In this document: positions 1 through 64,000 of the stretch, piece after piece
Numbering within the stretch: position 1 is the stretch's first letter
How the letters are laid out: every line of letters begins with the position of its first letter
From: a virus
DNA length: 64,000 bases
Reading direction: 5' to 3' (one strand)
IMG/VR virus record: IMGVR_UViG_3300023116_000009
Coordinates: 32,001 to 96,000 of that record
The notes under the pieces: generated by a model
What the model was told of the DNA's origin: nothing
Database searches by the model: none
What the model saw: only the letters and a program-made list of their open reading frames with translations
Translations under genes and position numbers: made by a program

Positions 1-1411
1 TAGCACCCGCATCTATTGTAGTATCCGTTCCAGTTCCCCTTAACGTCAGTGCTAAATCAAATATAAATCCAAATCCAATTCTCTCATTTGTGACTGGTTC
101 ATAGATTTCTCCTTCACCAGAGTTAATTAATCTCCAGGTATCTGTCCAGATTGAGATCTGACGATAGTACTGAGTTGTACTACCACCAAAGTATTGATTG
201 CTGTAGAATGTAGCATCATCCCAAATATTAATTGCTGGTAAGAACCTTGTAATGAAATAATTATATTTCTGATAAGCAATTGGACTATTAATTGAAAGAT
301 CTCTTAAGTTTCTAAAATACTCATAGAGTGCTTTACCCAACTTCAACCAATTCTGCCACCTAATCCACCTTTCCTCACTAAACAGACCATTAACATTATT
401 ACCATCTGCATCTAATACTTGAGACAGTGGTGGATATGGGAAAGTATATGGTACAGGGAAGGAACTAATTCTCAATGCACCTTCATTACCAACTTCTTCA
501 ATTCGAGATTGATAATGTGGTCCTTCCCTCTCAGTTTCTCTCTGAGTCCAAACGATAGGACCAATGTTGTTGTTATCAGTATAATATACAAATTCATCTG
601 GATTAAGACCGTAAGTAGATACGTTAGAGAACAGTCCTAATTGTGTCTCAGCACGATCGATGCCCAGCAGTGTAGAACTAACTTCAGATGTTGATGGAAA
701 TACTTCTTCAATTTTAACTACTCCACTTCTAGTCAAAGTCAGTTTCTTTCTAATCAAAGAAACTGGTGGAGTGTCAGTTTTTAAAATTGTATTTAATGGA
801 TCCTTATTTAAAATGAATTTTAAAAGTAGATTACCATTAGCGTCAATACTTTCTTGAATCTCATTAATCGTAAAAGTTTCATACTCTCTACCATCAAATG
901 CATTTGATTGAATAAGAGTACGTGGGTCTCCGTCATCATAAAGATCTCGGAAAATAGAAGCGCCAGTTGCCATTTCAATGGTATCTTTAGGCGCAATATA
1001 CTTGTATCCCCCTTGAGGATTAGTGATCTCAACATAAGGAGGAATGTCACCTCCAGTTTCGGGATCTGCTCCTGGTTGGCGGCGTCTTACTTCAAATTCA
1101 TCCCCAAATAAAACAAAGTCAAGAACTTGCTTTTCTTCTGGAATAGTTGGGAGGACAACTCCTAACGCTTTGTCTGAAGTTAATTCACTAGTAACAAATC
1201 CATCAATCAAAGACACTAAGGGATCACCAGAGGAATCTGTCAACGGAGTTCCTTCAATATCTTGAAGGATCACATACAGATCTCTGGTTGCCGCTGCTCT
1301 AAATTGATACCCGATCTTGGTATCGAAAGAACTACCACTCAGGGTGGTGATGTCGTTAGGATCGGGTGGATAATAAAATGAAGAAAACGACGGTGTTGAT
1401 GTGACTGCCAT
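1..1411 (-). CDS. Large virion structural protein, 3' end runs off the window (MAVTSTPSFSSFYYPPDPND...)
   Basis: Hand-translated from the ATG at 1411, 3 nt after the stop of the upstream gene; frame appears open to the window edge (missing from the ORF track because there is no stop). Contains SEVSSTLLGIDRAETQLGLFSNVSTYGLN, resembling cyanomyophage virion proteins. Confidence 0.75.
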   Translation of the reverse strand, partial: MAVTSTPSFSSFYYPPDPNDITTLSGSSFDTKIGYQFRAAATRDLYVILQDIEGTPLTDSSGDPLVSLIDGFVTSELTSDKALGVVLPTIPEEKQVLDFVLFGDEFEVRRRQPGADPETGGDIPPYVEITNPQGGYKYIAPKDTIEMATGASIFRDLYDDGDPRTLIQSNAFDGREYETFTINEIQESIDANGNLLLKFILNKDPLNTILKTDTPPVSLIRKKLTLTRSGVVKIEEVFPSTSEVSSTLLGIDRAETQLGLFSNVSTYGLNPDEFVYYTDNNNIGPIVWTQRETEREGPHYQSRIEEVGNEGALRISSFPVPYTFPYPPLSQVLDADGNNVNGLFSEERWIRWQNWLKLGKALYEYFRNLRDLSINSPIAYQKYNYFITRFLPAINIWDDATFYSNQYFGGSTTQYYRQISIWTDTWRLINSGEGEIYEPVTNERIGFGFIFDLALTLRGTGTDTTIDAGA

Positions 1412-1414
1412 TTA

Positions 1415-4400
1415 TTATTGTTCCTCCCACGTAATAGCGGCGTTAATTTCCGTTTCAGCAGCACTGCTGTCATATAATCTATTTACACTACCAACAATAA
1501 AGAGATTTTCGATCTCATCCGTGAGTGGGAATGAGAGATAATCTTTGTTGTAGTCGAAGAACTGCTGTAATGGGAACTGTTCGCCACTATTAGATGGAGT
1601 GAACAATGTCGTAATGACTTGACCTGTGCCTGGAATTGGTGTTCTCTGCTCATCAGAGACCGCAATAGCGGACAATGAAGTGAGAGGATCTGATGTTGGA
1701 TTAACTGCCGATCCATCCAGACCATTTGCTGCAGGGTTTGGTTCTCTGAACTCACCTGCTCTCAGGAAATCACCAAAGATAACGATGTTTGAACTATACT
1801 TCTGATATGAACTAAAGAGGTAAGTACCACTTGCATTTCTTTGAAGAAGACCAAAAATAGTAAATACGTTACCATTATCACCTTCATAGTATCCTCTGAA
1901 ATATCCATAGGTAGAGGTAAGGTTCTCTAAGTATGGTTTTGATGTTCCAGGGATTCTAGCACCTTCAAGAGCAGTTGGTCTACCAATTGAACCAATGGTT
2001 AACCCATCACCATTAGTGTAATCCGTTCTCATGTTACCCTTATTTCCACCAACAGTTGCAGTGGAATCTGCCTGAGTACCATCCTTAGTTTGGAATACAG
2101 GTGTCTTAATCAGTTTAATAGTAGCAGGTTGGTTAGAGTTACCAATAGACAATCTTGTGGGATATACCTGAATTCTATTTCTAACACCATTAACCTTATC
2201 TCTACAATTTAAACCAACTAAGATATTTGGACGATCCAGAACTAAGAAGAAATCACCAGATTGAGCACCACTAATTGGTTTGCTCAGATAAATTTTAGTA
2301 CCACTGACCCAAGATACCTTTACATTTGGTTCTCTATTAGGTGTAACTAAAGTTGCACCAATGTAGAATGTAGGATCTGTTACCGTAGGACCATTAGTAT
2401 TAGTTGCTCCAGCAAGGTCAAGATATGGATATGGATCAGAATTATCGGAAATATCTCCATAGTTATTTCCAGCAGTAATGTTAAATCTCAATCTTGAACC
2501 ATATACCTCAGAGGATACTGGCGTTGCATAGTTAAACAAACGAACTGTACCACGGTCACCACCATCAATGTAGTATGAAGCACCATACTTAACAAGGAAT
2601 TCAGAGTAAGAGTTAGAGTAACCAACTGTGTTGTCAGTTCTTCTATCGTTCTTATAACCATATGAGAACTCAGTACCACCACCATAGACGTAATAAGTAA
2701 TTGGAAGAGTTGGATTACCCAGAGATGCAACCTTCAACTGGTTCGATGCTCTGAGGTGGTGTACACGTACCCAGCGTGCCTCTCCAGAGTCCAGAGGGAC
2801 GTATGCAAGGAAGAGAGCACCAACAGCGCCGTACCATGAGAATTCAATCTTATACATGGTAACGTTCTCAGGATTCAAGTTCCAACTGGATGCTCTTGTT
2901 AAGTCGGCACCTGTTGTCTCATCTCTAACAGTTTGTCCTGGGAAGTTTTGAGAACCTTGTGAGTATACAACGTCAGAGTAAAGAACATCAGTACCAAGTG
3001 CTTCAGTACCCTCGGCAAGACCATGGACTTTCTCTCCAGAGAATCTTGAGCGAGGAACTCTATACTCATAGACACCCCAGTGTGCTGGTTTTACATGATT
3101 ATATACCCACTCTTTAAGAAGTTTCTTATTAACATCATCAATATCATTTTTAATTGATGTTGCGTTTGCTGCAGTATTTAAGGATATGTCTGTTGTAACA
3201 AATCCAACCTTGTCATCAATAGCAGTACCATAACTGTACCTGTATGGGAAACAACCGTAGGGATTGAGACCTGTTACTGCTTGAGGATCTGCATTTTCTA
3301 CAGTACCTCTGTATGCAAAGTTAGTGGTATTTGGTAATACAAATGGTGCAGGAGTTACAACATAAGGAGTATTCTTTTTAAATGCAATACAGTTACTATC
3401 AGATCTTACAAATCTGTGAGTGCTAGTATCAGTAGAAGGAACTGTTGCCAAAACTTGAACTGTAAAAGATGTAGCATCAACTACAGTAATTGGAACCCAC
3501 TTGCCACTGATTGGGTCAGGTGCTCTTGTGTTTGCAGTATTGTTTCCATTGGGGTCAGGAGTACCATCAAGATTCTCATTAAATGATCTTGGATACCTGT
3601 GCTCTGTAGCATGAGAATCTTGATTACAAGTAAAGATTAATGAATAATCATCAATCTTGATAAGATCACCAGTTTCCAAATTATGGGCACTATCAAAATT
3701 GATAGTCATCAAACCTGTGGTTGGATTATAAACAATACCACCATCAGTACCATCACCAGTGCCAGCAGTTTGATTTGGGGTTAGTTTATAATTAATCTCT
3801 GCATCAGTATTAATAACAATTGGAGTGATTTGGTTAGTGTCGTAGATTTGAGCACTACCGAGAGAAAATACGTTAGAATCACCCGCTGCTGCCCTTGTTA
3901 GTTCAACACGTGAACCACGAATTCCATCAACATAATAAATACCACCATCAACAATAGAATCTTGAATTGTACTACCAACTCCCAAATCATTGAATACAGT
4001 TCCATCATTTTGCTTCTTATTCTTGTAAATGTATACTCCAGACCCCTTTCTAAGACCTAAACTTACACATCTACCAGTAAATTGAGTATGAGTATGAAGA
4101 ATTGTAGATGTCTTCAGCGTAAACTGGAAAGTATTGCTGGTAACGTTTTCAATTGGGAAAGTATCTTCATCATCTTTAGCAGGGTAAATCTTTGGTTGAG
4201 GATTGTATGAACAATTAGTTTCAATACCCTCAAGATGAATCATATCGCCTGCAACAATATTGTTGGATGCAGTTGTTTCAATAAAGGCATAACCAAAGTC
4301 AGCACTAGCTTGATCTACAATATAGTTAAAATCGGTGATGGTATATGAATCTCCAGATGAGGTTGCTGGGATCGTCTGAGACCATTTTCCGAGGGTTCCA

Positions 4401-6013
4401 CCACTGACATAAGTATTAGTTGCGGGATCAATTCCAGAAACTGCTTGCTTACCAATTTGCAGTTCAAAAGTTCTAGAATCAACTCTTCTACGAATGTAGA
4501 ATACGATTGGATCAAATGATTCTGGGAACGAAGTTTTACCAGTGCCTGCAAGAGTTACTGAACTACCAAACTTAACTCTATCACCCTCATACCATGTGTC
4601 ATTGTCACTTCCAACAGTTACCGTAGCAACACCAGTAACTCCATTATAAGACCAACCAGTGATGGCAACACTTTGTGTAGTTGCTTGAGAAACTTCTGCT
4701 ACTCTACCTGTATTTGGATTATATGCTTGTGCAACACTGAAACCATCAAATCCATTGTATCCACCAGCACCAGGACTATCGTAAAAAGATTTACCAACAA
4801 ATACTTTTAGTGTATTTCCTGCCTTGGATTCAACTCTAAACAGGGTTTGTGCATACTTGTTGGGATATAACTTAGCACCAGTATTACAAGTAAGCAGAAT
4901 ATCTTTCAGGGTAACACTATCACCCTCTTTGAATCCATGGTCACTAGTTGTAGTAACCTGACAAACACCTGTAGTATTATTGTAGGAGAAATCTCTAATG
5001 TGCTTCTCATAAGGATCAAGAAGCAATTCAGTAGATTCTGTTCCTTTAACAGATGCAGAAGTATCTGCACCAACTTGAGCAACATAAATCTCTCTCTTAT
5101 CCTTCAGTAATGATTGGTCAAACAAACCACCATGGATGTTTAACAAACCATCACGCAAGATTACTGCATCTCCATGATAATCATAGTAATCCCCAGGGAT
5201 TTCCATGTTACCATAATCATCATATTGAGCAACACCAAATTGACGTGGATTAGTAGTGTTATCAGGATCGTAGAAATACTTTTCGTTCTTCTGTCTGATT
5301 AATGACTGGGTTCTTCTTACACAACAGAAGTTATCACCACGACCTTCATGAATACTCTCATAATAATAACCATCAAATTTATCAAATACACCATACTTCT
5401 TAACCGATGGATTAAGTACTTGACGATCTTGTCCTGCAAGTAAGTACGTTTTGCCATTATCAGCAATGGCACCATTAGGATAAAATGCTGAACTGATTGC
5501 AGAAGCAGTAGTATATGGAGCACGACCAAACTTAACACCAAATGTACCAGCAGAAACACGACCTGGCTGGTATCTAAAGAATCTCTTAGATGTTAAGATT
5601 GAGTGTTCATTTGCGGGTGCCTCAACAAGAGCACCTGCCTCTGCGGGAACGTGCCCAAGACCCCAATCCTGAACACCTGGGATTCCAGTATATTCATTCT
5701 GTGTAGCACCAGTGCCACCTGCTGGAATAGTTAGTGCCTGTTCAGGAACTGCTGTCCATTCTGATGGGTTAACATCGTAAGTATTAACATCGGCAAAGAT
5801 ACCTAATGCAACTTCAGATCTGGGAATGCCCAGCAAAGAAAGAGCAACTTCCGATTGTTGCTTATTTTGTTCTTCAACAGGAATTGCTTCCTGGTCACTA
5901 GCGATAACAACAGGAATTGACTTCTCTGCAGGTTGTTGTCCAGTAGGAACTGGAGCAGTTCTGCCGACAACTACGACGGCAGAGTTATTGTTTACATTAG
6001 TATTAGTTGCCAT
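1415..6013 (-). CDS. Virion structural / tail-associated protein, 1532 aa
   Basis: Long ORF rich in T/G/N/D with repeated YNxxTG...C...YP beta modules; C-terminal YKIEFSWYGAVGA...WVRVHH...LPITY block typical of cyanophage structural proteins. Confidence 0.8.
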   Translation of the reverse strand: MATNTNVNNNSAVVVVGRTAPVPTGQQPAEKSIPVVIASDQEAIPVEEQNKQQSEVALSLLGIPRSEVALGIFADVNTYDVNPSEWTAVPEQALTIPAGGTGATQNEYTGIPGVQDWGLGHVPAEAGALVEAPANEHSILTSKRFFRYQPGRVSAGTFGVKFGRAPYTTASAISSAFYPNGAIADNGKTYLLAGQDRQVLNPSVKKYGVFDKFDGYYYESIHEGRGDNFCCVRRTQSLIRQKNEKYFYDPDNTTNPRQFGVAQYDDYGNMEIPGDYYDYHGDAVILRDGLLNIHGGLFDQSLLKDKREIYVAQVGADTSASVKGTESTELLLDPYEKHIRDFSYNNTTGVCQVTTTSDHGFKEGDSVTLKDILLTCNTGAKLYPNKYAQTLFRVESKAGNTLKVFVGKSFYDSPGAGGYNGFDGFSVAQAYNPNTGRVAEVSQATTQSVAITGWSYNGVTGVATVTVGSDNDTWYEGDRVKFGSSVTLAGTGKTSFPESFDPIVFYIRRRVDSRTFELQIGKQAVSGIDPATNTYVSGGTLGKWSQTIPATSSGDSYTITDFNYIVDQASADFGYAFIETTASNNIVAGDMIHLEGIETNCSYNPQPKIYPAKDDEDTFPIENVTSNTFQFTLKTSTILHTHTQFTGRCVSLGLRKGSGVYIYKNKKQNDGTVFNDLGVGSTIQDSIVDGGIYYVDGIRGSRVELTRAAAGDSNVFSLGSAQIYDTNQITPIVINTDAEINYKLTPNQTAGTGDGTDGGIVYNPTTGLMTINFDSAHNLETGDLIKIDDYSLIFTCNQDSHATEHRYPRSFNENLDGTPDPNGNNTANTRAPDPISGKWVPITVVDATSFTVQVLATVPSTDTSTHRFVRSDSNCIAFKKNTPYVVTPAPFVLPNTTNFAYRGTVENADPQAVTGLNPYGCFPYRYSYGTAIDDKVGFVTTDISLNTAANATSIKNDIDDVNKKLLKEWVYNHVKPAHWGVYEYRVPRSRFSGEKVHGLAEGTEALGTDVLYSDVVYSQGSQNFPGQTVRDETTGADLTRASSWNLNPENVTMYKIEFSWYGAVGALFLAYVPLDSGEARWVRVHHLRASNQLKVASLGNPTLPITYYVYGGGTEFSYGYKNDRRTDNTVGYSNSYSEFLVKYGASYYIDGGDRGTVRLFNYATPVSSEVYGSRLRFNITAGNNYGDISDNSDPYPYLDLAGATNTNGPTVTDPTFYIGATLVTPNREPNVKVSWVSGTKIYLSKPISGAQSGDFFLVLDRPNILVGLNCRDKVNGVRNRIQVYPTRLSIGNSNQPATIKLIKTPVFQTKDGTQADSTATVGGNKGNMRTDYTNGDGLTIGSIGRPTALEGARIPGTSKPYLENLTSTYGYFRGYYEGDNGNVFTIFGLLQRNASGTYLFSSYQKYSSNIVIFGDFLRAGEFREPNPAANGLDGSAVNPTSDPLTSLSAIAVSDEQRTPIPGTGQVITTLFTPSNSGEQFPLQQFFDYNKDYLSFPLTDEIENLFIVGSVNRLYDSSAAETEINAAITWEEQ

Positions 6014-6016
6014 GTC

Positions 6017-9000
6017 TTACTTTACTCCGATGATTCCCTTGGCGATGGTAAATGTACGTTGCTTCTTTATATATCCTCTGGCGGCAGGGTCTGCTGTAAT
6101 ACTGCCTCCATTGTTATTAGCATTGAATGTGTTGAAATCTGCTTTATACAGAACCATATTCCATGCTTGATTGACGAAATTCAGTCCACGAACTTCAAGT
6201 TCAGAAGGTAAACTATACCCAGTAACTGGGTTGTGCTCCTGTAATGTTACAATATCCCCAATGGTGAATTCACCAACGGTTTCAGCGGTAATTTTAATTG
6301 TATATTGCTGAGAATTTTGATCATAATCAACTACACCAGTAATGTTATAATTATCGGCGTCACCAATATTTATTTCCTCAGTAGCATTTACATAATATAC
6401 GATGTAGTTATAATTAATTCCAACTACACCTTGAATTGTTCTGTAAGGAATGCTACTCAAAGCAGCAGGAGGAATTTGAACTTGAACCCCACCATTAGCA
6501 GCATCATATACTTGAGTTTCAAGGACAGATCTGTTAACTCCACCAACGTTATAAGTCAGTGGGTTTGCACCAAGGGTTTCATTTCCATTATTATCAACAT
6601 TAACTGTATATACAAATGTATTAAAGATTGCACTGGTGAAGTTCTTGGCAACATTCTCTTCAACATAAGTAAATCTAACTGGACCATTGGTTCCAGTCCC
6701 TGCCGTCTTGTAGCAGTTAAGGTTAATATTATTAAAGTCAGAATCATAAAGATCTGTTGTTGGAATCCACTCATCATCTGGTCCAAGAACAAGATTATTC
6801 TCAGTGTTAGAACTTCTAGCACCGTAAGTTCTGATCCCTGTTCCAGAGTTTCTAATAATACAAGAGTTAAATGCTACAACCTCAGTGGTTGTAATATCTG
6901 CAGGTCCAGGGTTGTTAATAAATGCACTATCAGAAACTTTAAGAACGCTACAGTTAGTTGCTTGAAGTGGATTATCAAAGGAAGTGTAAGTTGTTGAATT
7001 ATCACTAATAAAGCAGTTTTGAACAGATACTCTTGATCCTTCAGCAATCCAAAGACCATCGCCTACAGAGTTAGTAATATCACATCCAGAAATTGAGAAG
7101 TTATCAATCCCCCCAGCATAAACTAAAGCATTTGATTCTGGAGATGCACTAACACCCAATCTGATGTTATTGTCATAATTTCCATCAATGACAATATTAT
7201 TGACTGTAATGTTTTTATTTGGTTGAGAAGTAGTGTTTGATGGTGTTCCAGTTGCATCCTCTGGTGTTCTCAAATATAAAGCACAATACGTTCTACTGAT
7301 TTCACCATTTGAATTCCTGTTCCATGAAGTGTCAAAGTATTGCTTTTTAATGATGCAGGACTTACCCGCTCCAGCAAGAGAGAAGTTTGAAGGAATGTCT
7401 AATCTCTTAACCAAATATGTACCACCAGTTAAGTATAATGAATCCAGTCCCTTATCAATAACATCATCAATTACAGCATGTATTGCTTCAGTGTCATCAT
7501 GAACTACTTGCACTCCGCCAGCAGCAATATTGATGTTTGTAGTATTTGAAGTATCAACCGTATCATATGCAGTATCTGGTGAATTACTTAAAGTAATTGT
7601 TTTGGTAGCATAATCTACTGACTCAACAGTTCTCTCAACATATCCAGCAATTGCTCTAGCGGTTGGAACTGTATTTGGAAGTACCGTGGTTGGGAACCCA
7701 TACATCTTAGTATGATTCGCATGAATAGTTCCATCAGTATTTTTATTTCCCCAAGTCACTCTATCAAATGCACCATAATCCTTAAAGTCAATTGGACCCA
7801 AGTTAATGTCAGAACCAATATCTCTTTGACCAACAATTGCAATGAGATTTAAGTTCGCATTATGTACCGAAGGAGCAATTGCATTTCCTTCAGCAGTACT
7901 TACAACTGCACTAATATCATTATGATAACGATAGACAAGAATTGCATGATTAGCATCTGGTCTGAACAGTTTCAAGTTGTTATATCTTTGCTCATTAAAC
8001 TGAGTGAGGGGATAGTTTGCAACAACATTAGTATTTGCTCCTGATCCTGCGTGTTTTAGTTGATGGAATGAAGATACAACGCCAGTATCTACATTTAACA
8101 ATCTTACATAATATGTGTAGTTTACTCCGCCACCACTTCCACCAACAGCAGCAGTAACTTGGGCACTTTGATCAATACTTGTTGTCCACTGATTATACAC
8201 ACTAGAACTGTCTGAGTTAGTGTAATCATATTGACTAATATTCTTTGTATTGACACCAAAGACCTTTACAGTTTGTCCAATTCTCCAAGTACCAACATTT
8301 TGTGATACAGTATCACCATTACCATCAAGATAATCTCCAATACTTACAACAAGTTTATTGTTAGCATCAACACCCAGAGCAGTCGCTCTGTAAATAGTGC
8401 CATCTCCAGAAACTCCAAAGGATGACAGGTTGTTAACATCACCAGTATTTAAAGAGAAGTACTCAAATGCCGTTCCCTGCTCATTAACTCTCAGCAACTG
8501 TTCAGGAAGTCCACCAACAGTAATTCCAGTACCACCACCAGAGATAGGAATAACAGGGAGATCTGTTGTTTGAATATTTTGATAACTCGTAGCACGAATA
8601 GAACCAGTTACATCCAGTGTTGCTTGTGGATCATCATTATTAATACCAATACGGTTTTCATCATTAGTGTATGCTTGATTAGATCCATTGACAGATCTAA
8701 CATTAATTACGTTATCATTACCACTCTTAATCCTAAGGATATTATTAACACCACCGACTTCAATTGCACTAGTAGCAGTATCATATCCAAGTACTTTAGT
8801 ATAGGAGGTTCCAGATGTTAAGATCTTAACTGTGGTGCTACCAAGGGAAATACCATCGGTAGGAACAAGAGATAAAAGAGAACTCCCGCCAACTGATAAA
8901 ACTAATGCTTCAGGTGATGATACTCTAGAAATACCTGTTGTAGTACTATCACCAAAAATTAATGACGGATTAGAACTAGTTCCGTTATTAAGTTTTAGTT

Positions 9001-9304
9001 TTGGTGAATTAATTTGCGTGTTATTATCTGCTAAAGTTAAGTTACCAGCAGATACCGTAAGTCCACCAACAGCAAGTTCCAGAGCAGAGTCGGTTGCTGC
9101 TGGAGCAGTCAAAGTTAGTTTATTAGAACCAGCAGTAAAATAAGTCGCCCCTTGCCCAACTCTAATATTTAAAGTCGATTCTAATGTAATTGGTTGTGTT
9201 CCAATGTCTGCTGATCCAGTTGCATTCAAATATTGGGTATCAAATTTACCCTCTGTGATAGTTTGATCCTTAATTACACTGGACGTAATTCTAGTTAGTG
9301 CCAT
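6017..9304 (-). CDS. Tail fibre/spike-like protein with a right-handed beta-helix (pectate-lyase-like) domain, 1095 aa
   Basis: DDTEAIHAVID...LYLTGGTYLV...LAGAG followed by NITVNNIVIDGN, ISGCDITNSVGDGLWI, VSVQNCFISDN rungs; RIGINNDDPQATLDVTG fibre motif. Confidence 0.75.
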   Translation of the reverse strand: MALTRITSSVIKDQTITEGKFDTQYLNATGSADIGTQPITLESTLNIRVGQGATYFTAGSNKLTLTAPAATDSALELAVGGLTVSAGNLTLADNNTQINSPKLKLNNGTSSNPSLIFGDSTTTGISRVSSPEALVLSVGGSSLLSLVPTDGISLGSTTVKILTSGTSYTKVLGYDTATSAIEVGGVNNILRIKSGNDNVINVRSVNGSNQAYTNDENRIGINNDDPQATLDVTGSIRATSYQNIQTTDLPVIPISGGGTGITVGGLPEQLLRVNEQGTAFEYFSLNTGDVNNLSSFGVSGDGTIYRATALGVDANNKLVVSIGDYLDGNGDTVSQNVGTWRIGQTVKVFGVNTKNISQYDYTNSDSSSVYNQWTTSIDQSAQVTAAVGGSGGGVNYTYYVRLLNVDTGVVSSFHQLKHAGSGANTNVVANYPLTQFNEQRYNNLKLFRPDANHAILVYRYHNDISAVVSTAEGNAIAPSVHNANLNLIAIVGQRDIGSDINLGPIDFKDYGAFDRVTWGNKNTDGTIHANHTKMYGFPTTVLPNTVPTARAIAGYVERTVESVDYATKTITLSNSPDTAYDTVDTSNTTNINIAAGGVQVVHDDTEAIHAVIDDVIDKGLDSLYLTGGTYLVKRLDIPSNFSLAGAGKSCIIKKQYFDTSWNRNSNGEISRTYCALYLRTPEDATGTPSNTTSQPNKNITVNNIVIDGNYDNNIRLGVSASPESNALVYAGGIDNFSISGCDITNSVGDGLWIAEGSRVSVQNCFISDNSTTYTSFDNPLQATNCSVLKVSDSAFINNPGPADITTTEVVAFNSCIIRNSGTGIRTYGARSSNTENNLVLGPDDEWIPTTDLYDSDFNNINLNCYKTAGTGTNGPVRFTYVEENVAKNFTSAIFNTFVYTVNVDNNGNETLGANPLTYNVGGVNRSVLETQVYDAANGGVQVQIPPAALSSIPYRTIQGVVGINYNYIVYYVNATEEINIGDADNYNITGVVDYDQNSQQYTIKITAETVGEFTIGDIVTLQEHNPVTGYSLPSELEVRGLNFVNQAWNMVLYKADFNTFNANNNGGSITADPAARGYIKKQRTFTIAKGIIGVK

Positions 9305-9332
9305 TCTGTGCTTTTACCCTATGTTTTATTTA

Positions 9333-12300
9333 TTAATTGGCAAGACAACGAATGTCAATTCTAGTACCTACGGGTAGTTCCCCGTCGAAATAGAGATAAG
9401 TTCCATCAAAGTGATAGTCAACGTATGGTTGTTGAATAACCCCATCAATGAATACAATCATACTTCTTGTATTGAAATCAGCAACATTACCAATACCTCC
9501 CACATCGGCATCTCTTGGAGCACCACTAACGTGAGGAGTCGCAGCAGATGATCCATAATAGATAAACGATGACAAGGCATTTGTCATTCTTGCACCGAAT
9601 GTTCTAGTAATAGAAGTTAAGGTTGAAGAACCTTGATATCTAACAACATCAATTGTTAATGGTGGGTTACTCTGAGTATTGTCAAGTTTAAAGATGGTAT
9701 CTAAGTTTGTATTAGTATTTGCTGCATTTGCAATTGTAATTGTAGCAAAGAATGCTTTCTTAGTAAGTCCAAACGATGCTGTATCTGGAGTTGTAACATT
9801 ACCAAGGGAGTCAATATTAAATACACTGTTACCACCAACTTTTGCATCAAAGATTCTAGAAGATACTGCTCCAGTTGGAGATCCAGCAACATTAATCTCA
9901 ATTGGTTTATACTCAACGCTAGAACTTGACCAAGTTTGATTTAAAGAAATACGAGTTTCTTTTGTTGATGTGTTTGAAGTAATGGAGTCACCGACTGCGT
10001 TACCAATGTCAAGATGTGTGCCAATTCGTTGACTGGTTGTTACATCAAGATCATAGTTAGTATTTGCATTAGCAATACCTAAATCAGCACCTACATTGAG
10101 AGAATAGTTCCCATTAGTGTCTTTATAAGAATGAATTTTCTCCGTTCCTACAAGTCCAGATTCTCTCCACTCTTGAGTAGAATTTACCTGATCATCAACA
10201 TAAGTCCAACCACGAGAATCTCCATTAACAGGAGTTGTCTTCAGAACATAATCTCCAACGATTTCTCCAGTTAATGCACTAACAGTATCTCTATTGAGAA
10301 TCTTAGTTACAATACCATCAGGATTTCTAAGTTTGATGCCACTGAAGAAATTATTTTCAGTGTCAAAATTAGTATCCTTCAGGAATGTTACTGGTCCTTG
10401 GAATGTAGATGTAATTGTGTTTCCAGAACCACCAATAACGGTTAGGTTATCCTTAAGAGTAAGGGTATTGAGTTCTGTAATTTGGTTTTCAGTTGTCTTA
10501 CCAGTAACAGCATTGATAACTGTATTACCAATATAAAGATCCCCTTGAGAGTTAAGACCAGAATAGAATGCGATACCACCCTGCTCTTTCAGTGATTGGG
10601 AATACTTAACTTGATCATTAGTAAGTACTTTATTCTGCTTGATTGGGAAACCAGTTGAATAGTTACCAGGACCAAAACCAACATATTCAAATGTATGGTT
10701 ACCAGATCTAATAGTAGATGGTCTACGAAGTTCTACTTTGATGGTATCAGTTGGTCTTCTTGGATTAATGGGAACTTTTCTAACTTCACCATTACCAATA
10801 CCAGATTCTAAGATAGTCGTTTCAATAGAGTGTGCTTCTGCCGCTCCATTTGAAATCCACTTATGACTTACTTCACTATTCGCTGCAAGTTTATCACTCC
10901 ATCTCCACTCAAGTTCATTGTTGAGGTATTCATCCAACCAATAAGAGATTGATTCTTTAGTAACGCTGAAAGAGGTATCTCTAGTAGTAACGTTAGCATC
11001 AATACCACTCGTAGTATTAACGACACCAATGACCAGAGGATCAGCAATAGAATCTGCAATAATTGGATCATTAACAACATTATCAAGATCAATTACTGGA
11101 TAAATGTTAGTTGTATCTTGACTAAACTTAAATGAATTTCCTGGAAGGACAGATTGACTTACAGGAATAGAACCCTTAAGCACTGTTAAGTAGTATACTC
11201 CAGGAACTTCTGCTTCAGTTGCAGTTGCAGATTTAAATGGAGTTACTTCTTCAACTTCATAGACATAGTATACATCATTATAATCATGTCCACTGATCCT
11301 ATTGTATGTCTCTCCAGCATCAGTAGGAGTTACCGAAGTTGGAACCGTTCCTGCACCACCCGCATCCGTTCCTAATGCAGTGATGATAATATCAGTGAGT
11401 GTAAGTGCAGCATCTCTAACATTAGTACAACCACCAAAAGTGTCAATTAACTGTTCTTCACCAGTAATTGCAGTGAATGTTACAATGTTTGAAAGACCAT
11501 ATGAAGTTGTATTATCTCCACTTGTATTGTTATTAACCAAAGCACCAATCGATGGTGTATTTACTGGTGATCCAGTTTTTCCATTGTTAATAACATATGT
11601 CATTAATGGTTTGAGATATGTATCAAGAATTTCTACAGTTTCATCTCTCTCTCCTTGGATTCCATTGGCACCTGCTCCTGCACCATTAATATAAAGATCT
11701 GCTGCAGCAACAACTTGATCATTGCCACCATAACGCAAGTTGTAAGCAATTGCTTCAATAATATTGATTAAGTCATCGATACATGATTTTCTTTCACCAG
11801 CAGTATCCAATTCTGTATTTCCTGGGTTTGCTGCAATCCATCTAGCAACTGCTTCATGTGCCAGGAAGTACTTGTTAAGAAGCAAAAGGTTTGCACCATC
11901 AGTAAATCTGTCACCTCTACCTAAGATTGAATTACCTCTCTTAACCTGAAGGACATAACCTCTTTGAGGGAATGAAGGTGCTGGATCAGTGGCAAGACCA
12001 CTTACAGATTTAGTCACATAACGCAATCTGTAAATCTTGTCATCATCGACTCTCTCATCAACAATTCTCTTAATATAGGAAGTTGGAGTTGTCGTAATTG
12101 TGGTAAGTCCATACTTAGTATTACCATCAATCGAACTAAAGATAGTATTAGTATTATTGGTAGGAGTTGCTGGTGCAGAAACGTTTACGTACCAACCACC
12201 AGTAGTATTGGAAAGTGCAGTAAAATCATAATCAAAGGCATTACCATTTACTGGAGAGATGTTTGCATACTGCTCACTAGTTGCGGATGCAGTTGTATTT

Positions 12301-14951
12301 GCATAAAGAGGAACATAAATTTTATCAGAGATAGTGCTTCCATCTTTATCAAGAGTTCTTGCACCAACAACAAATTTACCAATTTGCTTATCAAGACCAT
12401 CTCCAATTGTCAATACACAATCAAGACCAACACCATCAGCAGCATTTGTTGGAATAGTAATGGTGTCTCCTGGTTGGAACGCACCATAATCATTAGATAC
12501 AAACGATGCTCCAGTAACAGAACCATTATTTACTGTTAAGGTGATTGTTTTGTTGTTATCATTAGGATCAACTACAATAACATTACCAGCAGTAAAATTA
12601 GAACCTCCACTAGTAATTCCTAAGAAGTTGTCTCTACCTGAGAGATAAACTCTCGTATTAGTCAATGCTGTTTTTACTGCATTGATTGATTCATAATAAC
12701 TATTGGTTAAACCAGATTCTACATTTCTTGGTGGAATAATGTGAGTAATTTCACCAAGAGAATCTTTATTAAATGCCTGATCACTAAATCCAATAGAACG
12801 CATGGCGTTCATACCAAAGTTGGAGTTGGAGTTAGTAATTGACATGTCACCACCATCTTCAGCAATGAAGTGGTCAGCATAACCAACAGCAAAGACCGAA
12901 ACTGCCTGAATTACTGCACGGTTAGATGCTTTAACGTGATAACTTCTTTGAAGTGGGTTGTAAATTGCGTCTGGATCAGTATGTAACGAACCTGATGCTG
13001 TAGTGTAAGTATTAGATCCAGAGGAATACTTCAAGAATGCAGTATCATCTTTCTGCAGTGAGATGCCCGTATATTGTGCAACCACCATGGATCTAAAACC
13101 AGTCGCTCTAGAACCATCAGCGTGCATACCACAGATACCATAAGTGGATCTGAGAGATACGTTAAAGATATATGGTGATGCAGATTCTACTGTATCAATT
13201 TCTACTTGAGCGGTTGCAGAAAGTCCAGTATTTCCGTCATATGTAACCTGATAACCAGAAATGCCCAGGTCAGCATCAGTTTCAACAAGATCTAATTGAG
13301 CTTCAGCAGTAGCACTAATTTGGAAAGTAAATTCACTTCTACTATTAACACCAGCAACTTTTCTTTGACCAACATAATAACTATTAATAGTTCCGTCTGT
13401 ACTTACAGTTCCTGCAATTGCAACGAAGTTTCCAGCAGTAAGTTCAAGGTCTTCTTCTAATGTTACGGTTACAATATCATTATTTCTAGTTACTCGTTCA
13501 ATATTAACAGAATCAGCAAGGGCACCAACGATTCTATTCTCCTGAATTTTTGCCTCAATTTTATCAGCAGAAATTACAGGAATTACATCAGAAACTTTTC
13601 TATAGAATCCTACAAGATCGTGAAGTGATGCATACTCAAATACAGTTAACTTAGTGTGAGTGTATTCAGTATTAGTAGTCAAAGACCAGGAAGATTCTGG
13701 TTTTACAACGGAAGTTCTATAAACTCCTAATGGATCACCATCAAAAATAGAAAATTGCCAGAAGTAACATCCACCAGTGATTCTAAAGAGAGCAGTTCTA
13801 CTGTTATCATCCTCATATGGCAAATCAACTACGATTCCAGTTCCAACATTAGTGCCATTGGCAACATCAGATGCCAGATAACCATGTGGTTTAGAAATAC
13901 CAACGGTGATTGAAGAAGCTCCAGTAGCACCAATACTTGTAATTGAAGTACCTTCATCAATTTTTAAACCAGTATCTACTGCAGTAATGTTATTTGAACC
14001 TGAGGATCCAGGAACAAAAGTATGTGTTGATGTTTCACTCGATGTTCCAACATTGACAGTAATTGTTGTGGCACTTACTTCACGAATGTCAAGAGTAGTA
14101 TCATATGCAGGGTCCGTTGTTCTAGGATATAATACTTCTCCTGGTCCAGATGCACAAGTAAACGCAAGTGACTCAACTGCAATGCGAATACTGTTATCTG
14201 TAGTAAGGGTATGTGATCCAATCTCAAGGGTCAAATCACCAGTGATTGGATTATATGAAGTTCCTGATGCTGCAGTAAACTGACTAATAATAGAGTATCC
14301 AGCAACACCTTTCTTAAAGACAGAACCAATGATAACATCATTAATATTATCAACACCATCTGGTCCATTAGTAACACCAGTGATAGTTAATTCATTTGGA
14401 TTGGCATTAGATGCTGTATAACTAATTTGGGTTGTTCCAGCAATAGTATTTGAACCACCAGAAGGAACATACTTTGGTCTAATCTTGGTCTTTCTAAGGT
14501 CCATACCGACCAAAGAAACACCTCTAGGAATAATCAAACCACCTCTAGTTGAGTTAGTGATCTTATAAAGATCTGCATACTGCTTTGTCGTATCCGACCA
14601 ACCATATTGCCCCGCAACAGGACCAGCGGAGAATGGAACAGTTAATTCTGCAAGGTAGTTTCCTGTTACACCATCAACCTGAAAGGAATATGAACCAGGG
14701 CGGTTATCAACAATATGATCACCAGGATACAACATAATTGTAAACTGGTCAAATTTATCGTCAGCATTGCCTGCACTGACGTATGAATATCTCGCTACTT
14801 CAAGAACTGCACGTGCAATCGTCTTGAAAGGTCTAAGTGGCGAATTGCCTTTATTATCAATTGCGTCTGTCGAATCAAAGTCATCTGGATTGACGTACAG
14901 GATTCTTCCCTCAACGGAAGAAATGATGTTTTGAAGTCGTGTTAATGCCAT
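9333..14951 (-). CDS. Giant virion structural / tail fibre protein, 1872 aa
   Basis: N-terminus ILYVNPDDFDSTDAIDNKGNSPLRPFKTIARA and internal LRRPSTIRSGNHTFEYVGFGPGNYSTGFP match the conserved cyanomyophage giant structural protein family (recognised by eye). Confidence 0.8.
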   Translation of the reverse strand: MALTRLQNIISSVEGRILYVNPDDFDSTDAIDNKGNSPLRPFKTIARAVLEVARYSYVSAGNADDKFDQFTIMLYPGDHIVDNRPGSYSFQVDGVTGNYLAELTVPFSAGPVAGQYGWSDTTKQYADLYKITNSTRGGLIIPRGVSLVGMDLRKTKIRPKYVPSGGSNTIAGTTQISYTASNANPNELTITGVTNGPDGVDNINDVIIGSVFKKGVAGYSIISQFTAASGTSYNPITGDLTLEIGSHTLTTDNSIRIAVESLAFTCASGPGEVLYPRTTDPAYDTTLDIREVSATTITVNVGTSSETSTHTFVPGSSGSNNITAVDTGLKIDEGTSITSIGATGASSITVGISKPHGYLASDVANGTNVGTGIVVDLPYEDDNSRTALFRITGGCYFWQFSIFDGDPLGVYRTSVVKPESSWSLTTNTEYTHTKLTVFEYASLHDLVGFYRKVSDVIPVISADKIEAKIQENRIVGALADSVNIERVTRNNDIVTVTLEEDLELTAGNFVAIAGTVSTDGTINSYYVGQRKVAGVNSRSEFTFQISATAEAQLDLVETDADLGISGYQVTYDGNTGLSATAQVEIDTVESASPYIFNVSLRSTYGICGMHADGSRATGFRSMVVAQYTGISLQKDDTAFLKYSSGSNTYTTASGSLHTDPDAIYNPLQRSYHVKASNRAVIQAVSVFAVGYADHFIAEDGGDMSITNSNSNFGMNAMRSIGFSDQAFNKDSLGEITHIIPPRNVESGLTNSYYESINAVKTALTNTRVYLSGRDNFLGITSGGSNFTAGNVIVVDPNDNNKTITLTVNNGSVTGASFVSNDYGAFQPGDTITIPTNAADGVGLDCVLTIGDGLDKQIGKFVVGARTLDKDGSTISDKIYVPLYANTTASATSEQYANISPVNGNAFDYDFTALSNTTGGWYVNVSAPATPTNNTNTIFSSIDGNTKYGLTTITTTPTSYIKRIVDERVDDDKIYRLRYVTKSVSGLATDPAPSFPQRGYVLQVKRGNSILGRGDRFTDGANLLLLNKYFLAHEAVARWIAANPGNTELDTAGERKSCIDDLINIIEAIAYNLRYGGNDQVVAAADLYINGAGAGANGIQGERDETVEILDTYLKPLMTYVINNGKTGSPVNTPSIGALVNNNTSGDNTTSYGLSNIVTFTAITGEEQLIDTFGGCTNVRDAALTLTDIIITALGTDAGGAGTVPTSVTPTDAGETYNRISGHDYNDVYYVYEVEEVTPFKSATATEAEVPGVYYLTVLKGSIPVSQSVLPGNSFKFSQDTTNIYPVIDLDNVVNDPIIADSIADPLVIGVVNTTSGIDANVTTRDTSFSVTKESISYWLDEYLNNELEWRWSDKLAANSEVSHKWISNGAAEAHSIETTILESGIGNGEVRKVPINPRRPTDTIKVELRRPSTIRSGNHTFEYVGFGPGNYSTGFPIKQNKVLTNDQVKYSQSLKEQGGIAFYSGLNSQGDLYIGNTVINAVTGKTTENQITELNTLTLKDNLTVIGGSGNTITSTFQGPVTFLKDTNFDTENNFFSGIKLRNPDGIVTKILNRDTVSALTGEIVGDYVLKTTPVNGDSRGWTYVDDQVNSTQEWRESGLVGTEKIHSYKDTNGNYSLNVGADLGIANANTNYDLDVTTSQRIGTHLDIGNAVGDSITSNTSTKETRISLNQTWSSSSVEYKPIEINVAGSPTGAVSSRIFDAKVGGNSVFNIDSLGNVTTPDTASFGLTKKAFFATITIANAANTNTNLDTIFKLDNTQSNPPLTIDVVRYQGSSTLTSITRTFGARMTNALSSFIYYGSSAATPHVSGAPRDADVGGIGNVADFNTRSMIVFIDGVIQQPYVDYHFDGTYLYFDGELPVGTRIDIRCLAN

Positions 14952-14989
14952 TAAATTGCCCTAATATGACACAGATCTAGTTCTTCAGT

Positions 14990-14997
14990 TATTTATA
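14990..14997 (-). promoter_or_regulatory. T4-type late promoter TATAAATA
   Basis: Exact TATAAATA on the minus strand about 40 nt upstream of the structural gene block. Confidence 0.75.
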
Positions 14998-14998
14998 A

Positions 14999-15169
14999 CT
15001 ACTCCTTGTTCTCCTTCCTCACTTTCTTCAATGATTTCAATTCCATCTTGATATTCTGATATGCAGTTTCAGCATCAATCTTCTTTGCTAGTTCCATGGC
15101 ACAGATAACTTCTACACGAGTGCCAAAGTGCTTGAGTGCTTCTTCAAATGAATTCAGTTCTTCGTACAT
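14999..15169 (-). CDS. Hypothetical protein, 56 aa (MYEELNSFEEALKHFGTRVEVICAMELAKK...)
   Basis: Hand-translated; its start overlaps the 3' end of the upstream ORF. Confidence 0.7.
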   Translation of the reverse strand: MYEELNSFEEALKHFGTRVEVICAMELAKKIDAETAYQNIKMELKSLKKVRKENKE

Positions 15170-15324
15170 TTTTTTACTTCATCTATGATATCTAGGTACT
15201 CTTGATAGGGAACCATTATGGCAGTATCCGTTCCATTGGTTATTCCAATGGTTTCTCCATTCTCAACACGAGCAATGAGAGAGTCCCAATTCTGTTGCCA
15301 GTGTTCTATAGTGTAAATTTCCAT
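15154..15324 (-). CDS. Phd/YefM antitoxin-like protein, 56 aa (MEIYTIEHWQQNWDSLIARVENGETIGITNGTDTAIMVPYQEY...)
   Basis: Hand-translated; residue pattern parallels the Phd/YefM N-terminal fold. Family call is by eye only. Confidence 0.55.
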   Translation of the reverse strand: MEIYTIEHWQQNWDSLIARVENGETIGITNGTDTAIMVPYQEYLDIIDEVKKCTKN

Positions 15325-15340
15325 GGTAATAAATTATAAA

Positions 15341-15412
15341 CTCCTCCGCCTGGATTCGAACCAGGGACCAATCGATTAACAGTCGATAGCTCTACCGCTG
15401 AGCTACAGAGGA
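15341..15412 (-). tRNA. tRNA-Asn(GTT)
   Basis: TCCTCTGTAGCTCAGCGGTAGAGC...CTGTTAA...GGTTCGAATCC...GGAGGAG cloverleaf. Confidence 0.95.
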
Positions 15413-15413
15413 A

Positions 15414-15622
15414 TGTGGGTGGTGAGATTCTATCATACTCACAACTAGGAGGTCGCACTGATAGTAACGTTTCCCAGCACTTTCGGATTCCTTGGTATTG
15501 GATTCTGCAACTCTGGTCTCCCAGTATTACAGCGGGCACCACCCCTATCCTAGTATACATTATCCCGTGCATGACCGCATAGGATTATTCTGTCACACCC
15601 TTTGAGAGACCGTCGCCTCTCA
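15414..15622 (-). ncRNA. Putative structured RNA between tRNA-Ala and tRNA-Asn
   Basis: GC-rich spacer with nested stems: TGAGAG/CTCTCA, GGGTG/CACCC, CTAGGA/TCCTAG, CTGG-GAGA-CCAG, GTGAG/CTCAC. Confidence 0.5.
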
Positions 15623-15623
15623 A

Positions 15624-15696
15624 TGGAGAATAGCGGACTCGAACCGCTGACATCCTGCTTGCAAAGCAGGCGCTCTACCAACTGAGCTAATTCCCC
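15624..15696 (-). tRNA. tRNA-Ala(TGC)
   Basis: GGGGAATTAGCTCAGTTGGTAGAGC...TTTGCAA...GGTTCGAGTCC...TCTCCA. Confidence 0.95.
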
Positions 15697-15801
15697 TGGC
15701 GACCCTTTTGTTGACGAGGTAGAGCCGAACCCCGTGGAGAAAATGAGATGTGGACTCCCATATTCTTTTTCACTATGAAGAATGAAACATCATAGCGCCA
15801 G

Positions 15802-15875
15802 AGCCACAAGTCGGACTTGAACCGACGACCTACGGTTTACAAAACCGTTGCTCTATCCAGCTGAGCTATAGTGGC
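15802..15875 (-). tRNA. tRNA-Thr(TGT)
   Basis: GCCACTATAGCTCAGCTGGATAGAGC...TTTGTAA...GGTTCAAGTCC...GTGGCT. Confidence 0.95.
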
Positions 15876-16063
15876 GATTGTTTTTCTTCTTTGGCGAGTT
15901 TGAAGTAGAGTTTGTAATACCTCTTCTTCATCTCATCAATGGCATCCATGTCTTCTTGGAAACCCATGTACTTGAAGAGTTGATAAGACCCTTCAAGTTC
16001 ACTGAGCAATCTTAGCACGTTAATCGAAGTTCTGTCAAGTCCTCCGAAGGTGTATTTACTCAT
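15866..16063 (-). CDS. Hypothetical protein, 65 aa
   Basis: ORF track; tightly coupled to the upstream ORF. Confidence 0.65.
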   Translation of the reverse strand: MSKYTFGGLDRTSINVLRLLSELEGSYQLFKYMGFQEDMDAIDEMKKRYYKLYFKLAKEEKQSPL

Positions 16064-16320
16064 GGGGGTAAAACAGAAACTTCATCAAGTTCAACTGGGA
16101 AGAGGAGTGGGTGCATCTCCTCTACCATAAGGTATTCACTGTTTTTAGTCAACTGTTCAATGTCCAAAGGTGGTTCAGAATCAGCAAGTGCCGTAACATA
16201 AGGATCACCCCTTTCTTCATCAGTAATGTCGTCGTAAACGAACGGCATTCCATTCATGAAATAGACAAGGGCAATCCCTATTGTATTAATGTAACGGTAA
16301 TCGCATCTGACTTGGTACAT
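16060..16320 (-). CDS. Hypothetical protein, 86 aa
   Basis: ORF track; fills the gap after tRNA-Leu. Confidence 0.65.
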   Translation of the reverse strand: MYQVRCDYRYINTIGIALVYFMNGMPFVYDDITDEERGDPYVTALADSEPPLDIEQLTKNSEYLMVEEMHPLLFPVELDEVSVLPP

Positions 16321-16330
16321 TTCTCTTAGG

Positions 16331-16415
16331 TAGGAGCGGGGGGACTTGAACCCCCACGGGCGCTATGCCCAGCGGATTTTAAGTCCGATACGTCTACCTA
16401 TTCCGTCACGCTCCC
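16331..16415 (-). tRNA. tRNA-Leu(TAA)
   Basis: GGGAGCGTGACGGAATAGGTAGACG...CTTAAAA...long variable arm...GGTTCAAGTCCC. Confidence 0.93.
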
Positions 16416-16425
16416 AAAAAGAGAG

Positions 16426-16605
16426 TCAATAATCGTAAGTGATTTCAACTCTTTCAGAGTTAGAACGTACCAGTTTCAAAACTTGCTGGAACTGATCGGG
16501 TGTTTCACAAGTAACTGTCCTTTCGTTGCCTGCATCAGAATAAAGAGTGAACGTCCTGGAAGGGATACTCACGGTCACAAGTGCAACGGTTTCGTCAGTG
16601 AACAT
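16426..16605 (-). CDS. Hypothetical protein, 59 aa (MFTDETVALVTVSIPSRTFTLYSDAG...)
   Basis: Hand-translated; lies directly downstream of a sigma70-type promoter. Confidence 0.65.
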   Translation of the reverse strand: MFTDETVALVTVSIPSRTFTLYSDAGNERTVTCETPDQFQQVLKLVRSNSERVEITYDY

Positions 16606-16629
16606 AATGTGTTTGTTTGGAACATAGTA

Positions 16630-16658
16630 ATAATACCACAGGTGTCTGGGTTTGTCAA
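16630..16658 (-). promoter_or_regulatory. Sigma70-like early promoter driving the tRNA cluster
   Basis: TTGACA-N17-TATTAT. Confidence 0.75.
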
Positions 16659-16665
16659 CCCCCCA

Positions 16666-17631
16666 TCAGTTGAGGTAGACACCTGTCAAACAGTCCACAT
16701 CAAGGTATGGACCACCAGCAAACAAATTCAGGGTTCCCAATGCAGCAACCGTGCTGATGTTACCAAGAGCGGCAGTATGATTAATACCACCAGCAGCACA
16801 AGTAACTGCAAACGATGGTTCTGTTGGTGCTAGGGGTCCTGTGGGCACGCCCGTAGGTGATCCTATCACACGAAGACCTGAGATCTTGTAATCAACCTTT
16901 CCATTGACAACATACTCAAGATTACTAAGAGTAGTACAACGAATATGCCCTAAGGCATACATTTCAATATCTCCAAGTGATTTTAATTCTAAAACACCAC
17001 CAGGGTTTGTCTGCTCAATAATATAAGTACCAGCAAAAGAATCTCTCATGATGCCACCTTTTTTCAAATCTCTTTGAATATTCATGGCAGTTGTAACACT
17101 TTTACCACTATCTACTGTATGAGTTCCAGTAATATTTTGACCAAGATCTGAGTAGTTATGAACTGCATTTCCTTTGACAGTTAGATTATCCTCACCATTG
17201 ATAGTTGTGTATCGGTTACCTTTTACAACAGTGTGCATATCACCTTCTACATCAAGGTGAATGTTACCAGTTACATTTAAAACAAATCTGTCATTTTTAC
17301 TTGGGTCTTCATTATCAAGAGTATGTCCACACTTGACATTAATATGTCTAGCGGCAATTACATTAACATCTCTAACTGGGGTGTGAATTTGAACATCCCC
17401 ATTTTGAAACATCTTGATATATGCACCAGTAGTTCCATGGCGAAAGTTAATGTATTCATTATCTTCAGTTTCATTGAATTCCCATTTATGTCCACATAAA
17501 AATGTTTTTGCTTTATTATAAGGATACTCAACCTTTTCACTCTTATCATTTTCAATGATAGATTTGGTTGCCGCAATTGCGGCATCCGACATTCCATTCT
17601 TTTTTGCTTCTGCTTCGTCAAATGTATGCAT
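16666..17631 (-). CDS. gp5-like C-terminal beta-helix needle/spike protein, about 321 aa
   Basis: Repeating beta-strand pattern (NIHLDVEGDMHTVVKGNRYTTINGEDNLTVKGN); ATG at 17631 overlaps the gp5 stop (TAATG). Confidence 0.6.
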   Translation of the reverse strand: MHTFDEAEAKKNGMSDAAIAATKSIIENDKSEKVEYPYNKAKTFLCGHKWEFNETEDNEYINFRHGTTGAYIKMFQNGDVQIHTPVRDVNVIAARHINVKCGHTLDNEDPSKNDRFVLNVTGNIHLDVEGDMHTVVKGNRYTTINGEDNLTVKGNAVHNYSDLGQNITGTHTVDSGKSVTTAMNIQRDLKKGGIMRDSFAGTYIIEQTNPGGVLELKSLGDIEMYALGHIRCTTLSNLEYVVNGKVDYKISGLRVIGSPTGVPTGPLAPTEPSFAVTCAAGGINHTAALGNISTVAALGTLNLFAGGPYLDVDCLTGVYLN

Positions 17632-19829
17632 TAATAATCTCCTGGGTATCCTACACAATCAATAATGTCACGATAATCATCGAACAGATTTAGATACTGC
17701 TTAGCATCCTTCCTAGGTATGTATCTCAAAACTGGTTTAATGATAGCTCTCCTTTGATCACCAGTACTAATGTTTGGATTGGTACATCCAATATACATCT
17801 TAGGTAAATCAGTAAAACCAAATCCCTCCTTCACAACTTTGACTGAAATTAATCTTCCATTAACAATAACAGGTTCCAGTTCTGGTAAAACAACATTAGT
17901 ATCTTCATCATCTCCAACTTCTACAATAATACCACAAGTTCCATCAAGATTTTCTCCCGCATTTAAAACTTGAGGGGGATTGTTAGGAGTAATGATTCCC
18001 AACCAGTAAGAGTTGTCTGCGTGAACTCCGTAAATTCTTTCATAATCTGGATTCCCATCAGCATCTGTTGGGACAGTTGGATTCAAATTAGAACCATCAA
18101 AATATGGATATCCACCTCCAGATTTTCTAACCAGAATGTCCGTGACTTGACCATCTTTAATAATTGGTTCTAATTCTGCATTACCACCCCAATTCCTATA
18201 TGGTTTAACTGATATCTTAGCACCTGAATCAGATAATCCATTTCCAGGATTTGTAATAACACCACCAACAACTCTGCCTTTACTAGTTACAACTGGAATT
18301 GCTCTTGGGTAATCAGTTCCTTTAGAGTAACTACTTGGGAATGGACCTGGGAAACCAGCAAGTGCAGCATCATACTTATACTTGAGTCCAGTGAAAATCA
18401 ACTCTGGAATTGCAGGGAATACAAATTTATTTGCTTTAGAGCAATTGAGCGTACCCTTTGCAACCTTACCATCACTTCCAATGATCTGAGTATTTTCGAA
18501 AGTGGATAAGAAAGAGTCGCTACCAAATAATCCAATTTCTGCCTCATTGGGAAGATTACCAAAGGTTTCAATTCTATTCATGAAACCACCGATTGAATTA
18601 TCGTTACTCTCACCTTCCTTAGTGGTATACTCACCGATACCAAGAATGCAAGAGAGTTGCCCATCACAGAAAAGAGCAACCAATTCTCCAATCTTTTTCA
18701 ACCAACTTCCACCCCAATCACCATACTGAGCAATGATAGAAGTTACACTACTCAATGCACCAAGAGCTTGACCAACCAATTCACTAATCTTTGAGGTAAC
18801 CGCCTCAATAATATCCTGTACCATACAGAATGCAGCATTAACAGCATCTTCAATAATTCCAGTGACAATATCCAAAAGAAGATTGAGTAGTTCTTCTAAG
18901 ATAGTTTTAAAGATACATTTAAGGATTTCGATGAATACATCACCTGCTTCATTTGCTGCCCAAATTGACAACGATTTCTTTTGCGGACTTAGCGATAATG
19001 CCGTAGTAAGAGGAGTAACAATGAATTCCTTAAAATACTTCTTAAACTCATTAAGAATTAATTGTTTAATATCTCCAAGAATGCTTGCAGATGCTGCTGC
19101 TAATCTACTTGTATATGTTTGAATGAGTCCAGCAGTTTTTGTGATATTGCCTGTGAGTTTGTTTACAAAAACACTGCCAATTTTTTCATTCTTACCAACA
19201 AATTGAAACAGATCGTTTAAAATTTTAGCAAAGTCACTCTCTGGTCTTGGACCACATTTTCCATTCGATACTGTAAAAGTTTGCCTTTCATTTTCTGCCT
19301 GTTCTTTATCGTTGGCACTTGCTGTTCCAGTTTTACTTCCACGATTTGACTGCCCATGCCCACCAGAACCTTCTTTGTTATTCTGGACAAGTTTTTCTGC
19401 CCTTGTCGAATGGTCGTTTGAGAGTCCTTCATTATTGACTCTATCAGTATAAGTGTCTTGCCTCTTATCTACAATCCCAATGGATCCCATTACAAGAGGT
19501 TGTTGAGCACTCTCACCATCCATAAAAGTTCCAAGCACCCACATCCCATTCTCAAGACCATGCACAGTGCCAGAAGAGTGTCTGGTAATTGTCTCTGTGG
19601 TGGGCATGAGAACGGATGCCCAAGGTAAATCTTGTGGTTTGAGTTGGTTTCTACTTCTAGTATGATATCCCATGATTCTAACCTTTACACGGTTAGATTC
19701 TTGATAATCTTCACACTTATCACCAGTGATGGTTACTGCACCATCACCTTCAATCTGTCCCACCCAAAGGCGATTACCTTGTGCTCCAAACCAATAGTTA
19801 GATTCTAATGTTGGTGATGCTCCTAGCAT
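17631..19829 (-). CDS. gp5: Baseplate hub subunit gp5 (N-terminal OB fold), 732 aa
   Basis: WVGQIE...RVKVRIMGYH...LPWASVLMPTT...GMWVLGTFMDGESAQQPLVMGSI, the gp5 OB-fold signature. Confidence 0.85.
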   Translation of the reverse strand: MLGASPTLESNYWFGAQGNRLWVGQIEGDGAVTITGDKCEDYQESNRVKVRIMGYHTRSRNQLKPQDLPWASVLMPTTETITRHSSGTVHGLENGMWVLGTFMDGESAQQPLVMGSIGIVDKRQDTYTDRVNNEGLSNDHSTRAEKLVQNNKEGSGGHGQSNRGSKTGTASANDKEQAENERQTFTVSNGKCGPRPESDFAKILNDLFQFVGKNEKIGSVFVNKLTGNITKTAGLIQTYTSRLAAASASILGDIKQLILNEFKKYFKEFIVTPLTTALSLSPQKKSLSIWAANEAGDVFIEILKCIFKTILEELLNLLLDIVTGIIEDAVNAAFCMVQDIIEAVTSKISELVGQALGALSSVTSIIAQYGDWGGSWLKKIGELVALFCDGQLSCILGIGEYTTKEGESNDNSIGGFMNRIETFGNLPNEAEIGLFGSDSFLSTFENTQIIGSDGKVAKGTLNCSKANKFVFPAIPELIFTGLKYKYDAALAGFPGPFPSSYSKGTDYPRAIPVVTSKGRVVGGVITNPGNGLSDSGAKISVKPYRNWGGNAELEPIIKDGQVTDILVRKSGGGYPYFDGSNLNPTVPTDADGNPDYERIYGVHADNSYWLGIITPNNPPQVLNAGENLDGTCGIIVEVGDDEDTNVVLPELEPVIVNGRLISVKVVKEGFGFTDLPKMYIGCTNPNISTGDQRRAIIKPVLRYIPRKDAKQYLNLFDDYRDIIDCVGYPGDY

Positions 19830-19835
19830 TTATAA

Positions 19836-20048
19836 TCAATCCTCGTAAATTCTACATTCAGATGCGTCAGGATGAGTATCACAATACAATTCCAATGGTG
19901 TTGGATCATGATGATCTTCAGGATGCTTTTCAGCATATGCCTGAAGTTCTTCCAACTCTCCTTCAATGTGACGGCGACGTTGTGGAGAAAGTTGCGGATT
20001 TGCAAGTTCTTCCTTATCTGCAGCAATATGTTGTTCGATGTTTTCCAT
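19836..20048 (-). CDS. cp12: CP12 Calvin-cycle inhibitor
   Basis: C-terminal DPTPLELYCDTHPDASECRIYED with the CP12 Cys pair; MENIEQHI start preferred. Confidence 0.9.
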   Translation of the reverse strand: MENIEQHIAADKEELANPQLSPQRRRHIEGELEELQAYAEKHPEDHHDPTPLELYCDTHPDASECRIYED

Positions 20049-20049
20049 G

Positions 20050-21357
20050 TTACACTCCAAATGAATCTCGTACTAAAACTAAATCTGTATTGAGTTTGTC
20101 CTCGTGCTTTGAAAATAAGTGAGTCAAACTAAAGATAATATAGCGTCCACTGTAAGTTTTGTCAATAGACCCATCTTGTGCGGTGAACTCAACTTCCAAA
20201 ACATTACCAGCATTGATTGCCATGTTACCATCAACTCTTGCGGTCATAATAGTGTTCGAGAATACTCCCATTCTTTGAATAGATTGAGAGATAGTTTCTT
20301 TAAACAGCATTTTACTTTCAGTATTTTTCTCAGATCCAGGTTCTAAGAAAAGGTCATCATTATAAGAAACCGCCATAGTGCGGGTTGGACGATCATCTAG
20401 CACTTCACTATATAGTTGAGGTAAGGAACTGCTTTCGCCAATCTTAGTCCATTTTGCATAGTTTTCCTTCAAAGTATACTTTTGAGTAACTACTTCACAA
20501 TTGACCGTATCAAAAAATTCTACTGTACCAGAAAAGAATCCTCGATCAAAATCGTTAAACATATCAACTGCTTTAGGGAATTGGGGATTGTTAAGTCGAT
20601 AAACTTCATCCACACCTCCAAGTCCAGTGCCTGTTGAATATGTAAACACGACATCTTTCTGTGCAGCAATTGCATCAATTGATTTAAAGTAATAAGATCG
20701 ATACGTTTCCCAAAACAAATATCCAGCACTAACAAATTTACCTCCAGAGGAAGAGGTTTTCTGATCCTTTCCAATAAATTTGTTTCTTGCCCAAATTAAA
20801 ACATCATATGGTCTAGACATTGGTGGGATGAAAGTGAGTTTATTGACACTTTCTGAGACATTTTGACTGTATGGTTTTTTAGTTTGTAAGGTATTACCTA
20901 AAATATCTTGTACCAAATCTGTTGCGGCAACAGAAGTATACTTCTTACACACACGCTCTTGAGCAGACAAGATAGCATCCTTTCTACACAATTCAACTAC
21001 AATGATCTTACCTGTGTCAATTACTTGCTTATCATGAATATGGTAAGCATACAATGGTCCATTTGAAGAATCCTCGGTAAATTCATACTTTAAATTGTGG
21101 GTATTTTCTGTTACAATAATTTCAAATTTCTCCATCCCAACAAGAACGTCAGTAAGTTGTGATGTAGTATCAGCAATTTGAAGAGTTACCGATAAGAATT
21201 GATTTAACAATCCCTCTCTATATTCAAACTGGAGGATAGATCCCTTATCAATGAATACTTTTGTTTTGTTTTCAGGTGAATCGGTTTTGGCATAAGTAAC
21301 CGCTACTGATTCAATTCTAAAATTTTTAAGAATGAGTGGTGCTACTGCCATTGTCAA
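20050..21357 (-). CDS. Baseplate hub protein (gp27/late-control-D-like), about 435 aa
   Basis: YLFWETYRSYYFKSID and GNMAINAGNVLEV...YSGRYIIFSLTHLF motifs; position between the tape-measure-like genes and gp5. Confidence 0.6.
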   Translation of the reverse strand: MTMAVAPLILKNFRIESVAVTYAKTDSPENKTKVFIDKGSILQFEYREGLLNQFLSVTLQIADTTSQLTDVLVGMEKFEIIVTENTHNLKYEFTEDSSNGPLYAYHIHDKQVIDTGKIIVVELCRKDAILSAQERVCKKYTSVAATDLVQDILGNTLQTKKPYSQNVSESVNKLTFIPPMSRPYDVLIWARNKFIGKDQKTSSSGGKFVSAGYLFWETYRSYYFKSIDAIAAQKDVVFTYSTGTGLGGVDEVYRLNNPQFPKAVDMFNDFDRGFFSGTVEFFDTVNCEVVTQKYTLKENYAKWTKIGESSSLPQLYSEVLDDRPTRTMAVSYNDDLFLEPGSEKNTESKMLFKETISQSIQRMGVFSNTIMTARVDGNMAINAGNVLEVEFTAQDGSIDKTYSGRYIIFSLTHLFSKHEDKLNTDLVLVRDSFGV

Positions 21358-24140
21358 AATCCTCCAGGTTGTAATTTAGGTCCACTACTTACAGAATCAG
21401 TTCTCTTAGGTGATTTGGGTGGTTGTGATTGATTTGGTTTTGGTTTTCCTCTCATGCCAATTGCACTGAGGAATCTTTCCTGCCAATTAATTTCCCTCTT
21501 TGGGTTTTGTGCTGGTGGTGTTTTCGCAGGAGGTGGTTTGACCATTGGAATTGTTGGTCCTTGATGCTTCGAAGATTCTAATTGAGTAGATCTTGCTATT
21601 TCCTGAGGAGTTGCAGTTTTCTTTTGCATCGCCTTCAATTGTTCTGGAGACATTCTTCTTACTTTCTCCAGCATTGCCTTTTCAGATGCACTCGCTTTAT
21701 CCGTAGGACCAACCCACTGGGTATATCCAGATTGCTTTAACAGTTGTAGTGCTAATTGATCTTGAATTTGAGTACTAAACTTCTGACTCTTATCTATTCC
21801 CATCGAGTTGACAAGATTTTTAAGAGTGCTTCCAATGAATTGGTATCTACCAACAGCATGTAATTTTCCCTGTTCCTTCCACTGCTCATTGCTAAGAGTT
21901 CCATCATCTGCTTGCAGTGCCATAATATCAGCGATAGTCATATCAGTCAATGACTTACCTCCATGCTGCTTCATGTTACGAATATCACCAGCAAATCCCT
22001 CAGTTCCTCTGCCACCTGCAGTGCCAATCTGGTTGACAGCATTATAACCACCAACAGAATCAGATTCATACTTACCAATAATATCAAGTGCTTTTTTAGC
22101 ATCACCTGTATAACCTCCTTCTGGAGCAGGACCAACATTTCCCCCTACAGTATTCCCGCTAGTTCCACTTGGAGTGTATCCAGTCGTATTTGGTGCTGCA
22201 TTTGCAGTTCCACCAATTAATCCATTTAAAATATCATTACCAAGTTTTTTAAGTTTGTCAAACAAATTATCTTGGGACTTATTAAGTTGAAAACTACTCA
22301 AACCAGTACTCTTCAATACTCCTGAGAATAATTGATCAATCTCCTTCATTGCCTCTTTAGGCATCAATCCAGACAAAGGTTGCAGAATACTATTAGCAAA
22401 GTTAACTAACGTTAATGCTGAAATTTTTTGTGGAAGTAAAATACCAGATTGAAGTGGTTTATTGAGTTTTGAAATTCTATCATCTTTACTCAAAAAATTG
22501 CTTACTGGAGTAAGTTTTTTATGCTTACCATCAGTAAAATGTCCACCCTTTGCTGCTTTTCTTGGTGGCACTTTGCCACTCATTTGATCATTAATATCAA
22601 CAGGTTTTGAACCTGGGACAGGAACTGCTTCGCCCCTCGCTCCAGGTTTTGTCACATCCCCCATTGGATTTTTATCACCATCTACATAACGTTTTCCAGT
22701 TTCATCCCTGCTGTCAACGTGTCCCTGCCATCTAAAATAATCTCCAAAACTTTGGGGACCTGCCCTCTCTCCAGTTCTTACAGTTGGTTCTGCTGAAAAC
22801 TGACTGCTTGGATTTAAAGTTTCCCCAAGTTGATCAAATGCATTCCAATTCTCAGGTGTCCTATTATTTGGATCTGGATCTGGAATAATACCAAGTGGAT
22901 CCCACCATTGATTATTTTCACCCTTTAATGGTTTGGTAAAAAATGGTTCTAAAACATCAATAAGTTGAGGAAGTAAGAATGCACCGAGAGCACCGACTAA
23001 ACCACCAATTCCTGCTTTTTTCAATGGACCCAATAATGGACCCAAAAGATCTAATAAGAAATTGCTTTTTGCCTCTGCAGATGAATCCTTTGTAGGATCT
23101 AGTGAATCTTCCGCTTCTAATTCTCTTTCTCTCTTCCTTGCTGCTAATCTTTGCGTTAAGGTTTTATCAATCTTCTTTTTAAACTCAAATCTTTTCTTTT
23201 CAAGTTTATAAAGATTAAATAATGCGATTCTTGTGTCAACGACATTATCATGAATTTCTTTGATAGTCGAACTTAATCCCATGCCGTCCGTAGACAGCAT
23301 CTTCCTATCAAGTTTCTTCTTTCCTCTTGTTTTCCTTCTCTTGGTTTTCCCAGGTTGAGGAAGAGGTTCAGGTTCGTTCCTTACTTGCTCAAGTAGTTCA
23401 TCTAACTTAGTGCCAAGTTGATCTGGTACTTCAGATTCCCATTCCTCCTCAAGTTCATCTTGCCCTGGAGGTAGTTGCCTATCTCTAGAAATAATAGTAT
23501 CTTCTCTTCCTGGTGGAAGTTGCCTATCTTTAGGAATAATTGGATCAGGACCAATTGGATCACTATACTGGGTTTTACCCTTATTCCTTTTCCTCTGCTT
23601 AGGACCAATTGGTTCAGAATACTGATCTGGATCTGTATTCTCTCTGGTCTTTCGTCTTGACTCTAACTGCTCTTGCTGTTTTCTCTTAAACTCTTCAAAA
23701 TCTCGCTTCTGTTGTGCAATCAACTCATCGATTGCATCCATAATTTTATCAGAAGTTTCTTCTAACTTCTTGTCGAGTTTCTCCTCAACATCATCAACTA
23801 ATTTATCCTGTGGTTTATATACTCTAGTGTTTCCAGTATTGAGGTTTAGTTTGCCACCCTTTGCTTCTTCAAGTCCATAGAATTCTTTCAAAATCATCCT
23901 AATATTAATGATGCCAGCAGTTTCCCTGCCTGTCATCAAATCACTTTCAATATTGTCATAGTAATTTGGAAGATCTGAAGGTGCTAACCAAGTTTCTCTA
24001 CCTGCAATAAGTCGCTGTGCTTTATCAATCCCATCTTGAGTACGTGGGAAAAGACCATACGCAATAAGAATCCCAGCAGCAATTTCTCTATGTGCTGGTT
24101 TTGTGAATTTCTTTATCGCTTTCTTTGGAATATTTGCCAT
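21354..24140 (-). CDS. Tape-measure/hub-like protein with a lysozyme-like domain, 928 aa
   Basis: Coiled-coil N-half; IIGKYES...GYNAVN...MTIADIMALQ...AVGRYQFIGSTL...QDQLALQLL muramidase-like block. Confidence 0.6.
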   Translation of the reverse strand: MANIPKKAIKKFTKPAHREIAAGILIAYGLFPRTQDGIDKAQRLIAGRETWLAPSDLPNYYDNIESDLMTGRETAGIINIRMILKEFYGLEEAKGGKLNLNTGNTRVYKPQDKLVDDVEEKLDKKLEETSDKIMDAIDELIAQQKRDFEEFKRKQQEQLESRRKTRENTDPDQYSEPIGPKQRKRNKGKTQYSDPIGPDPIIPKDRQLPPGREDTIISRDRQLPPGQDELEEEWESEVPDQLGTKLDELLEQVRNEPEPLPQPGKTKRRKTRGKKKLDRKMLSTDGMGLSSTIKEIHDNVVDTRIALFNLYKLEKKRFEFKKKIDKTLTQRLAARKRERELEAEDSLDPTKDSSAEAKSNFLLDLLGPLLGPLKKAGIGGLVGALGAFLLPQLIDVLEPFFTKPLKGENNQWWDPLGIIPDPDPNNRTPENWNAFDQLGETLNPSSQFSAEPTVRTGERAGPQSFGDYFRWQGHVDSRDETGKRYVDGDKNPMGDVTKPGARGEAVPVPGSKPVDINDQMSGKVPPRKAAKGGHFTDGKHKKLTPVSNFLSKDDRISKLNKPLQSGILLPQKISALTLVNFANSILQPLSGLMPKEAMKEIDQLFSGVLKSTGLSSFQLNKSQDNLFDKLKKLGNDILNGLIGGTANAAPNTTGYTPSGTSGNTVGGNVGPAPEGGYTGDAKKALDIIGKYESDSVGGYNAVNQIGTAGGRGTEGFAGDIRNMKQHGGKSLTDMTIADIMALQADDGTLSNEQWKEQGKLHAVGRYQFIGSTLKNLVNSMGIDKSQKFSTQIQDQLALQLLKQSGYTQWVGPTDKASASEKAMLEKVRRMSPEQLKAMQKKTATPQEIARSTQLESSKHQGPTIPMVKPPPAKTPPAQNPKREINWQERFLSAIGMRGKPKPNQSQPPKSPKRTDSVSSGPKLQPGGF

Positions 24141-24143
24141 TTA

Positions 24144-26687
24144 TCAACCTCCCACAATAGAGGGATTGCCCCATGCAGGAGTATTTGATGCAGATGCTTG
24201 GTTATTCCTCAGCATAGGTATTGGCATTGGGATATACTTAACCACTTCTTGTACCATGGATGGAAGATTGAACGGTTTTGCCTCTGGTTGAATATTGTCC
24301 TCCAAAGGATCAGGTTCTACTGCGGTATCTTTATTTATTGATGGTTTAGGGGCATTAATACTTACTGATCCTGACTTTGCACCTCTAACATCACCATGAC
24401 CAGTTTTTACAAGAACATTACCCTTTTCGTCAGTAACAGTAACGTAGGCACCATATCCACCACCTTGACCATAATTCACTTTACCTCCCTCTAAAGTGGG
24501 AACAATAATTTCTGCACCCTCAGCACTCTTACCAAATCTAGTTTCTCCTGTAGAAGGAATATAATAGTCAATACTATCAAAATCAGAATATCTAGAGTGC
24601 CCATGTGCAGATTGTGCCTTTGCAAGTAATGCTAACTTTTCTTCCATACTAGCATCTGAGTTCCATACTTGCCCAGACACTGCAGCATTCGAAAACTCAA
24701 TCTTTCTGCCTCTTGCTGCATATGATGCTGCAAGTTTATCCATCATCTTCACTCTGTCTTCCATAGACAATGATTTTGAGAATTTAGTATCAATATGATA
24801 TGCACTACTACCACCAATATATTGACTTGCTCCTGTTTTCAATCCAGTTGCATAAGTTCCGCCAACAGCAGCAGCGTTCATTGTTCCAAGTCCCATGGTG
24901 TCTAAAGTAGCAGCAGCGGCAGGAGCACCAAAAACTGAACCAACAACATCAGCAGCTACTCTAATTGGATTCATATCTTTAAGTTTTTTAAGTCCTTCCT
25001 TTAATGGATTTAAAAAGGACATCATACCTTCCTCTATCCATTTAAAAATTTTATCCACAAGATTTGGAATCTTAGGTAACCTGCCAATCCCAGGAAATGG
25101 TGTTACTGGTTCCGATGGTAATTGCTGCAAATCCCCAAGTTCTTTAATGAGAGTCAAACTAACTCCCATTTGCCTTGCAATCACAAGTGCAGCACTAGTG
25201 ACTGCACCCACTCCAGAATTCATTACCCCAAGTGCTGCGGGACCACCCAAGAACCATGCTAACTTACTTACAGGAATGATTAGTTCATTCTCTCCACCAT
25301 CTCCAACAATAACAAGTTGTGGTTTATCATCACTAACTAACCCTTCAGATGCAGCAGGAATTTCAGGTTCTGGTGTGGGTTCTGGTTTTAGTTCTGGTTT
25401 TGGTGCTGGTGTGGGTTCTGGTTTTGGTGCTGGTGTGTCAGTTTTTGGTTCTGCTGGTTTTGGTGCAGTTTCTGGTCCAATTGCTGCAAGAAATCGTCTT
25501 AATTTTTTTAATATCATTTCACTTTGAGTTTCATCACCCATCTCTATTGCTTTTTGAATTGCATGACCAGGACTCTTCTGCCAATCTTCTTCTTTCTTTA
25601 TTTCTGCCTTAAGACGTTCACGTACTTGCTTTTGCTTTTCAGGAGGTACAGAATCAAATTTCTTTTTAAATGCTGCATCTTGCTCTTCATCTGTACCAAA
25701 AATTCTATCGCCAATCCACTCAAGACCCACCATTAAAACTTGCTCAAGAATATAACCAATAACAAATCCCTTTATATTACTAATAACTGTTTTGGGATTA
25801 ATTTTAGGAAGTTTAAATCCTCCCAATTTGGGAGCAGGTACACCACCAGTGCCTGTAGTAACAGTAGGTCCACCACCTGGACCCAATCCAACTGGTCTAG
25901 GAGCACCCCCTTGAGTTACCTTTGGTGCGGTAAAAGGATTTCTAATTTTAGGCAGTCCAAGTCCACCTGCAGGACTTTGAAGTCCCCTAGGAATGATTGG
26001 TTTAGATCGTGTGACTGTGGGAGATTTTCTAAAGATATCAAGAGGATTATTAAGACCTTTTGGTATTCTACCCCCACCACCTCCAGTAATTTTAGGTCCT
26101 TTATCAAAAGGATTAATATTTGGAAGCTTTGGAAATTGACCAGTTACAGTTGGTCTGTTTGGTTTAAATCTATCGTACCACTTTGGTGATCTAGATTGAG
26201 TAACCTTTGGTTTGTTTACACGTGGTTTATTTTTATTCTTATTTCGATTTTGATTTCTATTTCTTTTATTTGGATTCTTCGGTTTATTCCTATTCTTGGG
26301 TTTATTCCTATTCTTGGGTGGTTTTAGTTTTGGTTTAAACTTAGGAAATCCAGGTAAGTTAAAATTAAATCCATCCTTCTTCGTGGGATCTAATATCGTA
26401 CCTTTTGTTGCAGTTCTAACTTTTGATTTGATGATATCATCATCAATAGACAATTGTCTTAATCTAGTTTGTTCATACTTAAAGATCTTTTCCTTAAGTT
26501 TTAAATTTAAGACAGCAACATTTCTCAAGCGCAAAGTTTCATGCGCCAAAGTTGAAGAACCAACAGTATCTCGTTTTACCTCTCTGGGTATTCTTTCTTC
26601 TTCCCCAGTTTCAGGCGAATACCCTCTAGCGTCATAAATCTCTCTTATGGCGCTAGTATAATTGGTAAGTCCTAATCGGTTCTTCAT
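24144..26687 (-). CDS. Tape-measure/hub-like (gp29-like) protein with an M23-like C-terminal domain, 847 aa
   Basis: Basic low-complexity N-half; YHIDT...GGGYGAYVTVTD...VKTGHGD M23-like motif; lies directly after gp26/gp51. Confidence 0.55.
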   Translation of the reverse strand: MKNRLGLTNYTSAIREIYDARGYSPETGEEERIPREVKRDTVGSSTLAHETLRLRNVAVLNLKLKEKIFKYEQTRLRQLSIDDDIIKSKVRTATKGTILDPTKKDGFNFNLPGFPKFKPKLKPPKNRNKPKNRNKPKNPNKRNRNQNRNKNKNKPRVNKPKVTQSRSPKWYDRFKPNRPTVTGQFPKLPNINPFDKGPKITGGGGGRIPKGLNNPLDIFRKSPTVTRSKPIIPRGLQSPAGGLGLPKIRNPFTAPKVTQGGAPRPVGLGPGGGPTVTTGTGGVPAPKLGGFKLPKINPKTVISNIKGFVIGYILEQVLMVGLEWIGDRIFGTDEEQDAAFKKKFDSVPPEKQKQVRERLKAEIKKEEDWQKSPGHAIQKAIEMGDETQSEMILKKLRRFLAAIGPETAPKPAEPKTDTPAPKPEPTPAPKPELKPEPTPEPEIPAASEGLVSDDKPQLVIVGDGGENELIIPVSKLAWFLGGPAALGVMNSGVGAVTSAALVIARQMGVSLTLIKELGDLQQLPSEPVTPFPGIGRLPKIPNLVDKIFKWIEEGMMSFLNPLKEGLKKLKDMNPIRVAADVVGSVFGAPAAAATLDTMGLGTMNAAAVGGTYATGLKTGASQYIGGSSAYHIDTKFSKSLSMEDRVKMMDKLAASYAARGRKIEFSNAAVSGQVWNSDASMEEKLALLAKAQSAHGHSRYSDFDSIDYYIPSTGETRFGKSAEGAEIIVPTLEGGKVNYGQGGGYGAYVTVTDEKGNVLVKTGHGDVRGAKSGSVSINAPKPSINKDTAVEPDPLEDNIQPEAKPFNLPSMVQEVVKYIPMPIPMLRNNQASASNTPAWGNPSIVGG
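25370..25440 (-). repeat. Intragenic direct repeats encoding PKPEPTPA tracts
   Basis: ggtgtgggttctggtttt and tctggttttggtgctggtgtg each occur twice. Confidence 0.7.
26281..26318 (-). repeat. Tandem 18-nt repeat encoding KNRNKP
   Basis: ggtttattcctattcttg occurs twice in tandem. Confidence 0.75.
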
Positions 26688-26818
26688 GCGTTTCTACGTT
26701 GCTGCTCTATGCGTTGTTTTTCCTCTTCCAAGTATTGCTTCAATAATGCAACATAGATGTCATATTCCCAAGGAATTAAAGATTCAATTTCAGTTAAACT
26801 ATAGTTATGATGTTGCAT
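26684..26818 (-). CDS. gp51: Baseplate hub assembly catalyst gp51 (44 aa from ATG; probably also expressed as a -1 fusion with gp26)
   Basis: Hand-translated MQHHNYSLTEIESLIPWEYDIYVALLKQYLEEE; the frame is open upstream to the gp26 TTTTTTC run. Confidence 0.8.
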   Translation of the reverse strand: MQHHNYSLTEIESLIPWEYDIYVALLKQYLEEEKQRIEQQRRNA

Positions 26819-26868
26819 TAATGCAAAAGTAGTTCTATAGTAATTCTCTAGGGAATTGTGGAAGAGGG

Positions 26869-27570
26869 CTATGCGAAAAAATTGGACAATCCTTCAATTA
26901 CATAATCAAACTCAACACCTGTCTTTGGATTGCTTGCCTTAATTTTATGTCGAAGAGATGGCATCGTCTCAAAAAACTTTTGAATGTTGGCAAATTGCTT
27001 AGAACTCAATTGCTCAAGGAAATGAACAAATTCATCAATTGTTGTGGTATTGGAATCCCAAACATCTTCATCATTATAAAGGCGGGAGATTGATTTTGCC
27101 ATAAACACAAAAGTGTCGTCAATATCTTCTTGTGGATCAGAAAAACTATCAAGGTTTGGATACTTCATCTCAATCCAAAGATCATCCGAAACTTTAATCT
27201 TATTAGTGTGACCGTATGCAAATTCTACATTTACATCTTCGACATCAATAGACACTTTAACCTCAGTTACTCCATCATCTGGGCAAGTCAGAAGAAGTTC
27301 AATAACCTCACCTACAGATTTGCCCCTAATGTTTAGGAACATGTATTCAATATCAAAAGTTGCCAATGAATCAACATCGAATCCTTTTGTTAAGACACAA
27401 GCAGAAATAATGTCTCTCAGAGCATTAGCAATTTGCTTATCATCTTCAGATTCTAACGCCATCAAGAGAACTTTTTCCTCTTTGACCATGAATGGTCTAT
27501 ATTTGATCTTCTTCTTTGTAGAAGGGACTACCAATTCATATGTTGGTGAAGTCAAGGTGGGTAAAGACAT
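26869..27570 (-). CDS. gp26: Baseplate hub subunit gp26
   Basis: MSLPTLTSPTYELVVPSTKKKIKYRPFMVKEEKVLLMALE...FDIEYMFLNIRGKSVGE. Confidence 0.9.
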   Translation of the reverse strand: MSLPTLTSPTYELVVPSTKKKIKYRPFMVKEEKVLLMALESEDDKQIANALRDIISACVLTKGFDVDSLATFDIEYMFLNIRGKSVGEVIELLLTCPDDGVTEVKVSIDVEDVNVEFAYGHTNKIKVSDDLWIEMKYPNLDSFSDPQEDIDDTFVFMAKSISRLYNDEDVWDSNTTTIDEFVHFLEQLSSKQFANIQKFFETMPSLRHKIKASNPKTGVEFDYVIEGLSNFFA

Positions 27571-27598
27571 AAATTAATCTCCAAAAATTATGCAAGTA

Positions 27599-28249
27599 TT
27601 AGGCGTTTTTCAACCGTTTAGTGTATCTAGAATATTCATAATAGAATGATGCTTGTAATCTTAATGGTTGATTAGGACCATTAGATACGGTTAAATCATT
27701 TATTAAGTATGGGAATACATTATATAATTGGATGGTCGATTTAGAAGGAACCTTATTACTTCTATTAGAGTATTCTGGTTCTGTCTTTTCAATCGTCATG
27801 TCACAAACGTAATCTTTGTAATAACGAGTTAACATCCAATCTCTGGCAGTAATGTCTGGTATTCCAGTTTGAAAGGGGAACATATATTCTGCCCACTTAT
27901 GTAGCATGTTCATAGGAAGGTGTTCATGATCCATCAAAAATGTGATGGTAAAATCCCTAAAAGTTTTAGTGTGTGCATACTTTTGATTCATTCCAGGCAT
28001 GTGCCCTTCAAAATCTCCAGTGCTGATACTAAATCCTGGGATATTAACTTCATCCGCAAGATAACTCAGTTTAGCACCATTAGACGTGAGATCATTTCTC
28101 TCATACGTCTCTGGATTAATAACACCTTCCACCCCAAGATACACTGAAAGTGCAGCATTTGCACTAAAGTTAAATGATATTTGGTATCGGTTAGACGCAG
28201 AAAGTCCATAAGGACCAACTATATTCGTCATAACATCGTTAATCTTCAT
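27599..28249 (-). CDS. Tail tube initiator / tube-like protein (gp54-like)
   Basis: SNRYQISF...LSYLADEVNIPG...KYAHTKTFRDFTITFLMD...LYNVFP...LQASFYYE tube-fold pattern. Confidence 0.65.
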   Translation of the reverse strand: MKINDVMTNIVGPYGLSASNRYQISFNFSANAALSVYLGVEGVINPETYERNDLTSNGAKLSYLADEVNIPGFSISTGDFEGHMPGMNQKYAHTKTFRDFTITFLMDHEHLPMNMLHKWAEYMFPFQTGIPDITARDWMLTRYYKDYVCDMTIEKTEPEYSNRSNKVPSKSTIQLYNVFPYLINDLTVSNGPNQPLRLQASFYYEYSRYTKRLKNA

Positions 28250-28294
28250 CTAAATAGAGTTGGAAGAGTATATTTATATTTAGCGACAATATTT

Positions 28295-28729
28295 ATGGCG
28301 TACTGTGGTAAATACAGACCATCTTATCCAAAAAAGTATAAGGGGGATCCAACAAATGTTATATACCGTTCCTTGTGGGAAAGAAAATTTATGGTTTGGT
28401 GCGATAACAACGAAAATGTTCTTGAGTGGGGAAGTGAAGAGATCATTATCCCTTATATCTCTCCTCTTGATAATCGGGTCCATCGCTACTTCCCAGATTT
28501 CTATGTCAGAGCAAGAACTAAAACTGGGGGGACTCAGAAATTTATTATCGAGATCAAACCGCTTAAGCAAACAACACCTCCCGAAAAACAACGCCGTCGT
28601 ACAAAGAGGTATATAACCGAAGTTACCACATATGCAGTTAATGAAGCAAAATGGCACGCAGCAAGAGAGTACTGTAAAGACAGAAGATGGGAATTTAAAA
28701 TACTAACAGAAAAGGAGTTAAAGATATGA
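28295..28729 (+). CDS. gp4: Head completion protein gp4
   Basis: MAYCGKYRPSYPKKYKGDP...YRSLWERKFM...HRYFPDF...IEIKP; true start is the ATG at 28295. Confidence 0.9.
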   Translation: MAYCGKYRPSYPKKYKGDPTNVIYRSLWERKFMVWCDNNENVLEWGSEEIIIPYISPLDNRVHRYFPDFYVRARTKTGGTQKFIIEIKPLKQTTPPEKQRRRTKRYITEVTTYAVNEAKWHAAREYCKDRRWEFKILTEKELKI

Positions 28730-29187
28730 CAGTCATAGACGCAATAAAGAAAGAAGGGGCGAAAACCGTCTCGGCACAAAGAAGTATTGCGTTCAATTAC
28801 CTTTTCGATCATGCAAAGGATGATGTGATGGTAGGTAAATTCTACCTATTTGAATATGACCCCAAAACCAAAGTGCAATTAAGACATTGGGACAAATATC
28901 CTCTAGTTTTAATAACCACAATTTATGATGATGGGTTTATGGGGGCAAATTTCCATTATACTACACAAAAACAAAGAATGATCCTTGCTAAAAAGTTTCT
29001 AAATAGCAAGGTAACCATTCCAATGAAATTGCTACATAGATATATTATAAAGAGAGCAGATAACTTATTCTTTGAAGTTCCAGATAAAGAATTAGTAGAA
29101 TTTGCTGCTTTGCCTATAGAGGAATTTCGTGATAGCAAAAATAGATTTGTTAGTGCAAACAAAGTCCAATCAGGAAACCGCAGATAA
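28726..29187 (+). CDS. gp2: DNA end protector protein gp2
   Basis: GKFYLFEYDPKTK...WDKYPLV...GFMGANFHY. Confidence 0.8.
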   Translation: MTVIDAIKKEGAKTVSAQRSIAFNYLFDHAKDDVMVGKFYLFEYDPKTKVQLRHWDKYPLVLITTIYDDGFMGANFHYTTQKQRMILAKKFLNSKVTIPMKLLHRYIIKRADNLFFEVPDKELVEFAALPIEEFRDSKNRFVSANKVQSGNRR

Positions 29188-30236
29188 TGGCAGAAGCAAG
29201 ATACAGATACCCAAGAAGCACAATATCTCAAACGGGATTTTATATTTCGTTTGTGGCATATGATTATAGTGCCGCACCACAAATTGGACAAGGAAATATA
29301 CGATCTGCAATCTCTCGCCAAGGTGGTTCTGCTTTGGCAGGAACAACTTTAGATAATTTTGAACAAAGCACTTTTACAGAAACAATCAAAACGAATTACG
29401 GCAACAAATCAACTGGAGAAGGTGATGCCTCTGGAAAAGGTTCTGTCTCTCTTTATGTTCCTCAGTCATTAGAATACAGTTACGGTGCTAACTGGAAATC
29501 AGTTCAATTTGGTGCATTGGGTTCTGCCTTTGGAAGTAGCAGTATGGCAGATTTGGCAACACAAGCAGCAAAAGTTGGGGGAATTACAGCAGCAACGGTT
29601 CTTGGAGATGTAGTCGGTGGTCTTTTAGAAACAATCCCCAAAACAAGCGGTGTTGACACTGATAGTTTTCTAGGAGCAGCGTTTGGTGTTACCTTTAACG
29701 ATAACACACTGCAAACCTTTGATAAGATGGAAACCAGAAACTTTGAATTTAGGTATATTCTGGTAGCAAGAGATGCAGAGGAAGAAGTAGAGATTAAGAA
29801 GATCATCAAATTCTTCAAAATTGCAATGCACCCAAGTTCTAAGTCAAATAAGAAGAATAATACTATATTCTTAGGATATCCTTATATTTTCAGAATTATC
29901 CCAAGTGGATACAAGAGTTCACTTTCTACAAAAAGTGGTGGGCAGATCAAGGCAGGTTCAGAAACTCCAGATTTGGCATCATTCTTGCCAAATACTAGAT
30001 ATTGTGCCCTAAAATCAATGAATGTAAATTACACTCCCAATAATGTAATTTCATTGACTCCTGGTAGTTTTGTAACCGCAGTGACACTTTCACTTTCATT
30101 CACAGAACTCACCAACCTCGTAAGAGAAGATATTGAAGATTTTGAAGACACTCAAGATATGGACGGCATCTCGTTCAGTGCTAGATCTGAACAGTCCCAA
30201 CGTGAATCTGATGGTTATTACGGTCCTGCATTCTAA
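29187..30236 (+). CDS. gp48: Baseplate tail tube cap gp48
   Basis: LYVPQSLEYSYGANW...TFDKMETRNFEF...EIKKIIKFFKIAMHP...YCALKSMNVNYTP. Confidence 0.85.
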   Translation: MAEARYRYPRSTISQTGFYISFVAYDYSAAPQIGQGNIRSAISRQGGSALAGTTLDNFEQSTFTETIKTNYGNKSTGEGDASGKGSVSLYVPQSLEYSYGANWKSVQFGALGSAFGSSSMADLATQAAKVGGITAATVLGDVVGGLLETIPKTSGVDTDSFLGAAFGVTFNDNTLQTFDKMETRNFEFRYILVARDAEEEVEIKKIIKFFKIAMHPSSKSNKKNNTIFLGYPYIFRIIPSGYKSSLSTKSGGQIKAGSETPDLASFLPNTRYCALKSMNVNYTPNNVISLTPGSFVTAVTLSLSFTELTNLVREDIEDFEDTQDMDGISFSARSEQSQRESDGYYGPAF

Positions 30237-30241
30237 AACAA

Positions 30242-30865
30242 ATGTCATACTTTAACAGAATCCCAGACATTCTTTACTTAAAATACGACAAAAATCCATA
30301 TGATGGAACTTATATTCGTATCAAAAACATTTTTGGTCGAATTAAGGTTGTCGATGACGTTTTAGCGGGATCAACCGTTTTTAACGACTATTTTGTCTCT
30401 GATGAGGAGCGACCAGATACCATTTCTTTTGATTATTATGGAGATCCTGGTTATGATTGGGTCATTATGCTGATAAACAATATCAGAAACTTGTACGAGG
30501 ATTGGCCAAGGAATACACTTTCTCTAAATGAGTACATCAATAAAAAATACGTAGATCCTGACGCTATCCACCATTACGAAACCGTAGAACAGTTATTTAA
30601 AGGAAGAACCATTTTAAATGGTGGTATTGAAGTTGGAGAATCCTTCAGATTCATCGATCCACTTGGAAATCAAAGAACTGCAGCAGAATCCAGGATTGGG
30701 GTAACCAACTATTTGTACGAAACCCGCAGAAATGACGAAAAAAAGCAAATCTACATTTTGAAACCAGAATTGCTAGAGGACTTTTTAAACATCTTTGAGA
30801 AAGAGATGAAATTTACCCCTAGCACTGAATTCGTCACAGAATCTTTAAAACTGTCAAATAATTAA
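30242..30865 (+). CDS. gp53: Baseplate wedge subunit gp53
   Basis: MSYFNRIPDI...ERPDTISFDYYGDPGYDWVIMLIN...IHHYET. Confidence 0.9.
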   Translation: MSYFNRIPDILYLKYDKNPYDGTYIRIKNIFGRIKVVDDVLAGSTVFNDYFVSDEERPDTISFDYYGDPGYDWVIMLINNIRNLYEDWPRNTLSLNEYINKKYVDPDAIHHYETVEQLFKGRTILNGGIEVGESFRFIDPLGNQRTAAESRIGVTNYLYETRRNDEKKQIYILKPELLEDFLNIFEKEMKFTPSTEFVTESLKLSNN

Positions 30866-31191
30866 TCACGTTGTCTCCAATCATCAGGTTTGTCTTGTTT
30901 GAACCACTCTACAATTTCATCTGCACTTTCAAATTTGCTTTTGTGGTTTGATGGGTCTGGGTCTCCTAGACCCATTTTGTTCATGAAATCGTCCAGAGAA
31001 CCTTCTTCTGCTGGATTTGCCGCAATGCGTCTTGCCCTTGTGAGCATTTCTCTAGCAGACCCATTCGCCTTTGCTAACTTGTCTGCCCAAATCATGTCCT
31101 CAAGTTGAACCTCTTCTCCATTTACAATTCTAGAACAAATAAACTCCAGACGGAGGCGATACTGCGTCGATAACATAAAAATGCCCACCAT
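30862..31191 (-). CDS. Conserved cyanophage hypothetical protein
   Basis: MLSTQYRLRLEFIC...DFMNKMGLGDPDPSNH...WRQRD; start probably at the second Met. Confidence 0.75.
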   Translation of the reverse strand: MVGIFMLSTQYRLRLEFICSRIVNGEEVQLEDMIWADKLAKANGSAREMLTRARRIAANPAEEGSLDDFMNKMGLGDPDPSNHKSKFESADEIVEWFKQDKPDDWRQRD

Positions 31192-31288
31192 TACTGGATT
31201 ATTTATGATCGACCCTTTTGACCAAATTTTTGGCGGGATTTTTTTCCCGACTTTTTTGTAACTAAAAAGTGATTTTCGTTTTGGGACA

Positions 31289-31319
31289 AAAAAAAGGGAT
31301 CCTTTTCAGGACCCCCTTC
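31289..31319 (-). terminator. Intrinsic terminator after gp32
   Basis: GAAGGGGTCC-loop-GGATCCC hairpin followed by a T run. Confidence 0.7.
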
Positions 31320-31323
31320 TCTA

Positions 31324-32226
31324 TCAGAACTCTTCGTTGGCGAGAGAGTCGAAGTAACTGTAGGTGTCGTCACTAGCGTTGGCAGCAACAGCAGTCAACT
31401 CTTGCTTCAACTCTTGAGGCACAGGAGGTGCTTCATAGCGAGGAGTAGGAGCACCGAAGTCCATCTCTTCATCACGAACTTCAGCAGCAACAGGACGACC
31501 ACTCAGCACAGCATTGAGTCGTGCCTGAAGTTCAGCATACGTTTTGAAACTCTTTGCGTCGGTGAACTCACGAAGGTCGTGGAGTTGATCATAGATCTGC
31601 TTCAGTTCAGCATCACCAAATCCACCAAGGACAGAGGGACGAGCAAAGGAAGAAGAATCGTAGTTCCAGAAACCAGCAACCTTCTTGATACGCAGGTTGA
31701 AATCAGCACCTTGCCAGAAGTCAAATGGATCAATTGATTCTTGATCACCAAACTCAGGTTGCATTGCTTCGTTGATCTTATCAAAGATCTTCTTGCCAAA
31801 CTTGTAAAGCATAACCTTGCCTTCGTTCTGAGGATTGGCAGGATCCTTGAGAACATAGATGTTTGCATAGTAAGACAGTTTACGCTTCTGCTTACGAGCA
31901 ACTTCTTTATCGCTATCAAGTCCACTATTCCAGAGTTGACGATTCAGTTCTGCAATAGGATCTTGCTGTCCAATGGTGGTGAGAGAGTTCTCAATGTACC
32001 AACCACCAGGACCCTGGAAGGCATGGGACCAGACCTTTGCCCATGGCAGTTCATTGCCCTCTGCCACAGGGAGGAAGCGAATTACAGCACTACCGACGTT
32101 ATCTTTGCCCATGGCAGGTTTCCAGATGCGATCGTCGATATAACCTGATTTACCTTCAGTTTTGTTCAGTTCTGCGGTCAACTTGCTGAGCAGGGAACCT
32201 TTGGACTTCAGGGATTCGAAAGACAT
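31324..32226 (-). CDS. gp32: Single-stranded DNA-binding protein gp32
   Basis: AVIRFLP...WYIENSLTTIG...KRKLSYYANI...DPFDFWQGADF. Confidence 0.95.
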   Translation of the reverse strand: MSFESLKSKGSLLSKLTAELNKTEGKSGYIDDRIWKPAMGKDNVGSAVIRFLPVAEGNELPWAKVWSHAFQGPGGWYIENSLTTIGQQDPIAELNRQLWNSGLDSDKEVARKQKRKLSYYANIYVLKDPANPQNEGKVMLYKFGKKIFDKINEAMQPEFGDQESIDPFDFWQGADFNLRIKKVAGFWNYDSSSFARPSVLGGFGDAELKQIYDQLHDLREFTDAKSFKTYAELQARLNAVLSGRPVAAEVRDEEMDFGAPTPRYEAPPVPQELKQELTAVAANASDDTYSYFDSLANEEF

Positions 32227-32279
32227 TTGTATTCTCCGTATTAGTTGGATTGGTTGGATTGTGTCGTATTGACTGGATT

Positions 32280-32308
32280 ATCATAGCAAGGGGGGAGGGT
32301 CTTGTCAA
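32280..32308 (-). promoter_or_regulatory. Sigma70-like promoter for gp32
   Basis: TTGACA-N17-TATGAT. Confidence 0.75.
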
Positions 32309-32652
32309 CCCTCTTCTGCTTCAAGAGTTTCTCTGAGGGAATCGACCGCTTGCTTGGCAAGACGAAACACCTCTGGTCCTACTTGACTGGTAGGTATTCC
32401 CATTTGCTTGGCAGCAATTCGGAAATTCTCCTTCACCATTTCACTGTCATCATCATCTGAAAGCATGACCCTAGTATATAGTATCTGTTGTTTTTCGACA
32501 AGAGTATCCATGTCGTCAAACATTTGCAACTTCTCTTCCTTTGAAAGATCTGCAAAGCGATACATTTTTTGAGTCACATCTCGATACAATCGATACATGA
32601 CTTCTGCTTCTCTTTTAACTATCTCCGAAGAGAATAAATTCTTATCATTCAT
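32305..32652 (-). CDS. Hypothetical protein (DUF1825-like)
   Basis: FSSEIV...LVEKQQILYTRVMLSDD pattern. Confidence 0.7.
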   Translation of the reverse strand: MNDKNLFSSEIVKREAEVMYRLYRDVTQKMYRFADLSKEEKLQMFDDMDTLVEKQQILYTRVMLSDDDDSEMVKENFRIAAKQMGIPTSQVGPEVFRLAKQAVDSLRETLEAEEG

Positions 32653-33230
32653 AAGTGTTCTGCTACAATTTGTTTTGCTTTTGAAGTTTCATAGTTGACG
32701 AAGGGATCATACTTCTTTATCATTTTTGACATGCGTTTCCAAATCACATCATCACCAATAATTGTATCATACCTACTGGCAAAATTGGTAATCCTATTTA
32801 AAAGAACCAATGTCTCTAGCATAATATGACCACCAAGGTACATCCTCAATGCCTTTGAATGAGTGCCCCTCTCACATTGAAGCGACTTATTAAGGGACTC
32901 ACATTCATTCATAATATTTTCCAAATCCGTCTTGAACAAATAAGTTATACTCTGCTGCCTTCTTTTCCACTCAACTAAATTTGAGGGATTCATATTTTTA
33001 ATATAGAAGTTAGAGTTAACTACAAAATTTGATACAAAAAATTCTACGACATCATTTTCATTGTACTGTCCACCAAGACGTTCAAAGAAATAGATGTCGT
33101 TTCTTTTTTGAAAAGATTCTTTTGAAACTCTGTTGAGTTTAGTTTTTTCATACCGAAAATAATCGTACCTGTCCGTTGTAAAATGTGTTTTAATTGCAAC
33201 GTAGGTAAGATACACTTCAAAAGCAGACAT
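32649..33230 (-). CDS. gp59: Helicase loader gp59
   Basis: MSAFEVYLTYVAIKTHFT..YDYFRY...KRNDIYFFE. Confidence 0.9.
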   Translation of the reverse strand: MSAFEVYLTYVAIKTHFTTDRYDYFRYEKTKLNRVSKESFQKRNDIYFFERLGGQYNENDVVEFFVSNFVVNSNFYIKNMNPSNLVEWKRRQQSITYLFKTDLENIMNECESLNKSLQCERGTHSKALRMYLGGHIMLETLVLLNRITNFASRYDTIIGDDVIWKRMSKMIKKYDPFVNYETSKAKQIVAEHL

Positions 33231-33232
33231 AA

Positions 33233-33520
33233 TTAAATAGGAAGTACACCTCTGGTTGTTTTCTTGATGTAGTTGAGGCGGGTTGCCTCTGCTTTAATTT
33301 TTTCTTTCAATGACGGTGCGATCAACTTAACAACGGACTCAACTTCAAGGTCTTTTGCCTCACAGAAATCTACGATAGCATCAATATAGTTGAGTGTTTT
33401 ATTGCTGTCTTTCACAATGTTTTCAATTGTCATTGAAAACTTATTCTTATCCATAAAGTTGTCATCAATTAACTGATCAATGTTTTTGTTTGGTTTAATG
33501 GGCATCTCTGTACTCTGCAA
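33233..33520 (-). CDS. gp33: Late promoter transcription coactivator gp33
   Basis: FSMTIE...LNYIDAIVDFCE...ESVVKLI...LKEKIKAEA..LN. Confidence 0.85.
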   Translation of the reverse strand: MQSTEMPIKPNKNIDQLIDDNFMDKNKFSMTIENIVKDSNKTLNYIDAIVDFCEAKDLEVESVVKLIAPSLKEKIKAEATRLNYIKKTTRGVLPI

Positions 33521-34154
33521 TGTAATCTTTTAGCAGAGGCACATAATCGTCAGGATTTTTGATGAACACTTGGGTCTCCCCGTTTTGGCATGTAATTAGG
33601 GTGACAATTTGCTCGACCCTAATGCCAGACCTTTCTTCATACATCTTAGCATACCCTGTCTCTTGAACAAAGTAGTTCTCAATCCAGGATTCTTGCTTCT
33701 CTTTTGATGATGTCTTAAAGTCAATGATAGACAAGACATCATCAAATTCAGCAATGCAATCTACTCGTCCAGCAATACCAAACTCGTGACTGTATAAAGG
33801 TGCCTCTTGAAAGTGAATGTTGTTAATACGATTAAACATGGACTTTGCCTGTTTAAACAGTAACAACGCAAGATACTTATCTTTGTACCTTTCTAAGTCA
33901 AGATTATTGTTTAGATAATCTTCCACAATACTATGTAGCGAGGTTCCAACTAACGCTGCACGAGTTGAGATCTTGTTTGCTTCTTCTGCACCTACTCTAC
34001 TCCTCCACTCTGCAATTGATTTGCGTTTGCGGAAGGAGCAGATGGTGGAGATTGAAGGATAATTCTCTTCACCTACGGCATACACCCTTTTCCCTTCGAC
34101 AGTAGTTGCTTTAATGTCTTCAAGGATGACGCCCATATCAACGTGATTAAACAT
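33495..34154 (-). CDS. PD-(D/E)XK exonuclease (Cas4-like)
   Basis: YPSISTI...GTSLH...AGRVDCI...IIDFKTS...YFVQ..GYA. Confidence 0.85.
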   Translation of the reverse strand: MFNHVDMGVILEDIKATTVEGKRVYAVGEENYPSISTICSFRKRKSIAEWRSRVGAEEANKISTRAALVGTSLHSIVEDYLNNNLDLERYKDKYLALLLFKQAKSMFNRINNIHFQEAPLYSHEFGIAGRVDCIAEFDDVLSIIDFKTSSKEKQESWIENYFVQETGYAKMYEERSGIRVEQIVTLITCQNGETQVFIKNPDDYVPLLKDYIAEYRDAH

Positions 34155-34909
34155 TAAGCAAACCCCAAATGCATTTTACTAAGAATGTAACTCTTGATGA
34201 GACCACTTCTCACAATATCATTGACATCAAATTCAATGCTTGCAAACTCATCCATAACCTCAAGAATCTTCATGAAATCAAGGATGCCATTCTTTTCGTT
34301 GGTCTTAACCAAGTCAGTTTGAAGTGCATCACCTGCAAAAATAATCTTACAATCAGTACCCACACGAGTGATGATTGAATCTAATTCATGGAAGTTTAGA
34401 TTCTGTGCTTCGTCCACAATGACAATAGCATTGTCTAAAGTTGTGCCACGAAGGAATGAAGTGCTCCAGAATGAGACAGTTTCCTGTGCCTTTAGATTAT
34501 CATACAGCATATTGTACGCTGGATCATCAGGCATCTTGAACATGTGTTCAACCATGTTCTTGTAAGGAATTTGATACAAGTTTGACTTGTCATCATGATC
34601 TCCTGGAAGGAAACCAATCTCTCTAGTAGGAACCAAAGAGCGGACAATGTACAGTTTTTCATAAGGAGAAGTTCCTGAGAGAATCTCCTTCAATGCAAGG
34701 TACATAGCAATAAAGGTTTTACCAGTACCAGCACAACCATACAGGAACAAATGCTTGCCTGCTTCATATGCTTCATATGCCTTTTCCTGATTCTCAGTAA
34801 GAGGTGGTAGATCCTTAAGTTGATCAATGTTGATGGGTTTCTTACGTCTCATTTGCTTAGGAGTACTATTAACAAAATCGAACTGGTTGTCCTTTCTTCT
34901 TCTGGGCAT
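34154..34909 (-). CDS. phoH: PhoH family protein
   Basis: GCAGTGKT, IGFLPG, SFLRGTT, DEAQN, GDxxQ motifs. Confidence 0.95.
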   Translation of the reverse strand: MPRRRKDNQFDFVNSTPKQMRRKKPINIDQLKDLPPLTENQEKAYEAYEAGKHLFLYGCAGTGKTFIAMYLALKEILSGTSPYEKLYIVRSLVPTREIGFLPGDHDDKSNLYQIPYKNMVEHMFKMPDDPAYNMLYDNLKAQETVSFWSTSFLRGTTLDNAIVIVDEAQNLNFHELDSIITRVGTDCKIIFAGDALQTDLVKTNEKNGILDFMKILEVMDEFASIEFDVNDIVRSGLIKSYILSKMHLGFA

Positions 34910-34915
34910 ACGTGT

Positions 34916-35149
34916 TTAAGGAGGAGTAATAGTAGAACCGTAGTTTGCTTTCTTGATTGACTTCAGAACATCTCTGAAACCATCAGGAACTTTGTTTCGG
35001 ATACCTGCATCAGCAACAACTCCAGGGAAGTTTCCATGATACTGTTCCAGATGAGGATTATCTTGCTTGTATTTATCGAGCTCAGTGAAACTCATGCGAA
35101 CTTCAATGATCTCTCCTGTTTCCTTGTTCCTAAAATCATACAGGGGCAT
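34916..35149 (-). CDS. Small FmdB-like protein, 77 aa
   Basis: MPLYDFRNKETGE...KVPDGFRDVLKSIKK; ATG at 35149. Confidence 0.7.
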   Translation of the reverse strand: MPLYDFRNKETGEIIEVRMSFTELDKYKQDNPHLEQYHGNFPGVVADAGIRNKVPDGFRDVLKSIKKANYGSTITPP

Positions 35150-35798
35150 TGTTTTCTCCGTGTGTTGTCCACCCCATTGCCTCAGCAACAATAGGGAATT
35201 GACCTGCAAAGATGCACTTACATTCGTTTGCAATGTCCATATGTTCTTTCTGTGTACCGTGAGCAGAACGCAACTCGATATAATGGATCCATGAACGCAC
35301 AGATCCCGTCATGTAAATACGAGTTGGCGTTGCCAAAGGCAATACAAAACGGGCACACTCTTTTGCAATTCCTTTGTCAAGCATGTTCTTGTAGAGATCC
35401 ATAGCAGAAGCAAAGTGCTTCTGGATCTCAATCTGAAACTGCTGCTTTGTAAAGTCGTCGATGTCGTCAATAGAATTCTGACGGTTCTTTGTATCCTGAC
35501 GACGAAGATCAAAGAGAGGAATCTCTTCAGCAAGCAGAGAAGAATCTGCGTAGCGTTGTGAGAATTCTTGATATGTAAATGAGCGATGTCGGAGTATCTG
35601 AGCTGCCAGTCCCCTGGTGGTCTCGATCTCAAGCGTCATATGCGCCTGCTCAAAGACGCTCCAATGCCCGTGTTTAATGCAGTAGGACAAAAGACCCGCA
35701 ACCTTTGGATTATCCTGGTTGTTGGGGTTGCTAACACGTGCTACATACCCCATCGTCTTTTCAGCATCAGGGGTAACTGAAATCAATTTAACTTGCAT
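35136..35798 (-). CDS. thyX: Flavin-dependent thymidylate synthase
   Basis: HWSVFEQ...RHRSFTYQEFSQRY...ARFVLP...GSVRSWIHY. Confidence 0.97.
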   Translation of the reverse strand: MQVKLISVTPDAEKTMGYVARVSNPNNQDNPKVAGLLSYCIKHGHWSVFEQAHMTLEIETTRGLAAQILRHRSFTYQEFSQRYADSSLLAEEIPLFDLRRQDTKNRQNSIDDIDDFTKQQFQIEIQKHFASAMDLYKNMLDKGIAKECARFVLPLATPTRIYMTGSVRSWIHYIELRSAHGTQKEHMDIANECKCIFAGQFPIVAEAMGWTTHGENNAPV

Positions 35799-36057
35799 AA
35801 TACGTTTGATAATACTTTACAATACCATTAGGAAGTGCATGTCCTTGGGAAACCCAATCATTACAGCATTCAGTAATTGACTGCATACTGTAACGGGGTT
35901 CACCGTTTTCATCGGTCAACCCACCAAATCGATTGAGAAGGATGTTGTAAACTTCTTGGCGTAATTCCATACGCTCATCGTTGTAGCGCCAATCTTCATT
36001 CATTTTTTCTTGGGTTTGGAGTTGTTCCATAACTTCGGGTTTATCATACCATACCAT
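35788..36057 (-). CDS. Hypothetical protein
   Basis: ORF track; coupled to thyX; start uncertain. Confidence 0.6.
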   Translation of the reverse strand: MVWYDKPEVMEQLQTQEKMNEDWRYNDERMELRQEVYNILLNRFGGLTDENGEPRYSMQSITECCNDWVSQGHALPNGIVKYYQTYYAS

Positions 36058-36410
36058 GGATCCATATGCAAGATCTTTCCACCAATAGGATTTAGCATAT
36101 CATAGTAGGCATCAAAAACAATGACCATCTTAGGTCCCCTTACGTGGTCATGGATAACTCTACCATCCAGTTCATACGTAATAAGAATAGCGTCTGATGG
36201 CCATTGTTTTTTATTAATATCTGACGGAACGCATTGATGATTGAAAATTTCCACGCCATACCTAGAGCGTAGAAATTTCTTATCAGATTCAGTCAGTCCT
36301 TGTTGCATTGATGAGTTCTCTAATTCTGTTTTCACAGAATCCTGGGTTTGATAGTCGGACTCTGTGGAAAGTTTCTTGGACATTGTGCTCCTCCTGAATG
36401 CACTTTTCAA
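36000..36410 (-). CDS. Hypothetical protein
   Basis: ORF track; start uncertain. Confidence 0.6.
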   Translation of the reverse strand: MKSAFRRSTMSKKLSTESDYQTQDSVKTELENSSMQQGLTESDKKFLRSRYGVEIFNHQCVPSDINKKQWPSDAILITYELDGRVIHDHVRGPKMVIVFDAYYDMLNPIGGKILHMDPWYGMINPKLWNNSKPKKK

Positions 36411-36449
36411 TCATATAAATCACTCTGTCTTCATTGACAATACTAACCA

Positions 36450-36875
36450 TTATTCACTCCATTTGATTTCAGGAAATGCTTCTTTAACTACGGCATGAGT
36501 AATTCTAAATTTTGTCTGAAGGCAACCGTCCTTAGCAAGACATACAATGTCTGCTTCTGACTCATGAAGTCCTTCCAGGAGTTGAATGAACAGTTGCTCT
36601 CTCTTCATGCGAGAAAGGGTATTTGCTCCTTTAATGAATCGCCATAGATTACGTGCTTCCCTTTCAAGAACAGTATGTTCTGTACCAATAGGAGCATCGT
36701 TTCTATTAAATGGCACTTCACCTTCAGGAAGATCAGAACTAATGTTAGGATCAAAATTCCATTTCAAAATGGAGCGAAGTGCTTGTGAATTATTATCCCT
36801 AAGGATTTTAATCTTTTCTTGTTTGGTCTTGGCATTAGATGCCTTTTTAATAACTTCAGAAATCAAGAGTTTCAT
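36450..36875 (-). CDS. Conserved T4-like hypothetical protein
   Basis: MKLLISEV...LPEGEVPF...REQLFIQLLEGLH..EA. Confidence 0.8.
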   Translation of the reverse strand: MKLLISEVIKKASNAKTKQEKIKILRDNNSQALRSILKWNFDPNISSDLPEGEVPFNRNDAPIGTEHTVLEREARNLWRFIKGANTLSRMKREQLFIQLLEGLHESEADIVCLAKDGCLQTKFRITHAVVKEAFPEIKWSE

Positions 36876-36903
36876 AAGTAATACAAAGTGTCGTGTGTTT
36901 TAT

Positions 36904-37332
36904 TTAGTCGTCAGGGAATGGATCAGAATCAAAGGCGTCTGTAGGATCAAACTCTACGCTAATTAATTTAGCAACTTGGAATGGAATAGTATTGCCATCT
37001 TCATCCATCATCTCTGGATGTGGTGTAAAGGTGACTTCCTCTTCCTCCTCCTGATTTGCTAAGGTCTCCATAAACGTAGTGAAATATGCATGACCAAACC
37101 ATCCAAATAAAAATCCAATTAGTGCGCTTCCAACCGTAAATAACGTGGAAAATACTAGGATAACTGCTGTCGTCATCTTCTTGTCTCCTTCCTGGGATTT
37201 ATCCTCTATGGGTAAGTTAGGTTTCTTCCTCCTAAGACGCATGAACTCATCACCTTTATTTATGGGCAATTCCTGACTTTCGCTTTTTGATTGTGGTTCC
37301 AGGTTTTCTTCCTGGTCTTCGTTCTTTTTCAT
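36904..37332 (-). CDS. Membrane-anchored hypothetical protein
   Basis: Single hydrophobic helix plus HPEMMDEDG motif; real start may be MTTAV at 37176. Confidence 0.6.
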   Translation of the reverse strand: MKKNEDQEENLEPQSKSESQELPINKGDEFMRLRRKKPNLPIEDKSQEGDKKMTTAVILVFSTLFTVGSALIGFLFGWFGHAYFTTFMETLANQEEEEEVTFTPHPEMMDEDGNTIPFQVAKLISVEFDPTDAFDSDPFPDD

Positions 37333-37630
37333 ACTTCCATGCGTCTGTGAGAATTTTGTAAAGATAGTCCTTAATCTTTCTTGCTTGTGGTTTTGAAAGA
37401 TGACCGTATGCTTCCTTTGCGATTTTATCTTTACCCTTAATGTAAAGTTCTAACTCCAGTACGATGTTAGAAATACTGACAGCAGTAGGACTTTCAATAA
37501 ATGCGGTCACTTCTCTACGAGTGAACTTAGATGATTTCACATATGTGTAGAGATTAAATAGAAACTTTCCGTCAAAGGCAGCATCGATTGACTTTTCGAC
37601 GAGGACGTAAATTTCTTCGGTGGGTTCCAT
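37256..37630 (-). CDS. Conserved hypothetical protein
   Basis: VEKSIDAAFDGKF...EAYGHLSKPQARKIK..L. Confidence 0.75.
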   Translation of the reverse strand: MEPTEEIYVLVEKSIDAAFDGKFLFNLYTYVKSSKFTRREVTAFIESPTAVSISNIVLELELYIKGKDKIAKEAYGHLSKPQARKIKDYLYKILTDAWKYEKERRPGRKPGTTIKKRKSGIAHK

Positions 37631-37866
37631 TAGATAAGTTCGTTTTCTTGAAGGTAATGCAGTGTGTCTTTGAATCCTCCGATGTGTTTGGTGTTAATAG
37701 AAATCTGAGGGAACGTAGCACCCTCACCAAACTCAGCGTAAAACTCTTTCTTAGTAAAGTGTTTTTCGTACTTATACTCAGTGTATTTAACAGATAAATT
37801 ATCAAATAACATCTTGGCACGGTCGCACCACTGACAATTATCTTTTGAATAAAGAATGACTTCCAT
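37630..37866 (-). CDS. nrdC: Glutaredoxin
   Basis: CQWC...EFGEGATFPQI...IGGF; ATG at 37866. Confidence 0.85.
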   Translation of the reverse strand: MEVILYSKDNCQWCDRAKMLFDNLSVKYTEYKYEKHFTKKEFYAEFGEGATFPQISINTKHIGGFKDTLHYLQENELI

Positions 37867-37891
37867 GACCTCCAGGGGTAACTTCAAACAA

Positions 37892-37925
37892 GTATACCAA
37901 TAAAAAAGGGGGGTGTCAACCCCCC
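37892..37925 (-). promoter_or_regulatory. Combined intrinsic terminator and sigma70 promoter
   Basis: GGGGGG-TTGACA-CCCCCC-TTTTTT with TATACT 17 nt after the -35. Confidence 0.75.
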
Positions 37926-38122
37926 AGATCATTGACGATGCGTTTACATTCGTCTATGTTCTTTTTGCAAAAATTGCGAACATAAGAATCAGTATCTACT
38001 TCCATACTATGGTGAGCATGTGTGTGTATCAATTGAATAAAACAAAGAGACCCAAAAGTTATCAATACTAAATGACAAACTGGACTGCTTACACAACAGA
38101 ATAGATTCTTTTTAAAGTTCAT
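37916..38122 (-). CDS. Hypothetical protein, 68 aa
   Basis: ORF track. Confidence 0.5.
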   Translation of the reverse strand: MNFKKNLFCCVSSPVCHLVLITFGSLCFIQLIHTHAHHSMEVDTDSYVRNFCKKNIDECKRIVNDLGG

Positions 38123-38147
38123 AAAAAAAGGGGGTCATAAGACCCCC
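38123..38147 (-). terminator. Intrinsic terminator
   Basis: GGGGTC-TTAT-GACCCC hairpin followed by a T run. Confidence 0.8.
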
Positions 38148-38155
38148 AACAGAGA

Positions 38156-38521
38156 TCAGAAGGAGTACTTCAGACCAACCTTGGTTCCATAGTTGTTGTC
38201 ACCACCGTCAACGGTAGCGAATGAGATCTCACCATAGATACCCAGGGATTCGGTAGCAGCAACGCCAACACCTGCCTTACCAGAGAAAACAGTGCTGGTT
38301 TCACCACCATCAGGAGTGGCGATAGAAGGACCTGCTTGAGCGTACCAGGAAGCGGACTCACCCAGAGCACCTTCGTAACCGACGTGAAGGTCGGTGGTGG
38401 TGCCAGAGTAGTTGCTGCCGCTGAAACCAGAATTAGCTTCAACGTTCACATAAGGACCTGCCATTGCAGCGCCAGCGAAAAGGGGAGCAGCAGCCAGAGC
38501 TGCGAATGCGGATTTAATCAT
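38156..38521 (-). CDS. Outer-membrane beta-barrel-like protein, 121 aa
   Basis: Signal peptide (MIKSAFAALAAAPLFAGAAMA), alternating amphipathic strands, C-terminal Phe (KVGLKYSF). Confidence 0.7.
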   Translation of the reverse strand: MIKSAFAALAAAPLFAGAAMAGPYVNVEANSGFSGSNYSGTTTDLHVGYEGALGESASWYAQAGPSIATPDGGETSTVFSGKAGVGVAATESLGIYGEISFATVDGGDNNYGTKVGLKYSF

Positions 38522-38725
38522 TTGAAAATACCTCGTAGAATTTTTACTTGTGGAATGGTTACCCACAGATGTTGGTCGGATCGACTTCCAACGCTTGCTA
38601 ATCATAACAGATCCCGTTGCGAGTAATTGAGGCATTGGTGCTGTTATCCAACTGGCACATGTGACAGTTGTAATATATGTATACAAAAAGTATACAAATG
38701 TTAGGTAGTGATAACCACCTAACAA

Positions 38726-38810
38726 CGGAGAGTCAGGGATTCGAACCCTGGGAGGTGTGACCCTCGCTGGTTTTCAAGACCAGTGCCATAAACCACTCGA
38801 CCAACTCTCC
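38726..38810 (-). tRNA. tRNA-Ser(TGA)
   Basis: GGAGAGTTGGTCGAGTGGTTTATGGC...CTTGAAA...variable arm...GGTTCGAATCCC. Confidence 0.93.
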
Positions 38811-38812
38811 AG

Positions 38813-39049
38813 TCAGCGACGACTACAATAGTAACCGCCGCGAGGTTTGTCGGCACAAATCCAAACGTTTGTACCTGTATTGTTCCAATGTCTTACTGCG
38901 TTTGCAACAATGAAACAGTTAGTGACAAAATAAGTGAGAAGTATAAGAGTGCGTATACCAGCAACGATATTCGCCTCTTTGTCACTTCGTCCTTCTTTTC
39001 GTCCGAGTGCATAACTCCACAATCTCCATGCATTAGTCAGGATACCCAT
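38813..39049 (-). CDS. Small membrane protein, 78 aa
   Basis: WRLWSYALGRKEG..D.EAN.VA.IRTLI...NCFIVA. Confidence 0.65.
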   Translation of the reverse strand: MGILTNAWRLWSYALGRKEGRSDKEANIVAGIRTLILLTYFVTNCFIVANAVRHWNNTGTNVWICADKPRGGYYCSRR

Positions 39050-39191
39050 CATCATCGTCAAAGATTGGGGTGCATTTTGTGATGTCATCATAAGAAAGAT
39101 ACGATGTCTCATCAGAATAAACTTCTGATTCAATCTCGCTCACCAGTCGCTTAAGTTCTTTAAGCAACTCCTTTAATCTTACTCGATCCAT
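39033..39191 (-). CDS. Hypothetical protein, 52 aa (MDRVRLKELL...DDDDGYPD)
   Basis: Hand-translated. Confidence 0.65.
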   Translation of the reverse strand: MDRVRLKELLKELKRLVSEIESEVYSDETSYLSYDDITKCTPIFDDDDGYPD

Positions 39192-39200
39192 GCCCATTTG

Positions 39201-39878
39201 TCAACCCCCCTTGAGGAATCCATTTTCCTTCAACCACTTTCGAGTCAGTGGTGTTGGTTCGTAGTCAGTCCACATTGTACCAGAAGCACACGATTCAAGT
39301 GCTTTCATAGTCATACCTTCAGTTCTACCTGCCCATTGTGCTTCTGCCTCCCAAGGAACTGCAGAACTAGGATACGTCCTTTCTGCTAACGTGCGCCAAA
39401 GCATGGGCACTTTCTCTTCTGGCATAATGATAGCGATCATCGAGTTCTTGATGCTACCTGCCATGCAATCCTGAGCAGCGTGCCATCCTTCATGACGCAT
39501 TACCATCATTAGTGTGCCAGGTTCATCCATGTATCTCTTGTTGAGATAGAAGTTATTAGTTACAGTATGGTATACACCACGGTGCATCACAGGAAAATAC
39601 TTACTATCCGCTAGAAACACCTTAACTCCGATTGAATTAAGGGAAGAGAGCATGTTGTTAAACTCAGCAGCAAAAGGAGTATACTCATCAGTATTGGGAT
39701 ACTGAGAAGAAATATCAAGAATGCTGTATACCTCTTTGACTCCATCTGTACATTCCCTGACTATCATACAACCCATGGAATCCATAGAATTGTATCCTTT
39801 AATGTGACCTTTTGTATGGTCCGCAAGTGCAGGGGTAGCAAGAAGAGATGCTGCTAACGCTGCTAAAATCCTTTTCAT
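39201..39878 (-). CDS. Secreted HExxH metallopeptidase-like protein
   Basis: Signal peptide; RHEGWH motif and downstream EAEA. Confidence 0.65.
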   Translation of the reverse strand: MKRILAALAASLLATPALADHTKGHIKGYNSMDSMGCMIVRECTDGVKEVYSILDISSQYPNTDEYTPFAAEFNNMLSSLNSIGVKVFLADSKYFPVMHRGVYHTVTNNFYLNKRYMDEPGTLMMVMRHEGWHAAQDCMAGSIKNSMIAIIMPEEKVPMLWRTLAERTYPSSAVPWEAEAQWAGRTEGMTMKALESCASGTMWTDYEPTPLTRKWLKENGFLKGG

Positions 39879-40204
39879 TTACGTAATACTCCATCAATAA
39901 ATGTAATGTTTATTCTTGGGAATGCTGCGTAGTGGCAATCCCATTTGGAAGGATAAACTTCTATGGTTCTAGTTATGTAAACTGGTTTAACTTTACCATG
40001 AGATCCATTAGGAACTGCATCCCAACCAATCGCACCATTCAATTCAAAATCTTGAGTTCCTGAATAATCAATCTCAAATAACTGACCAGCAGGATCGATC
40101 CAGTATGTCATCATTGAACATTCAAGATCCTTTGTCTGTAAATCTCTATGCCAAAAACTAGGACCCAAATCAATGGAAGACCTAATCGTATCAAACATTC
40201 CCAT
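39875..40204 (-). CDS. Conserved hypothetical protein
   Basis: MGMFDTI...QTKDLEC...YWIDPAGQLF. Confidence 0.75.
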   Translation of the reverse strand: MGMFDTIRSSIDLGPSFWHRDLQTKDLECSMMTYWIDPAGQLFEIDYSGTQDFELNGAIGWDAVPNGSHGKVKPVYITRTIEVYPSKWDCHYAAFPRINITFIDGVLRK

Positions 40205-40224
40205 GTTAGATTGCGGTTATACTA

Positions 40225-40260
40225 ATTATACCGAAAAAAAGAGAGGGTGTCAACCCTCTC
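40225..40260 (-). promoter_or_regulatory. Combined intrinsic terminator and sigma70 promoter
   Basis: GAGAGGG-TTGACA-CCCTCTC-TTTTTTT-CGG-TATAAT (17-nt spacer). Confidence 0.8.
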
Positions 40261-40274
40261 TGTCTACAAGTAAC

Positions 40275-40439
40275 TCACTTATTATAAGTGTGACCACGAT
40301 AACAGAATGTACCGTGGGTCTCATCGACTCCTTGCTTACACTCATACTTGACACCACGATAGGATGTCATGTGAATTTGTGCATCATGAAGTGCAGATGC
40401 CTTTTGGATCTGCTGGCGAATGAGGTTAAGTGTGTTCAT
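40275..40439 (-). CDS. DUF4278-like peptide, 54 aa (MNTLNLIRQQIQKASALHDAQIHMTSYRGVKYECKQGVDETHGTFCYRGHTYNK)
   Basis: Hand-translated; AGGAG ribosome-binding site; two YRG motifs (YRGVKY, YRGHTY). Confidence 0.7.
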   Translation of the reverse strand: MNTLNLIRQQIQKASALHDAQIHMTSYRGVKYECKQGVDETHGTFCYRGHTYNK

Positions 40440-40474
40440 GATTTTACTCCTAAAAGAATGGGTGAATTAACTCC

Positions 40475-40692
40475 CGTTCCTTCAGTCGTTTGCGTCCTAT
40501 GCCTCTAAAGAAAAGCATACAGGATCAGTATGATCCATCCATTTAAAGATAAGTTCGACCTTTTCAGATGGACTAAAAAGTTCGGACTCTAATATTCCTT
40601 GAGATAACCACTCAAAGTCCTCACACTTTAAATAATCTGAAGATGGGACATGAGTAGCGAGTAGTAAACTGAGAAATAGCATAGGATGAACG
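40475..40692 (-). promoter_or_regulatory. glnA (glutamine riboswitch)-like aptamer 2, with an ORF inserted in P2
   Basis: CGTTCA-TCCTATGC...GCATAGGA-CGCAAACGAC-TGAAGGAACG. Confidence 0.55.
40497..40682 (-). CDS. Hypothetical protein, 61 aa, nested between aptamer halves
   Basis: ORF track; hydrophobic N-terminus and two Cys. Confidence 0.6.
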   Translation of the reverse strand: MLFLSLLLATHVPSSDYLKCEDFEWLSQGILESELFSPSEKVELIFKWMDHTDPVCFSLEA

Positions 40693-40755
40693 CTCCGTTC
40701 CGCGACTTACTTGCGTCTCATTCGCTATTCGCAAACAGCGAATGGGATGAACGAC
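40691..40755 (-). promoter_or_regulatory. glnA (glutamine riboswitch)-like aptamer 1
   Basis: GTCGTTCA-TCCCATTCGCT-loop-AGCGAATGAGA-CGCAAGTAAG-TCGC-GGAAC-GGAGCG parallels the glnA consensus (CGUU...P2...CGGAAGUAAG...GAAG.AACG). Confidence 0.65.
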
Positions 40756-40797
40756 AGGTCTAGTATAGACCACATCAACTATTTAGTCAAGTGGTCT

Positions 40798-40905
40798 TTA
40801 TTTTTTCTTCCCCCCGTTCTTAGCTTTCTTCGCAGTCGCGTTGCCCTGGTTCTGCTTCTTGTTGTTCGCAGTGCCCTTCTTGCCCTTGTTTGGTGACTTG
40901 GACAT
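40798..40905 (-). CDS. Very basic 35-aa peptide (MSKSPNKGKKGTANNKKQNQGNATAKKAKNGGKKK)
   Basis: Hand-translated; codon usage resembles the highly expressed genes. Confidence 0.6.
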   Translation of the reverse strand: MSKSPNKGKKGTANNKKQNQGNATAKKAKNGGKKK

Positions 40906-41041
40906 CAGTCATCTCCTTAAAAGATATATTCAATATGTATGCAACATAATACAAAACTCCCGCCAATAATATGACGAGAGAAATGATTACAGACCAAGTT
41001 GGGTCATTAACGTCATTCAGAGGGCGAAGAAACAAGTTCAT
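40820..41041 (-). CDS. Small membrane protein
   Basis: LRPLNDVNDPTWSVII plus one transmembrane helix. Confidence 0.55.
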   Translation of the reverse strand: MNLFLRPLNDVNDPTWSVIISLVILLAGVLYYVAYILNISFKEMTDVQVTKQGQEGHCEQQEAEPGQRDCEES

Positions 41042-41184
41042 GGATTCTTTGGATCAATTCCTAAACTAGTTAGGTAATCAATCCACCATTGAGGATCTTT
41101 ATTTCTTTTCCAGTTGGGAACCTCTTGACCCTTATCGAAGTAGTACTTCCAGAGTGCCTCATCGATAATCTGTGCGGTCTCCAT
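41038..41184 (-). CDS. Hypothetical protein, 48 aa
   Basis: METAQIIDEALWKYYFDKG...QWWIDYL. Confidence 0.6.
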   Translation of the reverse strand: METAQIIDEALWKYYFDKGQEVPNWKRNKDPQWWIDYLTSLGIDPKNP

Positions 41185-41368
41185 ACTCCTCTTCCTCTTC
41201 ATCAACGTCTGCATACGGATTTTCCACAAAGGGTCCTCGTTTTCGTAGAGGTTCTTGTCTGACATAATCCGTCTCAGCATTAACAGCGTCTATCCAAACA
41301 GCAAGTTTCATCACAATAAACATAATCACAAGTGGAAGAAAACATGCAATTAAAATTAGTGATTTCAT
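41159..41368 (-). CDS. Small membrane protein, 69 aa
   Basis: N-terminal transmembrane helix and acidic C-terminus. Confidence 0.6.
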   Translation of the reverse strand: MKSLILIACFLPLVIMFIVMKLAVWIDAVNAETDYVRQEPLRKRGPFVENPYADVDEEEEEYGDRTDYR

Positions 41369-41526
41369 CTGTGCTTTCTGGTAAAAGGTTCCCAGTGCTC
41401 CCATTTGTATTTATGTACTGCCCACATTCCTAAGATAGGAAAGAAGACCAAAGAGAACCCCATGACGCCTAAGCACCAGGGGGTTTCCATTACCATTCTT
41501 GCTATGTGTCCTGCTTCGTGCATCAT
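41365..41526 (-). CDS. Small membrane protein, 53 aa
   Basis: One transmembrane helix plus VHKYKWEHWEPF. Confidence 0.6.
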   Translation of the reverse strand: MMHEAGHIARMVMETPWCLGVMGFSLVFFPILGMWAVHKYKWEHWEPFTRKHR

Positions 41527-41730
41527 TGATCTGATAGAATAGAAACTAAAAAAATAAAGATACCAAACGAAAGCATAAAAACTGCGATTACTACTTGCGA
41601 GAAATCCATGTTGCCCAGGGGTCAGCGTTGTGTAAACATGATTTTGGATGTTTCCAATCATTGTCTCTAAGAATCTTTAACTCAAGGTTGAGACGTTCTA
41701 CCTCAATTTTGAGCATATGATTTTCTTCTT

Positions 41731-41958
41731 CTAATTCTTTGATTCTGTCCATAGTTTTCTAAAGTATCTATCAACATGATTTAAACAATCAAGGGGTGCT
41801 ATCTCTTCACCCAATGCCCAAACAAAGCAAAGGTCAGACATCTCTTGAGTGACATGTGGCACCCCAAATATTCTAGAAAAAGATGATAGGGCAAAATCAT
41901 ACCGCCTCTTAGTGGGCGGTTCCATTTCCCTTGTACATATCGGTGTCATAGTATCCAC
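41731..41958 (-). CDS. Hypothetical protein
   Basis: ORF track. Confidence 0.5.
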   Translation of the reverse strand: MDTMTPICTREMEPPTKRRYDFALSSFSRIFGVPHVTQEMSDLCFVWALGEEIAPLDCLNHVDRYFRKLWTESKN

Positions 41959-42040
41959 CCTTTCTAGAACCGAAGTAAAGTGTAGTTAAAACAAAAGGCA
42001 CCGCTATGATAACTAGTGCCCGTCCCAATAAATGCTCCAT
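41909..42040 (-). CDS. Small membrane protein, 43 aa (MEHLLGRALVIIAVPFVLTTLYFGSRKGGYYDTDMYKGNGTAH)
   Basis: Hand-translated. Confidence 0.6.
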   Translation of the reverse strand: MEHLLGRALVIIAVPFVLTTLYFGSRKGGYYDTDMYKGNGTAH

Positions 42041-42301
42041 GTTTTTTTATCCTCTATATGAGAAATGACTGAAGTTAATACAAACCATTCGGATGCTGTG
42101 GAATAGACCACATGCTTCTTATCGTTTACTGTAACGATATACTTTCTCATTTAAATAAATCTTCTATTTGTTTTCTAGTGTCTGCCATCTTTTGTTTCTC
42201 ACGTTCTGAATGTTTGTATCCATGCTTCCCGTGGAAAATAAAGTGACCTTGACAGATCATAGTCATACCAAACAGGAACAGGGCGATTACCCCTGCCCAC
42301 T

Positions 42302-42526
42302 CTATAATGTGATGTTCAACCATGGCACCAGGGGAGGGATCACTCCGATAAGTCGAAGCAAACCCTCAGCAAAAAGTGCAAGAACAACCCACCCAACACA
42401 CATAGAGATAATTGAAGCATTACGATTATGTTTTCGTATGGCATCATCAATCATCTCCTGTACTCGTTCTTCTGTTAATCTTTCGGGGGGTTCTACACCT
42501 TCTCCCCAGTTTTTAAAGTTCAGCAT
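42302..42526 (-). CDS. Small membrane protein
   Basis: EMIDDAIRKHNRNASIISM...LRLIG.IPP..PWL. Confidence 0.65.
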   Translation of the reverse strand: MLNFKNWGEGVEPPERLTEERVQEMIDDAIRKHNRNASIISMCVGWVVLALFAEGLLRLIGVIPPLVPWLNITL

Positions 42527-43172
42527 TAGCAGCGTCCCAATCTTTTTGGAATAGTTCTAGACCCTTATCAGTAAGAATATGATCATACATCTTCCAGAAA
42601 ACTTGAGGAGGCATGGTTACTACAGCAGCACCGTTATACCAGGAGCGAACTGCCCTATGTACTTCACGAATAGACGCTGCAAGAACCTTTGTCTTAACGC
42701 CGTGAACGCGATAAACTTCGGAGATAGAACGAACTACCTCAAGACCTGCAATTGAGTTGTCATCAAGACGACCAACAAAGGGAGAAACATATGTTGCTCC
42801 TGCCTTTGCAGCAAGGATTGCTTGAGCAGCATTAAAGATCAAAGTAATATTGGTATTAATACCTTTACTATTAAGAACTTTGCACGCTTTCAATCCTTCA
42901 ACTGTACACGGAAGTTTGATAGTAATTGCAGGACTACCAAGAGCAATAAACTGCTCTGCTTGACTGAGCATTTCCTCAGCAGTATCACCCACAACCTCAG
43001 TAGAAATACTTTCAAAGTTTGGGAACTCATCCACAAGTTGCTTAGCAACTGCTTGAAGAGTTCTTCCACTACGAAGAATCAATGTAGGGTTGGTAGTAAC
43101 ACCATCAATCAAACCAGTTTTGTTTGCTTCACGGATCTCATTGAGATCAGCAGTATCAAGATAAATTTTCAT
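42513..43172 (-). CDS. talC: Transaldolase (TalC family)
   Basis: MKIYLDTAD...GVTTNPTL...TIKLP...YVSPFVGRLDD...LAASIR. Confidence 0.95.
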   Translation of the reverse strand: MKIYLDTADLNEIREANKTGLIDGVTTNPTLILRSGRTLQAVAKQLVDEFPNFESISTEVVGDTAEEMLSQAEQFIALGSPAITIKLPCTVEGLKACKVLNSKGINTNITLIFNAAQAILAAKAGATYVSPFVGRLDDNSIAGLEVVRSISEVYRVHGVKTKVLAASIREVHRAVRSWYNGAAVVTMPPQVFWKMYDHILTDKGLELFQKDWDAANAEL

Positions 43173-43414
43173 CAGGTTGTGAGTGTATGTTTTCATGGAT
43201 TGTGATTTCTAGAATCTTTAATTTTATTAAATGCCCAGACGCCAAGTGCGCCTGCTCCTAATCCGACAATGCAACAAACGATCATGTGAATAAAATGGGT
43301 AGTGTGGTTCATCCAAAATACATTACAGAAAGTGTGAAGATCACAAAAATCATGACAGTAAAGATCATCAGTCCTAGACCTGCCCAGGCAACCCAGTCAG
43401 GCATATGTTCGTGT

Positions 43415-43738
43415 TTATGAGACATGAACGGTTCCGATCATACCTGCTCCTTTGTGGGGGGCACACCAATAAGTATAGTCCCCTGGTTCAGGAAATGCAA
43501 CCTCAAAGTTTTCGCCTGGTAACATTGCGAGACCTTCGTGTGACCACTCAGGATGATTCTCAACAATCACATTATGAGGAGGAAGCATGTTGTTAATAAA
43601 GTGTACTGATTCTCCAGCAGCGATACTAACCTCTGCTGGTTCAAATACTAATTGCCCATTGGCACCCATTTGAACATCTACTGCCCAAGCAGGAAGAGCA
43701 AAGAATAAAACTGCGAAAAGAGAAAGAATAAATCGCAT
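43415..43738 (-). CDS. petE: Plastocyanin
   Basis: Signal peptide; PPHNV and YWCAPHKGAGM copper ligands. Confidence 0.95.
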   Translation of the reverse strand: MRFILSLFAVLFFALPAWAVDVQMGANGQLVFEPAEVSIAAGESVHFINNMLPPHNVIVENHPEWSHEGLAMLPGENFEVAFPEPGDYTYWCAPHKGAGMIGTVHVS

Positions 43739-43804
43739 TAGGTATTTGCAACTACTCTATCTATTTTTCAAAGACCAATTGTTACAAAGAAATGTCAGCG
43801 ATTA

Positions 43805-44020
43805 CTAATCTTTTGGGTGATCGTTCTCAAGATCATTCAATCTCTTTGCCCACGTATCACCAAGTTCAGATCCTCTACAAGGATTGATACATCTGTCATC
43901 TCCAAACTTATTGCAGACAAGACCAGCAAGGTCATGTTCATTTCCAGGTTTTCCAGTTGCCCAGAAATGCTGATCATCTACCCACTTTGCTTCACATTTT
44001 GGACAGATACGAATGTTCAT
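43805..44020 (-). CDS. Hypothetical Cys-rich protein
   Basis: CPKC...DLAGLVC...CINP...GDTW. Confidence 0.7.
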   Translation of the reverse strand: MNIRICPKCEAKWVDDQHFWATGKPGNEHDLAGLVCNKFGDDRCINPCRGSELGDTWAKRLNDLENDHPKD

Positions 44021-44079
44021 GTTGTTACTTAAAAAGGGGTCTAAAAATTATTTAGATTTTTAACCATTGCTTAAGCATT

Positions 44080-44104
44080 AAAAAAGAGGGTCATTTGACC
44101 CTCT
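44080..44104 (-). terminator. Intrinsic terminator downstream of psbA
   Basis: GAGGGTC-AAAT-GACCCTC followed by a T run. Confidence 0.8.
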
Positions 44105-44216
44105 CATTTTTAGTATTCAATTTTGATGGAGGTTTCCAATCTTTGGGTGGACGGTACAAGTTGGGGAAAGTATCTTGGATAATCTCCGCCAACTTGTAGT
44201 TATCCGTATCAACCAA
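44091..44216 (-). CDS. Possible small ORF overlapping the psbA stop ([22 protein letters not shown])
   Basis: Open frame with a TTG start at the psbA 3' end. Confidence 0.4.
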
Positions 44217-45291
44217 CGGCAGGTGCCTTGAGGGCGACGGGAGTTGCTTCGACACTTGCAAGATCCAGAGGGAAGTTGTGTGCATTACGCTCGTGCATTA
44301 CCTCAAAACCGAGGTTAGCACGGTTGAGAATGTCTGCCCAAGTGTTGATGACACGCCCTTCGTTGTCAAGGAGTGACTGGTTAAAGTTAAACCCGTTGAG
44401 GTTAAATGCCATCGTGGAGACACCCAGTGCCGCGAACCAAATTCCCACGACAGGCCATGCTGCGAGGAAGAAGTGTAGCGAGCGAGAATTGTTGAAGGAT
44501 GCATACTGGAAGATCAGACGACCGAAGTAACCGTGGGCAGCGACGATGTTATACGTCTCTTCTTCTTGACCAAACTTGTAACCATAGTTCTGGGACTCAG
44601 TTTCAGTGGTTTCACGAACCAGCGAAGAAGTAACCAGAGAACCGTGCATTGCACTAAACAGAGAACCACCAAAGACACCAGCAACTCCAAGCATGTGGAA
44701 GGGGTGCATCAGGATGTTGTGCTCTGCTTGGAAGACAAGCATGTAGTTAAAAGTACCAGAGATGCCAAGAGGCATTGCGTCAGAGAAAGAACCTTGACCG
44801 AAAGGATAGACCAGGAATACAGCAGATGCAGCAGCAACAGGTGCAGAGTATGCAACGCAGATCCAAGGACGCATACCCAGGCGGTAGGACAGTTCCCACT
44901 CACGTCCCATGTAGGCATAGATGCCGATCAGGAAGTGGAAGACAACCAGTTGGAAAGGACCACCATTGTAGAGCCACTCATCCAGAGATGCCGCTTCCCA
45001 GATGGGATAGAAGTGAAGACCAATAGCATTGGAACTGGGGACAACAGCACCAGAGATGATGTTGTTTCCATACATGAGTGAACCAGCAACGGGTTCACGG
45101 ATACCATCAATGTCCACAGGAGGAGCACCGATGAAAGCGATGATGAAACAAGTTGTAGCAGCAAGCAGGCAAGGAATCATCAGGACTCCAAACCAACCAA
45201 CGTAAAGACGATTGTCAGTGCTGGTAACCCAGTTGCAAAACTGTTCCCAAGTGTTATTCGATTGTTGTTGACGTGAAAGAGTAGCAGTCAT
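44209..45291 (-). CDS. psbA: Photosystem II D1 protein
   Basis: Full-length 360-aa D1 with no intron; Q at position 130 (GPFQL); HNFPLDLA plus long C-terminal extension. Confidence 0.99.
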
Positions 45292-45295
45292 TGTT

Positions 45296-45395
45296 TTAAA
45301 AAAAAGTAAGTAAGTCCATCAGGGAAATGGTGGAGGTACTTATTTCTCTGTCACCCTCAGACAGAGATATGAGAGGCATCTTTTACTTGTGTAGC
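45296..45395 (-). promoter_or_regulatory. PhotoRC-II-like structured psbA leader RNA
   Basis: CTCTCATATCTCTGTC-TGAGGGT-GACAGAGAAATAAGTACCTCCACCATTTCCCTGATGGACTTACT immediately upstream of the ATG matches the cyanophage psbA 5'UTR motif as recalled. Confidence 0.65.
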
Positions 45396-45475
45396 CTCGG
45401 TAAGGTGGTTAGACCCTTTGCCACAAGTTTGTTACAACATCTTAAAGAATCGTTACATTCCTTAACGTGTTGATG

Positions 45476-45509
45476 TATTTATAATACTACGGATTTCCGT
45501 GCCTGTCAA
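45476..45509 (-). promoter_or_regulatory. Overlapping early (sigma70) and late promoters for psbA
   Basis: TTGACA-N17-TATTAT overlapping TATAAATA. Confidence 0.8.
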
Positions 45510-45694
45510 GTCCCAGAGACAGTTCCAGAAGTGTCCTCGTTGTACCAGAAGTCATCCCAATCCTCATCTGTCGCTTCATAGATGGGGCATGGTTCTTCCA
45601 TTAAGAGATCGTTCTTTGCCTTTGCAACACGTTCTCTCAGTTTTCTGTAGTCATCTTCATCCATGAGGTTGTCAATGAAATCAAGATCTTTCAT
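45506..45694 (-). CDS. Hypothetical acidic protein
   Basis: ORF track; LLMEEPCPIYE motif. Confidence 0.65.
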   Translation of the reverse strand: MKDLDFIDNLMDEDDYRKLRERVAKAKNDLLMEEPCPIYEATDEDWDDFWYNEDTSGTVSGT

Positions 45695-45840
45695 TCTCGA
45701 TACTCCTGAAGAATTTCAAGTACTTTACCCAGTGCATAGTGAGCACCATCATGCCAATCTCCATTCTTGTCTTCATGTTGTCCATTGAAGAGTGCTGTTT
45801 TTAACTTATACACTCTTGGTTCAATGTCAATCTTTCTCAT
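45691..45840 (-). CDS. Hypothetical protein, 49 aa (MRKIDIEPRVYKLKTALF...WHDGAHYAL.KVLEILQEYRE)
   Basis: Hand-translated; ATGA overlap with the next ORF. Confidence 0.65.
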   Translation of the reverse strand: MRKIDIEPRVYKLKTALFNGQHEDKNGDWHDGAHYALGKVLEILQEYRE

Positions 45841-46063
45841 GTGATTTCTTGGCATTGATCTCCTTTAATAACTGATTGGTTTCACTAAGCAATTGCTTCT
45901 TAAGTTTACGACCCATTCTCCACATAATAAATCTAATGTACGCATATTTAATTTGAAGTTCCAGGTAAACAAAAACTCTCATTGTTCCCTCGAACCCTGC
46001 ATATGCAATCATCATCATTAATATAATGATGAGTACATAAAACTCAATTAAGAATGATGTCAT
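45827..46063 (-). CDS. Small membrane protein
   Basis: ORF track; hydrophobic N-terminus. Confidence 0.6.
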   Translation of the reverse strand: MTSFLIEFYVLIIILMMMIAYAGFEGTMRVFVYLELQIKYAYIRFIMWRMGRKLKKQLLSETNQLLKEINAKKSHEKD

Positions 46064-46112
46064 AAACTTAGAGCGTAGTACTAATTATACAAGCAGTATC
46101 AAAGTTGTCAAC

Positions 46113-46340
46113 TCAAAGTTCGTGTCTCCTAACAGAACCTTTAATTTCATTCTCTTTGATAAATGCCTTTGCTGCTCGTTGGGTATCGAACATTTTTGCG
46201 AATCTAGGATCAAGATTCCATTTGTGGGCGGACATCAAGTACTCAGTCCTACCATCATTTTTTCTTGTGACTCTCCACAAGATGTTATTCTCTGCATCAG
46301 TTGCCATAGTAATTAATAATTCGGTAGAATTATTTATCAA
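46113..46340 (-). CDS. Hypothetical protein
   Basis: ORF track; ATGA overlap. Confidence 0.6.
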   Translation of the reverse strand: MINNSTELLITMATDAENNILWRVTRKNDGRTEYLMSAHKWNLDPRFAKMFDTQRAAKAFIKENEIKGSVRRHEL

Positions 46341-46507
46341 TAACTAGCATCCTGATAATCTTCTTCGGTAAAACATGGTTGGACTTCCCATCGATCCCAG
46401 TCAACATCCCTGGCAGCAATCATGTTTTCCATCTCTTCTACAGTCAAACTGTGCTTAACTACTTTGTTAGTTTCCTTAGTGTAGATATGAAACAGTTGAG
46501 TAATCAT
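46337..46507 (-). CDS. Hypothetical protein, 56 aa
   Basis: MITQLFHIY...DASY; start placed after the terminator. Confidence 0.6.
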   Translation of the reverse strand: MITQLFHIYTKETNKVVKHSLTVEEMENMIAARDVDWDRWEVQPCFTEEDYQDASY

Positions 46508-46527
46508 AGACCTCTTTGTAAACAATA

Positions 46528-46599
46528 AAAAAGGGACCGTTCTGTTATTTGGCAGAGGTCCCTTTGGCATAGCGCCGACGATATTCAGTTTTATTTATA
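46528..46599 (-). ncRNA. Putative late small RNA
   Basis: TATAAATA promoter, then AACTGAATATCGTCGGCGCT, then an AAAGGGACC...GGTCCCTTTTT terminator; no ORF ends within it. Confidence 0.45.
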
Positions 46600-46609
46600 A
46601 GGTGGCGGA

Positions 46610-46714
46610 TTAGGGTATGACTGGGGCAAGGATCGCCCAACTGAAAAGAGAAGTTACTGTTCCTAAAAGAAGTGTAGTCGTGGTGAAGTTCATAGATCTT
46701 CCATCAGAGTACAT
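46610..46714 (-). CDS. Possible small hydrophobic peptide (MYSDGRSMNFTTTTLLLGTVTSLFSWAILAPVIP)
   Basis: Hand-translated. Confidence 0.4.
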   Translation of the reverse strand: MYSDGRSMNFTTTTLLLGTVTSLFSWAILAPVIP

Positions 46715-46754
46715 ATTATATATCAGTTTTGTATCATAGTGATACAATTTGGTA

Positions 46755-46835
46755 TCATTCGTCACCAGGTTTTGTCAGGAAAGCAGCACCTGCAAATGTT
46801 CCCAAAAGAATTGCTGCAACTGCTATCAATTCCAT
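46755..46835 (-). CDS. Small hydrophobic peptide, 26 aa
   Basis: TGATG overlap with the hli stop; MELIAVAAILLGTFAGAAFLTKPGDE. Confidence 0.5.
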   Translation of the reverse strand: MELIAVAAILLGTFAGAAFLTKPGDE

Positions 46836-46954
46836 CACCATACTCCAGGAATGACTTGACCAGTAGTGAAGTAAGCACCAATAGCAGCAACAAAACCAAT
46901 CATTGCCAGACGTGCGTTGAGGATCTCTGCCTCAGGGGTAAACAGTTTTTTCAT
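46835..46954 (-). CDS. hli: High-light inducible protein, 39 aa
   Basis: AEILNARLAMIGF chlorophyll-binding motif plus TGQVIPGVW. Confidence 0.92.
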   Translation of the reverse strand: MKKLFTPEAEILNARLAMIGFVAAIGAYFTTGQVIPGVW

Positions 46955-47100
46955 TGTTGTTCCTCCAAAGTTTTGTTTTTGATGATGACCCTGCCATTTT
47001 CATGAGTGAACACTAGTTCATCATCATGTGCCCAGCAGAGTTCTTCGTAAAGGGCATTGAGTTTCTCCATGTCTTCATAGAGAGCATTGGGATTAGGCAT
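46951..47100 (-). CDS. Hypothetical protein, 49 aa (MPNPNALYEDMEKLNALYEELCWAHDDELVF...)
   Basis: Hand-translated; ATGA overlap with hli. Confidence 0.65.
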   Translation of the reverse strand: MPNPNALYEDMEKLNALYEELCWAHDDELVFTHENGRVIIKNKTLEEQQ

Positions 47101-47380
47101 ATTGTTCTACTAAAGTTCTAATGTTCTGTGTGATTTGCATTCCACCAACCTTCTCTTCCAGTTTTACACCGTCAGCATCAGTAATAATAAGAACAGGTGT
47201 AGCAGTTACACCATACTTCTTAGCGAGATCTAGATTCTCTTGTGGAATAGGTACATCACTAAAATCTTCAAGGTCAATCTTTTCAATCATACTGGTATCA
47301 ACTTTAATTGATTTAAAGTATTTGTCTACCAGGGCACAGGGACCACAAGAAGTTTTAGAGAACAAATAAAACTTATTCAT
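47093..47380 (-). CDS. Thioredoxin/glutaredoxin-fold protein
   Basis: CGPC active site plus cis-Pro loop YGVTATPVL. Confidence 0.8.
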   Translation of the reverse strand: MNKFYLFSKTSCGPCALVDKYFKSIKVDTSMIEKIDLEDFSDVPIPQENLDLAKKYGVTATPVLIITDADGVKLEEKVGGMQITQNIRTLVEQYA

Positions 47381-47582
47381 TTGGTTTACTTGGTTCAAAC
47401 GGTGTACGACTGTTATTCTTAATTACAATGAAGGCATCCTTGTTGTATTTACGGGTCCCTTTGGTGGGTGCCCACTTACTACCGTCACCTTCAATACCAT
47501 AAACTGAAGTACCTGCAATTTGAATTACAATATCGTCCTTGGGATCCCATCCCAAGGTATCAAACGCTTCGTAAATGTTCAA
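47373..47582 (-). CDS. Hypothetical protein
   Basis: ORF track; [21 protein letters not shown]. Confidence 0.65.
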
Positions 47583-47869
47583 AGATTTTCCTCTTGTTCA
47601 CTCAGAATAACACAATCACTAGTGGGGTATGCAACACAGGTCAAGATAAACCCATCTGCAATTTGATCATCATCAAGGAAGGATTGCTCATCATTATCTA
47701 CGGTGCCAGAGAGGAGTTTTCCTGCACAAGCTGAGCAAGCACCTGCTTTACACGACGAAGGGAGGTCAACACCTGCCTCTTCTGCTGCCTCAAGAATGTA
47801 CTGATCATCAGCACACTCAAAGGTAGTTTCAGTGCCATCGGGGGTTTGGATAGTAACGTTGAATGCCAT
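47579..47869 (-). CDS. petF: Plant-type [2Fe-2S] ferredoxin
   Basis: [15 protein letters not shown]...[13 protein letters not shown]. Confidence 0.95.
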
Positions 47870-47955
47870 TAGTAAGTTTCGCAAAGTTTTTCTACGGATG
47901 CTGCCAGGAGGACGAACCAGGCAACGGAAGTAATTATACCTACTAGTTCTGCCAT
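47869..47955 (-). CDS. Small membrane peptide, 28 aa ([28 protein letters not shown])
   Basis: Hand-translated; TAATG overlap with petF. Confidence 0.55.
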
Positions 47956-47969
47956 TGTCAAATCCTTTG

Positions 47970-48173
47970 TCAGAAAATGCCAAAAAAGAGTTTGCCCGTG
48001 GCAGCGTAGGAGATGGCACCGAAGATGATTCCCATCATCGCCCAACGTCCATTGTAATTTTCAACACGCTCCATAGGAGTCATGAGACCTTTGCGATGAT
48101 ATGATTCAACTACCATCTGTGGTTCTTTCGCCCACATGTTTTGTTGACCACGATCATTAGTTGTTACTGTCAT
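47970..48173 (-). CDS. hli: High-light inducible protein, 67 aa
   Basis: [18 protein letters not shown]...[11 protein letters not shown]...TGKLFFGIF. Confidence 0.9.
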
Positions 48174-48196
48174 TTGTAAAGAATTGTTACTAACCA

Positions 48197-48225
48197 AGTA
48201 TATAGGAAATATTAAGGAATGTCAA
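48197..48225 (-). promoter_or_regulatory. Sigma70-like promoter for the hli-petF-trx operon
   Basis: TTGACA-N17-TATACT. Confidence 0.75.
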
Positions 48226-48524
48226 CCCTTGAATTTTAGGACATCCTCATAAAGGACTTCAGGATTGTATCCTTGATCACAAAGATCCACATGACGGTGA
48301 CCCATCATCAACATTTTAAATTCTACCCAGCGATCCATATTGTTCTTATGGTAGTCAATCCACTCTTGAGCAGATGCCAGGATCTCCTCGTAGCACTGCC
48401 TGGGGTCTGTCTTAGTGTCATCGTTCAGATACTCAGCAATGGCATCGTCAAGGCGATCACGACGCTGCTTGCGAAACTGTGCTTCCCAGTCAACTTGGAG
48501 GTCTGGGCGTCCTTCAATAGTCAT
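48222..48524 (-). CDS. Hypothetical protein
   Basis: ORF track; QRRDRLDDAIAEYL. Confidence 0.65.
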   Translation of the reverse strand: MTIEGRPDLQVDWEAQFRKQRRDRLDDAIAEYLNDDTKTDPRQCYEEILASAQEWIDYHKNNMDRWVEFKMLMMGHRHVDLCDQGYNPEVLYEDVLKFKG

Positions 48525-48533
48525 GAGTCAAAT

Positions 48534-48578
48534 AAAAAAAGACCCCTGCATCGTAGCAGAGGTCTTGGGGTCTGTCAA
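48534..48578 (-). promoter_or_regulatory. Combined promoter and terminator with the -10 in the hairpin loop
   Basis: TTGACA-N17-TACGAT; AGACCTCTGC-TACGAT-GCAGGGGTCT followed by a T run. Confidence 0.65.
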
Positions 48579-49186
48579 CTAACTCGCATGATGAAAGCGA
48601 GAGCAAAGTATGGCGGGAGGTTTGCATTAGTTCCAGCACTACCTGCATTGTCAATAGAGATTCCTGTAGTTGCAGAATCAATGGTAATTCCTGTAACAGA
48701 TGACCCACTAGTGTTCGATTCTGCAATATCATTATCACCAGATCCAGAACCTGCCTGGTCTTGACCACTGGAATCTCTCGAACCCTCTTCTGTATGAGTG
48801 TGACCAGGGTCAGTAATATCATGACTATGACCGTCATCGGTAATAGTGTGGGTGTGACTAACTACAATCGCATCTTTTGATCCACCTGTTGCAGTGTCTG
48901 TACCAGTGATATTTGTTTGCCACTCATTATCATTATTATCCTCATATGCTTGTGCTGCAATGACAAACTTGTTTCTCAGGTCTGGAGTTCCATTAGTACC
49001 ATCACACAAACTCCAGTTAGCAGGGACTTCTGATGCTGTACCAGAGAACATAATAATTCCTTTAACAGGAACTAATGCATTAGTCAGTGAGGATGCCGCT
49101 TGATTAAGAGTAACTGCAGCAGTATCAATTTTATCTGTAGTTACTGCCTGGTCTTGTAATCCAGGTGTGTCTATCTTGTATACCAT
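48575..49186 (-). CDS. Tail-collar-domain protein (paralogue 2)
   Basis: GIIMFSG...NWSLCDGTNGTPDLRNKFVI...NLPPYFALAFIMR. Confidence 0.8.
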   Translation of the reverse strand: MVYKIDTPGLQDQAVTTDKIDTAAVTLNQAASSLTNALVPVKGIIMFSGTASEVPANWSLCDGTNGTPDLRNKFVIAAQAYEDNNDNEWQTNITGTDTATGGSKDAIVVSHTHTITDDGHSHDITDPGHTHTEEGSRDSSGQDQAGSGSGDNDIAESNTSGSSVTGITIDSATTGISIDNAGSAGTNANLPPYFALAFIMRVS

Positions 49187-49187
49187 T

Positions 49188-49841
49188 TTAGTTAATCCTA
49201 ATAATGTATGCTAATGCATAATATGGTGGGAGGTTTTGGTTCGTTCCAGCAGAACCTGCACTGTCAATAGTGATTCCTGTAGTTCCAGAATCAATGGTGA
49301 TGTTTGCCGAAGCACCATTAATAGCAAAGTTATTAACACGAGTAGCACCTTGGCTTCCTGGTCCCATACTGAAAGCACCTCCACTGACTTGAACATTATA
49401 TCCATCAAGATTTGAGGTGTGAGTGTGATCAGTTTGAGTAATACTATGACTGTGACCGTCATCAGTAAGAGTGTGATTGTGATCAACTACAATCGCATCT
49501 TTTGATCCACCTGTTTGGGTATCAGATCCAGTAATGTCAGTTTGCCATTCCGCACCAGTATCATCATAAGTACCTGTACCAATAACAAATCTGTTAACTA
49601 AATTTGGTGTATTTGAACCACTCAAAGTACCAGAAGTAATGGCACTTCCGTCACACAACTGCCAGTTGGGGAATCCTGCAAGTGCATCTGCAGTGCCACT
49701 CCACAAAATAATTCCACCAATAGGAACTAATGCACCAGAAACTTCGGATGACAACCTGCTAATACTAATCGTAGCAGTGTCAATTTTATCATCAGTAACT
49801 GCCTGGTCTTGTAGTCCAGGCGTATCTATTTTATATACCAC
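49188..49841 (-). CDS. Tail-collar-domain protein (paralogue 1)
   Basis: GGIILWSG...NWQLCDG...TPNLVNRFVIG...NLPPYYALAYIIR; GTG start. Confidence 0.8.
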   Translation of the reverse strand: MVYKIDTPGLQDQAVTDDKIDTATISISRLSSEVSGALVPIGGIILWSGTADALAGFPNWQLCDGSAITSGTLSGSNTPNLVNRFVIGTGTYDDTGAEWQTDITGSDTQTGGSKDAIVVDHNHTLTDDGHSHSITQTDHTHTSNLDGYNVQVSGGAFSMGPGSQGATRVNNFAINGASANITIDSGTTGITIDSAGSAGTNQNLPPYYALAYIIRIN

Positions 49842-49864
49842 TTGTATACAAGTATTCTACTGTT

Positions 49865-50290
49865 TTATTTATCCTTATCAAAATAGAAAGGTCCGTTCTC
49901 AGAACCCCATTTCTGTTCTCCAGTTTCAGGATCAAATCCAGCGTCAATAACTTTATAAAAATCAGGACCCATTTGTATTTTACTTACCAATACAGTCCCT
50001 TTGAATATGCATCCTGGAACAGTTTGTCCCCAATACAATCCCCCTCGTTTAACAAAGATCAAATTACATTGATCATTCTCTACTATCAGATGATCTTTCT
50101 TATCAACAACTTTAATTAGTTTATCTCGATAGGGTTTATCATCATGTTTATATCTCTGAGTCACATGAAATTCATTATGAGAAATCTTTTCATGAGTCAA
50201 GATGATATGAGCAAATCTTGTCGGACGACTTGATGCTTGTTTCCAATTATTGTAACTGCCTTCAAACCAGTTGATAAATTCTTCAAACAT
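49865..50290 (-). CDS. cpeT: CpeT/CpcT-like phycobiliprotein lyase
   Basis: FEGSYNNWKQA...FAHI...PYR...DAGFDPETGEQKWGS..GPFYF. Confidence 0.8.
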   Translation of the reverse strand: MFEEFINWFEGSYNNWKQASSRPTRFAHIILTHEKISHNEFHVTQRYKHDDKPYRDKLIKVVDKKDHLIVENDQCNLIFVKRGGLYWGQTVPGCIFKGTVLVSKIQMGPDFYKVIDAGFDPETGEQKWGSENGPFYFDKDK

Positions 50291-50306
50291 TTTAAGTATT
50301 CAAATA

Positions 50307-50378
50307 AGCGGGTGATCGGAATCGAACCGACGACATCTAACTTGGAAGGATAGCGTTCTACCGCTGAACTACACCCGC
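50307..50378 (-). tRNA. tRNA-Gly(TCC)
   Basis: GCGGGTGTAGTTCAGCGGTAGAACG...CTTCCAA...GGTTCGATTCC...CCCGCT. Confidence 0.95.
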
Positions 50379-50380
50379 AG

Positions 50381-50625
50381 GAAAGGGGGTGGTCAGACCC
50401 CCAAGGACACATGCACGCCACCTGTTTTAGTTTCAGTTGCAAAACAGGAAATCAACCACACGGAAGGGGTCGTTTGGATCCACCACTTGCTCTTTGACTG
50501 GAAGCAAGAAACCAGGCGGGGAGAGATATCCCATCCGCACCACTTGTTCTTATGGAAAAACAAGAAACCCGAGGGGTCGTTAAACCCATCCCGACCAGGG
50601 CGCTTTTAGCGTCATCCCGAGACGT
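50381..50625 (-). ncRNA. Large structured RNA, probably manA-motif-like
   Basis: GC-rich, with three similar hairpin modules G(G/A)TTTC(T/C)TG...CA(A/G)GTGG(T/C)G; starts GTCTCGGGATGAC. Family assignment from memory of cyanophage RNAs. Confidence 0.55.
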
Positions 50626-50630
50626 TTCAT

Positions 50631-50858
50631 TTAGGCATAAACACCAGATTCAATAAGATCTGCTTCAACCTGATCGAGAATTACATTATAATCATCTTCA
50701 GGATCATCGTACAATTGTACTCCTTGGTCTTCATAGAAACGAATAAGTTTCTGATAAAGTTTAGGGTAATCTTCATCAAGGGAAATATTACCCTCGATTG
50801 CTGCAGTCAGTTTTTTGAGATCGTTTTTGAACTTTGAATGAAATTTAGAACGAGACAT
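50631..50858 (-). CDS. Hypothetical protein
   Basis: ORF track; YPKLYQKL.RFYE..GV.L..DPEDDY. Confidence 0.7.
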   Translation of the reverse strand: MSRSKFHSKFKNDLKKLTAAIEGNISLDEDYPKLYQKLIRFYEDQGVQLYDDPEDDYNVILDQVEADLIESGVYA

Positions 50859-50901
50859 TGCCTTTGCAATTTAGTTGTAGGAATGGAGGGGGAACCTCCA
50901 A

Positions 50902-50975
50902 TCGGGACGACAGGATTCGAACCTGCGACATCTCGCTCCCAAAGCGAGTGCTCTACCAAACTGAGCTACGTCCCG
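50902..50975 (-). tRNA. tRNA-Pro(TGG)
   Basis: CGGGACGTAGCTCAGTTTGGTAGAGC...TTTGGGA...GGTTCGAATCC...CCCGA. Confidence 0.95.
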
Positions 50976-51022
50976 TTGTTGATGCAAGTATTATACTGGA
51001 TAATACTTGCGGTGTCAAGAGG

Positions 51023-51205
51023 TCAGCTGAAAAATTCTTCGTTCCGCCTGCGATCCAAGTACTCAATGATCTCACCACGCCATTCTAGCAGTTCGTGGTA
51101 GCACTCCTGTTCGTGTGCAGTTTGACGCAGTTCATGATCTGGTTTGAGAACACTCTCATAGAAAATAAAAAATGCGTCTTTGCGTTTGGTTTGTTTAGGA
51201 TTCAT
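51023..51205 (-). CDS. Hypothetical protein
   Basis: ORF track; FYESVLKPDHELRQ.AH...C..EL.EWR. Confidence 0.65.
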   Translation of the reverse strand: MNPKQTKRKDAFFIFYESVLKPDHELRQTAHEQECYHELLEWRGEIIEYLDRRRNEEFFS

Positions 51206-51450
51206 CTTTCCTCGAAATCAAGTTTGCGGACACGTCGTTTCCTCCGTGCCTCCTGGTATTCTAACTCTTGATTTGAGAAAACACTTCCTTTCTTAAGGAT
51301 TTCTTCTGAATTAATCATGATAACCTGAGCGAGGTCCACTGCCGTAATTTTATCTTCGGTTACTGTTGTTTGATTTGGGCATCCACATATCTGTGGTCTC
51401 GTACTGCTGGTCAATTCCTTATTGCAACACTTGCATCTGACTGATAGCAT
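51202..51450 (-). CDS. Zn-finger-like hypothetical protein
   Basis: CKCC...CGCPN...RKVRKLDFEER. Confidence 0.7.
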   Translation of the reverse strand: MLSVRCKCCNKELTSSTRPQICGCPNQTTVTEDKITAVDLAQVIMINSEEILKKGSVFSNQELEYQEARRKRRVRKLDFEER

Positions 51451-51490
51451 AATTTAACATTCCTTTATCTTTCAAGTTCCTATTCTTCAT

Positions 51491-51721
51491 TTATTTATTT
51501 GGGTTATGGTCTTTCATACCATCGTGATTACCGTCCTTTGGAAGTTCACCCAAAGTAATATACTTAACAACCTGAATAGATCCTTCAAGTCGAGCAATAC
51601 TCCTTTCGCACTTTATATACTCTTCATAAGCAGGTCGAAGTTCTTCCAACTTACCCTGAAGTTCTATTGTTCTTTTAGTAAATCTTTGTAGAAGTTGTTC
51701 GTTAGATTCTATTGGTTTCAT
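51491..51721 (-). CDS. Hypothetical coiled-coil protein
   Basis: ORF track. Confidence 0.65.
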   Translation of the reverse strand: MKPIESNEQLLQRFTKRTIELQGKLEELRPAYEEYIKCERSIARLEGSIQVVKYITLGELPKDGNHDGMKDHNPNK

Positions 51722-51739
51722 TTCTTTAGTTGTAACTAA

Positions 51740-51811
51740 TGGGCGAAGAGGGATTCGAACCCCCGACTGCCTCGGTGTAAACGAGGAACTCTACCGCTGA
51801 GTTATTCGCCC
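51740..51811 (-). tRNA. tRNA-Val(TAC)
   Basis: GGGCGAATAACTCAGCGGTAGAGT...TTTACAC...GGTTCGAATCC...CGCCCA. Confidence 0.95.
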
Positions 51812-51888
51812 TGGCGTCTCAGGAGGGACTTGAACCCCCGACCAACTGCTTAGAAGGCAGATGCTCTATCCAACTGAGCTACTGAGAC
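51812..51888 (-). tRNA. tRNA-Arg(TCT), CCA encoded
   Basis: GTCTCAGTAGCTCAGTTGGATAGAGC...CTTCTAA...GGTTCAAGTCC...GAGACGCCA, abutting tRNA-Val. Confidence 0.95.
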
Positions 51889-51902
51889 AGGAAAGGTGGG
51901 AC

Positions 51903-52523
51903 TTATGCCCACACAAGTTTCTTAGTATAATCGTAAGCATAGTGCTCACGATATCCTTTAATACCCCAACCTAACCAGTAATATGCAGCAACCATATACT
52001 GACTAACAGGTCTACCATGACCCTCAAACTCTGGAAGAACCTTTTGGAAATTGTATTCGTTAATCAGGTATGCTGTCTGACCCTCAAGTGTAGAGGGATC
52101 ATAACCATACTTTTTAGAGAAACGACCTAACCCCAAATAACGGTTCGTAGAGGTCCACTGAATGAGTCCGTAACCACCGCTATAGCAACGATCGTAAGGA
52201 ACTCTAGCACCTCCTTCGCAAATATTGGGATGGAAGTTGCTTTCAGATTTAATGTTTCCCATGATCGTTGCCAAGGCATTGCGATCAGAGATGTTTGTTT
52301 TTTGTTGAAGTTTTTCAAGGACGTATTGTTCATTGTAATTGCACCCTGGGCACTTCCAGGACTTCTCTACCACTTCAATAGGAGTAACTTTTGGTTCTTC
52401 CTTCTTAACTTCTACTACAGGTGTAATAGGAGCAGGTGGTGCTGCAATCTCACTGAGTGTGGGGTAAGCACAAGCAGCAGGAATGACAGTCAAAAGAGGC
52501 AGAACAAACAATTGTCTTAGCAT
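51903..52523 (-). CDS. Phage tail-tip-lysozyme-like (lysozyme2) protein with signal peptide
   Basis: ALATIMGNIKSESNF...GYGLIQWT...EGQTAYL; Pro-rich linker. Confidence 0.7.
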   Translation of the reverse strand: MLRQLFVLPLLTVIPAACAYPTLSEIAAPPAPITPVVEVKKEEPKVTPIEVVEKSWKCPGCNYNEQYVLEKLQQKTNISDRNALATIMGNIKSESNFHPNICEGGARVPYDRCYSGGYGLIQWTSTNRYLGLGRFSKKYGYDPSTLEGQTAYLINEYNFQKVLPEFEGHGRPVSQYMVAAYYWLGWGIKGYREHYAYDYTKKLVWA

Positions 52524-52554
52524 GAAAAAAATAGAACTCTACATTCACCTCTCG

Positions 52555-52992
52555 CTAAAGCGATGGTGATTCAAAGTAATCCTTGCGGTAATAACGACCG
52601 AGGATGTTGCTATTATAGTAGGCAGGAGTGCCATTTGTCAAGCCCTCTACCAAAACGTTGTTTAGGAACAACTGACGGGTCTCTTCGTAATTGCATTTAC
52701 CTAGAGTGGTATGCAAACTTAAGATTTCCCTTTTGAAGTTTTGTTTACCAAACTCCTTAATGTCTTCTTTTAATTCTGGGCAAGAACCATAATACTTTTT
52801 CCAGTCAGATTCTTGCCTTTGCCTTCGCTTTTCTCCTTTCTTTTTCCTAAAAGACCAGAAGTATTTTCTTCCTATGTATCTTCTGCTATTAACAGTATTA
52901 GTTATTAAGTATACAAAACCATAATAACCATTGATACTATCGGAATCAAATACTTCACCTTCATACCACCATGGATTATCGTACATACACAA
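52555..52992 (-). CDS. GIY-YIG endonuclease (DenA/EndoII-like position after nrdB)
   Basis: GFVYLITN....RRYIGRK...YYGS...FKREIL...E...YYNSNI. Confidence 0.8.
   Translation of the reverse strand: MCMYDNPWWYEGEVFDSDSINGYYGFVYLITNTVNSRRYIGRKYFWSFRKKKGEKRRQRQESDWKKYYGSCPELKEDIKEFGKQNFKREILSLHTTLGKCNYEETRQLFLNNVLVEGLTNGTPAYYNSNILGRYYRKDYFESPSL
52612..52641 (-). promoter_or_regulatory. Sigma70-like promoter inside the nuclease gene, driving the lysozyme/tRNA unit
   Basis: TTGACA-N18-TATAAT. Confidence 0.6.
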
Positions 52993-53011
52993 GACATCAC
53001 TGTCTTATATA

Positions 53012-53197
53012 TCAACTCCACGGATCTGGTATTTCAATTTTAGTGCTTGGAGTTGGAATGCTTGCCCCAAGGTCTGTGGACCCAGTTTTAATAGAGTCCA
53101 CTCCCTGTCTGACAGATTTGGATCTGCCAATGCTCTCATCTTCCAAGGTGCTGGATTTGTCACAGCGAAAAACCAGCGAAAGTATTTTCTGTAACAT
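53012..53197 (-). CDS. Hypothetical protein, 61 aa
   Basis: MLQKILSLVF...IEIPDPWS; ATG at 53197. Confidence 0.55.
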   Translation of the reverse strand: MLQKILSLVFRCDKSSTLEDESIGRSKSVRQGVDSIKTGSTDLGASIPTPSTKIEIPDPWS

Positions 53198-54350
53198 CCT
53201 GCTTGATACCACCACTAATGTAACTTTCAACTTCTGTTTCTTGAGGAGCAACTTGAAGACCTTTAGATGAAATCCAATGCTCAGTCCAAGGAAGAGGATT
53301 GTTCTTGGCGGGGATATCATACTCTGGTTTGAGACCAATCGCTTTCATACGACGGTTTGCAATCCACTCCACATAATTGTAGAGAAGTTTGTCATTCAAA
53401 CCAATCATAGAACCATCTTTAAACAGATACTGTGCCCATGTCTTTTCCTCATCGACACAGCGTTTAAACATCTGTCTAACTACTGGTTCCTCTTCCCTAG
53501 CAATTTCTTGCATCTCTGGGTCATCTCCTTCACGCCATTTGTTGAGGATGTTTTGAGTAAGGACAAGATGCTGGCTTTCGTCTCTGGCGATGAGAGAGAT
53601 AATTTTAGCGGATCCCTCCATAAGTTTGAGTTCACCAAACGCAAACGAGCAAGCAAACGAGACATAGAATCGAATTCCTTCCAGGATGTTGACATTAGCA
53701 ACTGCTCTGTAGAGTTTACGCTTCAGAGCATAGCGTTCAGATAGACCGAGGTCAACCCCATCGTTAGCAAACTCCCACAAACTCCCATTACCATACTCTT
53801 GTGCAGAGTGAATAAAGTCGTTGTAAGATTCAGTTACAGAAGAGGCACGAGATAGAATCTTCTCGTCATCAAGAATTGTATCAAATACTTCAGACGGATC
53901 TGAATATACATTCTTAATGATATATGTATATGAACGAGAGTGGATCATCTCCATAAACTCCCACACAGTCATAGCAGATTCAAGTTCTGGAAGTGAACAG
54001 TATGGAACAAATGCCATACCAGGACCACGACCTTGAACAGAGTCCAGCATGATCTGATATTTCAGATTAGAAGTAAAGATATGCTTCTGCTCTGGACGAA
54101 GAGTTTGATAATCTCCACGATCTTTCTGGAGGGAGACCTCCTCAGGTCTCCAAAAGTATCCCAATTGTTGTTGTGTAAGTTTTTCAAAGACGGGGTACTT
54201 TGCCCCGTCATATCTCTGAACTCCCAGTGGTTGCCCAAAAAACATTGGTTGCTTTTTAGTATCTACTTTGTTGGTATTAAATACCGTCATACCTTTGATT
54301 TTCTTTGGTTCAGATTTTACAAGATTCACAGTCGTCCTCCTCTTCTGCAA
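53160..54350 (-). CDS. nrdB: Class Ia ribonucleotide reductase beta subunit
   Basis: YFWRPEEVSL...LDSVQGRGP...EMIHSRSY...ARDESQH...VAPQETE; start a few codons uncertain. Confidence 0.97.
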   Translation of the reverse strand: MQKRRTTVNLVKSEPKKIKGMTVFNTNKVDTKKQPMFFGQPLGVQRYDGAKYPVFEKLTQQQLGYFWRPEEVSLQKDRGDYQTLRPEQKHIFTSNLKYQIMLDSVQGRGPGMAFVPYCSLPELESAMTVWEFMEMIHSRSYTYIIKNVYSDPSEVFDTILDDEKILSRASSVTESYNDFIHSAQEYGNGSLWEFANDGVDLGLSERYALKRKLYRAVANVNILEGIRFYVSFACSFAFGELKLMEGSAKIISLIARDESQHLVLTQNILNKWREGDDPEMQEIAREEEPVVRQMFKRCVDEEKTWAQYLFKDGSMIGLNDKLLYNYVEWIANRRMKAIGLKPEYDIPAKNNPLPWTEHWISSKGLQVAPQETEVESYISGGIKQDVTENTFAGFSL

Positions 54351-56604
54351 TTGACATGAGTTGCTCTAATTGATTGCGCTTTTCTTCTAATTCCTCTTCT
54401 CCTTTTCCATCATAGGTGTTCTGGTAATAAGATGTTTTCCAACCGTATTTGTATGTAGTCAGTAGATCTTGTGCCCATACTGAGATAGGAATTTCCTTAT
54501 TAGGATAGTTCTCAGGATTGTAAGACCAGTTGCCAGAGATTGCTTGGTCAAAGAACTTCTGCATCACCGCCAAGATCTTAATATATCCTTCATTGGATTC
54601 CATATCCCAGAGAAGAGTGTAATTATTCTTAAGCGAAGAGTACTGAGGTACGACTTGCTTAAGGGTTCCCTTCTTGCTCTTCTTAACGGACAGATATCCT
54701 CTAGGGGGTTCAACTCCATTTGTGGCATTTGACACAACGGAACTGCTCTCCGATGGCATCTGTGCGGACAACGTTGAATGTCGTAGTCCATGTACTTGGA
54801 TCTCGGTACGTAGAGTTTCCCAATCATAATTGTACTCAGGTACTACCAGTTCATCAACGTCCTTTTTGTATGTATCAATTGGAAGGATTCCGTCATAATA
54901 CTTGGTACGATGGAATGCTTCACATGGACCTTTCTCTTTAGCAAGTTGATTGGATGCCTTCAACAGATAATACTGGAATGCCTCACTAAGATCATGAACC
55001 AATTTCAAAGCACCAGGATCATCATAATGTTCTCCATGGCGTGCCAAATAATGAGCAAGACCGATGAAACCCACTCCAAGCGATCTACGTGCCCTTGTAG
55101 CACGTTCTGCTGCCCTTACAGGGTATCCCTGATAGTCGATCAACTCTTCCAAGGCACGAACGGAAAGATCGCAAAGTTCTTCCATTTCCTCTAGTTTGTG
55201 AATCTTACCTACGTTAATAGCAGAAAGAATACACAAAGCAATCTCGCCACCCTCATCATCAATGTGTCGAATGGGATCTGTAGGTAGGGTAATCTCCTGG
55301 CAAAGGTTAGACATACTCACCTTATCCTTAAAGGAAGAATGAGTATTGCAGTGGTCGATGTTCATGATGTAGATACGACCCATCTCTGCCCTCTCCTTCA
55401 GCAGATTCAAAATCAATTCTTGAGCACCAATGGTTTTCCTAGGGACCTTCGTGTCTCCTTCGTACTTTCTATAAAGGTTATCAAACTCAGGAGTGCCGAA
55501 AGCATCATAAAGCCCAGGCACATCGTGAGGACTAAAGAGAGTAATGTTCTCGTTAGCAATAAACCGTTCGTAGAATAGTTTAGAAATCTGGATGGAGTAG
55601 TCAAGTTTGCGGACACGGTTGTCTTCAGTACCTTTATTGTTCTTTAGAACGATGATGTCTTCGATTTCTTGGTGCCAGATTGGGAAGTGGACAGTTGCTG
55701 ATCCACCTCGGATGCCATTTTGAGTGCAGCATTTGACAGTTGCTTCAAACTTTTTGAGGAAAGGGATAACACCTGTGTGCTGAACTTCTCCACCTCGGAT
55801 CTTACTGTTGATGCCACGGATTCTGCCTGCGTTGATGCCGATTCCCGCCCTTTGTGCAACGTATTTGCCAATTGCCATATCAGAGCTAAAGATAGAATCG
55901 AGGGTGTCATCAACGTCAACAAGAACACAGCTAGCAAATTGTCGAAGTGGAGTTCGCACTCCCGCCATGATAGGTGTGGGAATGTTGATTTTGTGTTTTG
56001 AGATTGCATTGTAGTATCTACGGATGTAAGACAGACGAACGTCTTTATCATAGTTAGCAAAGATCGTCACTGCAATCATCATGTACATGAATTGTGGTGT
56101 TTCATATACTTGCCCAGTGTTACGATCCTGAACCAAATACTTATCAACTACCTGGCGAAGACCAGCATATGTAAACAAGAAGTCACGATCATGATCAACC
56201 CACTCACCAATGGTATTAAGTTCTTCTTCTGTATAGTTATTAAGAACTTCAGAGTCATAAACTCCCCATTCAATACAACGAATGATTTGAGCATAGAATG
56301 AAGGATGGTCCCAACAAAGACCATAAATTTGCTTACGAATCCCAAACAAGAGGAGTCGTGCAGCAACGTATTGATAATTAGGATTCTCCAAAGAGATCAA
56401 ATCAGCAGCAGATCTTACAAGAATCTTTTGGATTTCATCTGTAGTAATCCCATCATAAAATTGAATTCCAGATTGGATTTCTACTTGACTTGCAGAAACC
56501 CCTGAGAGACCGTCACAAGCGGCGTCAACCATCTTGTGCATCTTGTCAAGATCAATTGCTTCAACTGTGCCGTTTCTTTTCTTTACTTGAATGCCGTTGC
56601 TCAT
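54310..56604 (-). CDS. nrdA: Class Ia ribonucleotide reductase alpha subunit
   Basis: ATP cone; QFASCVL, SNLCQEI, QMPSESSS, C-terminal DDCESCKI; no intein or intron. Confidence 0.97.
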   Translation of the reverse strand: MSNGIQVKKRNGTVEAIDLDKMHKMVDAACDGLSGVSASQVEIQSGIQFYDGITTDEIQKILVRSAADLISLENPNYQYVAARLLLFGIRKQIYGLCWDHPSFYAQIIRCIEWGVYDSEVLNNYTEEELNTIGEWVDHDRDFLFTYAGLRQVVDKYLVQDRNTGQVYETPQFMYMMIAVTIFANYDKDVRLSYIRRYYNAISKHKINIPTPIMAGVRTPLRQFASCVLVDVDDTLDSIFSSDMAIGKYVAQRAGIGINAGRIRGINSKIRGGEVQHTGVIPFLKKFEATVKCCTQNGIRGGSATVHFPIWHQEIEDIIVLKNNKGTEDNRVRKLDYSIQISKLFYERFIANENITLFSPHDVPGLYDAFGTPEFDNLYRKYEGDTKVPRKTIGAQELILNLLKERAEMGRIYIMNIDHCNTHSSFKDKVSMSNLCQEITLPTDPIRHIDDEGGEIALCILSAINVGKIHKLEEMEELCDLSVRALEELIDYQGYPVRAAERATRARRSLGVGFIGLAHYLARHGEHYDDPGALKLVHDLSEAFQYYLLKASNQLAKEKGPCEAFHRTKYYDGILPIDTYKKDVDELVVPEYNYDWETLRTEIQVHGLRHSTLSAQMPSESSSVVSNATNGVEPPRGYLSVKKSKKGTLKQVVPQYSSLKNNYTLLWDMESNEGYIKILAVMQKFFDQAISGNWSYNPENYPNKEIPISVWAQDLLTTYKYGWKTSYYQNTYDGKGEEELEEKRNQLEQLMSIAEEEDDCESCKI

Positions 56605-57581
56605 ACCTTTTTCCACTGTGTAAATTTGAGAGTTGCTTCTAGTCCTTGGTAGGTGTTCGATTCTACCATACTTTGAACGTCATGTCCAGCAAGAACCATG
56701 TCGTTCAGATCTTTTTGAGTTACAGAAGATGGAAATATTACCACCTTGTATCCCTCTTGGATGGTCTTATTAATTTTAGAACAGATTTCTCTGTTTCTCG
56801 GTTCGTTGTCGTAGACGAATACGTGTCGATTATCAAAATTGCTGTTGTTAACATCGCTACCGCACATAGCAATAGCATTCCGCAAGAAATGGGAGTCGAA
56901 GGGTCCTTCGGTGACATAGATGGTCTGCTCTTGGTTTACTTTGTCCATACCATACAGTTTAAGTTTATCCTCGTCAAGCATCACTGTAATATAACGTATT
57001 TGCGCTTGAGGATACAAAGATCTACCCTGGTATCCAAAGACACCATCTTTATCCCGAAGAGGAATAATTATTCTTGACTCATCATACCTTGCATCTTTGA
57101 AAACTTTCTTATGTTTGTTTGTCCATTCTTTAAATTTCGGGCAGAAATAGAATGGTTCAGTTGGTAACTTGCGTGCTTCAAGGAACCGACGAGCGATGTG
57201 TGTTTTATTTAGATCTGAGATCTTTTGCAGGTCTGAGAATATGTCGATTTGGAAACGTGGTGGTTCAAACTTAAATTTTGGTAGTGGAATTTTAGTTCCC
57301 TTACCAGTAGAACCTTCCTTGTATGCTTCCAGAACATACTCACCATACAACTGAGCATCATGATCTTTCAGAAAGTTTGGTAATGTCCTTCCTACTCCAC
57401 AGTTGTGGCATTTAAAGATGTAAGAACCCTTCTTCTGAAAGAAATAACCCCTAGCACGATTCTTGTTCTTTTGAGAATCGCCACAATAGGGGCATCTGAA
57501 ATTGTATGTATTCTCGGACTTTTTAAACTTCTCTAAACGTAGAGAAACCAGGGAGATGTACTTCCTGTCGAGATGCAACAT
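56601..57581 (-). CDS. gp61: DNA primase gp61
   Basis: FRCPYCGDS...FKCHNCG...YVTEGPFDS...VYDNEPRN. Confidence 0.95.
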   Translation of the reverse strand: MLHLDRKYISLVSLRLEKFKKSENTYNFRCPYCGDSQKNKNRARGYFFQKKGSYIFKCHNCGVGRTLPNFLKDHDAQLYGEYVLEAYKEGSTGKGTKIPLPKFKFEPPRFQIDIFSDLQKISDLNKTHIARRFLEARKLPTEPFYFCPKFKEWTNKHKKVFKDARYDESRIIIPLRDKDGVFGYQGRSLYPQAQIRYITVMLDEDKLKLYGMDKVNQEQTIYVTEGPFDSHFLRNAIAMCGSDVNNSNFDNRHVFVYDNEPRNREICSKINKTIQEGYKVVIFPSSVTQKDLNDMVLAGHDVQSMVESNTYQGLEATLKFTQWKKV

Positions 57582-57999
57582 AATCAAAAGACGTTTTATC
57601 AATACTAACAGAGGAACCCACAGGTGTCAACAGTTTGATAATAGGAGGGACCACTTGTAACACTGCCACAAGGGTAGCAAGAACAGCACCAGCACCAATG
57701 ACAAACTTAGCATTGGTATCTACTCTCTTCTGCAACTGAGAAACTCTCTGGTGCATTACTTCGTGGTCCTTATCCACCTTGGTTTTCAGATCCTCAATCA
57801 TTTTGATGATGAGTTTATCTGATTTTTCACTGTCTTCTAAGCGTCCTTCATGGCGCTCTAAGATTATAGCAATCTTATTGCTATTGTCAGAGATGGTTCC
57901 AACTGCTCTTTCAAGTTTGTCAAGCATCTCTTTGGAGAGATCTTCATAAATGTCCAGTTTACTTTCTAAAACTGCTAATTTACCAAGACCAAACGCCAT
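57523..57999 (-). CDS. Coiled-coil membrane hypothetical protein
   Basis: KLAVLESKLDIYEDLSKEMLDKLE plus a C-terminal hydrophobic helix. Confidence 0.7.
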   Translation of the reverse strand: MAFGLGKLAVLESKLDIYEDLSKEMLDKLERAVGTISDNSNKIAIILERHEGRLEDSEKSDKLIIKMIEDLKTKVDKDHEVMHQRVSQLQKRVDTNAKFVIGAGAVLATLVAVLQVVPPIIKLLTPVGSSVSIDKTSFDYVASRQEVHLPGFSTFREV

Positions 58000-58640
58000 T
58001 AGAGGGTCTCCACAAACTCCGCTGCTCTGTCGAAGTTTTCTGAGATCATATCAGTAAACTTATCTTGATTAGATTCACTCATTTCCATCCAAGTAAAAAG
58101 AAACTTTTCCTTTTGCTCTGGCGAAAGAGTTGCAAACTGTTCATTAAGTTCAGTAAATGCACCTTCCCAGTCAAAAGAATTGTTCTGCTGCTTTCTTTCG
58201 GAAGATGCTTTACTTACATCCTTAGCAACTTGCTGTTGGCGAGCACCTGCTTTCTTTGCATAGTCCTTTGCCTTTGCTTTAGATAATGCTTGAATCTCTT
58301 GCTTGCGATTTGCAGCACGCTTCTCACGCTCTTGCTTCTTTTGCAGTTTGCGTTTTGTCTGAATCATACGCATTGCTGCGGATACTTCAGTATTTTTATT
58401 ATCTTCTTCGTGAATGACAGTTTGGTCTTCCATGGTTTCTTCTTTTAATCTAGCGTTTCTAATCCTTTGAAAAATATCGGTTTTGAACTTGCGCTTCCGT
58501 TTCCTAACAGGGGGTGAGTCAGGGGGAAGACCAGCAATCGCACCAGAAGATGCATTGTTGGTAGGAACTTCCTCAGTATATACTCTACCATTCATTTTTA
58601 GAGTTAACACCTTCATAGTTTTTGAAGTTCCTGAATACAA
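57999..58640 (-). CDS. Hypothetical protein (EEVPTNNAS.GAIAGLPPD.PPV motif)
   Basis: ORF track; start uncertain. Confidence 0.7.
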   Translation of the reverse strand: MYSGTSKTMKVLTLKMNGRVYTEEVPTNNASSGAIAGLPPDSPPVRKRKRKFKTDIFQRIRNARLKEETMEDQTVIHEEDNKNTEVSAAMRMIQTKRKLQKKQEREKRAANRKQEIQALSKAKAKDYAKKAGARQQQVAKDVSKASSERKQQNNSFDWEGAFTELNEQFATLSPEQKEKFLFTWMEMSESNQDKFTDMISENFDRAAEFVETL

Positions 58641-58975
58641 AATTGATCGATTTGAATCGTATCATTATTTATTTGCGGATATCGATTCAAGTAAATCATA
58701 AAACTTTTTAGAACTGTCCAATACTCACTAGAAATTTTATAGAAAAGTAATGGAGTTGCCGCTTCACCAAAAACATTATAAATGATAATCATATGATTTA
58801 ATATCAAGTGTAGTTTGAGGTTGCCCGTCTTTAAATAAGTTTTGAGCAACCTCTTTAGATACTTAAATCTTTTAAGATCATCGTAGAAGTCATCCTTAGT
58901 TACTGCCTGAGGATTATCATAATGTTTAATTGCAAAGAAGAGGTAGTTATCCTCATTCAATTCAGTAAACTTCAT
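58613..58975 (-). CDS. Conserved T4-like hypothetical protein
   Basis: MKFTELNEDNYLFFAIKHYDNP...FYDDLKRFKYLKRLL...LILNH. Confidence 0.8.
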   Translation of the reverse strand: MKFTELNEDNYLFFAIKHYDNPQAVTKDDFYDDLKRFKYLKRLLKTYLKTGNLKLHLILNHMIIIYNVFGEAATPLLFYKISSEYWTVLKSFMIYLNRYPQINNDTIQIDQFCIQELQKL

Positions 58976-58981
58976 AGATTA

Positions 58982-59560
58982 TCATGCAATAGTGAGAGTA
59001 AGGTCATCACCAGAACCACCTGCACCCAGGATATTGGTGTAAGTAAGTTCAGATGCAACAGAGGTGCCCTTATCAAAGATAGTACCACCGTTCAGATCAA
59101 TTGGCAATCCAGGCAGTGACAGATCTTCTGCTTGTGAAGGAACAGTGAAGTCAAACTCAAGACGGTTTGATCCAGTTCCACGTGCATATGCTGCATTGAT
59201 GTTACCAGTTACACTACCAACAAGGGTAAATTGTGGTGTTCCAGTAACGTCAACTTGCTCGTTGTAGACAACAACAACGGTTCCAGTATCGCCCTGTGCC
59301 AGTGCTTCTTGCTCAAAGAATACAGCAGTGATGTCTGCCTCTCCAAGAGCAGCAGCAGGATCAGTTCCACCAGCAAGACCACCAATCGCTACCAGGACTT
59401 CATCCCAGTAACGTGCAGTATTCTTATCAGCACCCTTGTAGTGACGCAGAACCCATCCTTGCTCTGTTGCAAAGCAATCTTCAGCAAGACCTACCTTGTT
59501 TACATTATCTAACCACTTTGGTTTTGATTCGTCAGTTTCTGTTTTTCCCCAGAGAGGCAT
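58982..59560 (-). CDS. Virion structural protein (probable)
   Basis: MPLWGK...FATEQGW...DEVLVAI...Ig-like YARGTGSNRLEF. Confidence 0.7.
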   Translation of the reverse strand: MPLWGKTETDESKPKWLDNVNKVGLAEDCFATEQGWVLRHYKGADKNTARYWDEVLVAIGGLAGGTDPAAALGEADITAVFFEQEALAQGDTGTVVVVYNEQVDVTGTPQFTLVGSVTGNINAAYARGTGSNRLEFDFTVPSQAEDLSLPGLPIDLNGGTIFDKGTSVASELTYTNILGAGGSGDDLTLTIA

Positions 59561-59608
59561 CGTTAAACTCCTGTATAATACTATTTGATTGCGTATAAAG
59601 ATATTTAT

Positions 59609-59632
59609 AAAAAAAGGAGGGTTACCCCTCCT
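59609..59632 (-). terminator. Intrinsic terminator adjacent to a late promoter
   Basis: GGAGGG-GTAA-CCCTCC plus T run leading into TATAAATA. Confidence 0.75.
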
Positions 59633-59638
59633 GGTAGA

Positions 59639-59833
59639 TTATCGTTTGGGAGGGAATAGTGCTTTCTCTAATTCCGCTACCAAACGATCATCAATTTTAT
59701 TGTCAGTTCTTGATACTGCCTTTTTGGCAAGTTCAAGCATGAATCTCTTGATGAGATCATCAAGGTTGTCGGGGATTGCATCAACTGCAGCGTTGATGAT
59801 TTTGATTGCAAGTGGTACTAAAAAGTTTGCCAT
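59639..59833 (-). CDS. Hypothetical protein, 64 aa
   Basis: FLVPLA.KII...LAKKAVSRTDNKIDD.LV. Confidence 0.7.
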   Translation of the reverse strand: MANFLVPLAIKIINAAVDAIPDNLDDLIKRFMLELAKKAVSRTDNKIDDRLVAELEKALFPPKR

Positions 59834-59861
59834 GATTAAAACAGCAAGGTCAAATTATATA

Positions 59862-61076
59862 TCACTTTTTAGCGTTTTTATTGGCAGTAGCATACATGAC
59901 TTGCTTCGCCTTGTCACCATAACGTGCCTTAAGGTCACCCATATTCTTCTTCATGCCCTTGACAATATCTTCTTTCTTCTCTTTGTCAACTTCTTCGTTG
60001 ACACCATCTTGATACTTACGACGCTTGACTTTAGATGCTTTCTTTGCAAGGCATTTCTCACATCCACAATCTTCGCCTGAGCATGTTTCACACTCTTCTT
60101 TCATGTTGTTAGCACCTTTCAGTTTCTTATTCTTATCAAAGACACTCTCAGGATCAGTAGCATCTTCAATCTGAGGATTAACTACTACACCCTTAACATC
60201 CTTCTCAAGAAGTTCAGTTCTCCAATCAGAGTACTCTTCCTTCTTAGTTCCTTTCTTTGCTTTAATTGCAGCAGAGACCGTAGCACGTCTCTTGAGAAGA
60301 TAAGAATCAGATGCGTCCTTGTCACCGTCATTATCTACATCACCATCTTCTTTACCAACGGGATCCAGTTTCTTCTTCTCTTCAATCATTTCACCTTCTG
60401 CCTCAAATCCTGCCTTGACACAGTTATCAACAGTTTTACCACCCTTTTGTTTGGTGCCAGCAAGTTTGTATCCTTTCCAACATGCCTTACCATCAAGACC
60501 CTTTGCCTTACCTTCACTGATGATTTCAATGTATTGAACTGCAAGATCCTTCATACGCTCAGTGCCAAACTGAGCATCAATTGCTTCAATCAGTTCTTCA
60601 TCTGTCGAATTCTCTACAATAATTCTATCAACTTTAGATGCAATCTCTCTTTGCTCAGAGACATTCAATCCAAGCATCCACGCTGATAATTCTACAGTGG
60701 TATTCATCTTCTCTTCTTTAATCGGTTTAGTTTTATTTATACGCTGCTTAACTTCGGAAGGTTTCTTCAACATGTCATAATCAGATCCAGGTGCCATGTC
60801 AGATGCTAACTTACGATACGCATCAGTTCCAACTAAACGTTGATCAGAACTAACAGTAGATCCTGATTTGTTCCACTGTTTATATTCTTTAATATCAGTC
60901 ACCCAAGACCTAAACATTGTACCTTCTTCTGTAATAGCAATAACATAGTTAGGACCACGACGATGTACTTTCCCAACTACACCTTCACCATTCTGCACAT
61001 ACGAACCAACCTCATACAGGTTTCCATGCCTGTATGAGGTCTTTGTTGCATTTGAACTAAACTGTGAGAATTTCAT
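59862..61076 (-). CDS. Mosaic, charged probable internal head protein, 404 aa
   Basis: GKACWKGYKLAGTKQKGGKTVDNCVK and KKKLDPVGKEDGDVDNDGD..D.YL.KRR modules; many xEE motifs. Confidence 0.65.
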   Translation of the reverse strand: MKFSQFSSNATKTSYRHGNLYEVGSYVQNGEGVVGKVHRRGPNYVIAITEEGTMFRSWVTDIKEYKQWNKSGSTVSSDQRLVGTDAYRKLASDMAPGSDYDMLKKPSEVKQRINKTKPIKEEKMNTTVELSAWMLGLNVSEQREIASKVDRIIVENSTDEELIEAIDAQFGTERMKDLAVQYIEIISEGKAKGLDGKACWKGYKLAGTKQKGGKTVDNCVKAGFEAEGEMIEEKKKLDPVGKEDGDVDNDGDKDASDSYLLKRRATVSAAIKAKKGTKKEEYSDWRTELLEKDVKGVVVNPQIEDATDPESVFDKNKKLKGANNMKEECETCSGEDCGCEKCLAKKASKVKRRKYQDGVNEEVDKEKKEDIVKGMKKNMGDLKARYGDKAKQVMYATANKNAKK

Positions 61077-62225
61077 TTAATCTTCTTCTGATGAAACGTC
61101 TATGGACATTGATCTACTTTGTATATATTCATCCGAAAATACTCCAGCACGAACTCCTCTGACTACACTACCTTTATACTCTACATCATCAGATAAAGAT
61201 GGGTCTTTATAAGAAACGGTTCTGTATTCTTCACCTTGTCTAGCAAACAAAGTTGGTTCATAAGTGCCGTTCAAATCATTAATTTGACCCCTGTCAAGTA
61301 ATTTAGTTGTAAAATCCATACGAAGTTTTGCCCTTTTTCTTTTAGTTGCTCGTTCTATAATAGTTAAATTTACCTGCCCTTGAGCAAACAAATTTATATT
61401 ATTAGACGACAATCTATCTGCACCATTGTCAAAATCTTTACCAAACACAGCACGTTGTTTGAGGTTAGTGTCTTTGATTTTCATGTAGTATCCTCTACCA
61501 TAAAAATCAGTTTCTTGCTTTTCAGAAATTATTTTTCTAAATTCAACTACTTGTTCATGATCATGAATGGAATCTCCAGCACGACTAGAGATTCCAGAAT
61601 ACTGTTGGAAAGATCTAGCAGTATTTCCATCTTTATGTGAGATGAAAAATTTAGCAGCGCCGTTTACATCTATTCCAACAAAATCTGCTTTATGCCCAAA
61701 AGGACCAGGAACCATTCCAATAATGTTTTGATACAAATCACCTTTAATTAACACATGTACTGGAGATCCTCGCCCAAGATCTTCTAGTTTATCATTAAAC
61801 TTTTTGATAATCTCATACTCAGTTGCATTGTCTGGAGTTCCGTTAATATACGTTGCTTGAGGATTATTATTCTTAAAATTCTCAAGCAACGTATTTCTAA
61901 ATCCAGTTTTTAACCACGCATTTCCTATAAGAGGTTTAATTAAAATCCTAGTGAGTACAGATAAACCCTTTATCTCAAACGATAGAACCGTACTAGATCC
62001 TTGGGTACTCCATTCCCATGGGATCCCCTTTGTGTTTAAGAACTCTTGCATAGAATCATGAAGAGAGGTTCTATCTTTTGTTCTCATAACTATGTTATGA
62101 AGGGCACTAGAACTTTTTGGAGCAAAAGCTCCAGTCGATGGAATGCCAGATGTTCTTGGATCGTATCGACTAGAACTTATTGTACTCGAAATCAAACTCC
62201 AAAGTTCTTGGGGAGTGGTTGGCAT
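61077..62225 (-). CDS. Hypothetical protein, possible PD-(D/E)XK nuclease fold
   Basis: HKADF...FISHKDG...FQQYSGIS. Confidence 0.6.
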   Translation of the reverse strand: MPTTPQELWSLISSTISSSRYDPRTSGIPSTGAFAPKSSSALHNIVMRTKDRTSLHDSMQEFLNTKGIPWEWSTQGSSTVLSFEIKGLSVLTRILIKPLIGNAWLKTGFRNTLLENFKNNNPQATYINGTPDNATEYEIIKKFNDKLEDLGRGSPVHVLIKGDLYQNIIGMVPGPFGHKADFVGIDVNGAAKFFISHKDGNTARSFQQYSGISSRAGDSIHDHEQVVEFRKIISEKQETDFYGRGYYMKIKDTNLKQRAVFGKDFDNGADRLSSNNINLFAQGQVNLTIIERATKRKRAKLRMDFTTKLLDRGQINDLNGTYEPTLFARQGEEYRTVSYKDPSLSDDVEYKGSVVRGVRAGVFSDEYIQSRSMSIDVSSEED

Positions 62226-62237
62226 TTTTACTTTTAT

Positions 62238-62648
62238 TTATCTGTCGCCTTGCTTACGATTCTCTGAGAAGTAAACATCAAAGGCACCTTCAGGATAACG
62301 TTTCTGAAGTTTATTGACGTTAGTTTCAACCACTTCATCAAAAGAAACTTCTAGTGCCATACATGCTTGAGCAACGTACCACATAAGGTCACCCAACTCA
62401 ATAATAAGATGCTCTCGATTATCGTCGTTCCAAGGTTTACCTTGGAAAACCATCTTCTTAATGATCTCAAGGAACTCACCACCTTCAGCATTAATACCAA
62501 CCCCAGCAGTAAGCAGTCGTTCAATATTGGCACCCTGACGATCCAACTCGCCAATTCGATCAGCAAAATCAACAAAATTTGTTGAGCACTTAGAAGTAAC
62601 TGCTGCCACAAATTCTGCATAACGATCAAAATCAATATGCTTAGTCAA
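62238..62648 (-). CDS. mazG: MazG-like NTP pyrophosphohydrolase
   Basis: GINAEGGEFLEIIKK...ELGDLMWY...NVNKL..RYP; TTG start overlapping the gp41 stop. Confidence 0.9.
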   Translation of the reverse strand: MTKHIDFDRYAEFVAAVTSKCSTNFVDFADRIGELDRQGANIERLLTAGVGINAEGGEFLEIIKKMVFQGKPWNDDNREHLIIELGDLMWYVAQACMALEVSFDEVVETNVNKLQKRYPEGAFDVYFSENRKQGDR

Positions 62649-64000
62649 AAGTAAATCCTCCAAATTTGTTTTTGTTAGTAGGGGTTTCGTCGTCATTATC
62701 ACCTGCATCCAGGATGTCGTTCTGGGCAGATTGCTCACAATCATACAACCTCATCTTGGATCTGTCAATACCTATGGCAAACCTCTTATTGACAGTGATG
62801 TCGTTGTAACGATTCTTTAATTGTTTTACAAGTATCTGCCCGAGTTGCTCCGATTCTTCAGTGCTAATAAGGGCAAACATAAGATCAGCAGTAGCAGGGA
62901 GACCAAAGGACTCAGAAGTGTCAGTAAGGTCAACATCAGTGCTGCCATAACCGCTGCGAGTGGTTTGAGTAGCAGAGACGATTGGCACATTTTGTTCCAC
63001 AGCAAGACCACGAAGTTCTTCTGCAATTCCCTTAACCAAGGTGTACGAGTTAACAAAACTTGCCTTGAATCTTTGTGAAGTACAGATATTAAGGTAATCC
63101 ACAAATATAATATCGGGTCTAAAACCTTTCTTGAGAGACAGATCACTAATAAGAGACCTAAAATGTCCCACATGGGCAGATGCAGTAGGATATTCTTTAA
63201 TGATAAGTTTACCATTGGTCTTCTTCATCAAGTTAGTAACCTTACTCTCATACATTTTATGAGGTAAAGTAGCAAGATCTCGAATAGGAACACCAAGCAA
63301 GTTAGCATCAATACGTTCTGCAATCCTTTCTTCTGCCATCTCACAAGTAATGTATAGTACATTCTTACCTTGGAGAAGACATGCTGCTGCTACGTGGCAC
63401 ATGAACAAAGATTTACCCACACCAGTACCAGCGAGGGCAATGTTTAATGATTTATTAGGAAGACCACCCTTAGTGATCTTATTAAACATTGCTAAATCAA
63501 AAGGCATCTTTGCTTCTACAGTATTGTAGAAATCATATCTCTCTTGATAATCCCCTAAGTAATCGTGACCAATCCTATTATCAAAAGAAACAGCAATAGC
63601 ATCAGAAAGAATAGAAGGTATAGAACCTTTATCTCTTTCCTTATCATCACCATCAGCAATTTTAATACTATCAAGTAATGCAAGATAGATGGCACGATTA
63701 CGACACCACTCTTCTGTTGTATCTAGCAACCATTGGAAATCACATTGCTCATCTTCTAAGTTTTGTATGGACGCACTGACATTCTTGAAAGTGTCATCAC
63801 TCAGATGAGATGCTGCTTGGAGATCAACCTCCAGAGATTCTTTGGTTGGGCACTTTTCATACTTCTCAATGAAAGTTTTGATCAATTTGAAAAGTGTTAC
63901 GTTAGTGTCCGACTCAAAGTAAGACACCTTCAAATATGGAAACACTTGACGACGATATTCGTCGTTACATACAAGGTTTTTTAAAATTGTAAATTCAAGT
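62641..64000 (-). CDS. gp41: Replicative helicase gp41 (5' end outside the window)
   Basis: LAGTGVGKS, EMAE, VDYLNI, SATQTTRSG, QLKNRYND; frame is open to the window edge. Confidence 0.95.
   Translation of the reverse strand, partial: LEFTILKNLVCNDEYRRQVFPYLKVSYFESDTNVTLFKLIKTFIEKYEKCPTKESLEVDLQAASHLSDDTFKNVSASIQNLEDEQCDFQWLLDTTEEWCRNRAIYLALLDSIKIADGDDKERDKGSIPSILSDAIAVSFDNRIGHDYLGDYQERYDFYNTVEAKMPFDLAMFNKITKGGLPNKSLNIALAGTGVGKSLFMCHVAAACLLQGKNVLYITCEMAEERIAERIDANLLGVPIRDLATLPHKMYESKVTNLMKKTNGKLIIKEYPTASAHVGHFRSLISDLSLKKGFRPDIIFVDYLNICTSQRFKASFVNSYTLVKGIAEELRGLAVEQNVPIVSATQTTRSGYGSTDVDLTDTSESFGLPATADLMFALISTEESEQLGQILVKQLKNRYNDITVNKRFAIGIDRSKMRLYDCEQSAQNDILDAGDNDDETPTNKNKFGGFTFD

Follow-up and report, generated by a model that had tools for sequence, protein, structure and literature searches.

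On the minus strand of a T4-like cyanomyophage genome, a transcription unit of about 520 nt was found whose leader shows a new architecture for the glutamine-I riboswitch, with a gene nested in it. The unit combines a glnA-type glutamine-I leader, a complete gene of 61 codons (ORF61) and a DUF4278-like gene (ORF54), and has its own promoter and terminator. Covariation among relatives and homology to a compact relative indicate that the leader corresponds to one interlocked aptamer, which is predicted to bind glutamine. The explanation that we consider probable for the whole arrangement is an interlocked glutamine-I switch that holds ORF61 in its P3 arm and places ORF54 under the control of glutamine and translation. 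The sequence analysed (hereafter the window) is a stretch of 64,000 nt, positions 32,001 to 96,000 of the IMG/VR record IMGVR_UViG_3300023116_000009, and all coordinates refer to it. The window also contains manA RNA, wcaG RNA and a set of nine tRNA genes.

The unit starts with a sigma-70-type promoter (TTGACT-17-TATACT; 40790-40762, minus strand) that matches the consensus at 10 of 12 positions and is conserved in position in relatives. Its -10 box ends 8 nt upstream of the aptamer, so that transcription probably starts around position 40755. At the other end, 3′ of ORF54, lies a strong intrinsic terminator (40261-40240, minus strand) composed of a 9-bp stem followed by a U run. Bracketed by this promoter and terminator, the unit appears self-contained. 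An inverted repeat (GGTCTA-TAC-TAGACC; 40757-40771, minus strand) overlaps the -10 box, and its arms vary in relatives yet stay complementary (AGCAC/GTGCT, GAGT/ACTC, AGACAG/CTGTCT). The repeat may serve as an operator or, should some transcripts begin upstream, fold as a hairpin. Just upstream of the riboswitch promoter terminates a 35-aa Lys/Asn-rich ORF (MSKSPNKGKKGTANNKKQNQGNATAKKAKNGGKKK; 40798-40905, minus strand), for which no family match was found. The terminator hairpin of the unit is overlapped by a perfect sigma-70 consensus promoter (TTGACA-17-TATAAT; 40225-40253, minus strand) directed at the next gene (ORF 40204-39875, phrog_1615).

The region matched 415 phage records, nearly all of them Synechococcus or Prochlorococcus phages, and the unit, as traced by sequence, is widely spread among cyanomyophages. 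A scan of cellular genomes with GGAACGGAGCGTTCATCC gave 20 matches against about 17 estimated by chance, and four of these had the whole element. None of the four, which were located on a 194-kb contig of a Synechococcus MAG and on short contigs of marine MAGs, was a clear chromosomal copy, and they are probably phage DNA. In four metatranscriptome runs, contigs of relatives covered the conserved strands and ORF54, in a form that shows neither strand nor transcript ends, and some of these contigs had other inserts in place of the ORF region.

The original prediction for this locus described two tandem glutamine-riboswitch-like aptamers, the second of which would contain a whole ORF in its P2 stem. 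All the sequence features on which it was built were found between 40755 and 40474 of the minus strand. The leader opens with a first CGTTCA (40753-40748), whose CGUUC (40753-40749) forms the 5′ strand of an outer P1 by pairing with GAACG at 40479-40475. This helix is paired in 100% of 107 aligned relatives, with C-G in 104 and U-A in 3 at the junction-side pair. It is followed by a P2 hairpin (UCCCAUUCGCU / AGCGAAUGAGA, with one C.A mismatch; 40747-40716), in which 4/4 counted pairs covary and which is free of an ORF in the window phage. The next segment is the junction strand CGCAAGTA (CGCAAGUA in RNA; 40715-40708), invariant in the 107 sequences, which in the Rfam alignments equals the glnA consensus CGGAAGUA with a G-to-C change, as in glutamine-II. 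The following AGTCGCG (40707-40701) includes AGUCG (40707-40703), which pairs with CGACU (40488-40484) and is aligned by Rfam as P3. These P3 strands are also paired in 100% of the 107 sequences, with G.U variants in five.

Where the loop of P3 would be expected, the window has an insertion of 214 nt (40702-40489). It begins with an inner hairpin, GAACG-GAG-CGUUC (40700-40688), made of GAACG (40700-40696), GAG (40695-40693) and CGTTC (40692-40688). One pair of this hairpin is G-C in 101 and C-G in 6 of the 107 sequences and is paired in every one of them. A stem around ORF61 then follows, its 5′ strand UCCUAUGC (DNA TCCTATGC; 40686-40679) holding the ATG of ORF61 (40682-40680) and its 3′ strand GCAUAGGA (DNA GCATAGGA; 40502-40495), the exact complement, holding the TAG (40499-40497). 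Directly 3′ of this stem, CGCAAACGACTGAAGGAACGG (40494-40474) contains CGCAAA, CGACU, GAAG and GAACG in this order, and thereby the 3′ strands of P3 and of the outer P1. The inner junction thus repeats the outer junction in permuted order (CGUUC-A-stem-CGCAA-P3-GAACG). A divergent relative (L181, 600-900) has a larger and different ORF that ends in ..EWDASRA and reaches into the CGCAAGUA strand; its P3 is swapped whole for GAGCAUA/UAUGCUC (7 bp) and its second inner stem is compact.

The assignment to glutamine-I comes from a compact natural relative that lacks the ORF (L016). The gathering cut-offs of Rfam are 35 bits for RF01739 (glutamine-I) and 33 bits for RF01704 (glutamine-II), and no glutamine-family match at the gathering threshold was found in the whole window. 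A permissive scan of the window detected the first half of the leader only, with 15.8 bits for RF01739 and 13.6 bits for RF01704, both below threshold. L016, in contrast, reached 43.6 bits with RF01739 as one composite aptamer. The alignment started at the first CGUUCA and its hairpin, continued through CGCAAGUA and a P3 (AGU..ACU) that enclosed 38 nt and carried the inner unit, and finished at the last GAAGGAACG. Therefore, the predicted glutamine-riboswitch leader was recovered with the Rfam model in the ORF-free form, while the window itself fell below the cut-off because of its 193-nt insert. Our own covariance model, built from seven compact composites, found the two halves of the window leader apart (20.8 and 15.1 bits) and did not span the ORF. 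The E-loop strands of the glutamine-I junction, ACGGAAGUA and GAAGG, are present as ACGCAAGUA (one G-to-C change) and GAAGG; both are Rfam-aligned in L016 and invariant in relatives. Membership in glutamine-II was rejected, as the scores of the window (13.6 bits) and of L016 (25.9 bits) stayed below the cut-off of 33 and the columns of the GGAACG/pseudoknot hairpin were unmatched.

The arrangement of the P1-type strands was compared among relatives from two IMG/VR samples, one collected with a 23-nt pattern of the 3′ strand (at least 120 stretches) and the other with an ORF54 profile that is independent of the RNA sequence (the best 80 of 564 confirmed matches). With six phage records added, 182 loci were parsed in full. 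We labelled the four strands S1 (CGUUN), S2 (NAACG), S3 (CGUUN) and S4 (NAACG) in 5′-3′ order, so that a nested fold pairs S1 with S4 and S2 with S3. In the nested pairing, all 24 pairs were 98% paired in the 107 sequences, 11 of them with double changes, and none of 500 shuffles equalled it. S2/S3 are changed to CAACG/CGUUG in six relatives (L005, L116, L032, L054, L077 and L207), S1/S4 to CGUUU/AAACG in L133, and both strand pairs are changed together in L130 and L135. Despite these changes (6/107 flip the inner pair and 3/107 the outer), S1:S4 and S2:S3 stay fully paired.

Two independent tandem aptamers, each with its own P1, with the ORF in the P2 loop of the second and with digital or logic-gate control, are very unlikely in our assessment. 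Each of the two units does have CGUUCA, a hairpin, CGCAA and GGAACG, tandem glnA RNAs have been mentioned (PMC2864571), and the weak Rfam matches to unit 1 (15.8 and 13.6 bits) and of glutamine-II to unit 2 of L016 (25.9 bits) point in the same direction, as does a local S1:S2 helix in the minimum-energy fold (MFE) of the free leader. However, every single-unit match lies under its Rfam cut-off, unit 1 has no GAAG strand, and unit 2 has neither a GUA strand nor its own P3. The natural changes in the P1 strands, all compensated in the nested pairing, leave the tandem P1 pairs unpaired at those positions in 6 and 7 of the 107 sequences, with zero compensation. Since most positions of P1, P3 and the inner hairpin are invariant, this choice of the nested over the tandem pairing rests on 10 of the 107 sequences, which are partly related. 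Nearest-neighbour energies were -85.4 kcal/mol for the nested, -83.2 for the tandem and -97.1 for the minimum-energy fold, a model that selects neither state. From the L016 alignment, the strand variants and P3, ORF61 is thus placed within the P3 arm of one composite aptamer and not, as the original prediction had it, in the P2 stem of a second one.

The preferred reading of one interlocked aptamer could be extended, and not replaced, by regarding the inner junction as a second, circularly permuted glutamine core that shares P3, so that two glutamines would bind, perhaps cooperatively. We regard this as a tentative possibility. The inner CGUUCA, CGCAA and GGAACG are near-invariant where a plain hairpin would drift, and each of the published ligand contacts (C1:G, G2:C and the G of CGCA; PMC6698751) has a counterpart in the inner junction. 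Flipping among the inner pairs affects only the one next to the junction, which is non-conserved according to the same study, and the divergent L181 still has GAACG-GUA-CGUUC. On the other hand, an inner 'CG' stands in the place of the outer GAAG and an inner 'A' in that of GUA, with no E-loop, and the inner P1 is closed by a 3-nt loop at the ligand-binding end. The invariance could also reflect a decoy (S2 with S1 in the off state), a recent duplication or gene conversion, or the DNA target of a homing endonuclease.

An 8-bp stem surrounds ORF61 (40686-40679 with 40502-40495). In the 107 aligned relatives, pairs 1-4 are paired in 98-100%, all five counted pairs have changes on both sides, and none of 500 shuffles matched the observed covariation. 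Among 111 unique strand pairs, pairs 1-4 are paired in at least 99%, pair 5 in 86% and pairs 6-8 in 34-53%. Pair 4 is C-G in 83, U-A in 22 and U.G in 4 of them, and the conserved stem has the consensus UCCY(A)/(U)RGGA. The covariation of start and stop pairing that had been proposed as a check in homologues was seen for the first four to five pairs; judged from these strand pairs, the 8-bp pairing of start with stop codon in the window is a lineage-specific extension of a conserved stem of 4-5 bp. It had also been proposed that the aptamer folds only by pairing the start codon with the stop codon. This does not hold among relatives, where only seven of 108 inner ORFs have their stop codon within the stem, including that of the window (TAG, 15 nt before the usual UGA). 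A further 98 of the 108 terminate in the aptamer core, at the UGA of CUGAAGGAACG (..GAC GCA AAC GAC TGA). These 98 ORFs read through the core, and the C-terminus of their proteins, DAND, is set by the RNA sequence.

ORF61 (40682-40497, minus strand) is an open reading frame with a PHROG match (phrog_13397), and its evolution is that of a protein. In relatives, dN/dS is 0.1-0.3 at a dS of about 1.0-1.6, entropy is highest at third codon positions, and neither of the two other frames is open in any sequence. As judged from this pattern of substitutions, ORF61 is a real gene, and the predicted enclosure of a whole ORF by a helix is borne out, since the stem covaries and the ORF is under protein selection. 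The protein has 182 clusters of relatives, none of them named. Its AlphaFold (AF2) model is a small helical protein (mean pLDDT 88), and cysteines C20 and C56 are conserved. No Pfam match was found, no PDB fold matched the model at E ≤ 0.001, and an Atlas search gave no match at ≥ 0.9. When ORF61 alone was used to look for related loci, a single GC-rich locus (L001) came up, which was unrelated. Because extensive folding is predicted for its interior, the insert of 186 nt might be read as a structured, non-coding RNA domain with an accidental ORF; this is extremely improbable given the substitution pattern above, indels in threes and the conservation of the cysteines and the fold.

In 112 of 122 loci from the pattern search and the phage records, the gap between the second CGTTCA and the CGCA strand measures 143-389 nt, with common insert lengths in steps of three (153, 156, 159, 162, 186, 189, 192 and 195 nt). 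In the remaining ten, a compact hairpin of 12-27 nt replaces the insert (e.g. UCCC-UUCG-GGGA). The GGAG at 40696-40693, composed of the last stem G and the loop GAG of the inner hairpin, lies 10 nt upstream of the ORF61 AUG and is likely its Shine-Dalgarno sequence. Of 147 forms with an ORF, 138 have GGAG, compared with one of eight ORF-free forms (Fisher's exact test, with relatedness ignored: p = 2e-7).

Some relatives have a second nested gene. Among 155 unique relatives, 44 have an ORF of 65-75 aa within the P2 hairpin; in the loci of the first sample, such an ORF (MLSILLALTLAHH..PYGWHMSCERFLQRR..C) was found in 31 of 122. Examples are L012:7821-8018 and L026:5438-5635, and the window has none. 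The P2 ORF has its stop codon in the 3′ strand, and the identity of this codon changes together with the 5′ strand: UCUUAUG/CAUAAGA (TAA), UCUCAUG/CAUGAGA (TGA) and UCCUAUG/CAUAGGA (TAG). Alignment of the three nested-ORF families with hhalign gave probabilities of 87, 62 and 53%, the best match including the RNA-dictated DAND tail, and the P2 ORF is probably a distant paralogue of ORF61.

Other insertions were also observed. An HNH endonuclease gene occupies the loop of the inner hairpin, exactly between GGAACGGAGCG and CGTTCA, in three loci (L007:499-1071, L045 and L128), and two others (L060 and L170) have an insert of about 70 nt whose two ends match the ends of the HNH gene, a remnant. 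In its invariance, the riboswitch DNA resembles a homing site. In about a quarter of the loci (e.g. L015, L028, L042 and L104), an additional conserved module, AACGGAUCC-hairpin-AGAAGGUUAAUUU, lies between the aptamer and the ribosome-binding site, directly after GGAACGG. Its hairpin covaries (CUCG/CGAG, CAGC/GCUG, CACCC/GGGU) and its loop is often GAAA. The window is without this module.

The nested genes might be passengers, that is, small and possibly once-mobile ORFs that sit in insertion-tolerant loops and use the riboswitch promoter without interplay with the aptamer. Compact ORF-free forms occur and are presumably functional, all four combinations of presence and absence of the inner and P2 ORFs were seen, the HNH gene lies in the inner-hairpin loop of some phages, and group I introns too carry ORFs in their loops. 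We nevertheless judge this reading to be unlikely. The AUG is fixed 10 nt downstream of the C of CGUUC in 104 of 108 inner ORFs and in 22 of 31 P2 ORFs, and the stop falls within the 3′ strand or the aptamer core, so that the RNA determines the final codons (DAND). Also, the identity of the P2 stop codon covaries with the 5′ strand, GGAG follows the presence of an ORF, and ribosomes are physically required to unwind the aptamer.

ORF54 (40439-40275, minus strand; phrog_545) is the proposed regulated gene, a DUF4278-like (IF17-like) ORF with two YRG motifs. The DUF4278 family includes the glutamine synthetase (GS)-inactivating factor IF17. ORF54 itself scored 22.2 bits with DUF4278 (PF14105; E = 1.8e-4), below the gathering cut-off of 25.3 bits, and among 20 relatives 15 matched at E ≤ 0.01. 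Its Shine-Dalgarno sequence AGGAG (40451-40447, minus strand) is overlapped by UUCUUUUAG (40458-40450, minus strand), which can pair with the proposed sequestor strand CUGAAGGAA (40485-40477, minus strand), which in turn overlaps the 3′ strands of the aptamer. The helix forms when the 3′ segment is folded alone and is present in the MFE of the whole leader, and an equivalent sequestor helix of 5-9 bp was found in the minimum-energy fold of 96/96 unique short platforms. The duplex energy has a mean z of -2.5 relative to shuffles, 5% of the single-sequence shuffles equalling it, and variation among relatives affects one side of the helix only. According to the literature, glutamine riboswitches turn expression on by exposing the ribosome-binding site (PMC6212724, PMC6698751), and one has been found in the leader of gifB/DUF4278-type genes (PMC6212724). 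A DUF4278-like gene downstream and a helix overlapping its ribosome-binding site fit this view.

For the switching of ORF54, glutamine binding and all the regulatory steps are modelled on the Synechocystis gifB leader. The early-type promoter would yield a transcript of about 520 nt. In its leader, as covariation and the homology to L016 show, the outer P1 (40753-40749/40479-40475), P2, CGCAAGUA, GAAG and P3 build the canonical three-way junction, and P3 opens into a second junction formed by the GAACG-GAG-CGUUC hairpin and the ORF61-enclosing stem UCCUAUGC/GCAUAGGA. As in the gifB leader, glutamine would stabilise the outer P1 and the junction, and closure of P1 would remove CUGAAGGAA from UUCUUUUAG beside the ORF54 Shine-Dalgarno sequence, so that the IF17-like ORF54 would be on at high glutamine. 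The ORF61 AUG is at the base of the enclosing stem, and a closed aptamer should hinder its initiation. Translation of ORF61 would require ribosomes to open this stem together with P3 and, in the majority of relatives, also the switching strand, on which the ORF ends. Folding and translation should therefore exclude one another, as had been predicted, and we find this mutual exclusion plausible. ORF61 and ORF54 may be set reciprocally, or be coupled through glutamine and translation, and a ribosome terminating on the switching strand might free the ribosome-binding site of ORF54 regardless of glutamine. Since ORF61 of the window stops 15 nt before the usual UGA, this coupling may be weaker in the window phage. 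A more elaborate form, a translation-gated double glutamine sensor in which two cores share P3, genes occupy P2-type stems, and ribosomes and glutamine together decide on the GS inhibitor, is doubtful at present. If true, the riboswitch would read out both a metabolite and the state of translation in the infected cell.

Riboswitch aptamers are usually regarded as compact non-coding domains. Here a validated riboswitch class holds complete, selected genes in its helices, with start and stop codons taking part in pairing and last codons dictated by the aptamer core. The locus is a natural system for the competition between ribosome and ligand over one RNA fold. The unit probably lets phages tune host nitrogen assimilation, via the IF17-like protein, by the glutamine level of the infected cell. 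Standard Rfam scans miss such leaders, and cyanophage glutamine riboswitches are therefore under-counted. In the literature searched, mentions of them are confined to lists or to 'tandem' glnA RNAs (PMC2864571, PMC9964418, PMC9602691, PMC6212724). The view that the ORF-in-stem layout is undescribed agrees with our search of the literature on glutamine riboswitches and cyanophages, in which neither an ORF inside an aptamer nor the interlocked topology was described. One preprint (bioRxiv 10.1101/2025.10.05.680603) proved unrelated, dealing only with an engineered theophylline riboswitch.

The leader resembles glutamine-I RNAs (RF01739; gifB leader, PMC6212724; structure, PMC6698751) in its CGUUC/GAACG P1, P2, CG(G/C)AAGUA and GAAGG strands and P3, and, like the gifB leader, it lies 5′ of a DUF4278/IF17-like gene and is a plausible ON switch acting by release of the ribosome-binding site. 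It differs from them in that P3 ends not in a hairpin but in a second junction repeating CGUUCA-stem-CGCAA and GGAACG, and in that a complete gene, with its start and often its stop in the helix or core, is enclosed by one of its helices, or by each of two helices in some relatives. With glutamine-II (RF01704, PMC6698751) it shares the CGCA junction strand and the short DUF4278-type ORFs of marine picocyanobacteria, and a two-piece form of that class is also known in which the glutamine aptamer assembles from separated strands (PMC6698751), but the hairpin enclosing GGAACG and the pseudoknot topology are absent. As in tandem riboswitches (glycine; tandem glnA, PMC2864571), there are two aptamer-like repeats per leader; unlike in these, the repeats are interlocked and domain-swapped, the first 5′ half pairing with the last 3′ half, and this is the topology that the covariation suggests for the 'tandem' glnA RNAs of the literature. 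Like group I and II introns, this structured RNA tolerates or exploits an ORF in a peripheral helix, but it is a ligand-sensing aptamer and no ribozyme, and the ORF encodes no endonuclease, the HNH genes of some relatives being in another loop. Finally, as in leader-peptide attenuators, translation of an upstream ORF can remodel the downstream RNA; the nested ORF, however, is not a short sensor peptide but a conserved protein of 53-75 aa.
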